A stretch of DNA of 64,000 nt, taken from Podarcis vaucheri (taxonomy: Eukaryota). Positions 1 through 64,000 of this stretch are shown here, in pieces. How positions within the stretch are numbered: position 1 is the first letter of the stretch; the number at the start of each line of letters is the position of its first letter. Location of the stretch: NCBI GenBank assembly GCA_965113315.1, contig OZ220365.1. The stretch is one strand, 5' to 3'. The position numbers and the translations under genes are program-made. The notes beneath the pieces were generated by a model. It was not told the DNA's origin. It searched no databases and saw nothing but the letters and a program-made list of their open reading frames with translations.

Positions 1-1467
1 CCAAGTCTTAAAAAAGAAATTGTATCTGACGATGGGCCTCAAAGAGGCTAATAGCTTCCCTCATTAGGTTTTGTGTAAATTTTACCCTGTCAGGAGCTTG
101 AGGGCTATAAAAGCAGTCATCACACGACTAAAAGCATTTTTCCCCTTCTTTCCAAGCAAAATGAAAAGGGGGGGTTGGAATAGGAGATACAGGCATGATA
201 ACTGAGGGGAAAGAGTTTATTATTGAAAGAAAAGAAAATCCACAAAAGGCCATTAAATAATATAGGAAACAGTGGGGCTCAAAATGTGACCAACACCTGA
301 TTCAAATGGTCTTGGAAAGGCTTCAGTGACTAAGGAATATGTCATCTGCCTTTGAGTCATCTTGGGACACAGTGAAGAAAAAAGAAAAAAGAACTTGAAC
401 AAAAACAAATGTCAGCTTCAAAGTCTATGAACAGAAATGTTGGCTTAGAGGCAGGGTTATTGCTTTAAGGTTTCCAAATTTGGAAAGTAAGGAAGTAAGC
501 AAAGATTCCTTCTTTGATGCTACTATGTGACAGACCCCCAGATATTGATCCGGTGTTTATACCCACTTCCCTCCTCCTTTGCAACCCTGTCATGCTCTCT
601 CTTTGATCATTCTTGGCATCTGGGGGAAAGTCCCTTTAGGTCCTTCTTTTTATCCCTAAAAAGCTTCTGAGGATTTTTTTTTGGGGGGGGGACTACTGAG
701 CCTCTAAGTGCTTTTATGAAACCCCCACTCTCCAACACCGAATTGGAAGTTCACTGAGTGCCTTGTTTCTTTAACTATTAAGTTGAAGGTGTCAATACAG
801 ACCTCCAGCATTAAGGCCTTATTCTTGTGTGACTTTTCATTGTGGCAAAACTACTCTGTGGTGAGAGGCAGCTTTAGGGTAGTGCAACTGGTTTAGCCAC
901 ACTGGGTGCTGGCGTCACAAAGGACATCACAATAACGATGTAGAACAAAGCACGGGAGGCAGAGGGTACCAATTTTAGTGTCACACAAGGTGCCACTGAT
1001 ATGTGAGAGCCCAAAGTCCTCCACTACTTTTTCCATGCCAGTTTTGCACAGTGAATATTTTGTTTGTATGCATGCTCAAGTAAGGAGATATGGCATTTAT
1101 AAACATGGGGCAAAAAGTTAGTTTTCAACAGTTTGCTGTGATTTATGAGCACTAGACTTCACTATGTGAGGGTGTGTGTGCCAATTGTTTATCAGCTGCT
1201 GAGGTGGTGTAGCAGTAAGCATGTTATGATTCTGTAGGGAATGAGTGAATGGAAAGTAGTCTTAATAAAGTGCCACAATGGGGTTAGAAAGTCATATAGT
1301 CATGTATTTTTTGCCTGTATTTATAAATAGTCACTCTTATTATATCACCATGGATGCACCACTTTTAATATTTGACATGGTTATAACTCCATTTCATGAT
1401 ATGGAAGTAAATTTATCAGAACAAGTCAATCCAGAAGAATTGCAGGGACCTATCGATTTGTGGTGAC

Positions 1468-1602
1468 CAGTGCTTTTTTTCTAGAAAAATAGGTGCCAGT
1501 ACTCACCATGTAGTTGTTACAGAAAGTGCTACACATTTTAACAACAACAAAAAGAGGTGCCAGTACTGTGTACCCTTGAAAACCCCCTGAAAAAAAGCAC
1601 TG
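1468..1602. mobile_element. hAT-type MITE
   Basis: TIR CAGTGCTTTTTT/AAAAAAGCACTG; 8-bp TSD gtggtgac/gtggcgac. Confidence 0.85.
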
Positions 1603-2559
1603 GTGGCGACACACTCCTCTATGTCAGGCATTACCTTTGGGAACCAGAGGGCACATTTCAAATTTGGGGAGAAGGCTAGGGGTGCCAGTCACAATATGGC
1701 TGTCATGGGGCATACTACAAAATGGCTACCGTGGAGAACGTGGCATAAAACAAAATATAGAGAAACAACCTTATGCTTGCCATAGGAAGTGAGCTATGTC
1801 CTGATTGTGGAGATCACACAACACTGATCTTACACATACACATACACATTTTAATGACAACGCATCATAGTAAATACCAAAGAAGTATCACACAAACATA
1901 CCTGACATATTTGCCTTATACCCAAAGGCTGCAGATATGAGTAACTTTAAGAATGCAATTTGCCTTCCATCCAGGGCCTGGCCAATGGGCATGTGCAGCC
2001 TTCTATGCTGCCTGTTGGTAGAACTCGCATTGTAAGAGCTTTTGTGCTGGGTATTAGTGCGTGAACACTTAAATGGCTGGCTTAGGGGCACCTGGATGAT
2101 CTATTAAGAAGTTTTGTAAGTGAATCACTGCCCTGTCTCACCCTTTCTCTGCTTCATTCTTCATTGTCTGCTAGTACCACTATGCTACATCTGGCAAGGA
2201 AGCCAGTTATTGATGTATGCTGACTCACACTGAGGCATCGTCAAGATATCTTGGGCAGTTCATAATGCCATGCAGTGCCGGCTTACAGCACAGTCATGAT
2301 ACCACACTGGTACAGCAGCCATTATGTGTTTTCCCAACTTGGAAAACTAAGCTGCAGGACACTGTTCTGCTTCTGTAAACCTACAGTAAGTTCCATCTAT
2401 GTTGGGAGAGGAACCCTATAGGTGGTTAGGGTTATATGAGCCCCTGTTTCTTTTGCCATTTTTCAAAACTGGAGATGACAGAGTGACAACTCAGCTGGTG
2501 GACTGCAAGGAAATTAACAGTACATGCATAGTAAATTTATGAAATTTCCTGTCACAAGA

Positions 2560-2870
2560 TTTTTTGGGGAATTTGCTGACACAAGACTTGGTGATGGCTA
2601 CTAATTTAGAGTCCTTTATAAGAAAATTAGACAAACAAATGGAAAACAAGGTTATCGCTGGCTACTGCTTATGATGGCTGTACCTTACTTCTGGGTTCAG
2701 AGGCACTATGTCACCAGTAGCTGGAGAACAAAAGCAGGTGAGGGCTATTGCCCTCATATCCTGCTTTTGGGTTTCCCAGAGATATTTGGCTAGCCACTGT
2801 GGAAAACAGATTCTGGACTAAATAGGCCTTTGGTCTGACCCAGCAAGACTTTTCCTTTGTTCTTAAGAAC
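2560..2870 (+). mobile_element. CR1 LINE 3' remnant
   Basis: Degenerate CR1 3' text (gtgatggctac...ttagacaaa...ctggactaaataggcctttggtctgacccagcaag). Confidence 0.65.
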
Positions 2871-2974
2871 ATGGCACAATAATATTTGAAGCACGCAATT
2901 CATTTTAGCATTCCAAAGTTAAAGAAACTGAAAACCAGATGTAACCCAGCATCAGTCAGCGGTGTCACAATGGA

Positions 2975-3140
2975 GGTAAGTAGTGTACCATAATTAATTG
3001 GGTATACACTGTGGACCTGGAAGACCTAATTTCAAAGGTCTGCACAGCCATAAATGTCTCTGTGTGACATTAAGCCAGTCAAACTCCCTCACCCAAACAT
3101 ACCAAACAAAGTTGTTGTGGGGATGAAAAGAAGATAACCT
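2975..3140 (+). mobile_element. Old MIR/Ther1-related SINE remnant
   Basis: Core-like gtgtgacattaagccagtca...gttgttgtggggatgaaaa. Confidence 0.5.
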
Positions 3141-3399
3141 CACATACTTTGTCTATTTTCGCTTCTACCCTGCCTTTTGTAGAACAGATCACAGGGAAGA
3201 TTACAATACAAATCAATCAAATACAGCTTTTCATAAAATACTACTTTAGTCAACAACAACAAAATCTAAAATTAACACAATATAAACAGCAAGCAAAATC
3301 CTAACCCCATAGCATTTTGATGCCCAGTTTGGTTCACCTTATTAGCCCCCCCCCCAAAAAAAAAGTATGAATGAATTTAAATGTTTTCAACTAATGTCA

Positions 3400-3850
3400 A
3401 AAGGTCACCAATGAGGGGGATGATCGAACTGCCCATCAAACTGGAAAAGGGCCTTACCCCAAATGTATCTTCATCATAGGCAGGCCCACCAACAAGTATC
3501 TGTGTCCCAAGCTGTTTAAGGCTTGATATTCTAATGTTGAAACCTTAAAATTGGGCCCAGTTGCATATAAGCAGCCTGTGCAGGAGTCATATTATTTCCC
3601 AGTACAGCAATGTGACTTCCATAGTCTGCACTGGATGCAGATTCTGGACAGTCTTCGGGTTTACCCTACATAGATTGCATTGCAATAGTCGACACCTGAG
3701 GTTACCAAGGTATGAATGAGAATGGCCAAGCTATCTCAGTCAAAGAAGCAGAAACAGCCAGCTAACTAGCTACAGCTGGGAAAGGCATTCCAAACCACTG
3801 AAGCCGCCTGGGCTTCTGGTGCCCATTTCAAATCCAAGAGTAACCTCCCC
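3400..3850 (-). mobile_element. Degraded L2 LINE fragment
   Basis: Antisense L2 RT-like text (gcattgcaatagtc...gaggttaccaagg...atggccaag). Confidence 0.55.
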
Positions 3851-4700
3851 TCTCAAGCTGAATACCAGTTGATGGAAACCACAAGAGGAGAGCGAGCTCT
3901 TGGGTGCGGGTCCTGTTAGTGGGTTTCCCTTTTGCATCTGGTTGGCCACAGTGTGAGCAGGATGCTCAAATTAGATGGGTTGTTGTCCTGATCTAGCAGG
4001 CTCTTCTTATGTTCTTGCGTTCACGCAAAGTATTTCATTTGATAGAGAGGCTTCATGTTTTTTTATTTACTAGGATTGGGGACATTTTGTTCTAATCCAG
4101 ATGGGTCATGTCCTAATACTTCTGACCCAGAGTTTGAGAACTCGCATTTATGTAAGGTTTGGGAACCACAGTTCCAACTCAAGCTCTCGTTCCTTGTGTC
4201 AGGAAATGGCAACCTCCGATTTCTCAACAATCCGTAACTGCCCTTAAATGACTTTATATTCTTCTGGGACTCCCTGGGAGCCTCTGGAAGTTATCCAGCA
4301 ATCCTGGTCAGCAGAGCAACAGAGTCATGACACATCTGGAAGATGTCTATGTGTGGCTGTGCAAATCTAGTGGTATCTCACTGACTTAAACAATAAAAAG
4401 TAGAGTAAAGAGAAATCTATTACAAATGCAATTATTGACCCCTGGTATTGATCAGCTGAGATGGGGGTGTGTGTATTTGACCCCTAATTCCAAGGGGGTA
4501 TATCTACTCATGATTTAGAGATGATTAAGTCAAAAGGTCCTGTGGTTGTGACACCAGTAAGCATAAGCCCTACAAATGTATTCAGTGATTTAACTGGCTT
4601 TAATATTTACTTCTTATTATCTTTACACTCTACTTTTCCTTCAAGCTGCTCAAGGTGGTGGACATGGTTCTTCCCCTTCCTATTTTATCCTTACAGATGA

Positions 4701-5056
4701 AAAGGCAAAGGTAAAGGACCTCTGGACATTTAAATTCAGTCAAAGGCGACTATGGTGTGCAGCACTCGTTTCACTTTTAGGCCGAGGGAGCCGGTGTTTG
4801 TCCACAGACAGCTTTCTGGGTCATGTGGCCAGCATGACTAAACCACTTCTGGTGCAATGGAACACCGTGATGGAAACCAGAGTGCATGGAAACGCCATTT
4901 ACCTTCCTGCTGCAGCAGTACCTATTTATCTACTTGCACTGGCGTGCTTTTGAACTGTTAGGTTGGCAGGAGCTGAGAGAGAGCAATGGGAGCTCACCCC
5001 ATCGCAGGGATTCAAACTGCTGACCTTCTGATTGGGAAGCCCAAGAGGCTTAGTGT
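4701..5056 (-). mobile_element. Sauria SINE (Squam1)
   Basis: (AAAGGT)n tail at left; body is reverse-complementary to the 27015-27357 copy. Confidence 0.9.
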
Positions 5057-6306
5057 TGAACTCTGGCCTCCCATGTTCTAGCCCAACACTTTACCACACT
5101 GGCTCACAAGTGAGATACAAGGGTGCTATTTTAAAACTCCAAGACTGACACCACATCTTTAAGGACAGACTGTCCCTCCAAACAAACCAATGTCACACTG
5201 TCAGCAAATAATATAACCCAACTTTTCTCTCTCAATGTCAGCAGGAAAATAAGCACTGGTTGGCTACTTGTTGGCAGAGTTTTGATCCAGGAGGGGATCA
5301 TGAGATTATAACCAAAGCACATACCCATTCTGGGCAGGTAAATATCAGACTCACAAATCTCTCTTTTTTCACCAGGAACATATCCAAATTACTCATGCTC
5401 ATTCCTACCACCCCCTTTTTAACAATGGGGTGGGGTAAAGGGGTAGGTTTAAAACCCCAAATTGAAAGATTCCTGATAAAAGAAACTTCTACCATGCATT
5501 GAACACAATTAGCACTACCACCCCACACATAAACAACTAAAACATGGGGGCACAGTAACAATGGGACTTGCCTCATGATTACAGCTGTCACATTGCCATA
5601 GGTGTGTTACCAGCCAGCTTGCAGTTCCCCACTGTGCCTGTGCACACCCCATACATTTAAAGCAGATGACTTCCTCCAAAGAACCCTGGGAACTGTAGTT
5701 TACTCTGCAAGGAGCTACAATGCCTAGCACCTTTAAAAAGCAACACACACCCCAACCTACAAAACCAGGGTTGGAGTGACTGTGTATGTACTGTGTACTG
5801 AAAGCTTCTAGCAGGAGCAGCACACCTTTCTACTGCAGCCAGCACAGCCACTTTGCCAACTGTGGCCCATTTTTCATTTTATAATGAACAAAGTGAAGTC
5901 AGTGAAGTTAGCAAGAGCCAAAACAATGTCTCTGTGCATTGTATTTGCTGTCAGCTCCTTTCTCCTTTCAATGGGCTCATTTTAGAAATTTGGCAAATAG
6001 CAGTAGCCAACAGATCTGGTGAAGTTATGAGAGTGCTGAAATTCAACTGAAAAAATATTATCCTTGCACCTGTCATCCTTCATGCATTAATTTGAAGCCA
6101 GCTCCACCTCTGGATTCTGGCTTATTCCCAAGGCTCAGGCCAGAGGTTTCAGGATTGAGCCTTCAAATGCATGCTCACTCACATCATGCTCCCTTTGCAC
6201 ATCATATGGAATTGCTTTATTGATTTTAAAAATTCATAAGGAGCTTCCCAGAGAGTCAATCTCATTTCCCAAAAAACTCTGGGAATAGTAGCTCTGAACG
6301 GCGAAT

Positions 6307-6551
6307 GGAGCCAGTGTGGTGTAGTGGTTAAGAGTGGTGGACTCGTAATCTGGTGAACTGGGTTCGATTCCCTGCTCCTCCACATGCAGCTGCTGGGTGA
6401 CCTTGGGCCAGTCACACTTCTCTTAGCCCCACTCACCTTACAGAGCGTTTGTTGTGGGGGAGGAAGGGAAAGGAGGATGTTAGCCGCTTTGAGACTCCTT
6501 AGGGTAGTGATAAAGCGGGATATCAAATCCAAACTCCTCTTCTTCTTCTTC
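6307..6551 (+). mobile_element. Squam3-like tRNA-derived SINE, near full length, inserted in an older palindromic repeat
   Basis: A box TGGTGTAGTGG, B box GGTTCGATTCC, MIR-like core, (CTT)n tail. Confidence 0.88.
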
Positions 6552-7849
6552 CTAAAAACTCTCAGCATCCTTAACAACAGTTCCCAGGATTCTTTGGAGG
6601 AAACCATGACTGTTTAAAGTGGTGGGATACTGCTTTAAAAGCATGGAGTGAATGGGATCTAAGACCAATATGGTGCCAGGCTGCTTCCTCCCACACCATG
6701 GCTCAGTTGAAATTCTCCTACCGAGCTCCTGTAATGATGCCAAACACCTTGAGGGCACCGAAAAGTGGGGCAAAAAAAATGCAATAAATAAACATCATCT
6801 AGCATTTCAGCCTCTTGTTATGGAAAATATGGTTGGTACCTAACAATATGTTTCTCTTTGAGGTACTAGCCAGCCCTGTTCAATTAGTCTATTATGAAGC
6901 AGTGCTTCTAGGAAAAGCTGCTGCCTACTTACTGGAAATAAACCCCACTGAGAAAGAAGCCCTGAATAATAACTGCTGTGTTACTCTTTTGCAAATCCAG
7001 ATGCAATTATAGCAGTGCCAGGCAAAACTTTTGGACCAAAGTGCACAAGGGTAATCACACATGCGTGCGCACACACACACACACTCCTTTTCAGCAACTT
7101 ATTTTCCTTCAGCAATGTAAGCTTGCATTGCAAGTCGTCTTAGATTAGCCGTTGAACATCTGTCCATTAAAGCATTAGCCAGCTTCATCAGCCAGCGAGG
7201 ACATTACACTACACACATCTATACAGAAGGAGATTCCAAGAGCTATAAATAACTTACATTCGCCTACTTGATTAAGTTCTGTAATCAGTTATTTCAATAT
7301 AACAACACACCGCTTCCATCCAATTCTTTTCTCCCTTGTCAACAGCTTATATACACACACACGATATCTGCAGCCTTGTAGAATTATAAAAGCAGAAACA
7401 CAGCCTTGAAAATACCTCTTTTGGGGTTGCTAGTGCATGAAGCACTCTGGCCAGCAGCTCACCTCTGCTCTTCACCCCTGTTCCAGCTCAGTTATCCTTT
7501 ATGCCCACTCATTAAGTTGTGTAGGCTTTTCTGGAGCAGATGTAGTGTCCAAACGGCCTTAGATTTTACACAGGCTTTTCAAATAAATAAATAAAAACCT
7601 AGCCAGCTAAGGCAATCCAAGATCATGAAGCATGCCAAAAAAGAAAAGAGAAAAGCACTGCTTTCAGATGCAGAGAGAAAAAGGGAAGGAGGGAGGGGAG
7701 GGCGGAGGGAGCAGGAGATCAGAAGCCCTGCCTGTAAACCAAAAGAAAGGAGATAATAAAACAGAGCTACTTCAGACCTGCTCTTCAGAAGAGTTATTCA
7801 TAGCCTCCCATGTGAAATGTGCACGTCTTCTTTTGTTTCTCAGTCATGC

Positions 7850-8150
7850 TACGGCAAAAAATTAATGGCCAAATTGGTTTTTTTTTCCTTTCCCAAGGAA
7901 TTAACAATGGTGCCTCCACTATTGTTTTCCTTTTAATCTGATTTGTAACATGAATGACAAGATTAATCCAATTTAAAGGGTTATGACGGAACTAAGTGGC
8001 CCCTGCTGCACGAGGGAGACGTGACAAACAGCAGGATCCTGCTTCCATTCTTAACCATCTTTAATGTCATTTTATTATTTCTGGCACTGAAAGTCCTTTT
8101 AATCATGTGCTGCTATTGCATTCCTCTTAATTAAACTGTGTTCTGCTGCT
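7850..8150. promoter_or_regulatory. Candidate developmental enhancer (homeodomain/SOX motif cluster)
   Basis: Repeat-free segment with TAATGG, AACAATG...ATTGTT, TAATCTGATT, GATTAATCC, TAAGTGG, TGACA; motif evidence only. Confidence 0.4.
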
Positions 8151-8309
8151 TTGCTTGTGGCGAGACAACTAATTTTGGATGACCTGCTTCTTGCCCATTG
8201 TAGCCATCTGCAAGGAGACAGGTTCTGTTATTATCGCATTCCAGTTCTGGCTCGTGACCAAGATGGAAACAAGGTTGAACTGAAGTAATTCATCTGAGAA
8301 GCCCGAGAT

Positions 8310-8455
8310 GAGTTTCCACCAATGTGGTGCCCTCCAGATGTTGTTGGGACTCCCAACGCTCTTCTGCCCCAGCCAACATAACCAGCAGTCAAGGATTATG
8401 AGAGCCATAGTTCAAAACATCTGGGCTGGGGAGGATCAGGTTGACAAAGGCTGCC
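8310..8455. mobile_element. Degraded hairpin hAT MITE
   Basis: ccctccagatgttgttggga...aaaacatctgg, same architecture as the 35431 and 56515 copies. Confidence 0.6.
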
Positions 8456-9672
8456 CTTGGTGTTAAATACTATATTATTTTATTTGCAGAAGCAGAAAAT
8501 AATGTTACTTCATTGGGCTGATCTTGCCCTTCTGAGTTGAAAATCCTTAGTCCCCTTCTACATTATTGCAAATGATGTGCACACTTTAAAAAACAACAAC
8601 AACCCCAACAACAAAGCAAACAAACATCCTGACTATTCTTACTGGCTTGCCTCCCTTCCAAAAGTCCTGCTAAGCATCCAACTCTTAAGACCCCAAAGCA
8701 GTTCTGAGTCTCTTCCTCTTGTGTAATTCTCAGTCCTTCCAGAGAGCCAGCAACACGACAAGGGTTGAGAATGACAGTGAGGGTTGTGGACCCTTTTCTC
8801 CAACGAGCCCTTTAGCACAGCCCTCACCCTTTTGAGCCTAATACATATGATAGGACAAAAAGAAACTTTCTAGCAGCACTGCTATGCCACCACAGTTTCA
8901 CTTGGAGGAGGTGTCAGATGAAGGGATTTAAAAATAAACCACACATAGCTCAGAAATCTGTAGAATTTGGATCCAATTGGGCTACTAGTTGTGCACTCAG
9001 GAATGTGGCTGCACTTGCCAAATCAAATCTTTAGGGATTTTGTAATGGTTCACATGCTGTAGAGAAAGAACAAGCAACACTGCCATAATCTTTCCCCCCT
9101 CTTGCACCCAAGACTGGATGAGGACTCAAGATAAGCATACAATCCATGCATCTGTACTTTAGTTTTACACACACACAAATCTCCCAAACATGCTCCCACT
9201 AGCTGTCGGCTTGTGTGTGTGTAGCATTTCAGAGAAACTAAGAACCTATGTTCCAAACCTAAATCCTCTGACTGCTCTTTGATTGCTTCAGAAAAGAAAA
9301 CAGAGCTTACCCTCTCTCTTTTTCCTCCCAGCCAGGGACCAGAAGAGCTGCTGCACCAGCCACTCTTAAGATGCAACCCCCTTGTCTCTGTGTCATTCCT
9401 CCTTTTCCTGCAGTCCTGTAAGTCCACACACTGAGCACTGCTCGCCCTGATTTCCTTTCACTGCCTATGCTGTCCTCCGAGTGGAACTGCTGCCGTTTTC
9501 ACTTTCAGACCAGCCTCCCTCTGCAAGAGCCTGTGACGTCAGGAAGCCTCTACAAGATATTTATGGCTTAAAAGGGCTAAAGTTTCACTAGGTAAAAGCT
9601 TGGATTGCAGCTCCTTGGGAATCTTCGTCTTTTGTGCTTTCATGTGAGCTTTTTCCAAATGCAATATAGCAA

Positions 9673-9844
9673 TACAGAAAGCTGCCTTGTGCAGTCAGTG
9701 CCTTGGACTGTCTAGCTTAGTATTTTCCACACTGACTGGCAGCTGTTCTCCAGGAGCTGTTTTCAGACCAACTGGAGGAACCAGGGATTGAACCTGGGAC
9801 CTTCTGCATGCAGAGCAGATGCTCTGCCACTGAGCCACGCCCCT
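9673..9844 (-). mobile_element. tRNA-Ala-derived SINE (Squam2/Anolis SINE2-like)
   Basis: Minus strand GGGGCGTGGCTCAGTGGCAGAGC...GGTTCAATCCC followed by SINE body ctgccagtcagtgt...aaggcagctt. Confidence 0.85.
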
Positions 9845-10682
9845 TCCCTGGGAGATTGATGTCTTTGTACAGGGAGTGAGGTTGGGGCAACGCAGTAAGC
9901 ATAGGTGTTTCGGACTGCAACAAAAGCCACTTCTTCCAGAGGGTTCATGTAAAGTGCCTCCACCACATGCAACCAATGTTCCTGTTGGGTCTGCTGGTTT
10001 TGGCAAACACCACACCCTGTGCTGCTAGAACACCCCAGAACTGCTCCAAACATCTGATAAGGCTTAAGTAAGAATGAATGTATTGGCCCCTCGTCTTGAA
10101 CTCATCATGCACAGCCAGGCTTCTGCTTCCTCCATGCTTTCTGTTCCTTGGATTAGGATCAGCCCCCTGATAGCACCAATTTGTAACTTAAGCTAATCTA
10201 TATTTCCAAATAGCCATCACTGCACAAGTTATATAGTTTTGAACTGGATGCTTCCTGAGTTTCGGTAACTCAATAAATTGTCTCTGCTTAATAACAGGAA
10301 GGTCTCCAGGTTTTTTGCTGCTTTCGGTACCAGGGGGAAAAAATCCAATAAAAAGCAAACAGTACTAAACTGTACACTTAAAATATAGTTATAAATGTAA
10401 ATACTTATTTTTGGCTGGCTGGTTGCAAACCTGTCTTTGGATACAAAGCAGAACTCTGGCATTTGCGAGATGGAACAACAACTATCCCTGGCCTGAAAGT
10501 GTGCATTTGTGTGTTAATGTGTTGCCAGATTACACATTTGGAATATTCCTACCATGTCTCAAAAGTTTCATGTTTTTAAAAAGAACTTTTGTACTGGAGG
10601 AAGGTAAGAAAAATGTCAAGTGTAATGTGACCCTAAACCCTTACCTCCTAGCAGCGCCATACTTCACCTTAAAAAAGTATAT

Positions 10683-10840
10683 TGAATCACAGAATTGTAG
10701 AGTTGGAAAGGACACCAAGAGTCATTTAGTCCAACCCCCTGAAATGCAGGAATTTCAACTAAAGCATCCATAACAGATGGCCATCCAACCTCTATTTACA
10801 AGCCTCCAAGGAAGGAGAGTCCACCACCGTCTGAGGGAGC
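10683..10840 (-). mobile_element. CR1 LINE 3' end
   Basis: gaatcacagaattgtagagttggaa...tccaaccccc (antisense CR1 tail). Confidence 0.75.
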
Positions 10841-11009
10841 CCAAACAAAAACAATATTGTTCAGACCAACATTTCAACAGAGTACTCTCTGGGGATGTGA
10901 TGACTCTCTATAGATTTAGTATTGCTGCTCTTGTTCATTTGGTCTATGCCTTTATTGTTTGTATGGTTCACTGGTACCTTATTTATTATTGTTGCTTATT
11001 GCCTTGAAG

Positions 11010-11420
11010 GTTAGGAATGCAAGAAGAACCCTGCTGGGCGGCCAATTGCCCATCCAGTCCGTCATCCTGTTCTCACAGTGGCCAACCAGATGCCTATGGG
11101 AAGCCCCCAAGCAGAAGCACACTCTCCCCTCCTTTGGTTTCCAGCAACTGGTATTCAGAAGCATGCTGCCTGACTGTGGTGGCAGAGCATATCCTTTGAG
11201 GCTAGTAGTCCATGACAGCCACACCCTCCATGAATTTGCCTAATTCTCTTTTCAAGCCATCAAAGCTGGTGGCCATCACTGCCTCATTGGGGAGCGAATT
11301 CCATAGTTTAACTATGTCTGTGTGGAAAAATATTCTGAAACCTTCAACATTCAGCTTAACTGGATGTCCACAAGTTCTAGTTTTATATGAGAGGGAGGAA
11401 AACCTTTCTTTAGCCACTAT
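11010..11420 (-). mobile_element. CR1 LINE 3' region
   Basis: Minus-strand ORF 11202-11432 (RTCGHPVKL...FFHTDIVKLWNSLPNEAVMATSFDGLKRELGKFME) matches the CR1 ORF2 C-terminus. Confidence 0.85.
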
Positions 11421-14400
11421 CTTGGGGCCCAAAATGCTTTGACTATGTTTTTATACACTTTTATCAGAGTTCCATTAGGGATGGAACTGTAGAAGTCAAT
11501 TAGCATATCTTAGAAAAACTGTTGTTTCAACTTCCAACACATTTATCAAGCCTGACTGATATAGAACATTTCCAATGGAGATAATTTTGCATGATTTGAC
11601 CCCTTGCCACACATAGATTGGACAAATTGTATGGGTGTTTCTCAGAGCTCTTGGCACTCGGTGACATTGATGAAGGAAGGACCCACCTAATTTGCACTAC
11701 CTGCCTGGTTCCTCTTGACAGAAATTATCAGTGCAAAGCAGACCTTGTGAAAATACCTTACACAACCCTGTTGACATATGAACCAGACACCAAAACAATG
11801 GAGGTTATGTTCATCTTGTTGTGTCCTGGACAAGTCTCCTGGAATGGCTGTAAAAAAACTTTATTGTGAGTAAGGGTATGCATAGTCTGAGAGAAGCAAC
11901 TGTGATTCATCATACAGAAACTTTGTGGAATCTAAGGATAACTGGGTCTGAGTTGTCAGTGTATGGTGGATCATGTGAGAACCCTGAGTTCTGTCAGGAC
12001 AAGTTCCATCATGGAATATAGGCAGGATATAAATATAATAAAAGTAAAACATTGCAGTGGTACCCAAAAGACTGATATTCTGAATGAGGCTTTTCTTCAT
12101 TCAAGACAGCAGCACTGAATGGAAAAATTCTCAAACGTTGTTAAGCCAAGTGAGCACATGGAATCTACAAGCTGGTTCTACAACAAGGAACTTTTGCCAA
12201 AGCCGTTCCCCTTAGAGATATTCAAGGAAACAAACAAGCACTATCTTACAAATTCCAGCTAAGAGAGCTGCTTGCTATAAATAACTATACATTTTGCAGT
12301 TTTACCATATGAGTGAATTCCTTGGGGCTTCAGCTCTATTTTGTACCCCAATTTGTCATCTCTAGTTTTGTCTTTGGAGATCAGAAGTTGATCACGGCTT
12401 CAAAACGCTTGTATGACACACCAAAGGTTGTCTGTTGATAAGCCAACAGGGTATGCACAGATTATATGTAAAGAACTATGGATTTGACTACAAATCTCAG
12501 ATGTTGTCTTCAGGAGAACATCCATGAACGGCTAGGTAACAGAGCAATTATTTATATTACCTTTTGAACCAGCTCCTCATATATTCAATATAAGTACACA
12601 AACAATAAAGAGCATTGTTTAAAGCTGGAAACAAGAGAAATGTCCACAATGACTCATGCATAATTCCCTCAGATTAATTTGTAAAACATGCCGTTCCCAG
12701 TCCCTAGGAGCTGGAGGAGGGGTGAAACTGTTGAATCACAAGGAATGAACGCACTAATCCGTGTGACCAATTTTTGGACAGGCCTTGCTTACAAACTTTG
12801 CTTCCTTATTTCGAAGTTATTTTGACAGAACCAATTGCTGCCTGCTGGGGTATCTATTTCCCCCCCGCAATAAGAGTCAACGAATCCACACAGCCATTGT
12901 GCTGTTTTAGGGCAAACTTTGACTACCAGAGGAACTGCAGTCTGAGAAGCTCCTTAGTTAGTACTCCATTAATAGCTATATAATTGCCTGAAGGTGCACA
13001 GACTACTAGGCTGTGTGTGAAACTAACATTATTTGGCTAGCTGTGTGGCTATTAAGACTTGATCCACAAGTTAAATTTATGACCTTGGTGCTACAGAGGA
13101 GGAAGATAGTTTTGGTGCTGAAAATGCTGAGCATCACTTTGTAGAAGCACCCAACCACCCCATGTAACTGGGGTCAAGTCTGTCATCACTAGGGAACATG
13201 CATTTAAAGGTTATTTCAGTGGCATAGTTCAAATTAGCTAAATCACACTGGTGCTGCTTCACACATGGCCTTCGCACCAAAACTCTCTGCCACTGAGAAG
13301 GCAAACATGCTACAAAAAGCTTCTGAATTAGACTCGTTTATACTTCATTGCATGACACCCAAAACACAGCTTTCTTTAAAGTCTGAATCCAATAACCAAA
13401 GAACTATGACAGTTTGACTTACAAGTTCCTTGTTCCACATGTAAATATTGAAGAATCTGTCCACTAAATAAGCAAGGTAACTCCCATGTACATTAACATT
13501 TAAAACAATACATTAATTGGGGAGAAACCACCCTTTCTACTAAGATTAAAAAATGCCTTGAAACTGTTGGAGCTGGCTATGTAAACCAGGAGTCTTACAG
13601 ACTTTGTAAGTGGGGAGTTTTACAGGTTGAAAGTGTGTCCTGATGGAACTACCATAAGAATCTATTGTCTTACCTTCACTTCCTAAAAAGGAAATGAAAC
13701 CACAAAACCTACAGTCATACCATTGTAGATATCCCTTGTCTGGTATGCTGCCTCCAGCAGTAGTTAAATACTCAGTGATTCAAAGCAAACAGAACAGAAA
13801 ACATGAAGCACCTGGCAAGTTTTTGATGGAATATTCACAAATGGAGTGTGATGGTGGGTAGGGAAAAACGCCTTCTTCATCCACTTGGCTAGTCAATTTC
13901 TACCCTAAATGTAAAGCCTCAAATGCTGGAATTCTTGGTCTGTCTAGAATACCTGCATAAATTACTGATGTACATAATCTAATTCAGAAACTGACTCAAA
14001 GCCCAAATATCTGAAAAACCAAACAGGAGGTTTATGGAGCCTATAATAGCATTTCATTTTGTGCTTGGGTACTGAGGATACTACCGTTAGTTAGCATTTA
14101 TTAAAGACTCCCTTGCAGGGAGGGCCACAATGTATGCTGGACAGATGAATAGGAGGAAGAGTAATCAAGGACTGATAAATTATTTCTTGGACTAAGGTGG
14201 AAAAGAACAAGATAGCTGTGAAGAAGCATGCATGGTGGTTTGGAGAATTATTTCCTAAAACACTGGATCTTATGGAGGAGTGTGAAACAGTTGGAGGAAA
14301 GTGGGAGGCTAGATACCTTCTATATGGAGGGTGTAATGTCAAAGAAATAGGAATGAGAAAATGAAGTAGTAGATGAGCTTTTGAAGGGCAAAGGGAGAGA

Positions 14401-14689
14401 AAAATGTAGAAGTGTTAAAAGGGAGGACTAGCAGAAAGTCAGTGGAATGGATAGCTTTAAAGTGCTCTCTTCTTTATGTACTAAACCTGTCTAGATGTTG
14501 GGACTGACTGCAGCTCCCTAAATGAAACCACAGTGAGTGGCAAATCTGAGTTTGCTGCTGCATAATGAGTGGAACAGTAGAAATTGAGGATCTGAAGCTT
14601 AAAGCAGATGTGGAATGTGAAAGGAAGCTAGTGAGGAAGTTCAATATGGACAACACTATTGAAACTTCAGGGTGCATGTGTCTTTAATT

Positions 14690-15109
14690 AAAAGCTTCCT
14701 GTTCACTGGTTCTACCCCTTTTATTGCTTCCTGTTGAGCATGGCAGTGAGATAACAGAGGAATAATATATTAATTGTTAGCAGAATCACTTTTCTTAACT
14801 GTCCATCAATGCTTGCACAGTTCATGGGGTAAGGGGTTAATTACTTATTTCCTCTCGTTTTTATATAACAAAAGAAAACAATTCTATTGAATACATTTTA
14901 AAAACAGAAAATGAAGGGAAACATGTAATTAAAGCCTGTAACTAAATTAAATAGGAACATGTACCGTAATTAAATCAAATAGGAACTGACACTAAGTAGA
15001 AATCAACAGAGGCTGTTCAAGGGACAATTAACAAGTTGTACATCAGTAATTCTCAGGGAACACTTAAAAGCGGGGATGAAAGGGACAGAACTTGCAACAG
15101 GAAGCTTTT
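14690..15109. repeat. Old foldback element with ~35-bp imperfect terminal inverted repeats
   Basis: AAAAGCTTCCTGTT (14690-14703) and AACAGGAAGCTTTT (15096-15109) are perfect reverse complements; the match extends imperfectly inward. Confidence 0.6.
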
Positions 15110-15818
15110 GATCAGTGTCAGAAGGGAAGACCACTGCTGACTAGGATTTGCTTCTGGATAAAGATAATTGAAGGATGCTGATCAGCCAGAAGGACATTGA
15201 TGGATAATGCAGTACTATGTAAGTGCTCTGTGGAACCTCTTTACATAATGCCTCAACAGTGCTACAGAGCCCAGCATGGAAGGCACTAAAAGAATATTTA
15301 GCCCTCTAAGATGATGGATTGCACCTGACCAAGGCACATGGAGGGGTCACTCACTAGTAACATTCGGTATGTTTTCCATAAAAGTTTGTATGTATGTAAT
15401 CTGCCATCCTACTCATGGATGAATTGCTTATACCCAGTTGATGTATTAGACATCTCTGAAACATCAAGAGGCACGTTCACACATGATTATCCATCACTTG
15501 ACCACAACATCCAGTGTGGGCTTGAATGTGCAAAACATCAGCTCAGATACAGACTTTATATCATAGGACATTACCTAGCTTACAATGTTTCTCAGTGGAT
15601 CCAGTGTACAAACTCAGTTGGAAGCTACTGCATATCAAGTAACCAAATTATGAGGCTGTTGGGTGATGTACACAGATCTGTAAATCAGAATTAAGAACTA
15701 TTGCAGTGTCAATAATGACAGCGGAACTATATTTTTGGGGTGAAATAGATTTTAGTGCTTATCTAGCGTGTCACTATGTGTCAACAGAACTGTCAACTCT
15801 ATTTTGTTCCTTTGTTTA

Positions 15819-15990
15819 CCGTATTTTTCGCTCTATAAGACGCACTTTCCCCCTCCTAAAAAGTAAGGGGAAATGTGTGTGCGTCTTATGGAGTGAATGC
15901 AGGCGGGAGGCTCTGCTCAGCGCTCCCTTTAAAGAGTGTGTGTGCCCTTTAAATGGAGCGTGTGTGCGGCTCTTCGGGGGATTTTGGGAT
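15819..15990. mobile_element. Tc2/mariner-type MITE, one end only
   Basis: TA + CCGTATTTTTCGCTCTATAAGACGCAC with internal inverted GTGCGTCTTAT. Confidence 0.7.
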
Positions 15991-17289
15991 GGTGAACAAT
16001 CAGTTACATCAAGGTACAAATGCAATAAACTTTCTTAGAACCAGAAACAGCAACTTGTGAACAAGATTATTGGTGAGCTTGAGAACTCCTCTCCCAGCAT
16101 GGCTGCAAAGAGTTCATCAGCTTTTTCTTTTTTCTTTACTACAGTTTGCTGTGTTGTTTGAAATGATGGGCTGTGGTTAATGTTAAGTATGTTTTGTTTT
16201 AAATCAAGCTGCCCTAGAGAAGCAGAGGCGAGTGGCAGAAGTCCAAAGCTCCCTGCAGATTTTTAATGTCATGCAAAATTATGGTCAGCGTGACTTCTGA
16301 AGACGACACAGTTTTGTTCAACATCCCATTCTCAATGAGATTTTTTTTTCTGATAAAAGGAAGAACTATAAGAACCCTAATTTTACCTGCAAGGAAGTAA
16401 TCCTTTTGTAAGTATGAGGTTACCCAACCCATTAATAGAAATATTGTACCAGCTTTTGTTTTATACTGGTAGGGAAGTCTATCAAATAATTGATTATCAA
16501 TAGTTCATAAACCTTTGCCAACAAATAGGAAAAGATTGAATGCTCCAAGTATTGGAGACTAGAAGTAAATGTGTTTTGCTTCTTTCCAGGTGATATAATC
16601 CTGCTGCTCCACACAGGCAGGTTAGGAAGAAAACGTAACTTGAGCTGTCTCAATTTGTCCTCGTTTGCAGGGGGCTTGTTCTACCAGACTTGTTACTTCT
16701 TGGTGCTTACAAAAGTGTTGTTGGATGCTACTAGGATGAGTGGGAGAAACAAATCTAGGACCCACTAATGGAAACAGATTGTTTCATCCAGTTTCTTGAC
16801 CTCATAGGGGTGCTCTAAGCTTGATTTTATTATCTTTGCCATATCACTTTCAGATCATTAGATACAAGTTACTAAAACTTAAAACTATCATATAAAAAGC
16901 TTGCTGTGCCAGAATATACAATGCCGCTTTAGGAAATCATCATTCTTTTGCAAAGAAAAGGTTGTTTGACAAAACTCTAAATTATTTCCCTGGGAATTTT
17001 TTTCTGGCTTGGTTGTGTTTATTCCTTTGCCGCTTACTCGCTCATTCTTGCATTTACTGCCCATTAATAACAAGTGAACACAACAGTTTATTTGATTCCT
17101 TTATGAACTGTAGATGTTTCAACTCCATATAACATCAGGATAGGGAAAGGGGGATATGGCAAGAAGCCCAGGAAAAGGCAAGTTAAGTAGGATTGGGAAT
17201 TGGACACAAAGACAATAAGCCTTCAAGCCAGTCTTCATTAAGTAGTTTTATATCCATTGGAGAAAGAATTATGGTGTAATATATGCCAC

Positions 17290-17700
17290 GTGGAGACTTA
17301 TGGATGTTAACAGGAGTATTATATAAAGTCACATAAATCTATGGTGTGACCACATTCAGATTACTCTTTACAGTTCTGGTCCCCATCTCAAAAATGATAC
17401 TGTGATACAGGGGAACATATATAAAAGGGCAGCTAAAATGATCAGAGGCTGGATCATTTCCGTTTTGAAATAAGCTTTTAGTCAGAAAATAAAAGCATTT
17501 TAAAAAGGAATTGTGGAAACTGAAAACTGAGACTGAAACAAGAGACATTAATTTCCCTCAACACCATCAGACTTGTCACATGGAGTAGCAACAGGTACAA
17601 GGTATAGCTTCTGTCAAAAGGTCACTTAAAAAAGGGTCGAGACAGACAAATTTATAGTACATAAATCTATTGGCGGCTGCTAGTTATGGTAAAAAAATAT
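17290..17700 (+). mobile_element. Degraded CR1 ORF2 3' remnant
   Basis: aaatctatggtgtgaccacat...cagttctggtccccatctcaaaa...aaaagggcagctaaaatgatc. Confidence 0.7.
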
Positions 17701-18251
17701 GAATGGGATCCTTATATTCAAACATGCAACAGTGGGATTAATTTTAGAAGGGGATAATTTGTGGGTGGATTTTTAGATGGGGTTCCAAGTGGCTACCTCT
17801 GCCCATCTAGAAATCTGGAGGTGAAACTGCCGCGCCCCCCCCCCGAGCTTCAGAGCACCACACCTTATGAGATAAGCATCTCCTGCATAGCTCCCAATAG
17901 TCTGGATTCAACCAGAGAAACCTCAGTTTTGAATGCCCAATGAAAGCTGTTATGCCTGTGTATTTGTGCAGGATAAGCAACCCTGGCATCTCAATGTCTT
18001 TTTTGATTCTAAGCAAAAAAAATAAATCAGAAGCTGCTATGTAACAAAGCTTGATGTCCAGTCATTGGGATGGGGAGTTGTTGGAAGGAGTTGTTGCTTT
18101 TTAAAAAAAATGTAATTTACTTGACACATCAAGCTGTGTGATGTTACTTAAACCGCTTTACTTTTTTTTTAAAAAAACTTTTCATTGTTAAGCAGTTTTC
18201 AAGAGCAATTCTTAACCACCTTGTGTCTATGGTGCCAATACTCCTCTAGGT

Positions 18252-18653
18252 CAGGGGTCAACAAAAATTTTCAGCAGGGGGCCAGTCCACTATCCCTCAG
18301 ACCTTGTGGGGGGCCAGATGGCGGCAGCAGAGGGATTATGAGCGGCGTGCAAAAGAGCTCTAGAGAGGGGTTGCTTTAAATGCAGCCGCTCACGTGATCA
18401 CGCTGCTGCTGCTGGTACCAATCAAATCCCAGCTCCCTTCCTCCACAGGGCAAGGAGAAGCCAGGAGGCGGGAGGGAGGGAGGGAGGAGGTGCCGCCACA
18501 GTGTGTGTGTTGGGGGGGGGGCGATGGCACAGCTTGGATGATCAGAATCAGATTCACACCGACCCACGCAATGATTCCTGGACCATCTGTGGGCCAGATC
18601 CAGCAGGCAATTGGGCTGGATCCAGCCCCTGGGCCTTAGTTTGCCAACCTGTG
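18252..18653. mobile_element. Non-autonomous hAT (Charlie/Buster-like) with GC-rich interior
   Basis: Ends CAGGGGTCAAC.../...GTTTGCCAACCTGTG; perfect TSD CTCTAGGT at 18244-18251 and 18654-18661. Confidence 0.88.
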
Positions 18654-20409
18654 CTCTAGGTCTCCTGTGGATGTATGGTAAGCATTATTTTTATGGGCCA
18701 AGAAAGATGCTGCCTGCTTCAGTAATAAACCACACATGTCCAATCCACTCACAACACCAAGAAAAAAGAACCACTTTGAAGCAAATTCTGGTTTGAAATA
18801 AGCCTTATAACCCTTATAATAACTTGAAGAGCAGGTAATATAAACATGAATGTCTCATTATTTTAATCATACGTTCTATTTGCCGTTGTATTTAAATGTT
18901 GAGGCACTTTCTACAATTTGCATAAATTCAGTGAGCCCTGCTCTAACAAAACAGCTGTAGGAATGAAAAGAGAATGTAAAAAAATATTTTCCCCCCCTTA
19001 CCAGAGGAATTTTTTTCATACTATCTGCCCTTTATTTTAAATTTCTGAACACAGCTGCAAATAAATATACCATATGTCTGATCCCTGATGCTGGCTTTAA
19101 TCTTTACAAACCAACTATGGTTGAGGCTTGCTAAATCCCTTATGTAGCATTTCTCAGCAATTATCAGCTGCATTATCACACCACACCTGTGTGTAATCAT
19201 TGCATACAAACTACTGGTGTGCCTGATTTTGAGCAATAATGTCAATCACAACCACAGCTAAAGCAGTTCTATACAGTATATCAGTTTCCTGCCTGTCCCA
19301 TACAGTATTGCCACTAATTTTCTCTATTTATGATCTCTCCTATCCTTTCAATATATCACCTAGGAAGTGGGTGGGGTCAGGGCCAGTGCTATCATTGGGT
19401 TAGACATCAGAGTACTGACGTTTGAGGGACATGGTTTGATACAGAGTAGTTTTTGTTACATCTTATAAATTTCTGATAATATTTTACTTTTATTTTATAT
19501 TTTGAATGCAGTTTCTCAAAACTCAGACTTATAAAATGTACCTATGCTCAACAATGTTGCAAAAGGGAATAGCTGGCTTGGCAAGTATATAACTTTGAAG
19601 ATTTCCGAGCATCAGCACTTGACTTAAACTAAAGGAATCGGTGACAAAGTGGGCAAAGGAAAAGGCACCTAAGGTGATATTTTGATGTGCCTGAAATCGA
19701 AACGTTTAAGAGACTCAATTCACAAGTTTATTCAAAATGATTTGTGTGCTAAAACATTTTCTTTTGTATTTGAGAAAGACAATCAAAGGTTGTTGTGCTA
19801 CTTATTCCTGCCATTTAAAATAAAATTAGCAGCTTCAAGTTTTTGTGCTTTTCAGTTTTGCTACAATATATCTGTTTTTTAAAACTGAAGTTAGCAATTT
19901 TGGAGGGGCGCGCGCGTTGCAATAGCTTAGGGCGCAACATAGTCTGGCACCGACACCGGAGTAGCAGGCAGAATAGTTATTATTTATTTATTATTTAAAG
20001 CACAACGATTGCATCACAAGCGGCACATTCATAACTCACATGCTCCGTGCACGCTGCGTCATGGCGGCTGTGATTTAATTTCAGAAAGGAGCAGGCGCCT
20101 GAGAAACTTTGCCTGCTTGTCAGGAAGAGCAAATCCCCACCCGAGAGTGACGAAGCACAAAGGAGGCAGTGTGCGCGTGTGACAGATGCCGCTATTATTG
20201 GGCTGTTGTATATCCAGAAACATTTTAACCAGAACAGACCCATTAAAAAGAATGGACCTAAGTCAGCCCTGCCAAGTCATTGCAGTTAAGTCTGTTCTAA
20301 CGTTGGAAGCAACCCATTGTGTTTTCCCTGTGTTTGAAGCAGCGCACATGAGGATCTATCAGTGTCAGTCAACAAGTAATACATATACAGTATAATGCAG
20401 CTTATGGCA

Positions 20410-20975
20410 ATAACAAACAACGCGCTCTCATTTTCCGCATGCGCGGTGCGATGCAAGGCTTCTCCACACACCCCCACACCTCGCGCGCTTGCGGCGCAAG
20501 GCACTCTGGGTAGCGTTGCCCGGTTACCGTTGCTATGGAGGGCCTAGCGCCCCCTCGCCGCTCTCTCGCCCCGACAAAGCTTTGATTTGCGGAGATGGTG
20601 AAGCAAACGATCCAGATCTATGCCCGGGTCAAGCCCCTCGGCAGGAGGCAGCCGCCGGGGGTAGGTGGCGCGGGGACGAACCAGCTGCGTCCGAGGGACG
20701 GAACGAACGAATAAATAAATAAATAAATATACAGGACGTCACGGGGGGGGGGTGGAGTGGCTGCTGCTGCATGTGAGGGGCGCCCTTTGGCAGGGAAGGG
20801 ATGGAGGGGACCCTGCTGTGGAGACGAGCTGGAAGAGGAAGGCGAGGAGGGCGGCCCGCTGAGCAAGTTGTGGCTTGGTGTGGCTGATGCCTGAGAAGCG
20901 AATGCGCCGCCTTAGGCAGTCGCAGGCGCGTCGAGAGCGAATCCAGACGATCTTTCTGTTCACGTGATTGGTAGA
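20410..20975. promoter_or_regulatory. CpG island / KIF6 promoter with X-box-like, NRF1-like, E-box and CCAAT motifs
   Basis: Dense CpG around exon 1; GTTGCCCGGTTAC (20515-20527), GTTGCTATGGAG (20529-20540), CGCATGCGC (~20436), CACGTGATTGG (20961-20971). Confidence 0.85.
20595..20660 (+). CDS. KIF6: KIF6 coding exon 1 (MVKQTIQIYARVKPLGRRQPPG)
   Basis: ATG in GAGATGG context; in-frame upstream TGA at 20583; donor GGG|GTAGGT at 20661. Confidence 0.95.
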
Positions 20976-21081
20976 ATCACCATAAAGTTCTGGTCTGTTG
21001 AATCACTCATCAAAGAACTCATTTCCAGCTGGGTTTTTCCCCCTTTCTTTTTCTGTATCCTACACAAGTAGAAGTTGTAAG

Positions 21082-21264
21082 CAGGGGTGCCAACTTCAAT
21101 AAAATATTGGGGGGGGGCAGGTGAGCCCCACCCCACATAATTGACCAAATGAGACGGTGCATTCAAACTGAACAGCAACGCCCATCATCTTTGGGGGGGG
21201 GGCTGGCCCAATCAAACAATTTGTTGAGGGTTGGCCCCTTGGCCTCTAGGATTTGGCTCCTGTG
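21082..21264. mobile_element. hAT MITE
   Basis: CAGGGGTGCCAA...TTGGCTCCTGTG; TSD gttgtaag/gttgtacg. Confidence 0.78.
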
Positions 21265-21451
21265 GTTGTACGTTTTCATGGGAATTTAACCCATATTCGT
21301 CATAGCAGCTTGTTTTGGCCCTAAACGGAATATGTATAAATATATATACTATCACCATTAGAATGGGTTGTTGGATACCTGGGAGTTGGGATTTTGATTG
21401 TGACACTCTGAATGCTTTGGCAAAGTTATAATGATGATGATGATGATGATG

Positions 21452-21630
21452 ATAGAATCCTAGAACTGTAAAATTGGAAGGGATCCCGAGGGTCATCTCG
21501 TCCAACCCCCTACAATTCTGGAATCTCAACCAGATCATACATCACAGATGGCTTGTCAACCTTAGCTTAAAAACCTTCCACGTAGGAGAGTCCACCACCT
21601 TCAGACAAAGTCCATTCCACTGTTGGACAT
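21452..21630 (-). mobile_element. CR1 3' end, preceded by (GAT)n microsatellite
   Basis: atagaatcctagaactgtaaaattggaagggatcccgagggtcatc. Confidence 0.75.
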
Positions 21631-21668
21631 CTCTTAATGATCCTTCCCCCATATATCAATTGTAAATA

Positions 21669-21916
21669 CAGTGGTACCTCGGCATGCAAATGGGATCTGT
21701 TCCGGATCCCTGTTCGCATCCTGAATAGAACGTAAGACGCGTCGGCGCGTCGGCCTTGTTTTGCCACTTCTGCACATGCGTTTGACGTCATTTTGAGCGT
21801 CTGCGCATGTGCGAGCGGCGAAACCCGGAAATAACGCGCTCCGTTACTTTCGGGTTGCCGCAGAGCGCAACCTGAAAGCACTCAACCTGAAGCACATTCA
21901 ACCCGAGGTATGACTG
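21669..21916. mobile_element. Tigger/pogo-type MITE
   Basis: TA-CAGTGGTACCTCGG...CCGAGGTATGACTG-TA. Confidence 0.88.
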
Positions 21917-22239
21917 TACAGAACAGTAAATAAATAAATGACATTACGTTCTGTAGAATCAATTAAATTATGTATTTGCGTATCTTTAACTGTTGAATGG
22001 CAGACAACTCTGCAACTGAAACTCTTTCCTCAATTCCCCCTGCCAACTATGATTAATAGGAAATGGTTTACCTGCTATTATGCAAGTTTTTTTAAAATGC
22101 AAAGAACTTGCCAGAAAAAAATAACAACCTATGGTATCTATCTGCACCATGAAGCCCCTGCCCTAATTGGCTCACTATGGCAATCATAGTCCCTGGTAAT
22201 TACCTGCAAGACTTGTTTGGTAGTTGGAGTAGGGCTTAA

Positions 22240-22372
22240 CAGGTCTTTTTTCAGCTGGAGCTCACCAGAGCTGTTTCAGCACCTCTCGGGTGGGCACCAC
22301 TGCTATTTTAAGAGAACAAGGGAGGTGTTCATGATGAGTTCCGACAACTCTTTTTCTAGAAAAATCGCACTG
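22240..22372. mobile_element. hAT MITE related to 1468-1602, opposite orientation
   Basis: Shares TTTTTCTAGAAAAA palindrome and GCACTG end. Confidence 0.6.
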
Positions 22373-22741
22373 GAACTTACATTTGATATGACACACACAG
22401 TTCTGTATTTAATAGGTGGTGAAGATCTGGCTTATTATCCTGCCATATTCCTCTATACATTGCATGTGTAAGATTTCAATGTTTTCCATACAAATATATT
22501 TTCCTTATTTGTGTATAATTTGGTAACAGATGTGAATATAGACCCTTCTTGATATTACTGGTTTCATTATTGGTATTACTATTAGATATATTCTCTTTTT
22601 TAAAAAGCCTATTGGAAGTTGTCCATAGAGTCTACAGTTTTAGGTCTAAGGGTAATTTATGCTGTATTCTGAAAAAAATAAATAAATTGGAATTTCACCA
22701 ATACAAATAACATATTAAAAGACTCCATATTTATTTTGTAG

Positions 22742-22851
22742 ATATATTCAGTTGAAGAAGATGAGGCATCAGCATTCAGTTTGGAGATTATTGTGCCACG
22801 TGATTTGGCAGATGGATTTGTCAATAACAAACGAGAAAGCTACAAATTTAA
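22742..22851 (+). CDS. KIF6: KIF6 exon 2 (IYSVEEDEASAFSLEIIVPRDLADGFVNNKRESYKFK)
   Basis: Acceptor ttttgtag|, donor AA|gtaagt, 110 nt. Confidence 0.96.
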
Positions 22852-24308
22852 GTAAGTTAATTTGTCCCCTTGGTACATAGTTAATTTTAGGAATGTTGTA
22901 TGTTTGAACATTGTGAATGGCACAATGGCAAAACACAAAAATGCCATCTGATAATGTTCCATCATGTTGTTTTATAGTTTGCAATCCTTTCCCCCGCCCA
23001 CTGAACCCTGTGCTAAAAGGCAGGGAGGGGCGGGTGTTCACAGAGAATGTTATAGGGTGGCATTTTCATAGGTTATCCTTGCATGTTGTTTTGTAGTAGT
23101 GCTATTATACCATGTGATCATAAGGCAACTCTGTTGTGTACTGTAGGGAGAGAAAAGAGTTAGAAGTGATACCTTTACTGCCTGATTGCATGCATCTTCA
23201 TTTGGAAATAATGGGATTACACCCAAATAAATGTGCATGGAATTAAAAGGAGTGCTGTTCTAGGGTAGTGGTGAGGAACCTCCATCCCATGGGCCTGATA
23301 AGGCCCACCAAACCTAAATCCAATTGAATTCAGTTGAAATTATTTCTGGGTAAATGAGTTTGAGATTGCAATGTAAAGTACCATTCCTGTCTGTTTCAAT
23401 TTCCTTGTTTGGGAATGAATGACGGTTATTGATATTGTTGAAGGATGCTATAATTATGCTGAAAGCAGTCTAAAACAGTCTAGAATTATGAAGAATGAAT
23501 TTGCTAACTATTTTGAAATTAAGTATTAAGGCTTAGTGATGAAGTAGTAGCTTTTGTTTTGTTTTAGATTTCAAAGCCATTACATAACATTAACTTCTCT
23601 CTGCTTTATACTGAAGTGAATGGACATGAGAACCAGAAACCTGAAGGCTTCCAAAACATTTGTAGTAGAAAAAAATGGAGTAGTTCAGAATAGTTTCTAT
23701 TAAAGAAGTAGGTGGAACACATATTTGACAGAAATGTTCCACAGAGCAGGGTTCTCCTATTCTTATGCAGAGGCTGCTGCTGTCACGTTTTTTAAAAAAA
23801 CCTGCTGTAAATATGATGCTACATTAAGATGCTAAAAGATTTGTATTAAGTGTTGCAAATTGGGTACAATTCTTTTGAAGGATTGGATCTTCGACTAAAA
23901 TAACTTCCTTAATGACTTCCCTTTCTTCTTCTGTAGAAGAAAACTGAAAATAATTTGTACTGTTTATATGATCTGTTTGATTCTTGGGTTAATTATACAA
24001 GTCCTGTGTGAGGCCATTTGGAAGCACTGATCCCCTTGACAGTAGTAAAATACAGTTTGCTTTTTTCTAAGCAGTATAATTTTATCAGAGGATTTTATTG
24101 TAGAGTGTTTGTCAAAGCAGCAGTGTTTACAGTCTTTTGTGGATACAATAGCACAACAGCATAGTGTAGTAAAGACTACAGGGAAAACATTGTACTGGGT
24201 TATGTAAGTTCAGTGATGTAAACATTGACTTAGTTACAAACATATTTTTTAAAATAAAAAAAGAAGTAGTGTTTAAGATTTGCATGACCAATTGTTCATA
24301 ATTTGCAG

Positions 24309-24383
24309 ATTTCAGAAAGTTTTTGATCAGGAATCAAAACAGGATGAAATTTTTGAAGCCATTGCCAAGCCGGTTGCGGAATG
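24309..24383 (+). CDS. KIF6: KIF6 exon 3 (FQKVFDQESKQDEIFEAIAKPVAEC)
   Basis: Acceptor tttgcag|, donor TG|gtaagt, 75 nt; phase compatible with exons 2 and 4. Confidence 0.96.
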
Positions 24384-26558
24384 GTAAGTTTGATTATTTA
24401 AAAAAATCTGTGTAATTTCTTTAATTAAATCAGCATCTAATAATCACCTAGAGGTTATGCCTTCTGTGAATGGTTTTTAGCTGTTCCCAAAAGTAATTTG
24501 AAATCAATAGGCCAATGTGGTTCATCAAGGGGCGTCAGTGCAAAGTAATGCACTTATTTATTTGGAGAGGCATCCAAAATGGTACATTGTCACCTATACC
24601 TGGAAGTGAAACACTCCATTTTATTATCACAGAATTCTGTCATCTCGTTTGCTTTCTGTGTCTAATTATGTGGCCTTAGTCAAGTGACTTATATTTGAAT
24701 TTTACTCCTCCCTAACCTTGTGTTTGCTGGCATATGATATTATGCCAGGTTCCACTGGAGTCCACATTTCCAAGGTAGCTGTTAAAAGCTAACTTCTTTC
24801 ACTGCTTGGCTGCTATTTATAAGCTAGACTTTCTTACTTAAATTCATAATGGGCAAAATAATCAACATAAAATTTGGTTACTTTTTATAAGAATTGGAAT
24901 AATTGCTTTAACAATTACTAATAGGCTCATAAGTAGTTAGATCTTATATCCATCAAGGACAGCCTAGGGAGCTAAAAGTTGTAAATGGGCATTTTGATGA
25001 AAGTGTCCAGCTGCACAATCCTTCAGTCCTTCTCTTAACTTGAGCAAGTGGGTTACTGTCACCATTATTAGAAGCTACATTTTAATTTGTGTGAGAGGAA
25101 ACAAAGAGGCTGCTCCCATACTAAGTAGGTGTAGGAGAACTTGCACCAGGCAGGCTGCCTCCTGCCTCCCAGTCCATCACTTCCTGCAATGACTATGGGG
25201 CTATGTTTCATCATGGTTTATCCATGTTTTGAAGGTGGCTTGTTTAGCAAATGCCTGTTGCTTGTTGTAAGCTATGAGTCCTGGTTGCATATAACGCTAA
25301 GCGAAGATCCTTGGAAATGTAAACTTGGTTGAATTACCGACCACATGGGAGAAGGAGAGGTGGCAGAGTACCAGCTCTGTGTGCCTTGTCTTTACGGTGT
25401 TAAACCATAGTTTAGCATTGTATGCAAATGAGCCCTATGAATGGGTAAAGTCTCATGTAATAATTAAAAGCTGAACCCGCCTTAATTTTTAACTGACACT
25501 CCTTCACATGTTTTTGTTTAGGGTTTTTTTTTTTAAATCTGTGTTCTTATTTTGGAATTGAAGGATTATGTATCATCTGTTTCCCCCCCAAATATGGCTT
25601 CAAATACTTTTTGGAGAAATAACAAATATGTGAATTAAATCTGTCAGTCAACAGACAGAAAAATATTTTCTTGCAATGTTTGTGTTCTTTTAAAACTATG
25701 TTGTAATTTAGCCCATTGTTAAACTGTTTGTTTCCATAGTTGAGTAACACTTGTTCTGTTTTGGTTTATAAAAGTGCAGGATGTTATCACTTGCTGGTAA
25801 TTGCAGTTTTATTGCAACATAGCTCATTATTTGAACTGGGCTTTCTAAACACAGTTAAAAAAACATTCTGTTATGCACAATGTTATTTTTGAAGTATGTA
25901 TTTACAGATGTGTTCATATTCTATGGTGTTCTTCACTGCGTGGTGTTTCAGTTGCTGTTCATTCTATAATTGAGTATGCCAAAATTTCCTTACAGGTTGT
26001 TACAATTAGATTAATTGTTGCTATTTTGCTATTGTGTGGTTCTTCATAATGAACATTGGTTTTATTATCTTTAAAAAACATATGCAGACAAGGTTGGTAT
26101 GCCAGCTTGTCAGATCCATTTTCTAGAGGCTCAGACCAACATGTTTATGAAGATAAAAGTATACCAGTAAGTCAGGGAACAGCTTTGCTGATGTGTTTCT
26201 AGGAAAGTAACACAACAGAAATATCAATGAAGTTCTTCAGTAGCATTCCAAGGCTGTTTGTCATATGATCACGGGGAGGCTAAATTCAGTATTACAACAG
26301 AATAAATCCAGAACAATGTCAAAATATGATAAAAGGAGAGGACATGCATGGTGCTAATTAGAGGTTTTCAGTGTCTTGTTGGCAGGATGAAGAGTTGAAT
26401 CATTTTTTTCCTATTTTTGTCTTTCTTTGAACTTCCCCCCTTGTTTGCAGTATTCCATTTGTTTAACTGTTTCAGACTGCACTTCCATTCATGGTTACTT
26501 GACAACAAGCCCCATTGTGAGGTTGGATTTTTAATCTTCTGATTTGCTTAGATTACAT

Positions 26559-26764
26559 CAGAGCTTTCCAGACTTTTCATGTTGGTGATACACTTTTTAG
26601 ACATGCATCTTTTCATGACATAGTGATTCAGTTTTACTAGCAAACCAGAGGTTAAACTAACCCCTTTTCAGCCCTGGGAGGAGCGTAGGGAGCGTTTGTG
26701 TGACACACCTACACATTGCAGCCGACACACTAATGTGTCACGGCACATAGTTTGGAAAGCTCTG
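26559..26764. mobile_element. hAT MITE
   Basis: TIR CAGAGCTTTCCA/TGGAAAGCTCTG; perfect TSD GATTACAT. Confidence 0.92.
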
Positions 26765-27014
26765 GATTACATGGACTTCTTTAGGTTCATTTGAAATGCT
26801 ATTTTACTTAAGGCAGCCTGTCCCAACTAGTTGTCCTCCTGATATTTTAGGCTACAACTCCTTTCAGCTTGGGTCTGATGGAAGTTATAGCTCAAAACGT
26901 CTGAAAGACACCAGGTTGGGTAATGTTAAGACACTGTATTGTTTTTCTTGTTTCAGTGATGTGACTGATACATTTCTTGGTTCTCTAGTCTTTTGCTAGA
27001 GTAGACATTTTAAA

Positions 27015-27357
27015 TGCTGTGGGTTAAACCACAGAGCCTAGGACTTGCTGATCAGAAGGTTGGCGGTTCGAATTCCCACGACAGGGTGAGCTCCTGTTGC
27101 TCGGTCCCTGCTCCTGCCAACCTAGCAGTTCGAAAGCATGTCAAAGTGCAAGTAGATAAATAGGTACTGCTCCGGCGGGAAGGTAAACGGCGTTTCCATG
27201 TGCTGCTCTGGTTCGCCAGAAGCGGCTTAGTCATGCTGGCCACATGACCCGGAAGCTGTACGCCGGCTTCCTCAACCAATAAAGCAAGATGAGCGCTGCA
27301 ACCCCAGAGTCGGTCACGACTGGACCTAATGGTCAGGGGTCCCTTTACCTTTACCTT
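27015..27357 (+). mobile_element. Sauria SINE (Squam1)
   Basis: tRNA-like head with GGTTCGAAT B box, body, (ACCTTT)n tail. Confidence 0.92.
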
Positions 27358-28366
27358 AAGCAGTTTCTGTATTCTCTGACATCCCTTCATTCCCCAGATA
27401 GTAGTCAGAGGGTCAGAACTGTATTTACTCATATTAGCTGAACTTCTCATGACTTGCCAGTATCCTGAATATTTATTTACAACTTTAAAACATTTTTTTT
27501 TCTTTTATAAGTGAAACTGTAGACAATTTTGTTGCCTTGAGTAACGTTTAATAGCTCTGTTAGGGGCCAGATTAAATTGCCTCAGGAAGTGAACGTGTCT
27601 GATAACCTACCCATTGTCCACCATTGTTCTAAGCATTTCCCCTAACATATAATATTGCTTTCTGACCAGGTTCATAGGTAACATTGTTGCTCCAACAAAC
27701 AATGGTTTAATGGAGCAGGAACAAGCTACCAGTTTGAGCATTTCCTCTTTCCTTTCCTTTCTCTTCTCCTCCTGCTCTTTTTACTTGAGATAGACTACCT
27801 GGTTTGGTGAATCAGTTTCCCATGACATCCAAAGTAGGACTCGTTTGAGTGCAACTTGTGTGCAAATCAGAACAAAAATGATGGTTTCCAGTGTTGGTTT
27901 CTAGCACTTTGAACTCGTTATGAATATAGAACAACTGATCTTGTGACGCTTAAGTCGTGCAATGATGGAAGAAATTTAACCATTTAATGGTTCTTTAACT
28001 TATTTGACTTACTTTAAGTATGTAAAAAAATCCCCTAGAGAGCTCCAGCATTCCATCAAGGGATACCACTTACAAGAACAAGATGCACAACAGCAGAAGC
28101 CATGTGCGCTAACTAGCTAGTAAGTTACTGGACCTTGGAGAATGCTCAGACGAGACTATACTGTGAGATTCAAATGGCAAAATTGTCTGTCTCATATGGT
28201 CAGATGCCCATATGGTGATTAGGACTGGTGACCATAGAATTACCAGGAAGTCGGAGGGTCATGGAGTAAAACCAGCACACCCAGTTGTGGGGATGAGGAC
28301 CCAGTCTTGAATTTATTACACAGGTATTGTTGGCTAGTCAGCCTGTTCTCTCAGCTATGTTAGAGC

Positions 28367-28433
28367 TATTATATTATATTATATTATATTATATTATATT
28401 ATATTATATTATATTATATTATATTATATTATA
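28367..28433. repeat. (TATTA)n pentanucleotide microsatellite
   Basis: About 13 perfect units. Confidence 0.95.
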
Positions 28434-30151
28434 GCTATTATGTTAAATGGATGTTGTATTAAAATGGAAAGAACTCAAAGTTAAGAAAGGCTCTTTTATG
28501 ACTGAATGCAGCAGAAGTTCACAGTTTCCTAAATACAGTTCGGAGACTGGGAGTGTGCTGTGGGCTTGTGTGTGCACCATCCTCTTCTCTGCATGTGAAT
28601 TCTACCTTCCCTTCCGTGGCTTTCTTTAATGCCAATCAGGTTTTACATGTGCATTAGCACTAACTAGGACGATGAGGGATGAAAACCCACTTACTGGTTT
28701 TATGATAGCAGCCCTGGTTTACCATGCCTAATGCTAATTCACACATAAAACAAACTATGAAGGAGAGGGTGGCTTTTATTTTGCGTGTAGTGTAGGAGAG
28801 TATGTGTCACTCTTCGTTGCCTTCTCCCACAAAGAACAGCTATTGCCCATTATTCTTTGTTCATTGTCCCAGCCATTCAGCTGTGGTGTAGCATATCACA
28901 TTTTCCGTCCTCTTGAACTTGTTTTGTGGCTCGATTGAATGCAGCTGTAGCATGTTGATTCTGGACATGTAGGTGATTTTTGCTGGTACAGTAGGTTGCT
29001 GGGTGATTTAACTGGCAGACAGAATAGTTTCCAACACAGTGGCTACATGAATAAAAGGTTTTTAAAACTTACTTATGCTACCCAAATACTGAAAAGAAAG
29101 ATATTGTCAGTTTTCCAGTTATAGATCATTTATTGCTTCTGGTATTTTTGACTATAAATTCTTTGGAACAAGAGTTGTCATTTAGTTTTATATTTACACA
29201 GCATCTGGAACAGCACGTTCCTAACCTAGCTAAGTGCACTCTGTCTCGTATATTCTGACCAGAATATTTATTACTGGAGTTTGCAGAGTTTTGTGTTATT
29301 GTAGCTTACTTTAAAGAATGCATAACCACAGTAACTTGTTGTAACACAAGTTTGTCTTCTTTTGAAATCGCAACTTAAACTGCAAGTGCCAAACATCTTT
29401 TTTGTGTATGTAGATCTAAGTGATATATTGCTTAACTTGAGTCCTGGGATCAGTACCTTACAAGCATTACACAAGTTTGCCTAGAATCCTGGACAACAAC
29501 TAATTTTATGGGAGAACCACTTTGAGGAGAGGGTGGAGATTGGTGGGCAAGTCAGCAACTCCTGGTGCCACAGCCTCCAGTTGCTTCTGCACTTTTCTTG
29601 CCAACTGGCATTTGACCACAGAATTGGCCCTGATTTTTTGGCTAGAAGCTTTTTCTTTCCTTGTTTGTTCTCCAAAATGTTGAGGATTTCAGACTAAAAC
29701 TCTTATATCTAAATATTCTAATTTTAAGATGTCATTTTCATTGGACTCTGAATACAGCAGCATGGAATCTGAAATATTAAACATTAACAAATAATAGTTC
29801 ACTATAAAATGCCTGTAGTCAGAGGAAATAAAGCTTCTGATAACAGTACTGCACACAGAGGAAATACTCTGAGATGAATCGTAGCTCTCTGATATTTGTG
29901 CTGACAGATTCTGCAATGCCACTGTTACATTTCCCAGTTATTGCCATTGACACTTCCCTCTCTTGCTTGTCCAACAGCTCCATGATTCAGTGGCTGGCTA
30001 AACAGAAAGGGGAGCAGGGGCTATCTTCAAACTGGTTGCTTTGCTATTCACTAGTGAAAAGAACCCTACCTCTTTCAGGGTGTGGGTGTGTGCAGTCATA
30101 TTCTGAAGGACTTCATTTCACATCAACAACCACAACTCAGCCAAATAGCTC

Positions 30152-30901
30152 AGGCCCAACAGACAGTGGCAGAACTTCATGCTCTGGCACCGGGGGCGGA
30201 GAACAGGTGGGGCGGGGCTGGCACGCATCCTGGGGGTGGGGCGCGTGTTCTGGGGTGGGGCACACAACCTGCGGGGGTGCCCAGCACTGGCGGGGGCAGC
30301 CGCGATGGAACCCCACTGGGATCATGCTCCCCCCGCCCCCCTCTTCCTCCGCCAGTGCCAACAGAGACTCAATTTCCTCAGGGTCTTGCGAAAGAACAAT
30401 GTTAAACAACAATTGATGACTTCCTTCTACCAGTCCACAACAGAAAGTGTCCGCTCATATTGTATCACAGTGTGGTACGTTGGCTTGACAGCCACGGACA
30501 GAAAGTCTTTACAGAGTGTGGTGAACACAGCACATCATATCACGGGCTGTCCCCTGAGCCCACTAGATGACATTGCAAGGGACCAATGCCTTAGGAGAGC
30601 GAGAAAAATTCTCCGGGATGATTCACACCCCGGGCAGCACCTCTTTAATCTTCTACCCTCGGGCAGGATATATAGAAGTATAATCAGTCATACCAACAGG
30701 CTAAAAAACAGTTTCTATCTGTGGGCTGTTTGGCTGCTGAACGGAAAATAATATAGTGCAACTGACTTTCGGGGTTGGTGTGTTGTGCGACAAACACACA
30801 GAGTGCAATGAGATTGAGTGTTGGGGAGGGAGGGAAGCTCGGTTAATTTCATTGTACACAGGTTGTACATTGACAATAAAGGTATTATTATTATTATTAT
30901 T
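30152..30901 (+). mobile_element. 5'-truncated Rex1/Babar LINE (ORF C-terminus, 3' UTR and (TAT)n tail)
   Basis: AQQRLNFLRVLRK...ITVWY...HPGQHLFNLLPSGRIYRS...TNRLKNSFY; 3' end TTCATTGTAC...GACAATAAAGG(TAT)n. Confidence 0.9.
30164..30357. mobile_element. GC-rich hAT MITE nested in Rex1
   Basis: Imperfect TIR CAGTGGCAGAA/CTCCGCCAGTG; perfect TSD CCAACAGA at 30156-30163 and 30358-30365. Confidence 0.88.
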
Positions 30902-31240
30902 AGAGCACAAGATTCTTAATCTCAGGGTTGTGAGTTCGGGCCCCATATTGGGCGAAGATTCCTGCATTGCAGGGCGTTCGACTAGATGACCCTCATGGTC
31001 CCTCCCAACTCTACAATTCCATGATTCTATCATTTAAAATCAAGGGAATTGAGTGAGTCCTAAAACCTCTCTATTTCTATGAAATATCAGAGAAAGATGA
31101 ACTGGAATAGGTACTTAGGGCTGGTAAATGAGTATAAATGAGTATAAAATCCACCCTCTTTGGAACTAGCAGGATGGTCTATAGTTAGTTCTAGCCAATG
31201 GCTTAGCAGTTGAGAACCAATGATATACTGGAAGGCATTA

Positions 31241-31583
31241 CAGTGGTGCCCCGCAAGACGAATGCCTCACAAGACGGAAAACCCGCTAGACGAAAGGGTT
31301 TTCCGTTTTTGAGCTGCTTCACAAGACGATTTTCCCTATGGGCTTGCTTTGCAAGACGAAAACGTCTTGCAAGTGTTCCGATTTTTTTTCACTCCCCCCC
31401 TTTTCTAAGCCGCTAAGCCGCTAATAGCCTTTTAGCCGCTAATCCGCTAATCCTTTAATAGCCGCTAAACCGCTAATAGCGCTAATCCGCTAAGCCGCTA
31501 ATAGGGTTGCTTCGCAAGACGAAAAAACCGCTAGACGAAGAGACTCGAGGAACGGATTAATTTCGTCTTGCGAGGCACCACTG
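31241..31583. mobile_element. Tigger/pogo-type MITE with internal minisatellite
   Basis: TA-CAGTGGTGCCCCGCAAGACGAA...TTCGTCTTGCGAGGCACCACTG-TA; (AANCCGCT)n at 31405-31504. Confidence 0.92.
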
Positions 31584-32640
31584 TACCATCTTTTGATATC
31601 CCTTAGCAAGCAGTGGTGAAGCCATACAATAGACAAACATGCATCACATCCTTCTTCTTATTCGTGTAGGTGGCTTGACATCGAGGTCGGTAGAGTCTAT
31701 TTGCAGCATGGTGGGGGAAGAAAATAATGCCCTTTTTGAATACCACTTTGACATGATTATAGGGTTTTTATTTAGCATGTTCTGGGTTTGTTTTCTTTCC
31801 TCCTTTTTAAATCTCACTGAAAAATGAAGTGTCAGAACTATAAAGATTAAAGTGGTGTGTTGTTGTTTTTTTAAAAAAGACACTCAGCTATGGAGCCACA
31901 GATCTGAAATTGTATCAAGGATTACTATGTTTTCCCTCAAACTGCTATTATAAGGCATAGTATCTTTTAAAATTTATTTTGACACAAAATCCAGATTGCC
32001 CAAGCATTCAAATTAATGTAAACTGCTTAAATTATAAACACTGCACATCTTTTTCAGGCCAATTTCTGACAGCTTTTGTGGAAAAAATGTATGCAGTGTG
32101 TATTTGCACTGAAAAAAATCCATGCTGCTAAGTGTATATATAAAGAACTGCACATATCCATGAAATGAAGAGCATTGCTAAATAGGGTTTATACTACAGA
32201 TTTGGCAGGGAGACAAAAGATGTAATAATGAGATATTTTGTTTATTTTAATGAAAATAACTTTTATCTCCAAATGAGGAAGGATATTTAAATGTATCTCC
32301 TTGAAAACATCTGTTTCAAAACTTTAAAATGACGGTAAACTTTATGTTTCTCATAAGCATTGCTACTTGAAAGTTGAATTAGTCAGTACTATGCCATATT
32401 TCACTCTGATTCTAAAGGGTGTCTATGATGGATAGAATGGAAGTACAAAGATGCCAGAAAAATAGTTTAGAGAAGGGGTGTGACTGAAATATTAATAGTT
32501 GACAACTTTCATCAGCATGTATTTTGCATACTTTGATCTCCAGTTTATTTTTAGCCAAAAATAAAAAAGCTCCCTGAATAAAAGCTTGAAACACTTCAAG
32601 ACTTGATTAGTTCTTGAGTGAAAAATAAAGTTTGTATGTA

Positions 32641-32882
32641 CAGTTGTACCTTGGTTCTCAAACGCCTTGGTACTCACACGTTTTGGCTCCTGAATGCTGC
32701 AAACCCAGAAGTTAGTGTTCTGGTTTGTGAAACTTTTTCAGAAGCCGAACGTCCGATGAGGCTTCCACTTGACTGCAGGAAGGTCCTGCAGCCAATTGGA
32801 AGCCGTGCCTTGGTTTGCGAACCATTTCGGGAGTCAAATGGACTCCCGGAACTCATTAAGTTCGAGAACCAAGGTTCCACAG
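32641..32882. mobile_element. Tigger/pogo-type MITE
   Basis: TA-CAGTTGTACCTTGGTTCTC...GAGAACCAAGGTTCCACAG-TA. Confidence 0.88.
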
Positions 32883-33060
32883 TATCTACCTTTGTGCTTT
32901 TCTTCTGTTTCACCTCGTTCCATAGTTATTGAAGGACCACCTCATTTAATGGCTAATGCAGGACTATATATAATGTAGGAGCAGTTAAGATTCTTTTGGT
33001 GCAAAGGCCCTATTTACCCATTCAAGGCCTCTCTTATAAAGTGGCAATTTTTACCATTTA

Positions 33061-33303
33061 CAGTGGTTCCCTTGGGTTAAGTACGTAATTTGTTCCAGAG
33101 GTCCATACTTAACCTGAAACTGTTCTTAACCTGAAGCAGCACTTTAGCCATTGGGGCCTCCTCCTGCTGCCATGCTGCTGGAGCCCGATTTCTGTTCTCA
33201 TCCTGAAGCAAAGTTCTTAACCTGAAGCACTATTTCTGGGTTAGCGGAGTCTGTAACCTGAACCGTATATAACCTGAAGCGTATGTAACCCGAGGTACCA
33301 CTG
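33061..33303. mobile_element. Tigger/pogo-type MITE
   Basis: TA-CAGTGG...CCGAGGTACCACTG-TA; repeated TAACCTGAA subterminal motifs. Confidence 0.9.
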
Positions 33304-33835
33304 TATTTTTAACTTGATTATTTGAACTCAGTACTTCAAAGTCTTTGTGTTCCCCAATCAGAATTCCCTCATTTCTTTTAAGTCTGTTGAAATCAGATTT
33401 GGTCCATGAAGGATTACTCAGTTAGCTTTATATTGCCAAAGTAACATGCCTCTCCTGAATCTAGGGAGAGAAATGTAACAATTTTTATATATCTGTACAA
33501 CATGCTACCCTGTCACAAATTCATGAATGCCTTACTATGAAACTTTGTAGCATGACAAAAACTTGCTACAGTCCATTTTAGCATGGTTACTTTTTTTAGA
33601 TTATGTCTTTGATGTGTTTCTGTTTGAGATACAGATATAATTAACTAAATAAAGCAATTCTGGAACCATATTAAAGTTCAACTACCTAAGAGAAAAGCAT
33701 TCCAGTCTCTAGTCACATTGTAACTTCCAAAAAGGGCATCTGCAGAACAAGTGGTACTCTGCAGGTGGTTGCCTAGCATTCTTTCTCTAGCTAGCTCTCC
33801 TTTTGCTAGTTCCTCAACTCTTTCTTCTCCTAATC

Positions 33836-33961
33836 CAGTGATGGCCCTCCAGCTATATTGGGACTACAGTTCCCATCATCCCTGACCACTGGTCCTGTTA
33901 GCTAGGGATGATGGGAGTTGTAGTCCCAAAACAGCTGGAGGGCCAAGTTTGGCCATCACTG
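33836..33961. mobile_element. Hairpin hAT MITE
   Basis: TIR CAGTGATGGCC; perfect TSD TCCTAATC; near-palindromic body. Confidence 0.92.
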
Positions 33962-34179
33962 TCCTAATCCATATCTTCTTGTGATGGTAATTGGCTGGAT
34001 TTTTAAGTTTTGCTGGCATCATCATCATCACCACCACCATCATCACCATTATTCCCCGCCCAGTTTAACTAGACAAATATCATTTTTTACAAAACAGAAA
34101 CTCTTCCCCCTCCAGTCTCAGAACATCTTCTTCGTATTGTTCCATACCATGCGGGAATGACTTTCATTTGGGGCAATTT

Positions 34180-34510
34180 GGACATGATGAGGGTGAATAA
34201 ACTGAAGCTCCAGCCAGGCAAGTTTAAACCTGACATTGGAATAGATGTGCAACCTGTTCTGTGCAGGGTTACACTTTCATTGACTCAGCTGATGTACAAT
34301 TTGGGAGTATTCCTGGAACTATCCTTGCTCAGGTAGTGGTAGTGCCCACAAGAACCCTTTACTAGCTTCAACTAGCATGCCACATATGCTCTTCCCTGAG
34401 GAATATGTACCTATCCTCAATCTCAGTTCCATCTTGAATGATCGTAGTTCATCTTGGAGCAAATATCGAAGATAGTCCAGAAACTTTGACAGTTCAAAAT
34501 GTGGCTACAG
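34180..34510 (+). mobile_element. Degraded L2 fragment
   Basis: gaataaactgaagctccagccaggcaag (NKLKL-P-K-like L2 RT text). Confidence 0.55.
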
Positions 34511-35430
34511 AGTCGTATCCTAGTTTAAGCGGAGCCAGCTTAATATCACATTTTGTCAACTGAGATTAAATTATCGTTTTGCACTTTAGATGTAACAAAC
34601 AAACAAACGAAAATATAGTTTAGTAAACTGCGGAAGCGTTGAATTACAGCAAGACAGAGTAAGAAGTTGTGAGAATGTGAGGACCAAGCCCAAGAAACTG
34701 ATCACTCAAGAATTGCCCAGTTTCAGTGCAATGCTACAAAGTTCGAAAATATTCTGCTAATCCTAAAGTGGACAAACAACTGTTTCACTCTGACAATGTG
34801 ATATAACATAGAACACCCCCCCATAACTTCTTTTTGAAACAAAGGTGGAATATATGCCTAATAACGAGGCAGAAAACAAATACTTATGAGAATTCTGGTA
34901 TTTTTGTTTTCAGCAGATACTGGCTTTCTTTGGCATCTTATTGTGTTCTTTTCTTTGACATTTTGCTATTGTAGATTACGCTGAGCCATCTGGCAAATGC
35001 TTAGGCTTCCAGATAAATGAGTTGGAGGCCTTTTGCCTCTCTCATGGCACCAGACTCACTGTTGACCTACACATGGCCCCATCCTCCTAGGGAAGAAAAG
35101 GAAGGTTTTGCTTTTTTCTTTTTTTTTAGCATGGCTTATTTATAACTTTACTCATAAACAGAGTGCACAAAAATACTTTCCCCCTCTTCTTTTACATAAC
35201 ATATGTTGAGTATTTGAGCTGAACAAACCAAATACAATCTTCTTTTGAAAACTAGTAAGTCTTATCAAGAGAATGATTACTTCATCAAGCTGAAATGTTT
35301 CCATTGATATGATGTCAGGAATATGATATAATTATGGGAGAAGCCATAATTCATCATTACATATGCAAGTCAACAAGACAGGGATCAACCCCCCCCCCCC
35401 GAGACAGCATACAGTTGATATGGTTTATCT

Positions 35431-35566
35431 CAGGCACCCCCAACCTTCGGCCTTCCAGATGTTTTGGACTACAATTCCCATCATGCCTGACCACTGGTCC
35501 TGTTAGCTAGGGATCATGGGAGTTGTAGGCAAAAACATCTGGAGGGTTGCAAGTGGGGGATGCCTG
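35431..35566. mobile_element. Hairpin hAT MITE
   Basis: CAGGCACCCC/GGGGATGCCTG; perfect TSD GTTTATCT. Confidence 0.92.
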
Positions 35567-35682
35567 GTTTATCTCATCCAGCAACACACACTGCAAACCA
35601 CTCCCTGGGCCCTCTGGTGTCTCACATTGCCAACAAAAAGTAGCAGTTCACTTGATGCTGGCATAAAAGCTTCCTTTATATA

Positions 35683-35908
35683 TAGTGGTACCTCAGGTTA
35701 CATACGCTTCAGACTACAGACTCCACTAACCCAGAAATAGTACCTCGGATTAAGAATTTTGCTTCAGGATGAGAACAGAAATCACGCAGCAGCGGCACAG
35801 CAGCAGTGGGAGACCCCATTAGCTAAAGTGGTGCTTCAGGTTAAGAACAGTTTCAGGTTAAGAACGGACCTCCAGAACGAATTAAGTACTTAACCCGAGG
35901 TACCACTG
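35683..35908. mobile_element. Tigger/pogo-type MITE, inverted relative to 33061-33303
   Basis: Body is the reverse complement of the 33061 copy; TA flanks. Confidence 0.9.
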
Positions 35909-36891
35909 TACTATGTAAAATAATGAAACATTACTATCTTCTCTCTCTCTTCCCACTTCTCTTTCCCCCAGCCACATATTGCTTACAACAGTAATGTCTC
36001 ACTTTGAATGTGACTTGAAAACAAAGACTGTATGTGCATTGCTACCCAAGAAAAATATTTATATATGTGAATTATCGGAGAAGGTATGTAGGATACCTTT
36101 TTGCAACCTCTGGCTACATTTTGCACTGATCTCTGTCTTCTGCATTTAGAACTTTATTTTTGTGAAATTGGAAATGGTGATTGGTTTCTTCTAAAACAGT
36201 GTACAGTACTCAAAAGCTAGTATAAAATACAGACTGTGAAAAGGGATCCCTCTCCTTCTTTGGAAATTTCCCCACTGACAGTTGGAAGGGGGTTAATCAG
36301 TGATGTTTGCCGGGTAGCAATAAGGTTTTTGGGTTTTTTTACCTAGGAGGGAGGAATCAATTACAAGGTTCTCTAAAGAGTTTCTTATTCCATTCTTCTT
36401 TTAAAAACCTGTTTAAATGTAAAAATGGCTTCAAGAAGATGGGGGCAGCCATCTTTTCCCCCATACAGTTTGCTACTGCTAAAAATGACACTGTATGGGG
36501 TTTGAGGGGGGTTTGCTTCAGTTCACATTTAAAGGTGAAGCTACCAAATTCACACTTTGCAGGACAATGTGAGAATCAAAGCATAGCCCGCCTTCAAAAT
36601 TTGCACTTCATTGAATTTTGCTGTGCAGTTCTCCAGCCAAGTAACGCGTACAAAATTGCATACATTGGGGTAAGTGTGTATAAAAATGCATATATTCACG
36701 GAAGCATTCAAAAATGTGTTAAATTAAGGGAAATTGCTTGAAAAAGGTTGACATTATTTTTCATCTTAAAAGATGTAAGGAATATCCAGTCATGCCAGCA
36801 AAGATTTCCATGGCTACACTAATCAGAGAGTGAAGGTTTATAAACCAATGTTTATATTCCATAGATAACATATTTATTCCTCCACTTTCAG

Positions 36892-37039
36892 TGCTCTAGC
36901 TGGCTATAATGGCACCATATTTGCTTATGGACAGACGGGCAGTGGCAAGACCTTTACCATAACAGGAGGAGCAGAACGTTACAGTGATAGGGGCATAATT
37001 CCACGGACACTATCTTACATATTTCAGCAGTTGCAGAAG
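36892..37039 (+). CDS. KIF6: KIF6 exon 4, P-loop ([49 protein letters not shown])
   Basis: Acceptor ctttcag|, donor AAG|gtacag; kinesin Walker A motif. Confidence 0.97.
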
Positions 37040-38991
37040 GTACAGGTCATTCTCTCTGATCATTTTTCTTTAAAACATTTCATTAACTAAATATAATGAT
37101 ATAGCTGAGGAAAGAAATACTGATTTTATCATTATATCTGGTTGCCTTGAAATTATTATCTGTGTGAGGATGTTATGCAATTGTTATTAAAAGTTTTTAA
37201 ATGTTCTTAATTTTTAGATACTTTTAATTAGTTTTAAGATGTTAAATATGTTTTTATTTCATTTTTAACTTCTTGGTTTTTCTGCCAGGGTTCATTTAGT
37301 CATTAAAACCTCAATAAGGCTGAGATATCAGTCCTTGGAGATATATTTTCAAACCATTCACGATAAACTGATTTAGATTCTGTAGAAGACTGGTTCAGAA
37401 CCAGATACGCAGTCTGTCTTAAAAATGTATTAAAACATTATTGTTGAACTGTAAATATTCGGAGACAGAAATGTCCAAAATTCTCCCTGATTTTTGTGGG
37501 CCTTTTCTTTGTTCAATAAAGATTTGAAATACTTATGAATGATATGCAAGAGGTTTTTTCATTGATTCTGTCTGAGCAAAGAAAGGATAAATATTAGGCA
37601 ACTTTCTTTGTATAACTGCACCTGCAGACCACATGAACCAGGTAAATCTGTGAACAGTAAAAATGCAATTAAAATATTTTGTGCAGAAATGTATTTTTCT
37701 CAAGAGACTCTTTCCCGTCTGTTTTGAATTTAACATTTTTAGATCTGTTAAAAATGGTATGTGGACCAAAAGGACTAGTTAACAAGATCCCATCAAAGAC
37801 CTTGAAGGGTGAATGCCATTCATAGGACACAGCTTACAGCTGCTCCACAGGTGGCGCTGCTGATGAATGTTCATTGCTATGCTGGTTACAGACATGGCTG
37901 AATTATGAGATACAGTGTTCTGTGTTCCTAAATCCTCTAAAATGGAAGTAAATCCTGTTATTATTAATGCGACCTTACTTCCATATGAATATATTTAGGA
38001 TTAGAGGTTAGTTACTGTGAAATGCCCAAATTTACTTTAGTTTATTGCACCTGTTCCTTTGGATTCCTTGTATATTTTAGATATTTCTGCATCCTTTGAC
38101 TAATTCAGTTGCCGTTTTTTTCCTAAAATGGCTAAAAGGAGCATGTAATTATGTGGCTTCCTCATGCTCTCTTAACCATGGCTGAGAGTACGTCTGCAGT
38201 GGCCCTATCATTCTGAGTAGCAATCTGTTTTGCATTTAGTATTTTTTCTTAGTAATAGTTGGAATACAGGTTTGAGCTTAGTGTTATACTCCCTCAAACA
38301 AGATGAAACTTGAAGTAAAGGATTTTGTTAATCGGATCTAGGGAACAAAGCAGAAACTTTATTAAACTGAGAACTGATAAGTTAATGAAGAGGTTAGTAT
38401 TCTTGTCAAATAGGATGTGACAGTCTGAGAATGATTCTTCTGCAACAGGAAATGAAAGGACCTTGGTATTTTGCCATATTCCACAAAAGAGAAAATGAAA
38501 TTCTGTTTATATGTTGAAATATCAGTTGTATCACCTCATTAACCAATAGAGGCAAAGCCAAAGTGGAACATTTATGTCCTTCTGAGTTGAAACTCTCGGA
38601 TATTATTTACTGTCACTGCTTGTTCGTCCAAGCTGCAACTGAGTTAAGAGTTTTTGGTTTATAAGCCTTGACCAGTATCTCTGTTTGGCAGGAAGGTGGC
38701 ATAGAACTAGTCTGAATATATACATAAGTGGGCTTAAAAAGTTCAAATTTTAAAACAGGAAAAAATTCACTTACTGGATTGCCTCAGTTTAGTACTGGAA
38801 TGGGTCTTCGCGGTCTGTGGTCCCACATATGGGATCTCTAGCTAGGCAAAGCTAGATTCAGTATATTCTTGCACATTAGGCAGGGAGCTGGCACTCTCCC
38901 ATCTCTTCCTGGTTGGAGGTCCTAGCATATGTGCATACCCTTAGAGGTGCATGCAACTTCCAGCTCAGTTTTCTTCTAACTGCTGTGTTAG

Positions 38992-39272
38992 GTAAAGGTA
39001 AAAGGTAAAGGACCCCTGAATGGTTAATTCCAGTCAAAAGCGACTCTGAGGTTGCGGCGCTCATCTCGCTTTCAGGCCGAGGGAGCCGGCATTTGTCCGC
39101 AGACAGCTTTCTGGATCATGTGGCCAGCATGACTAAACCGCTACTGGCACATGACTAAACCGCTACTGGAGCTCACCCCGTCACGGGAATTCGAACCGCC
39201 GACCTTCTGATCAGCAATCCCAAGAGGCTCAGTGGTTTAGACCACAGCGCCATCCGCTCCCCCCTTTTACCT
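38992..39272 (-). mobile_element. Sauria SINE, internally deleted
   Basis: (AAAGGT)n tail; head with B box; 11-bp TSD TGCTGTGTTAG at 38981-38991 and 39273-39283. Confidence 0.9.
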
Positions 39273-40546
39273 TGCTGTGTTAGAAACAACTAGTGGAAAA
39301 CTTATTACTGTAAATTTACTGAATGTGGATTATCTTGAAGGAACTGTTTGTTAAATCCAAGGTACTCAGAATGCAAAGCTCAGTCTAAAGACACTCAAGG
39401 AATCACTGAGATCACGGGTGTCAAATACAAGGCCCGCGGGCCGAATCCGGCCCGCCAGACCTCGTCATGTGGCCCCTGTAGCTGCCGCCGGCGGCCAGCC
39501 TTCACCTTTTATTCTAGGTTTTTTTGGGGGGGGGGGTTGACACAAGGAAGTTTACATGGTGCGGCTCCCTACTCGCCTCCCCCCGTCGCTCTTAAGGACG
39601 TGGTTGCTGCTTCAAATGTCTCTCAACTTGCGCCTTCGTCGTCGGGGGATGAAGCGAGGCGGGCAGCTGGCTTCTTTCTCCCGCTCACTGTTCAAAAAGA
39701 GCAAGCGGAAGGTCAGGTCTCTCCGTGCCACGGAGGGGAGTCTTTCTCCTCGGAGAAACTTTTTTATTCCAGCCTTGGATCTTCTCCGGGGTGCAAACTC
39801 GCCCTGCGGGAGGCGTCCTCTTCTCCTCCGCGCTGGATTTCACCAGCCCGGGGCTTCCCTTCCTCTTCATTTCACCTCCCTCTCCATCTTTGCACAGCCA
39901 GCCTTTCCAGGACCGACGGTGCCTGTGATCAAGTTGTTCTTTGGGAATATGGGGTGGCTGGTGGGGGGGGGTGAGTGGGAGAGAGAGGCGCGCGCACACA
40001 CTCCAAACACCCTTAAAATAAATGTAAAGTGGGGGCGGCAATGATGATGGCTGTGATGGGAGGGGGCTGTGTTGCCTGGCACCCCCTCCACTCTCCGCCC
40101 CCCACCGCCGCCTTCCTCCTCCTCCTCCTCTTGCAATTTCGCGGCAAGCCAAGCGAGGAAGGCGATCTGGCGCCCGGCTCTCGTATCTCAGCTCCACAAG
40201 TTGGACTCCGCGCCCGCGCAGCGGTGCTGGGCGGTTCTCCCAGCCTTCCGGCACATGTCAGTCCCGCTGGCACGTTCCTGGAGGAGATCGGACGCGGCTC
40301 CTTGCAGCCTTTCTATCACTCGGTCACACAATTGGGCAGCTCGCTCTCCGCCCTGCTATTAGCTCCACCTTGATCTCTCCCTCCTGCCTCGGGGAAGGAA
40401 AGGAAGAAGCCGGAGATCCAGTTGCAGGCAGCGCGCTTGCGCTCTTTCGCCTTTTGCGCTCTGCAATGGCACCCCGAGATGGGGGGGGCAGGGGAATTAG
40501 CCAAGGAAAATGAGAGTGCACAAGGCATGTTGATGCTTTCCTGACA

Positions 40547-40548
<2 letters not shown>

Positions 40549-40582
<34 letters not shown>

Positions 40583-40621
40583 CCTCCCTCCCTCCCACAC
40601 ACACATACACACACACACACA
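40549..40621. repeat. Compound (CT)n-(CCCT)n-(CA)n microsatellite
   Basis: Read directly from sequence. Confidence 0.95.
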
Positions 40622-40751
40622 TTTTATTTACAGCCCCATGTCGTGTATGTTTACTCAGAAGCCAGCCTCACTTTCTTCAACAGGAGTTTCAAGTAAATGC
40701 ACATAGGATTGCAGCAATCGTCTCATTAGGGCTCATTCTTTGTAACAACTT

Positions 40752-40823
40752 TGTTTCCTAGTTCTGCTGGATCTTTCAGCGGCCTTTGATACAATCGACC
40801 ATAACATCCTTCTGGACTGTCTA
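40752..40823 (+). mobile_element. L2-clade RT fragment inside the hAT element
   Basis: Translates CFLVLLDLSAAFDTIDHNILLDCL. Confidence 0.85.
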
Positions 40824-42298
40824 CATTATTACAAAAAACAGTAATAATTGAATGCAGTGACAATAATTTATGATAATAAAGAGTGGACACATAGTCCTAC
40901 AGATGCAACCGGCCCTTTGAGGGTGACCAAACTGCTGATGCGGCCCCCCGATGAATTTGAGTTTGACACCCCTGACTGAGATAGATACACATTTCTCTCT
41001 TACACCGCCAAGCCCAGTTTTTTTGTGTATGGTTTGAATAATGTTTGTGGAAACACCAACCATGGCATTTTGGTGGCATGGTAGGAGTGGAAAATGTGTA
41101 GCTTTGGAGAGGTGCTGCCTCTTGTAAATCGTAATCCATGGCGGGCCTTGGGGAAGGGGGAAACAGTAACAGTGAGTTGTCCTGCCCAAATATTTGTAAT
41201 ATCCATAGCCTTCCGTGTCTTCCTACAATGGGAAGCCTAGTAAAATAGAAAATAACTCACCACCTCAGTAAGCCATCCTTGGTTGATAGGAGCATATTCC
41301 ATACCCAAACAAAGGGGCAATATGAGTTGTTTTCAGGCTTTGTACATTCAGAGAACCCTTTCCACATTGGCATTCTGCCAGGGAACCTCTACAAGTTGCA
41401 AATAAGTATGGTGCAATCTAGGATGTATATTAGTGTCTGTGAGGCACTGCCAGGCCTATTGGGCTATCCACTGTCCTACATGAACTGATGGGCACAACTT
41501 AGAACACAACTGGTATTCTCTTGAGGCTGCACATTGCAAAAAAGCATTGGTAATGGACAGCAAGCTATCTTTCATTGATCCTTGTCCATCATTGGTAATG
41601 CTGTGCTGCTTGTTGCTGATCTCTGTAAGCTCACATTAATTCTTGACCCTTTGCTTTCAGACCTATTAATGATGGCAATTCTGTGCCATTTCTTTAGTCT
41701 GAAGGTTCAGAGATGCACGTGGAGATTGGGGGGCTGGTGGTTGATGTCACACCGATACCTACCTCAAGCAGTGAGAAGAGATGCTGTTCCCCACCGGGGT
41801 CCAAAGGGGAAGATTCCTTTCTTGGGATCTCTCCCAAATGAAAGATTGTAGATTCTCAGCAGACTATTATTTTCTGCTCCCCATCAGTTTTCAGATTGTC
41901 TGAGCCAACAAAGCAATTCAAGAGGAGAATGCAGACAGATCTGGTCACAGAAACATGGATCATATATATTTGTACAAGTATGGAACCATTAAATAAATGT
42001 GATAACATATTTTGAGAAAGGTTAATAAGTAACCAGTTGTACTGCTGTTGCTCTTTTATTATAGTCTTACCATGTTTTATTCTTAATTTTATTACTGTCT
42101 TTCTCAGTATGCCAAAATGCTTATAATGGAACATTATAATTAAAAATGGGGAGGAAAACCACCTTCTAATAATGTGTGTAAACCTTTCAAAGAAGGACAT
42201 ACTGTAAGAAGGTAAACAACACAAAATATGTACTGTCAGTGTATCCTAGGTTTTTAGATAAATATTGATCCCATCTTTTTATTTTTCTTCTAATTCAG

Positions 42299-42408
42299 GA
42301 TAGCAGCAAAGTATACACAACACATATTTCCTATTTAGAAATTTATAATGAGTGTGGTTATGATCTGCTGGACCCACGACATGAAGCCTCCAAACTAGAA
42401 GATTTGCC
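42299..42408 (+). CDS. KIF6: KIF6 exon 5 (DSSKVYTTHISYLEIYNECGYDLLDPRHEASKLEDLP)
   Basis: Long pyrimidine tract then ttcag|, donor CC|gtgagt; SYLEIYNE kinesin motif. Confidence 0.97.
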
Positions 42409-43735
42409 GTGAGTGAAACATTTTTAAAAATCACAAATCTTTTCATACAACTGCTTTCAGATTTAGGTGTGGTTATTCTTAATGTATTTCCTTTCCCATA
42501 CCTTTTAGAAAGTAAATATGTCAGTTTAGCATTATGTTGGATCTCATTCATTTAGTGGGAACAATTGGGTTAAAATGTGTATTTAATAGGGGTTGCTGTG
42601 GATTCTGAAAAGAGTTCTGAATTTACAGAGATGTCATTTTTTCACAGACATATCTAAAACAAAGAATATATGTGATTTGAAAAGGGCTGCAAAAATAGAG
42701 ATTTCTGATCACCATTGGCAGTTAAGAAAGTTAGACCTAACAAATATTCCTACTGGACACTTAGATTTTTGCACCTGTCTCATTCTGGCTTTTTTTTTTT
42801 TTTACCAATAGGTACAACTTTTTCCATAGTGGCAGAAAAATATATGAGTTTGATTAGATAGTGTTATGTTGATGGTTTCCAGAGTCAAACTGTCCCTCTC
42901 AAAAAAAAAAAAAAGTGATAGAGGAAACTATTAATACTGTTCAGTATATTGTTTCTCATAATTCAAGTTGCTGCTGCTAGCTTTATATCTATATAAAGTT
43001 GTCTCCATTCCTTCAGTACAGGTAGAAATGTTTTAAATCCATAAGAATTAGTCCTAACTTGGACCTTGATATGGAAAAGTACTGCTAACTTATACATAAT
43101 GATGGAGAGGAGGCAGAAGCAGGATTTTTGTTTTTTCTATAAACAAAGAATGTTTTCATTTGGCTAAGTAGATGGAATTTGTAGCCTTCTTTAAAGCTGG
43201 GTGGAATATGCATAAAACAGAATTAGCCAAGTTGTACTGTACAAATTCTTTGGTTGCATCAGCCAAGCTAGTAAGAAAACCTAACATATGAGGACTTGTT
43301 TTGGTAAGGCGCACACACAGTCATGCACAATCTCAGGTCTAGATGAGGTCTACAAGTTCCACAACCATCAAGTTTTCTCTTTGTTAAGTTGACATAAAAC
43401 CCTAAGCATCTTGGGGCCCAAATGCTGAAAGGAACATCTGTGTGGTGGAGGCCCTTCATTTCCCCCTGGTCAAGTAAAATGGGATAGAGCCTTCTCAATG
43501 GTGGCATCCCATTAATGGACTGCCCTCTCTTCTGACTGAGGTACAAACTCACTTCTGAGGTACAGACAACAATGTTTAGCTTTAGGTGTCAGCTGAAGGC
43601 ATGCCTCTTTGATCAGCATTTTTTATTTTATTTTTGCAGGGGGCAGTGATGTAGTGAGGTCAGTTAGTAATAGCATATTGCCTATTGCATTATTAGAACT
43701 GTCCCAATAATTTTTTCGCTTGTATATGATAATTG

Positions 43736-44200
43736 TGTCATGATCCTTATTAGTTCATGTTTTATGCTTGTAATGAGTATGGGTTGCTCGTGCGTAAGTT
43801 GCTGCCTCTCCTGGCTATGTTGCCTGGTTAAACCTTTCTGTCTGGGCAGCCCTTCACTTCGTGGCTGCCTCAGTCGCTAGCAGAATCCGTCAGTGGGCGT
43901 TTCTTAAACCTTTTCCAACATAAAAGTTGTTTGACGCCAAGTCTCCTCCTACTCTCCCTACGTGGAAGTCTTCTGCGCAGGGAGGGCGTGGGTAGCAGAG
44001 GACCCATGCTCTCCCCGCTGGTGTCTGGTGAAGAGTCCTGGAGCCCTCTCGCCGATTCCCCCATCAGCCCCTCTATATCCCTGGTGTTGCGCTGATTTGC
44101 TTCCCCATCTGCTGAGCTGCCTCTCTCCCTGCTGGGCCCTTCTCCAGCATCATTTGAGAGCCTTCCCTCCGCCTCTAGCTCCGATGTCAGTTCCCTGACA
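43736..44200 (-). mobile_element. Probable solo LTR (Gypsy-like)
   Basis: TGTCA...TGACA termini, 465 bp, sharp composition change; TSD not clean. Confidence 0.6.
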
Positions 44201-44690
44201 ATGCTGTTTCCTGTCATTCTTGAATTAGGGCCAGTCTTTAAGTGGAAGAAAGGAAATAAAACCAAAGATAAAGGGGGAAATGAAAGGATTTATTCTGAGG
44301 GTGGGGAAAACCATCACCACATTGCCTATGAAATGTTTCATGGGCCTGTCTCAAGGTGCAAATATTAACTGCAGGGTTGCACTGGGGTTTTTTTGGTAGT
44401 TCTGATATGAGCACCTGGGAAATTTCTTTTCGCTGAGAGACACAACCTGAGGGTTGCTTTAATTGAGAGTCCTTCATTGTGGGGGGTTGGACTCGATGAC
44501 CCTTGTGTCCCTTCCAGCTCTAAGATTCTATGATTCTATGTTCAGGGGAAAAAACATAAATACAGGCTATCTGTGCATTTATTTATTCACAAAATACACT
44601 ATGGATTATTTAAAAGGGCTGCAATGCCCTAAATGCCGACATTAAGCTTTACTTAAATCTTGTGTTTTTATTTTATTGTATTGTATTGTA

Positions 44691-44870
44691 GAGCCAGTGT
44701 GGTGTAGTGCTTAAGAGCAGTGGAGTCTCTCAGCCTCACTCACCTCACAGAGTGTTTGTTGTGGGGGAGGAAGGGAAAAGAGATTGGTAGCCGCTTTGAG
44801 GCTCCTTAGGGTAATGATAAAGCGGGATATCAAATCCTAACTCCTCCTCCTCCTCCTCCTCCTCTTCTTC
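44691..44870 (+). mobile_element. Squam3-like SINE, internally deleted, abutting KIF6 exon 6
   Basis: Aligns to 6307-6551 but lacks the B-box region; (CTC)n(TTC)n tail runs into TAG|exon 6. Confidence 0.92.
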
Positions 44871-44873
44871 TAG

Positions 44874-45003
44874 AAAGGTGACAATAATGGAAGATCCTGA
44901 TCAGAACATTCATCTGAAACATCTCTCTTTGCAGCAAGCAACCAATGAGGAGGAAGCACTGAACCTTCTTTTCTTAGGAGACACTAACAGGATGATTGCA
45001 GAG
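44874..45003 (+). CDS. KIF6: KIF6 exon 6 (KVTIMEDPDQNIHLKHLSLQQATNEEEALNLLFLGDTNRMIAE)
   Basis: Acceptor ttcttctag| (SINE-derived tract), donor GAG|gtgaga, 130 nt; only this acceptor keeps frame with exon 5. Confidence 0.96.
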
Positions 45004-45169
45004 GTGAGAATCTTTGACTGTAAACAGTTCAATTACCCTCTTGTTGAACTCAAAAGACTTAATATCTTTATTTCTTCTCTTTTGTAAGTCATTTAACACA
45101 AGACTTCAAGTAATTTACAATCAACTTTAGAAACTTTTCAAATTCCATCAAATGCACAGGTCAAGAGGA

Positions 45170-45530
45170 AAATCTTCACCTGGTGCCGATAAGATGTCAG
45201 TGTTGGCACCAGGTGAGCCTCACTTGGGAAAGCATTCCATAGGCAGACAGCCACAACCAAAAAGGCACTTTCTTTTGAGGATCTCTCAGGGGTAGAGCTT
45301 CCAGGGGAAGGCCCCCGGAAGACATTTGTAAGGTCTGGATGAACATAGTCTGGATGTATTCTTGTTGGGAAAGGCAGTCAGTCATTTTTGGTGGCTCCAA
45401 GCTGCATAAAGGTTTATATGTTAAAACCTGCAGCTTATATTGGGCCTCGAAATGTATCAGCAGACAGTGTAATTGTGTTATTGCTAGTGTTATTTGGTCA
45501 GCAATGGAGGAGTGTGCCCTTGGGGGTGAA
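45170..45530 (-). mobile_element. L2 LINE 3' remnant
   Basis: Minus ORF has QLHCLLIHFEAQYKLQVLTYKPLCSLEP, a degenerate L2 ORF2 C-terminus. Confidence 0.75.
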
Positions 45531-47126
45531 GCCAAACTGTTGGAAAGTTGCTGTGCCTGCTGTGGCTGTAGAGACCGATATGGGAGAGACATGTTTCGTT
45601 GCAGCTGGGGCAGATGTAGGTGTCTGATTATGCTGCTGCAGATGCAGCATGGCATTTCTTCTCTCTGTGATCCTCCTAGTGGTCATTCCTCTTCTGGTTA
45701 CTGCTATGGATACATTACATGTCTGTCTCTAGGCACTGTGGTCATCTGCAAAGGATTCTCACACAGTGGGGTTGATCAGACATCTTTGTAACACAGAGTT
45801 GGTCTGCCAATGGGCCTGGTGCCTGAAGCCAGCTCAACATGATAATAAATCTGAATTGATGGTATATTGCATGAGATCCATGCAAACTGTGTTGTATGGA
45901 GAATTGAGTGCATGCTTGGATCATAGACCAATGTGAATTGGGCAAGTATGATTTTGAGGCTTGAGGAGATCTGAGCAGACGCTAGACTTCTTCATTCAAT
46001 CCATTTTGATACAGTCATTACCATATGGTGATAGTAGACTACATTGTGTTATGAGAAGAGCTGTGAGTGAAGCCAGGAAGTGAGGAAAAAGGAATGAGAT
46101 AACACGTCCACATCAAGTTCACACATATGGTATATGAGTATGACTGTGATAGATCTTCATGGCATGATGTATATATCCACAAAGACTCAGAAAAAGACTT
46201 CTAAAGGCAACAATGGGCATTATTAACAAGGGTATGAAACCTTTCAATTCACTAGTGAAAAGAGCTCTTTTGCTTAAATCTATAAGACAACTTCAGAGCA
46301 GCAAAAAAAAATTCAGTGGGGAATTTTCAAACACAAGGCAAAAAGGCTTTTGATTTCTGGCACCTGGAAAGCAAGAATTTTTGGCACATTTGAAGCACTC
46401 ATTTTGGCTTGTGTAAAATGTCATGGTCTGGCTTTTTAAGATTATGTACATCTTAATACTAACACTGGATATCTGGTTATGTTATCATCCAAAAGAGAAA
46501 TAAAAATAGTTGTTTTTTTTAACTGGTCAGTATTTTTTCTGATGAAGCATCATACTACAAGATTGACTCTTGTCATTTTTTAAAACGAGGTTTCCAACTT
46601 CATATTGAAAGAGACAAATTCAGAAGCTACTATGGCAACCAGAAAACATCTGCAAAACATAGTCTCTAGGCCTGAAGTACATAGTCAAGTTCTTATGGCT
46701 CATTTTCATGTCCTTACAGCAAAGCCAACATTTGCAGGAAAAGTTATTAAGAAAGTTACATGCTTTTAAAATCGGAACACTAGAAGCAATCTCAAAACTT
46801 CAGCCAGCTTTAGAGGTTTCTTAAAGTTATTAAATAAGAATTGCACATTAGTTAATTCTTCTGAGCTTGTAATTCTAGGTAAAAGAACCAGATTTGTTCG
46901 TAATGTTTGGTTTTTGAGTATATGTGTAAAATTACCCTTAAATAAATCTTTTTTCATGGAAATGCATGTTTTATGGTACAGTGCAACACATTTGTCCAAA
47001 TCATGAACTGGATTAGGCCGACTTGTAACTATTTGTGCCAAACACAGATTGAATCGAGGCAGCTAGAAATCACTAGAGTGGGTCAGGCGGACCCAAATTA
47101 ATTTGTAGAGATTTGAAAAAGGATAT

Positions 47127-47262
47127 TAGAATAATAGAATTATAGAGTTGGAATGGACCCTGAGGATCATCTAGTTCAACCCCCTGCAATGCAGGAATAT
47201 GCAGCTTTCCATACAGGGATCAAACTTACGACCTTGGTACTATCAGCACCACACTCTAACCA
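47127..47262 (-). mobile_element. tRNA-derived SINE with CR1-type tail
   Basis: Antisense CR1 tail joined to tRNA-like head (gaccttgg...agcaccacactctaacc). Confidence 0.75.
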
Positions 47263-47264
47263 GA

Positions 47265-48540
47265 GTTTAATGTAAAGTTTTGCACCTAGTTAGGCAAAAT
47301 AAGATGCACAAACATAGAATGGGTGGCACAAAACTTGACAACGGTACAGGATGACCACAAGTGAAACGTGAATGCAGTTCAACAGAATCACAAGAAATAA
47401 CATCCAGATCATAATAAATAATGGTACCAGTCTATTCTGGTTTGGTCAGAACTCTCCTGGAGTACTGTATCAAGATCTGAGCACTGCAGTTAAAAAAAGA
47501 CACTAACAAACTGGAACATGTCGCAAGAAGGGTGAGGGGTCTGAAGATCATGCCCTATGAAGAACAGTTGAAGGAGTTGGGCGTGTTTAGCTTGGAGAAG
47601 AGATACTAGCCATAGTCAAATATTTGAAAGGCTGTCTGCTACATAAATGGCAGAAGAAATTAGTTTTCTCTTGCTCCAGATCGTAGAATGCAAACTAACA
47701 GTTTCACATTGGGAAAATGGAATGACAATGGCATGGATTGCCTTGGTAGGTGATGGGCTCCCTTGCATTGGTTTCTTTTTTAAAAAAAACAAAACAGAGG
47801 TTGCATTGGTTTGTTTTTTTTAAATAGATGGCTGGATGGTCACCTATCAGGGATGCTACAGCAGTGGATTTCCTGCATAGCTGTCAAGTGTCCCTTATTT
47901 GAAGGGACAGTCCCTTATTGCAGTGCCATGTCCCGCTGCTGTCCCTTATTGATGGATGTCCCTTAAATGTCCCTTAAATGATGTCCCTTAAATTTCAAAG
48001 GAAGCAGCTCCTCTCCCTCCCTCCCTGCAGGCCAGGGAGGAGGGAGGCTCCAACTGTGTTGCTTGGCTGTGTTTCTCACCCAATAAGAAGTCTAAGAATG
48101 ACTGGGGGGTGGAGCTTGCATGCCTTGTGTGTGGCTAGTTAATGCAAGCTGAGGGGTTTTTTGAATGCTGGACGCCATTTTGTTGCACGTGCTGCTGCAA
48201 ACTTTGCAGTGCACAGCTAGGCCGGGGAGCCATCTTAAGTTGAGGCTGCATAGGCCTTGTGGTGCATGTGATTCAGATTCTATTCAGTTGAACCTCTGGT
48301 TACAAAGTGTTCTCGAAGCTAACAGCATGAATTTGACCAGACTGCAGGAGGACAGAAAGACTGGAGTGCCTGGAACAGGTGAGGCTGCAGGTCCCTTATT
48401 TTGGCTGCTGGTCCCTTATTTTCAAGGCTGCTGGTCCCTTATTTTCAAATCTGTAAGTTGACAGCTATGATTTCCTGCATTGTCAGAAGGTTGATTATAG
48501 ATGACCTCTGGTGTACCTTCCAAATCTATGATTCTATTTC
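47265..48540 (+). mobile_element. CR1 ORF2 3' remnant interrupted by hAT element
   Basis: ctggagtactgt...aaactggaac...tttagcttggagaagag...; resumes after TSD to atgattctat tail. Confidence 0.8.
47876..48469. mobile_element. Non-autonomous hAT with GTCCCTTA subterminal repeats
   Basis: Perfect 12-bp TIR CATAGCTGTCAA; perfect TSD ATTTCCTG at 47868-47875 and 48470-48477. Confidence 0.93.
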
Positions 48541-51500
48541 CACAAAGCTACCACAGTAGCAAGACATAATGAAGCTGCAGCTTTCTTTGCTAAGAAGTAT
48601 AATCAGGAAAGGAGTTGTGCTAATTCTTCTGGCTCACAGAATTGAGGCTGCCTTGAAGGACTGTAGCATGTCTTCCTGCTATTGCTTCAGATTTGGCAAT
48701 CTCTTGAGACCGGGAAATGACCAATGGTGGATTTCCAAGTGGATTTCACTTTCTTTATGCCATTCAGCCAACACAAATGAAATAGATCTAAACTAAAGAG
48801 TGCAGTTTCTATTTACAGAACTTTCAAAATAACGTAGGCCTTTCAAGTTGAAAAAGGCTTTACGGTGTGAGTAGTTCTTTGCAGGATTTTATTTATCATT
48901 CAACAGAAAAGGTTGAAATAATGACTCATAGCATGCAGATGCTTCAGAAATCTCAAATCTTGTTTTGTTAGGAAGCTAGATCAAAGAAGGCATGCAATTT
49001 AGTCTCCAGCTTGGTATTCAGTTTTCCTTAATACAAATGTAGCCTATTTTAATGAGAATGGAAATGTTTCAGTACAGGATTTTATTGCTGTACGATTTAT
49101 TGCTCTGCTCTACTATTGCATCAATTTGGGATGCAGTGCACGTGCAGTATTTTGTCTATCAGTTGTGTTTGGGAGTGCCTAGAGCAAAGAGTTTTGGCAG
49201 TGTTCACATATGTTTCAATCAAAAGTAAGGATTTTAAATATCTGAAGATGACCATGGACACTTATTCCTGACCTTCATATTGGCGTTACCTCTCTTTTAG
49301 TTCCTATTATTATCATTATCTGTTAGTTTATTCTTCTAAATCTCGCACATTTTAAAGGACCATTCTAGAGTTTTGAAGCATTTTGAGTTGAAAATAAAGA
49401 AGAGACTTCCTTAGAGACAAACTGGAATTTTGTTTGGGGGGTGGGGAGGATGGTTTATAATCCATTTTCTGCATCCATTCCAAATTGTCAAGAGACTTTT
49501 TCTTCTCAAAAATCTCATTAATTGCTATTTTTCACTAGTAAAATGCTGACAGTTTATTGTTGCTGCCAGAAAAAGACAGAATCGGCTTGAATTTTTTGAA
49601 TGATTTTTACATGTAGAGTATATCCTACTTGGTTCATATATAAAGAAGGCATCATACTAAGTGGCATTGCTGGGGCTAGACCACAGAAAACCAAAACGTT
49701 TGTGTAACCCCATGAATATGGAGCTAGATTAGATTGAGTTTGGAACATGCTGTGGTATGTTGATAAGGAAAGGATGGAATCAGTGCACCCATTCATCTAA
49801 AAAAAAATAAAAAATAAAATGCCCATGCAAGTATTTTCTAAGATGTGCAGGGATAATTTGAACTTTGTGTATTAAATTTGATGGTGAGTGATATCTGATT
49901 ATTTCAGTGTACAAGCAGACTTCCATGCAAAGTGGGACTTTGTCTTACTGTTCTCACCCTGGAATCTTTTCTGGAGAACACTCCAAAGCAGATTTTGGGG
50001 AGCTGCAGGAAAGGAGGAGAGGAGGGGAAAGTTCCATTGCACTAGCAGAAATCTGCTATGTTGCAAATAATTTGCCTCTTCAGTTCACGTGACCCATGTT
50101 TCTCCAAATGGTTTTAATAACATGAGCAGTAAGCCAACCAATTCCTCAAGATTTTACGTTGCTGGTGATTCACAAAGCTGCGGATGGTAATCTTTCATGT
50201 GACCACAGTGGTAAATGTGTCATAACTGAAATTTATTAGCTGCCGTCATAAATGTTTGAATTTGGTATCTATCTTTGTTTTAATTTTGGCAAAGCTGCAC
50301 AATTTCACAATACCACAATACTAGAAATATAAGGGAATAAAAATGTGAAATAGCTGTTCAGCAGTTTTCTAACCAAAATCTGACGTATTGAATATTGTTC
50401 AAACCGATGCACCTTATTATATCCAGACATTAAAATACCACTAGTGAACAACAAGGGTTGACCTAGCATGAACTGCATTGGGTATTTTGAGATGGCATGT
50501 GATAGAGATGAGCCTATTTTGCCATGTAATAGCTGAGAGCTATGCAGTTGCTGCTGCTCTCTCAACTTGGGGGAAGGGAGTACAATTGTAGCCAAGCAGA
50601 AACTTAAAACAGCCATCATAATCTCTGGGTTTGTCACAGGAACTGTTTGAATTGAAAAAAATGTGCCCTTTGTGCTCCTCTCATGATGCCAAGAACTATT
50701 GGAGCATTGTAGCTTATGATGTCATGGAATCCCGTTATAGAAAAAGTTATTTGCAAGTCACTGGAATCCATATATTTTTTCTAGATATAGATTTGCAATA
50801 GAAACCATCTGTTCTGAAATTGACCCATTCTGTAATCCCCTTTCATCTTCATGACTTCAGACACATATGTCTGGGATGTTTTTAACAAGACCAAAAGAGT
50901 TCTGAAATCACCAGCAAAATCTTTGCAGTGGACTCTTAACTCCTTATTAAATATTGTCTTTCTTTTTAATTTCAAGTTGTCTGAATAGTTGCCTGGTGGA
51001 TATGCAGTGGAGCTTCATAACAAAGATGCACAAATGGGACAGTAATCTTGCTTTAGTGGCGATTTTGATAAATGATTTTCTCTTTCTGTTACTTTGTGCC
51101 AAGTTATCTATGTGTGTGCTTTAGCAAAAAAAGCCAAAGGTATAGAACTACCAATACATTACAGTTACGTTAATGTTCCATCATTGCATCTGATTAATAG
51201 TTTATGATGTTATTGGCTTGCATACGATTTTGGAATTTTCTCTTTTGATGAAATCTGTCTACTGGAACTGCCTCATGGAATAGACAGTAAATGATAAGGC
51301 AAAGCATCAAGTTAAATCTTGTTAATATAATTTAAGGATTGTTAATTTTTAAAAAACCAACTTGCTTTCTTACAGTGATTTCTATGGCATATAGTAGAAA
51401 GGGTGTGGTGATGGAAAAAACTACTTGTGGCCTAGGCATTTTAGGAAGCTGAGTTCTAGTCTTTCTGACATAAGTAATTCTACTAGGAATAAAAATTCTG

Positions 51501-51559
51501 TAAGCCAGAATACTTCACTAATGAAATGTATGCAGTACTCATTTACCACTGGCCAGTAT

Positions 51560-51798
51560 AAGTTTGAGACATCTATAACACCATAGCTTACCAGGTGCCA
51601 GGCAAAAGTGTCTGTTTATAACCAGGCCTTTGGCTGATTAAACTATCTCTGGCCTTTTAAATGTGTTTGTGGGAGAGGGTTATTGGTTTTCTTGTTGTTC
51701 TTGGTATGTATTTTGAGTCTTCATTTTTTAATACCGTAAACCACCTTGTGATCTTCGGAAGAAGGGTGGCATATAAATTAATTAATTAAATAAATAAT
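51560..51798 (+). mobile_element. L2 3' end
   Basis: gtaaaccaccttgtgatcttcgg...gggtggcatataaattaattaattaaataaataat. Confidence 0.7.
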
Positions 51799-51889
51799 AT
51801 CTGCATGATTGCATTTATTTGCGCATTTCATGCACCGACAATGAGATTGTGTCAAAACAGTACAAGGCTGAAGACATGCAAATTTCCCA

Positions 51890-52312
51890 TGTAGCAAGAT
51901 CTGCTGGGATGAGTGGATCCAGTGGATCTCTGCCTGAGTCAAGAAGTTCCTGGCAGTGGTGGAGCAAGCCGATTGGGTGCCTGGGGCGGTGCGCATGCCC
52001 TGCTCCCAGGGACGGAGCCAGCCTCCCACAGGGCAGGGCGAGCTGGGGCAGGACGCTCCGTGGATCCTCCGAAGAGTCTGCCTGCCTCCTCCCACTCAGC
52101 CGCCCTACAGCTGAGGGGGAGGTGGCGGACGGACTGTTTGGGGCAGCATGGAGCCTGCAGGTGCCCAAGCTACCACATGACTCCCAGGAGAGACGCATGG
52201 CTCAGGCGCGCTGCAGGCCCCGCGGTGAGTGCTGCCAGGCATTTTGTCACACACCCCCAGTGGTGACACCAGGGGTGGACCGCCCCCACCACATCCCCCT
52301 TCCTCCACTCTT
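51890..52312. mobile_element. Degraded GC-rich non-autonomous DNA element
   Basis: Abrupt GC-rich island ending in gtcacacacccc...ggtgacaccagggg motifs; ends and TSD not resolved. Confidence 0.45.
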
Positions 52313-52961
52313 GGTTCCTGGTTCAGTCAGGCTATGCTGTCATATCTTCCCCATTCTGTCCCGGTGTGACCCAGCTGGCTGAGCTAACCCTGGGCATTTT
52401 AAACTGCTCTAAGTCCTGAAGAAGGAGCATTATGGAGGGGAGGGCAGAACAGAAGGGAGTTCTGAGAAGTGCTGCAGAGACATTTTTTTGTGGGCTAAAG
52501 TAAGCATTAACAGAAGGGAGTGGGACTTAGACTGAATCTATGCCTGCTAGCATATACAGTTTTAGAAGGGAATTAGGCAAATTCATGAAAGACAGGTTTT
52601 ATCAAGAGAGAGGTATTAAACATGATAGATAAACAGACTCCTCACCACCATATACAAAGACAGTGTGGACTGAATTCTAGGTGCTGGGGATGAGAGCATT
52701 GGGGGGAGTTATTGCATTCATGCCCGTCTTCTCTCTTGGGAACCTCTAACTAGTCACTGTGGGAAAGCTAGACTTGATGGAACCTGGGTCTGATCCAACA
52801 GATTTCTGTGTTCATAATGTGTTTGAATGCGTCTTCTTGACCTGTGTTTTTAACTTAGTCACATTTATATTTTATATATGGTCAGGAGATATCTCTCCCC
52901 CTTTCTTTGTAAGCATTTCAGTTGGCTGCAGCTGAGTTTTATTAAATTCTTTGTCTCACAG

Positions 52962-53168
52962 ACTCCAATGAATCAAGCCTCCACTCGTTCACATTGTATT
53001 TTCACCATTCACATCTCAAGCAAAGAACCAGGTTCTGCAACCATTCGACGCTCCAAACTACATTTAGTGGATCTGGCTGGTTCAGAGCGTGTTGCAAAGA
53101 CTGGAGTTGGAGGCCAGTTGCTGACAGAAGCCAAATATATCAATCTGTCATTACATTACTTGGAACAG
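52962..53168 (+). CDS. KIF6: KIF6 exon 7, switch I/II ([17 protein letters not shown]...[16 protein letters not shown]...[11 protein letters not shown])
   Basis: Acceptor ctcacag|, donor CAG|gtatgg, 207 nt. Confidence 0.97.
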
Positions 53169-53571
53169 GTATGGCTGACGTCAGTTCTTCATTTTGCTAT
53201 TAGTTTGTTGTAGTAGTTTGCTTTTAGAATGTTCATGTTCCATTTCACTTGGCATTATGGCTAATCATTTGATTCAGAGAAGGAGTATAATGTCTCCCAG
53301 CGTAGTTTATTTGAGGTAATAGCATGGAGAACACAATTTTCCTTATGCCATTTTACTGCACTGTACCTTTTAATAGAACTTCCTTCTTAAACACAATTTC
53401 AATGGCAGCTGTTGAAATGCAGTATGTAGTAATGTTTTGTGTTCCGTGACCAAAGAAAGGCAGGTGTATTTCATGGAAAGCCTAACAAAGCCATTGTGGA
53501 TTTTATCCCAGCTATTGAATTATACAACCAATATATACACTTTTCTGCCTTAGCATTTCACGTGTTTACTA

Positions 53572-53811
53572 CAGTGGTACCTTGGTTTAAGAACAGCTTA
53601 GTTTATGAACAACTTGGATTAAGAACACTGCAAACCCGGAAGTAGGTGTTTTGGTTTGTGAACTTTGCCTTGGAAGCAGAACATGTTGAGTGTGTTCCAT
53701 TTGTCAATTGAGTCTCCCACTGCTATGGGAAAGCATGCCTTGGTTTAAGAACACCTTGGTTTAAGAACAGACTTCCAGAACGGATTAAGTTTGTAAACCA
53801 AGGTACCACTG
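53572..53811. mobile_element. Tigger/pogo-type MITE
   Basis: TA-CAGTGGTACCTTGGTTTA...TAAACCAAGGTACCACTG-TA. Confidence 0.92.
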
Positions 53812-55793
53812 TACTAATCCTTCCCTATTATGATACTCTACACTTTTTCTTTGGTCTTCAACTCTAGGATCTCTACCTAGAAGCACATGAGTGTTGTATT
53901 AATAACCTGTGGATAAATTATTACTACTGTGACTTTATTGCTACTGTATTAAAATAATTTCAAAAACATTATCCATTAGCCCTAGTGTTCTGCTAAAAGA
54001 GAAAAGCATCACACCTGCCAGACTACAGTTTTTTGTTTTTTTACAGATTTCACTATGGAGTATTGTTTCATAGCCCTGTGAATACTAATAGCAATGGAAG
54101 GCTTTTGTTGATTTTGGAGTGCTCATAAACACAGTGTTCTCTCCCTGAAAGTTTCTTTAACATATTTGTAAGCAACAGAAACTGAGTATATGTCAGACAT
54201 TCAAGGAGAAAAGTTGTCAGAACTGAAAGAATTGGACAATGTGTTTGTTTAACTGTGTGCCTAACACCTTTCCCCCCTTCAGCATATGGGAATTTAAAGT
54301 AGAACATTTAGATTTACTATAACTATAACTGAGAAATCTTTGCAAAAAGTTTACTTTGCCTTCTGTAGCCAAATTGTTGCTTTTGGGCTAACCACATGTT
54401 GAATAAACATCCCCAAGCCTAATGATTCTACCAGCATATCTCATTTTTAGACAGCTGCAACATAAGTGTAGTGTCTGGAGTGTGTGATGGACCGAGGTGA
54501 AGGCAAAGAAACTGAAGATCAAACCAGATAAAAAACTGATGTTGATGGTTGCAGTTTATAGCGCATTTTAAGTACCTCCTTTGATTGATGAGTTAAGATT
54601 TGGCACTTAACAGTGACTTGAAGATAAATGCTATAACCTGCTTAAAACTGAACTTTGAAATCACTAAGTGTAAACTTGAAACAGCATATTTTGTGCTTAT
54701 TGAATATTAAAAGTGCTCTTAATTTTGATTTACAATACACCTCTTACTTAAATACTGCTTTGCAGTGGAAAACAAGGGACTCCCTGCTTTTTCTTGGACA
54801 GTTTCTTGGTGGATCATAACTACAGTCTGCGTCTGTTATCCAGCAATGAGGTGACAATGTCATGTGCAAATCCAAGTGTTTTCTACAATTCCATGTGCTC
54901 AAGCATCTTCAGTAGCATTAGATAAAAGGGTCTTAATGCCAGATGTCCGCCAGTTTCTATGTAGTCCTCTCTACTAACCTTTGTCAAACATTATACAGTG
55001 CATGTTGTGGGGAAAGGATCTGATATGAGCAAGGCAGTAGTGCAAAGTATTTCCCAGTCCTGGAGATTCTACTGTTGGGTAACAGCACCATGTCCTTTCT
55101 GTAGGACTACACAGAGGCCACAAAGGAAAAAAATAAAATCAGAAATCGGTTCATGCACCATTCAGAGGGAACTCATCCCGCTCATTCACTGAGGCAATTG
55201 AAACAAAAAATGTTGGCCGAAGCAAGGGAGAAATGGGCAATGCTTCAAAGCTCTAGCAGTTCCGTGATCTAGCCAAGGGATAGCCAGTATGGTGCCCCCC
55301 AGATATTGTTGGACTTCATCTTCCATTAGCCCCAGCAAGTGTGACCAATGGCCAGGAATTATTGGACTAGAAAGCCAGCAACATATGGAAGGCACCACAC
55401 TGGCAGCTCCTTGTCGATCCTGTGCCATTTCTGTGACTTTACAAAGAGTCACTGCAGGAAAGTTCAAGGTTTTTCTTTGGCTGGTATACTAATGCTATTG
55501 TTTAAGTGATCTGTAGGCCTGGGCTGCTCCTTTGGTGTCAAAATGCAGGGTAAAAAAAAACTAATAAATTAATAGTGTCACAGATGGTACCACTGTAATA
55601 GTGTCTATGCTGATCCACTACTGGAGTGAGTCTTGATGAGCCAAAGTGTCTGACATTTGCTAATGTATGCCACTGTTATAGTCGGTAAAATTCTCAGTTT
55701 TAAAGTAAGCGTTTCCAGTATTAGAGTGACTTGTCCAAATATTCAAGAGCAAATCCAGAGTTTTAAGAGTTTCCATTTCTGTTCTTATTGCAG

Positions 55794-55937
55794 GTAATCA
55801 TTGCTCTGTCGGAGAAGAATAGGTCTCATATTCCCTACAGGAATTCTATGATGACCTCGGTGCTAAGAGACAGCCTAGGAGGAAACTGTATGACCACAAT
55901 GATTGCGACACTCTCAATAGACAAAAGGAACATAGAT
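55794..55937 (+). CDS. KIF6: KIF6 exon 8 ([48 protein letters not shown])
   Basis: Acceptor attgcag|, donor GAT|gtatgt, 144 nt; HIPYR and LRDSLGGN motifs. Confidence 0.97.
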
Positions 55938-56164
55938 GTATGTCCTCTCAGTTTTTATTATAATTTACTGTCCAAGAGTTAGTATGTTAAATTTATCCAT
56001 TTAATTTCATTCAGATATCTTTTATAAGCTGACAGATTTAATTCTACCCTAAACCCTAGTTGGCGAAGTGATGTGACACTGCCAGAGTAGTTGGTAAACC
56101 CTATATTTTGAACCCTATATTAAGCTGGTTCTCATGCAACACTAAGCCATACAACGGCTTAGGG

Positions 56165-56370
56165 CAGGGGTAGGCAACCTAAGGCCCATGGGCCACAAGC
56201 AGCCCACGGGGGTCATTTAACCGGCCCACAAGCCACCCCCGAACCAAGCTGCCTGCTTGGCGAGTCCCCACGCACTGCGCTAAACTGGCGCAGTGTGGCG
56301 CGGGGACTCACTTCCGTGGCACCGGAAATTGCGTCTGTGCAGACGCAGATGCTGAAAATCACTTGTATTG
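56165..56370. mobile_element. hAT (Charlie-like) left end, truncated
   Basis: CAGGGGTAGGCAACCT plus GGCCC repeats; no matching right end seen. Confidence 0.7.
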
Positions 56371-56514
56371 GTGTCTTCTGCTGCATTTTGCCAAATATGT
56401 TTGACACTATTTAGTTCCATCTTCAGTTTCGATTTCAGAGACTGGAGAACTTCAAGTGTTTATTTTGCTGCTATTCTGTGAACATTGAATTTGAAGACTG
56501 TTGTCTGTTTTAAA

Positions 56515-56650
56515 CAGGTGTCCTCAAACTCAGCTCTCCAGATGTTTTGAGACTACAATTCCCATCATTCCTGATGACTGGTCCTGCTAGCTAGGGATCA
56601 AGGGAATTGAAGGCCAAAAACATCTGGAGGGCCGAGTTTGAGGAAGCCTG
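56515..56650. mobile_element. Hairpin hAT MITE
   Basis: CAGGTGTCCTCAAACTC/GAGTTTGAGGAAGCCTG; perfect TSD GTTTTAAA. Confidence 0.92.
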
Positions 56651-56739
56651 GTTTTAAAGATTGCTGATTTAGTTTATTAATTATATAGCACACTTACTTG
56701 TCCATAATTGCATGTTAAGAAGATTTTTTTTACATTTAG

Positions 56740-56826
56740 GAATCAATATCGACTTGTAGATTTGCTCAGCGAGTTGCCCTTATTAAGAATGAAGCCATTC
56801 TAAATGAAGAAATTGACCCCAGACTG
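56740..56826 (+). CDS. KIF6: KIF6 exon 9 (ESISTCRFAQRVALIKNEAILNEEIDPRL)
   Basis: Acceptor catttag|, donor CTG|gtaagg, 87 nt; end of motor domain and neck. Confidence 0.96.
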
Positions 56827-57044
56827 GTAAGGAATTTTGGTTGTTATTTATACCTAGCATTTTTCAGGAATTCAAATTAATTTAAGAAATCAGTGCGGTT
56901 TTGAAAGGTTCAGTCTGTCATCCACTTCATGTTTGACAAAATAAAAGCATGAAAAATTATACAAGATGAGAGAGGATTCCCAACAAAGTTCTTAATCATA
57001 ACTTTAAATTCAGCCAATAAGTGGCACCTGTTTCATTGTTGCAG

Positions 57045-57148
57045 ATAATAGCACGACTAAAGAAGGAAGTTCAGGACCTAAGAAATGAACTGGCCATGGT
57101 GACTGGGGAACAAAGGCAAGAAGAACTGACAGAGGAAGAGCTACAACA
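57045..57148 (+). CDS. KIF6: KIF6 exon 10, coiled coil (IIARLKKEVQDLRNELAMVTGEQRQEELTEEELQQ)
   Basis: Acceptor gttgcag|, donor CA|gtaata, 104 nt. Confidence 0.94.
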
Positions 57149-60100
57149 GTAATATTTTGGTCTTGCTTCTTTTTTCTCCTCTTACTTTGAAATGTTTTAG
57201 TAAGTGGAATAGTAAGAATCAGTTCAATTCTTAGCACATTGATTTTAAATGCTAATATATGCCACAGATTTCCATAGACCTAATTTCCAAGTAATACATT
57301 TCAAATTAGGGTTATAAACAACAGAAAGTGTCAGATTAGATTGCTTGTCATGGAAAGCAGTTATGGGAATGTGAAGATTGGGGGTGTTGTGCTGCTTATG
57401 GCGAATCGTTAGGGGGAACCCTAAAGTAAACTCACCTGAGAGCCTCCATGGCACACATCTGGAATTCTGGGTGGTTGCAGGTTTGATATCTAGTTGCCAG
57501 GGGAAGGAGAACTAGTGGATGCCCAGCATGCACATCTCTTGGACTGGTGGGAAGAGGAGCAAGCAAAGGGGATGAGATAAGGATGATCTTGCAAGGTACA
57601 CAGCTGTACTCCTTTCTCTGCGAGGAGGAAGGAAAGGGCTGAATAATTGTAACTGTGAATTCCTGCAATTTAGTTCTTCCGTGGGTGGTGGCGTGAGATT
57701 TCTGTTGGGGTTTAGGAGTAATTTAGTATTGTAATGCTCAAATCTTAACAATTGTTCAAGAAATGCTCTTTGTATTGAGAAGTGCTACAGAGCTAATTTC
57801 TTGTGGCCCAAAGTCAGCTTGAATGTATAAATTATGCTATGCCCAGATGTTTAGTATTGTGGTTCTACTTTATATAAGCAGAATGTGCTTGGCTGTGTTT
57901 GTGAAACACGTGAATTAGTAGACCTAAAACTGTAGATCCAAGATAGCAGGCTGCAAAGCTTTTCTTAAGCAAGCGAACAGCTGACTTAGTCCTCATAGGG
58001 GAATCAGGAGGGCTTTTGTTAGGGTCCTGGATCTCCTGTCCCTCCTCTCTTTTTAAAGCATAACTTTTTAAATCAACTCTGTGCTTAAAGGGTGGCTGAG
58101 CACATTGCAAATCATAGTGTCAATGAGACCCACAGCCACCACCCCTCATCTTAATTTGCCCAGATAATGGCTGATATCATGACCCAGGGCTCTGAGTCCC
58201 TATCTCTGAGGGAAGTTGCTGGGGATTCAGAGGACAACTTGGACTAGGAGGAAGATTTGCCCCCTGAACCAGTCTTTGCTGTCATTGCTTCCTCAGAGGT
58301 CTCAGCACCGAAAGGCCCCTTGATACCAATACCTCTCCATCCTGAAGAGGCCATATTGCCTTCTTCAGACTCTGAGGACTCCAGCTCAGAAATCATGGTG
58401 GAAGCCCAGCCTCCATCAAACTGCTGGAGTCAGTAGCTTCTACAATAGGCTGGGCCATTTAAGAATAAGGCACTTCACTAATCATGGGTGGGATTAGCTC
58501 CTCAGAGGAAGCTGTAGTCCTATTTGAGACTCAGTGTGGGTTTGCTGGTTGTTGGAGCAGTATTCACGTCTACTTTGTATGACTTCCAGCCTAGGCACTC
58601 TTTGGAGCTATCCAGAGTGCTACCCACCTTGCCTGTTTTCCTTTAGATCATAACTTCTGCTTTGCACTTATTGGAACCTACTCTCTGCTTTGTCTGACCA
58701 TGCCTTGATGGCACTTGACTTTTCTTGATCTGACTTTGCTTCCTGGATTCTTAACTGATACTAGCATAAGGTTATATGGTGTCTCTGGACTCTGTGCTTA
58801 GCACACATACACCACTAGAACCTTGTTGCTGGCCAGAACCACTGCCTATGCTAGAACAGCTGGATAGGGTAGTGAAGGGGTGGTGGGGAGAGAGGTGGGG
58901 GGGGAGGAGGAGTGTCATGTTGTACAGGACTTGCTTCAGTTGCAATCCATACATATGATGCAGTTCTTGCCAACTGTCTGGGGGGGGGGTGGAGTGGAGG
59001 ACTCAATCCACTTACAGTGCACTGGGTCCAGAAAATCCTGTTAGCATGCCATACACGCATGAGCCATTCTTTGTTTTCTCCCCTCTGAAAAGCAGTCTAA
59101 ATTTGCATCTATATATAAAAATAGGAGTATAAAAGTTTCAGGCAAATTTGTTTCATGCGCTTAAAGTCATCTGGATCACTCAGTATGTGTTCCAGCACTT
59201 CAGATACCAGCCACCACACAAGTGGATCCAAAGAGGCCATGTTATACATTACCCATTTGGGACTGAGGGAAACATGGTTGGCCTTGATATACTTATATCA
59301 GATTCCAGATCCCTCTGAAGAAATATCAGGATAAAACACATTGTCTGTGTGTGATCCCACAACCTTCTCCTAACTGCTGAATTATGGTTAAGGAATTCAG
59401 AGCATTATATCTGCACAGGGCCGATGAACACTACACTGTCTTTTATTAAAACCTCCAGGAAATAAGATTTCATAATGTTTCTGGACAATCTCTTCCACTG
59501 ACCAGCAGTTAGGAAAAATTTCTTAATGCTTCATTCCTTTTCGTCATCCTTTTAGGTATTTGTAGCTCTGTATTTGTACCCTTAGGGCATTATCATGTAG
59601 GAGTCATAAAGGAACTGTTGTTTCAGTTGAGTTTGTGATGTGAATATAAAGTCTACATTGGCAAGAATGCTTATTTGCATTACGAATGCCTCTTTCATTC
59701 CTCCTAGGAACATAGGAAGCTACCTTGAACAATGGGTTCAAATGATTCACTTTTTTGGCATTGACTGGCAGTGGTTCTCCTCTGATGTACAAACAACAGA
59801 TGCTATCATAAACTGTGTGAGAGAGGTTCAAAGGCAATCTAAATCTGATGTATGAGAAAGCCCCTTATCTTTCTCAATTGTTCATAGTTTCTATGCCAGT
59901 TTTATATTATTGGTCTCCTCTGAATTATTCTAACTTACTGTTATCCTGATTATTATGTGGTGATCTAAGCTGGACATGGTATGTTAGCAGGTGTAACCTG
60001 TGGTAAATAGAGCAGCAGAATTATTTCCTTGGTGCTGCATACACTGGTGTTATTCATGCAAACGTCATTTGCCTAAATTGCAACTGTATCACATTTTTGA

Positions 60101-60964
60101 CTCAGACTGAGGAGCTAAATTAAATTTAGATTTAAATATACTCAGAACATGATCCAGGAGAACAGGAACTTGTTAGAGGCTGACATGTACAACCAGTCTA
60201 CTGGTCAAGGAGCCAAGTTGAGTCTGTTGCTGGGAATTTAGTTCTGAATAAGGAAGCACAAGCTGATCTGGAAAACCAGCAAGAATGAGGCAGGAGTTGA
60301 GGTCAGGTAGTCTCTTTGGAAGACAGCCAGTAAAAATAGGAACAAATCAAGCAGATAGGAGAAGCTGAATCAGAAGCACTTACCTGGAACCCACAGAAAA
60401 GCCACAGAGCTATAGTTTTGCTTTGTTCAATTACTTACTTATAATTGGTGACAGCAAAATGACATACAACAGATTTTCATCTTTTTAATGTTGAATTGAT
60501 TCAGATGACTATATAATTTTACAAGAAAAGGAAATGTTTATTGCATAATGTAGAACTGATACATTGTATACAGGGTAATAGCAATTTGCATGGTTCCTAT
60601 TTATTAAGGATACATAGGGATTGCATCACATCTTACAGAGAAACAAATCCACGAATGTGCACTCAGTCAGTTTTCCACATTAGCCAGTGTACTTGCATGT
60701 GCAAACATTGCTGGATTCACGCTTCAGGTGTGCACACTAAACATCAGAGGCATATATTTAAAACAATAATGGGTCTAGCAATAATTGCTTCCAGGGGAAC
60801 AATTTGTTTTGAATAGTAAGTGGCTCAGAGAGTCAAACTGAAGAGGTCTGTGTTCATTTCCTTGTCAACAGTGAAAGTTGCTAGGTGGCCTTACATGAAG
60901 CCAGCCACTACTGCAAAGCCTAACCCTCAGCACAAGACTAGATAGAATAGAATAAGCTCAGTGT

Positions 60965-61671
60965 ATATCATCCTGAGAAAGAATGAGATACAAAGGGCAG
61001 GATTCATCTAATGAGACCTATCAGTGAAAGCCCTGTGCAAGGACTCCCACTTCTGCAGTGGGACTCCCCCCTCCTCCTATGCTCCCCCTGCAAATGATTA
61101 GGGAGTTGGAAGAACGCACAGAACAATACGCAGGAGGAGGAGAGTGGGGTTCATTCTGCCTAGCAGGCTGAATGCTTAGTCTGGTTATAGAGGAAAGTCT
61201 TTGCTTGGCACCTAAAGCTATATAATGATGGCACCAGTGAGCCTTATTGGGTAGACAGTTGGAGTAACAGCACATCATGCTTCTTTCAGCACATTTTAAC
61301 CCCCTCTTCTGATATAGTGTGTGCAAGCAACCAGCGGCTTGTCCTGCGCAGCATCTCCAGCTGCTCCTGTTGCCTTAAGCCCTTCCTTGTCCCTGGAGGA
61401 GGGGACGGTAGAGACTGTAACTGGGACTGTGTTTTCCACCTCTGCACCTTCCTGCAACTCTTTCCCTGCCTCCTCTTTTCCCATCTCTGACTGCCCAGCC
61501 TCTTCCTCTTCTCCCTGCATCATGGGTGGTACAGATCCCCACAAATCAATGACCCCTTCCCCAGATTATCCTCCCATACCCCCACCTCCTCTGCCCACCC
61601 TTCAGACCCTGCCTATCCCTGATAATGTCCATTCAACTAAGTCCACCTGTTTATTTTTTTCTTTCATGACA
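60965..61671 (-). mobile_element. Possible old solo LTR
   Basis: TCATGACA at right end (TGTCATGA on minus); purine-rich minus strand followed by CCAAT/TATA-like motifs; left boundary uncertain. Confidence 0.35.
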
Positions 61672-64000
61672 TTTGCAATGAAATGAAAACCAAATGTTCA
61701 GATTGTTTTTAGTGAATTGATTCACGCACAAAACATAAATAAGCAGTCTTGTAAATAAAGTTGCAACTTCTTTGGAAAAATCTAACCTTCAGTTTCTGCT
61801 TTGATTATTATATTATGTGCACCGTGCTGAATTAAGTGGCATAGACTGCTAAGTGTATTCAGTTTTGCAGCTAAGTCTTGTGCATATTTCCTAGTAAATA
61901 AGTTACACTTTTCAATGGGATTTACTTTAAAGTAAGTTTAAAGAAAATATAGATACTTACAACCTTGGGTATATAGTTTTGTGTACTTCAAAATGCTGCT
62001 GTTTATTTTGAAAATCTATTGTATTGAGTTTAAACAAACTTTCAGATTTTGAATTACTGCCATTGGATGCTGTTGTCAGGCTTTCTTAATATGAAACTGA
62101 TCTATAAATGTTCATTTAAACTGGTGTTTCTTGTTTAGTAATAGTTGCCAGCATCTGCGCACATTTGAAAAAAAAAGTAGACTAAATAGCAACATGCATC
62201 CTCTCTAAAGGAGATAGTACTGTATACTTAGAGGCTTCTGTATTATAGGGTTTTTAACGCTGGATTTAAATGGAATCTTTCTCCTTTTTATATTTTACGA
62301 GGAGCATGCCAGAAGTAAAGGGAGAGGCCTTTTTTTGTTTGGACAATGTTGGTATAAGTTCTTCCGCCAGATGAGCTCACTAGCAACTTAACTTTGCCCA
62401 GAAAGTCAGGATTTCAAATCAAAACTGCTGTGTTCCATAGCACCCACGCTTCCAGAATCCATGCCAGTTGGAACACTTTAAGGCACAGATTACAAGTGCT
62501 GGCTTAGCACTTTAGTTTATTAATATCTTTACCTTACTACTTTTATATTGTCAAACAGAATAGAAATAGTCCTACAAATTCATACAGCAATGCATCTGCT
62601 TCAGGCATTGGACTGTAAACCTAGTAGGTAATGTGGTATCTGAAAATATGATTAGGAGGGTACATAACAGACTGATTTAAACATTATCTTTCTTTTATGT
62701 ATCAAATTTATATCTTACCCTTTTTTCCTGCAAGCAGCTCAAGACAGCATATCGGATTTTTCCCCTTCTAGATTTTACCCTGAGAGAGATAAGACTGAGA
62801 GAGAATGACTGGCAGCAAGTCACCCAGTGAGATTTATGCTTGAATGAGAATTTGAACCTGGATCCAGCACTCTAACCACTATGCTAGATTATTGCAGAGA
62901 GTTAGACTAGATGACCCTCAGGGTACCTTCCAGCTCTATAGTTCTATGATTCACTGCTTACCAGTTCAATTCTACCCCAATTCATGGGTTGCTTTTTGAC
63001 CAATAAGGTCCTAAATAGTCTCCAGTTAGGATATTTCAAGGACTCTCACAACCTGTTTATACCTATATGAATTCTTTGATCGCTATCCTATGGTTTAAGT
63101 ATCTCCACCCATCCCAGTGCTGCAGTAGGGATACAAATTATATGCCCTTCTCTACATTTCCCACACCTTGCTTTTTCTATGGAATTGACATCTTTTGGGT
63201 ACTCATTTTCTAGAGGTCATCTGGATTCCTGCTTTCCAGGGGTTTGGACTAGATGATCCTCATGATCCCTTCCAACTCTACACTTCTATAATTCTATGTA
63301 GTTCTTTCTAAACTGTCGATCCCAAGCTTTTCTGCACCCCTCCCATACCTTTAAATGGAACACTTCCTCTTTGCAGGTTCAGCCAGTTTTATTGCTTCAT
63401 GTTGATAGCAGCTGGGATGTGACTGAATAGTTTTCCCTTGAAAGGCCTTTCTGGAAAACACCCTGTGTCATGTTTGGTTTTTTTTTCTGTAATAGGGAGT
63501 AAGTGTTTACTTACTGCTTTCCTCTTGTTTTGTTCCTTTTATTTTTAAGATAGCATGATTTATAATACTGTTTGCTACTCTAGATCATAATAATTAAAAG
63601 ATGAATGAATTATTCTTCCACTCGCCACATAGGGAAAATAGCTGACATGCGGCAATTCCAAGAGTGTCTATTTAAGGAGAAATTATTCACTAATTCCACA
63701 GCTGGAATCAGTAGGAAGCAATAAAACAACTGAACTTGCATACAGTAACATTTATTTGAAGTGCCAGAGATCTTTGCTGAATGGAACTTTCACTGAAAAT
63801 AGAAATTCTAAAAGGATAGGAAGGGGAAAGGGAGTGTTACTTAATATATCACTATATTTTAATGGAACCTTAGTTTTAATTCCACCTCCAACTAATTGCA
63901 GGAAAAGAATACTTCAACACTCATGGTCTCATCAGTTATGGCAACACAAGAAAGATTTGCTTGGCTTCTGCCACATTACAAAGGTCTATCTCTTTTGTAG

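Follow-up and report, generated by a model that had tools for sequence, protein, structure and literature searches.

A transposon of hAT type, 1,562 bp in length (39413–40974), lies inside intron 4 of a lizard kinesin-9 gene, and the question raised by this locus is where the DNA between its two ends came from and whether it arrived there in one piece or in several. An earlier note, made from the sequence alone, had described the interior as a patchwork captured from the host, made up of ~1 kb of GC- and CpG-rich DNA resembling a promoter, a compound microsatellite, a piece of another short repeat and a fragment of LINE reverse transcriptase (RT). We have followed up this description within the window, i.e. 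the whole 64-kb stretch of Podarcis vaucheri DNA that was analysed, and have compared the element with published transposons that carry cargo.

Results

In the host gene, exons 1–5 are bordered by AG/GT and keep a kinesin frame open, and intron 4, numbered from the ATG exon, spans 37040–42298. The earlier note had named this intron as intron 4 of KIF6; the intron stands, and the gene is presumably KIF6. The host protein matches Pfam Kinesin, and KIF9 is among the PDB chains nearest to it. A CpG island (20420–20960; 62 % GC, CpG o/e 0.95) covers the first coding exon of the host gene.

The element is bounded by a perfect 8-bp target site duplication (TSD) and by terminal inverted repeats (TIRs) in which 12 of the 13 outermost bases agree, or 16 of 19 in a separate comparison. 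Both had been reported earlier, and their combination lies far above chance. When the 64-kb window was scanned for perfect 8-bp direct repeats with 13-bp TIRs, three sites were found at no more than one TIR mismatch and six at no more than two, whereas 30 block shuffles of the window, used as the chance control, gave a single site in total (mean 0.03) at the stricter setting and a mean of 0.1 at the looser one. All six real sites start with CA, which makes hAT-type elements a common feature of the window, the one at 39413–40974 being the longest. The other five lie at 47876–48469, 26559–26764, 56515–56650, 33836–33961 and 35431–35566. The absence of a transposase from the interior, also reported earlier, was borne out in that none of 19 translated stretches matched any Pfam transposase family, the best Pfam match among the 19 being to an unrelated family (E 0.067). 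The features of the element are collected in Table 1.

Table 1. Positions in the window of the parts of the element and of the neighbouring host exons
Feature	Position	Strand	Remarks
Host kinesin exon 4 (P-loop)	36892..37039	+	Upstream of insertion
Left TSD ACTGAGAT	39405..39412	+	8/8 identical to right copy
Left TIR	39413..39425	+	12/13 with right TIR
Left transposon end	39413..39480	+	GGCCC in three copies, short GC hairpin; inner limit approximate, may reach further in
GC/CpG-rich block	39481..40549		60 % GC, o/e 0.69; contains four GC boxes; matches no family of proteins or RNAs
Compound microsatellite (CT)n(CCCT)n(CA)n	40550..40621
AT-richer stretch, 40 % GC	40622..40751		Holds putative short-repeat remnant
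LINE RT fragment, 72 bp	40752..40823	+	Residues 634–657 of 1,009-aa Podarcis muralis protein; both ends cut
Right transposon end	40824..40974	+	AT-rich, AATAAA at 40875, two GGCCC; inner limit is end of LINE match
Right TIR	40957..40974	-	18/18 fit to TcMar-N15_AC TIR
Right TSD ACTGAGAT	40975..40982	+	8/8 identical to left copy
Host kinesin exon 5	42299..42408	+	Downstream of insertion

The junctions read ...GAT/CAC and CTG/ACT..., with no TA at either, so that the TA target duplication of Tc1/mariner is absent. The target consensus of the Anolis HT families, NTCTAGAN, belongs to the Buster/Charlie branch and has TA at its centre; the single target site ACTGAGAT agrees with it at three of six fixed positions and lacks the TA, though one site says little about a consensus. 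Of the two termini, the right (CAGGG) fits the hAT terminal motif YARNG and the left (CACGG) deviates from it at base 3 (PMC3014272). Copies of the motif GGCCC are confined to the two ends, three of them in the leftmost 63 bp and two in the rightmost 64 bp.

A published TIR resembles that of the Podarcis element closely. Anolis TcMar-N15_AC, a family of 524 bp with 498 copies, 12 % divergence and a TA TSD, is filed as Tc1/mariner, and an 18-base TIR is given for it in Table 2 of its source (PMC3014272); the right end of the Podarcis element fits this TIR at 18 of 18 bases and the left end at 16 of 18, the C/G ambiguity at base 3 mirroring the difference between left and right ends. Elsewhere in the window, one other place alone reaches 15 of 18. 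The likeness observed is that of the TIRs. Unlike TcMar-N15_AC, the Podarcis element is flanked by an 8-bp TSD and lacks TA at its junctions, so that either TcMar-N15_AC is a misfiled hAT or the likeness is limited to the TIR; judged by these sequence matches, the Anolis family may be a misclassified hAT. The recognizable left end of the Podarcis element measures only ~68 bp, and in the Buster element AnBT left ends of 64 bp hardly transpose (PMC12637253), from which it follows that either some of the GC block derives from the transposon itself or the structure is poorly mobile. A composite of two whole MITEs was dismissed, as inner TIRs are absent.

Foreign origin of the cargo is, by sequence comparison, demonstrated for the 72-bp LINE piece alone. 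The fragment described earlier proved to be exactly 72 bp long; it encodes 24 RT residues with a Pfam RVT_1 match at E 0.006, below the curated cut-off, and is presumably of L2 type. Protein searches with these residues returned 27 hits, 12 of them named Podarcis muralis records, 11 of which match 23 of the 24 residues and one 22. A named starfish record matches only 19, which marks the piece as lacertid-type DNA; two Thiolapillus-labelled records match 21, and 12 unnamed records among the 27 hits were left out of the argument on origin. The reference protein is a 1,009-aa endonuclease-RT, and the sole change from it is Arg to Cys at a TGT codon, which would be the product expected from CpG deamination. 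The piece begins and ends within ORF2. Because it lacks ~350 codons together with the 3' tail, and is not flanked by any direct repeat of at least 5 bp, a nested LINE retrotransposition was rejected. Elsewhere in the window, LINEs of this type (45147–45499 and 3493–3843, both on the minus strand) are old broken fragments, 28–47 % identical to the Podarcis protein, and because of that age they are not the source. With the TSD/TIR scan, the layout of the GGCCC motifs and the LINE piece in agreement, the earlier identification as a non-autonomous hAT carrying foreign lizard DNA is supported.

The ~1 kb of GC- and CpG-rich interior was also found as described, as a block of 1,069 bp containing 66 CpGs at an o/e of 0.69; CpG o/e is 0.27 over the window and 0.24 and 0.15 in the flanks of the element. 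CpG islands are defined by a length of at least 500 bp, a GC content of at least 55 % and an o/e of at least 0.65, and the composition of the block (1,069 bp, 60 %, 0.69) lies above all three values. Its four GC boxes are not clearly an enrichment (shuffle mean 1.6; 66 of 1,000 shuffles reach four). Searches for a protein donor of the block were empty throughout: Pfam on the 19 translated stretches, 90 %-cluster protein searches of one plus-strand frame (near lengths only) and of a stretch of one minus-strand frame (longer proteins only), phmmer with the same plus-strand frame (39414–40541) against 1.84 billion representatives, a PDB search of two stretches and an ESM Atlas search of two further ORFs. 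The six frames were searched to unequal depth; a coding donor is unlikely. A signal-peptide-like ORF (40044–40370) and a helical-looking minus-strand frame (40110–40355) were taken as chance in view of these empty searches.

Rfam gave two matches, both far below the gathering score. Neither a donor nor a second copy of the element was found within the 64-kb window (39 kb upstream, 23 kb downstream), and the promoter island of the host gene itself (20420–20960) was ruled out as donor. The earlier inference of a lizard hAT family that mobilizes host regulatory DNA thus gains no support from the window. GTDB scans for the right end and BLASTN against plasmids and phages were empty, as expected, and are uninformative on copy number. 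In the sense direction of the host gene there are acceptor-like sites and a GTGAGT donor at 39971, matches to consensus only, which would delimit a candidate poison exon (39898/39902–39970) of 73 nt, causing a frameshift, or of 69 nt, containing a stop; AATAAA occurs in the same direction at 40017 and 40875.

Segmentation of the whole element by composition gave one break, at 40495, which fits a transition from island to shore. It gives no support to the patchwork proposed earlier, in the GC block or in the interior as a whole: island, microsatellite, AT-richer stretch and LINE start can be read as one locus at an island edge, so that one capture suffices, and one contiguous slice accounts for every piece. 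LINE insertions are normally 5'-truncated. The compound microsatellite was located where it had been reported, but the short repeat at ~40640–40715 could not be upheld, as nothing related to it was found in the window, Rfam gave no match that reached the gathering level, and its folding is not that of a stable hairpin (z -0.30); it may resemble a squamate short repeat. The possibility that the pieces are nested insertions with their own TSDs, raised in the earlier note, was checked and none was found: none of 19 listed exact repeats of at least 8 bp encloses a TIR pair (best 5/12), and the LINE piece has no 3' end. A 6-bp repeat (40537, 40754) flanking the microsatellite block extends into the LINE piece and was taken as chance. 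The 8-mer CCAGCCTT occurs four times in the interior (39495, 39769, 39898 and 40240) and its 6-base core CAGCCT six times, the additional copies being at 40305 and 40663, all on the plus strand. Four copies of any 8-mer were reached in 3 of 500 shuffles, and five copies of a 7-mer in 7 of 105 equally long stretches of real sequence; the motif was selected after the fact, and its recurrence could represent junction microhomology, or chance.

The undepleted CpGs had been taken as a sign of recent capture or lack of methylation. TpG/CpA ratios in the GC block (0.91 and 1.17) show no excess, those of the flanks being 1.05–1.46, and CpG o/e is 0.95 in the transposon ends and 0.69 in the cargo. Young repeats nearby in the window have CpG o/e values of 0.78–1.34; the SINE-like repeat 140 bp upstream of the element stands at 0.78, its two relatives at 0.67 and 0.36, and two TA-flanked MITEs at 1.33 and 1.34. 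As these young neighbours are equally or more CpG-rich, the retention of CpGs is explained by youth, and the element is young; recency stands, but the CpGs are not special. The older hAT at 47876–48469, with its CCCT-containing interior, has an o/e of 0.14 and an excess of TpG, and shows the likely fate of the CpGs of the Podarcis element.

The window holds further repeats. The older hAT just mentioned (594 bp) combines its CpG-depleted, CCCT-containing interior with subterminal tandem repeats. Just upstream of the element, the young SINE-like repeat (38990–39270), presumably Sauria/Squam1, has a 22-bp internal tandem duplication (39128–39169) and relatives at 4700–5055 and 27016–27357. The TA-flanked inverted-repeat elements lie at 21669–21918 and 31241–31585, both with a CpG o/e of ~1.3 and the latter with an internal 8-bp tandem array. 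A hAT-like short element extends from 21082 to ~21260, its left end matching the TIR motif of TcMar-N15_AC at 15 of 18 bases; the window scan picked up no perfect 8-bp TSD for it. A decayed plus-strand reading frame at ~30356–30760, ending in a short (TAT)n tail, is assumed to be the 3' part of another, Rex1-like, LINE.

Discussion

hATs that carry cargo are already known in lizards and frogs, and the element described here is one more such lizard hAT. Vertebrate cases are more fully documented than the earlier note supposed, as the cargo-carrying hobo_AC families of Anolis (PMC3014272) and 208 hAT Pack-TIRs in animals show; among animal Pack-TIRs, multicopy cases tend to be GC-rich (PMC8277862). 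The Anolis hobo_AC and hobo-N1 to N15 families, with lengths of 1.3–3.4 kb, are likewise lizard hATs with an 8-bp TSD and an interior of genomic DNA with TE fragments, but their TIR reads TAGGC... rather than CAGGG/CACGG, they are present in 16–689 copies (Table 1 of that source) compared with the one copy of the Podarcis element in the window, and the descriptions consulted mention no CpG-island-like cargo such as that found here (PMC3014272). Animal Pack-TIRs likewise consist of both ends of one TIR element around 100–5,000 bp of foreign DNA, the structure found here, but membership requires a unique parent that is at least 90 % identical and without TE ends in its flanks, and the 64-kb window contains none (PMC8277862); in its working the element appears to resemble a Pack-TIR, and membership hinges on a parent. 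The Podarcis cargo is larger than the 224-bp median reported for animal Pack-TIRs, among which the frog Pack-hAT-N8_XT carries 291 bp of the CAPSL 5' UTR at three sites (PMC8277862). The lone lizard in that survey yielded no cases, but no hAT consensus was annotated for it, and for that reason its zero is not a negative for lacertids (PMC8277862).

At title and abstract level, the literature yielded no description of this hAT family, no paper joining 'Pack-TIR' and 'lizard', and none with the TIR string. The Pack-MULEs of plants belong to the Mutator superfamily and have long TIRs and 9–11-bp TSDs. They are likewise TIR elements with GC-rich host cargo, but that cargo consists mostly of gene fragments with known parents (as cited in PMC8277862). 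The Helitrons of bats (Helibat) are likewise vertebrate DNA transposons that amplify promoters and 5' UTRs along with TE fragments, but they are rolling-circle elements without TIRs or an 8-bp TSD, and contributions to transcripts are reported for them (PMC4224331).

As to how the element came by its interior, we hold, at slightly better than even confidence, that the cargo was transposed, i.e. that gap repair elsewhere copied a ~1.3-kb slice of the host genome and that the loaded element then jumped into intron 4. An earlier copy elsewhere would have lost its middle, and gap repair would have copied lizard genomic DNA from one contiguous ~1.3-kb slice at the edge of a CpG island, running from the island through the microsatellite and the AT-richer shore into a 5'-truncated LINE, whose initial 72 bp would have been copied before a switch back to the transposon end, so that the 3' cut of the LINE would mark the capture breakpoint. 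The loaded element would then have moved as a unit by cut-and-paste into intron 4, with transposase supplied in trans; if it did so, one would expect sister copies flanked by different TSDs, and its CpGs would survive because little time has passed since insertion. That no parent was found in the 39 kb upstream and the 23 kb downstream speaks for a transposed cargo, since in animals the distance to the parent is below 15 kb for 160 of 281 unique Pack-TIRs, whereas multicopy ones are always distal (PMC8277862). It counts against it that neither a second copy nor a donor was seen in the 64-kb window, that the recognizable left end is so short, that 1.07 kb of the 1.34-kb interior has no source in any protein or Rfam search, that multicopy cases are rare among animal Pack-TIRs (four, or 1.4 %, in a survey of 100 genomes; PMC8277862) and, as regards a single slice, that the repetition of CCAGCCTT on one strand could mark several junctions. 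Filling in place, in which a short hAT MITE inserted first and a later internal break was repaired from a distant template, so that the cargo never transposed, is the usual animal route, an empty TE having been found at the orthologous site in 91 of 97 primate cases (PMC8277862), and it would suit the lack of a sister copy in the 64-kb window, the existence of a short 524-bp Anolis family with the same TIR (PMC3014272) and a left end that is perhaps too short for good mobility. We nevertheless consider it unlikely here: no parent lies within 15 kb on either side, whereas 57 % of such cases have one so near, the median filler of 224 bp has one sixth the length of the 1.34-kb interior (PMC8277862), and ends and cargo appear to have decayed equally little (o/e 0.95 and 0.69).

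Two further readings differ in how much of the interior they take to be host DNA and in how many pieces. That the GC block is native to the transposon family, either the long 5' UTR or promoter of an autonomous parent or old family sequence, with the last ~270 bp alone acquired, seems quite unlikely to us. There is no composition break between left end and block, another hAT in the window likewise has a GC-richer, CCCT-containing interior, AnBT has UTRs of ~500 bp and ~340 bp, and short left ends of AnBT hardly work, so the true left end may extend inward (PMC12637253); yet the 1.07-kb block is twice the length of the AnBT 5' UTR (PMC12637253), no trace of transposase follows it, and uptake of host DNA by the element is evident from the microsatellite and the LINE piece. 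A true mosaic, in which template switching would repeatedly have joined pieces from several unlinked places, promoters among them, before amplification, is very unlikely. The plus-strand recurrence of the 8-mer (four copies, a number that some 8-mer reaches in 3 of 500 shuffles) and of its core (six copies) is what junction microhomology might give, and the non-autonomous hobo families of Anolis are composites shaped by recombination (PMC3014272), but there is a single composition break, the motif is post hoc (7 of 105 equally long real stretches have five copies of a 7-mer), and one slice gives the order of the pieces with no extra events.

If the cargo was transposed as we favour, the element would most likely be a neutral passenger, to be methylated and decay. 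It is useful for the curation of lacertid repeat libraries, and the match of its TIR hints at a misfiling of Anolis TcMar-N15_AC. It would matter more if the GC block proved to be a captured promoter present in many copies. We regard it as a long shot that a recently active lacertid hAT family has captured a gene promoter, with its CpG island, and spread it widely, the copies being unmethylated and starting or diverting transcripts; were this so, the kinesin gene would contain an intragenic promoter or a poison exon, and a reptile would harbour a spreader of CpG islands resembling a Pack-MULE. With a young family, one could test directly whether the unmethylated state of a CpG island persists after a transposon moves it.

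Follow-up and report, generated by a model that had tools for sequence, protein, structure and literature searches.

A Squam3B SINE at the acceptor of KIF6 exon 6 in Podarcis vaucheri and its probable use as a 3′ splice signal

KIF6 exon 6 and the SINE in front of it

The window analyzed here, a stretch of 64,000 nt from Podarcis vaucheri without any N, contains exons 1–10 of a lacertid KIF6; in tblastn searches the best identity was to records from Podarcis muralis, with slightly lower values for P. lilfordi, P. raffonei, Lacerta, and Zootoca. Features lie on the plus strand unless stated otherwise, and a slash within a sequence motif marks an exon boundary. Exon 5 (42299–42408), placed by tblastn of lacertid KIF6, ends in phase 2 at CC/GTGAGT with the donor after 42408, and is followed in phase 2 by exon 6 (44874–45003), which encodes part of the kinesin motor domain in 130 nt. 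The 43-residue peptide of exon 6 was found in protein searches to be identical in KIF6 of Podarcis, Zootoca, and Lacerta and in many squamate KIF6 proteins, and in PDB its codons match the motor domain of KIF9. The acceptor AG at 44872–44873, likely the original host AG, is the only stop-free site that yields the annotated LPKVT junction; among 21 candidate acceptors between 44692 and 44878, the reading frame stayed free of stops only at 44874, the annotated junction, and at a weak AAG at 44823. Of 29 loci inspected, drawn from 80 metagenome hits, 28 have an AG at this intron position and in this phase. Judged by its intron position, which is common to distant animal and protist-like loci, exon 6 is an ancient coding exon. 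No squamate was identified among the 80 metagenome loci, where only one locus (L001) was vertebrate-like. All 11 lacertid KIF6 records inspected, which are gene models rather than junction reads and do not distinguish SINE carriers, read LEDLPKVTIME without an insert, and SINE sequence as an insert in KIF6 mRNA was found in none of these 11 models, in which rare isoforms would be invisible. Elsewhere in the window, a tRNA-Ala(TGC) was predicted by ARAGORN and Rfam (49.4 bits) on the minus strand at 9773–9844, upstream of KIF6, and may be a real gene or a SINE-like copy. Short imperfect tandem arrays occupy intronic positions 47889–48448 (periods 11–23) and 31405–31504 (periods 8–26).

An earlier note, made from the DNA alone, had described a Squam3-like SINE directly in front of exon 6. 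Matched to the published consensus and to a sister copy in the window (6308–6553), which served as a local control, the element at 44690–44871 is by alignment a sense, internally deleted copy of the lacertid SINE Squam3B. Squam3B reaches 16,000–92,000 copies per lacertid genome and carries a (CTT)n tail (PMC7983390); its consensus starts with GAGAGCCAG and ends with GATATCAAATCCAAACTCTTCTT (PMC7983390, supplements 1 and 2). The exon 6 copy and the sister align at 89% in two pieces with a 76-nt gap between them. The first piece (44690–44724; 89% to sister positions 6308–6344) is the tRNA-derived head with part of the A-box, and begins like both the consensus and the sister. The second (44725–44840; 89% to the sister) holds the 3′ body and the L2-derived end, matched by eye to the lacertid Squam3B consensus rows, the B-type body to the Squam3PmB row. 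The element thus resembles Squam3B of lacertids and geckos in its head, its B-type body, its L2-derived end GCGGGATATCAAATCC, its lacertid host, and its tail, where (CTC)8 and TTC units represent the (CTT)n type (PMC7983390, Table 1). Unlike the Squam3B described there, it has its B-box and CORE deleted, reads CCTAAC for CCAAAC, and has a tail that has drifted to (CTC)n.

The deletion junction lies at 44724/44725, as placed by the alignments, paralogous contigs, and a scan for donors. The 76 nt missing relative to the sister include the B-box-like GGGTTCGATTCCC, a CORE fragment, and two GT sites that resemble donors, which bears out the loss of the Pol III B-box region reported in the earlier note, and of the diagnostic 11-nt insertion of Squam3B only a 3′ remnant is left. 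Without CORE, B-box, and the length of ~238 nt, the element is classed as a deleted derivative and not as an intact member. The deletion is not the norm of the family, because paralogous contigs (157 in sequencing run X5 and 61 in run X13) carry on past 44724 into CORE sequence. Counted by eye, the copy differs from the Podarcis consensus at about 10 of about 153 nt (~6.5%), which suggests an old, retained copy rather than a brand-new insertion; in the public contigs, its bases at 44779 and 44787 differ from 94–100% of the paralogous depth. Around the site of the B-diagnostic insertion, ~9 nt are missing from the sister copy (by eye), which has no target duplication. An 18-nt motif of the SINE matched 8 viral and 31 prokaryotic sequences, and among the 40 matches listed none of 119 loci aligned to the SINE over at least 24 nt.

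Predicted splice signals in the 3′ end of the SINE

The SINE tail (44841–44871) is the predicted polypyrimidine tract of exon 6. It consists of (CTC)8 at 44841–44864, as called by TRF, and TTC units thereafter, and forms a run of 31 pure pyrimidines adjoining the AG, so that a (CTC)n(TTC)n tail indeed directly precedes TAG/exon 6. Its start coincides with the tail start of the consensus, and it extends to the AG. At the eight other KIF6 acceptors in the window, the pyrimidine run measures 3–10 nt, and among all nine only that of exon 6 is fully pyrimidine from −25 to −3. The AG-free zone of exon 6 (49 nt) is likewise the longest of the nine (others 15–39 nt). The site accordingly displays the YAG (as TAG), pyrimidine tract, and AG-free zone of a U2-type 3′ splice site, and in sequence also the yUnAy motif at −18 to −44, as CTAAC with its A at −34. 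All 180 nt upstream of the exon 6 AG are SINE, and a branch point and tract at normal distance must therefore be SINE-derived; if 44873 is the splice site, the tail must be the pyrimidine tract of the exon. A distant ancestral branch point serving the AG at 44873 was considered and rejected, as 19 AGs lie in between.

With a T fraction of 0.41, the tail is C-rich, and C-rich pyrimidine tracts bind U2AF more weakly. In the predicted RNA fold, the tail pairs with a purine-rich segment of the same SINE, GGGGGAGGAAGGG, with a mean unpaired value of 0.23. The fold of the exon 6 SINE was no stronger than that of shuffled sequences (z −1.06), compared with 0.36 for the upstream site and −2.29 for the sister. 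A purine-rich segment complementary to its own tail appears to belong to Squam3B (44760–44871 in the exon 6 copy), and the hairpin is predicted in both copies.

The predicted branch point is CTAAC at 44837–44841 (A44840, −34), the only yTnAy between −15 and −50. The coordinates of the earlier comparison, CCTAAC at 44836–44841 against CCAAAC at 6529–6534 of the sister, are correct, and the motif owes its form to T44838 where the consensus has A. That reading of T44838 as a departure would have failed if CCTAAC were the subfamily consensus; the published Squam3B consensus reads CCAAAC (PMC7983390), and CCTAAC as the consensus was rejected for Squam3B in general. The per-species rows of supplement 1 break off short of this position, so that some lacertids may have a sub-subfamily with T at 44838. 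A weaker TnA candidate (44830–44832; A44832, −42) is already in the consensus. A yTnAy near an acceptor is neither rare nor required: it occurs between −18 and −44 at 41.5% of 20,000 random window positions, and in the other KIF6 acceptors at four of eight in that interval and at six of eight between −15 and −50. Starting from the consensus-like sequence of the sister, two of 66 single changes create yTnAy, which corresponds to a chance of 2–7% at 5–11% divergence, and the gain of CTAAC is on this count suggestive, if post hoc. T44838 need not have been selected, since the consensus has the weak TnA at −42 and yUnAy is found in only four of the eight other acceptors. Selection on T44838 or on the deletion is possible and unproven, and we place it on the doubtful side.

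The deletion removed the donor-like sites CTG/GTGAAC and TGG/GTGACC, which match the donor consensus at 6/9 and 5/9 positions (real donors 6–8/9) and could have marked off an exon within the SINE, starting from the likely displaced acceptor described below. A donor-like AGG/GTAATG (44808–44816) has arisen through G>A at 44814 (6/9 against 5/9 in the sister), with A44840 following after 30 nt and the AG of exon 6 after 63 nt. Together, this site and the upstream AG would delimit a stop-containing exon of 119 nt (44692–44810), likely mutually exclusive with exon 6. These donor scores are crude and permit no conclusion on donor loss versus gain.

The probable displaced acceptor and competing explanations

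Upstream of the SINE lies an acceptor-like stretch with its AG at 44690–44691, as the earlier note had stated, and it still looks like a full acceptor. This likely displaced ancestral acceptor (44648–44691) consists of TTTAC (A44651, −41), a T-rich tract with (TATTG)4.4, and TGT-AG; the T/pyrimidine fraction of 0.68 and TTTAC at −41 resemble those of other KIF6 acceptors, and TRF identified the tandem repeat at 44669–44690. Further upstream, a fragment at ~44460–44545 ends in (GATTCTAT)n at 44519–44540, 150 nt from the SINE. We take this fragment to resemble the 3′ end of a CR1 LINE. Translated in frame, the flank reads ...LYCR. Eight of 139 short proteins fitted the pattern of sauropsid-like genomic read-through ORFs, of which six read C-R-K (TGYAG/A), including the one with squamate-type KHL, and two read H-R-K. 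Locus L001, 83% identical to exon 6, reads CATGTAG/A. The agreement of ...LYCR with C-R-K in six of the eight ORFs and with CATGTAG/A of L001 lends modest and indirect support to the flank being the ancestral exon 6 acceptor. Use of the upstream AG would, as had been claimed, add 182 nt and shift the frame; counting from exon 5, codon 41 would then be a stop.

TAGA flanks the SINE on both sides, as the earlier note had observed, and its value as a sign of target duplication is weak. The left AGA is fully explained as SINE head, because the Squam3B consensus begins GAGAGCCAG; TAGA was rejected as proof of duplication on the ground that the consensus head GAGAGCC itself supplies AGA, which makes it non-diagnostic. 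The target-site duplication may amount to 1 nt and microhomology only, and the upstream AG may itself be SINE head. Under either reading of this AG, host or SINE head, the reconstructed empty site is TGTAG/AAAG.

We consider it probable that the SINE landed at the ancestral acceptor, its 3′ end now being the working 3′ splice signal of exon 6. The earlier proposal of displaced and replaced signals stands in so far as the flank fits an ancestral acceptor and the tail must be the tract if exon 6 is spliced at 44873; its TAGA argument is weak. Squam3B would very probably have inserted between the T and the AG of a site reading TGTAG/A, leaving the host AG with the exon and pushing the original signal ~180 bases upstream, and the (CTC/TTC)n tail would have become the polypyrimidine tract. 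The branch would in all likelihood form inside the SINE, and quite likely mainly at A44840. We expect with high confidence that, through exon definition over the 130 nt of exon 6, the near AG is preferred to the displaced site, use of which would give a 312-nt exon with a stop, a likely target of NMD. Squam3B differs from SINEs that end in poly(A) in carrying a pyrimidine tail and a weak TnA, which probably made the insertion survivable from the first; T44838 would later have improved the branch site. Since the consensus already provides the tract and the weak TnA at −42, the SINE was possibly tolerated from the start. The probable replacement of the exon 6 splice signals by the SINE is apparently harmless. 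The upstream site is still fully equipped and could compete with the near AG.

Two other accounts of the locus appear improbable to much the same degree. The host may have had its own CT tract, with the SINE landing just upstream of it by microhomology between tail and target and the upstream acceptor being merely a (TATTG)n microsatellite joined to an AG from the SINE. Elements mobilized by L2 may land in repeats resembling their own tails. The consensus head GAGAGCC would explain the upstream AG(A), the flank at 44669–44690 is a tandem repeat by TRF, and target duplications are rare in Squam3 (PMC7983390). Against this, the entire 31-nt run is in 3-nt register with the Squam3B tail, and orthologous acceptors are T-rich and end in TGYAG, as does the upstream flank. 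Even with a host tract, the branch point must be SINE-derived. The second account is a leaky, mildly harmful allele comparable to merle in dogs, in which many transcripts use the displaced acceptor, skip exon 6, or include the 119-nt SINE exon (44692–44810, donor GTAATG). The intact upstream site, the new donor-like site scoring 6/9, and the predicted pairing of the tail within the SINE are consistent with it, as are dog insertions near acceptors that lead to skipping or cryptic use (PMC3976383, PMC7349775), whereas the ~6.5% divergence from the consensus (by eye) argues for long retention, the exon 6 peptide is unchanged, and the normal junction is kept in lacertid gene models.

In public contigs, 19 of 24 listed runs contain exon 6 at 13 of 13 words; they stem from three organisms (A, B, and C). 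Four runs (X5, X13, X19, and X9) were compared over 44545–45150, leaving out the simple repeats at both SINE junctions and position 44838. No joints were found in these four runs over this interval, in contigs, which drop rare isoforms. X5 (organism A) showed three differences in intron 6 and X13 (organism C) nine over 185 nt, while contig 32 of X9 (organism B, RNA by guess) covers 44878–45003 with no differences and its match ends at the donor. Exon 6 had no cover in X19, nor the upstream flank in any of the four, and such holes are no evidence. Two deep DNA runs had no contig over the flank at 44545–44691, although intron 6 is covered at 98% identity in X5; this may be a filter artifact or a real difference. 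The exon-bearing contigs break off 35 nt (X5) and 31 nt (X13) before 44878, in weak agreement with a repeat, of whichever kind, adjoining the exon. No lacertid read-through ORF with the SINE tail or the empty flank was present among 263 proteins (best 120 listed per search). That a foreign SINE was joined in at two simple repeats during assembly is barely credible, for although each junction falls in a simple repeat and neither is bridged by a public contig, the copy has private substitutions and a deletion that is not that of the family, the window has no N, the junctions fall exactly at the SINE start and tail end, and the X5 and X13 contig ends speak weakly for a repeat in this place, as a TATTG repeat would do likewise.

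Relation to known insertions and meaning for lacertid splice sites

Several insertions offer a comparison with the proposed replacement of the exon 6 signals by the SINE. In merle dogs, SINEC_Cf lies at the boundary of PMEL intron 10 and exon 11 (PMC7349775; PMC13756887). Both are tRNA-derived SINEs inserted, in KIF6 probably, into the acceptor of a coding exon, with a tail that acts, or would act, as pyrimidine tract and is a repeat of variable length (PMC7349775). The merle element is antisense, and its poly(T), well away from the host AG, serves a cryptic AG within the element, with exonization and a phenotype, and it is flanked by a 15-bp duplication, compared with TAGA on both sides in KIF6, of which AGA is also SINE head (PMC7349775). 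In KIF6, by contrast, the SINE is sense, its tail adjoins the host AG, and it would serve the original exon. The dog FAM161A and HCRTR2 insertions near acceptors push the branch point away and result in exon skipping or disease (PMC3976383); they share with KIF6 a SINE between branch region and AG, with signals displaced, in KIF6 probably, by >180 nt, and differ in that the replacement signals in KIF6 would arrive with the element. Core 3′ splice signals from a retroposon are also known from pseudoexons, where AluY in CEP290 and L1 in GPR143 provide branch point and tract (PMC7951965), those being new or aberrant exons and KIF6 exon 6 an ancient coding one. In human and mouse, transposable elements are under-represented at <20 bp from acceptors and were judged very likely harmful there (PMC3088655); the KIF6 SINE is of the same class, at 0 bp, and seemingly retained. 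A parvoviral element in a bat KIF6 intron (PMC7474932) is unrelated. By analogy, the KIF6 SINE looks like a tolerated mirror case of the harmful dog insertions. No splicing role for Squam3B is reported in the accessible part of PMC7983390, and in a search that covered subscription literature thinly we found no earlier account of a sense SINE whose tail serves an exon already in place, nor of the KIF6 locus.

A wider reading, which we hold to be unlikely, is that Squam3B is self-neutralizing when it lands in sense at an acceptor, as it brings its own tract and stands one change from a branch consensus. Were this so, lacertid genomes would hold tens of ancient exons whose 3′ signals have been swapped for a SINE tail, KIF6 would have been tuned by selection, with T44838 making the branch point and the deletion removing donor-like sites of a poison exon, and tail length would be a merle-like dial on splicing.

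The KIF6 case leads to a genome-wide prediction, namely that sense but not antisense Squam3B would be enriched directly before acceptors, with an excess of CCTAAC. By an order-of-magnitude estimate with assumed values for acceptor number and genome size, 5–150 landings at acceptors per lacertid genome would have occurred before selection. KIF6 exon 6 would offer a natural competition between two acceptors 182 nt apart, and the SINE a presence/absence marker for phylogeny. SINEs <20 bp from an acceptor have been described mostly as harmful or as depleted (PMC3088655, PMC3976383, PMC7349775). A retained copy whose tail, with a single changed base, stands in for the core 3′ signals of an ancient coding exon would open a path to wholesale turnover in splice signals.
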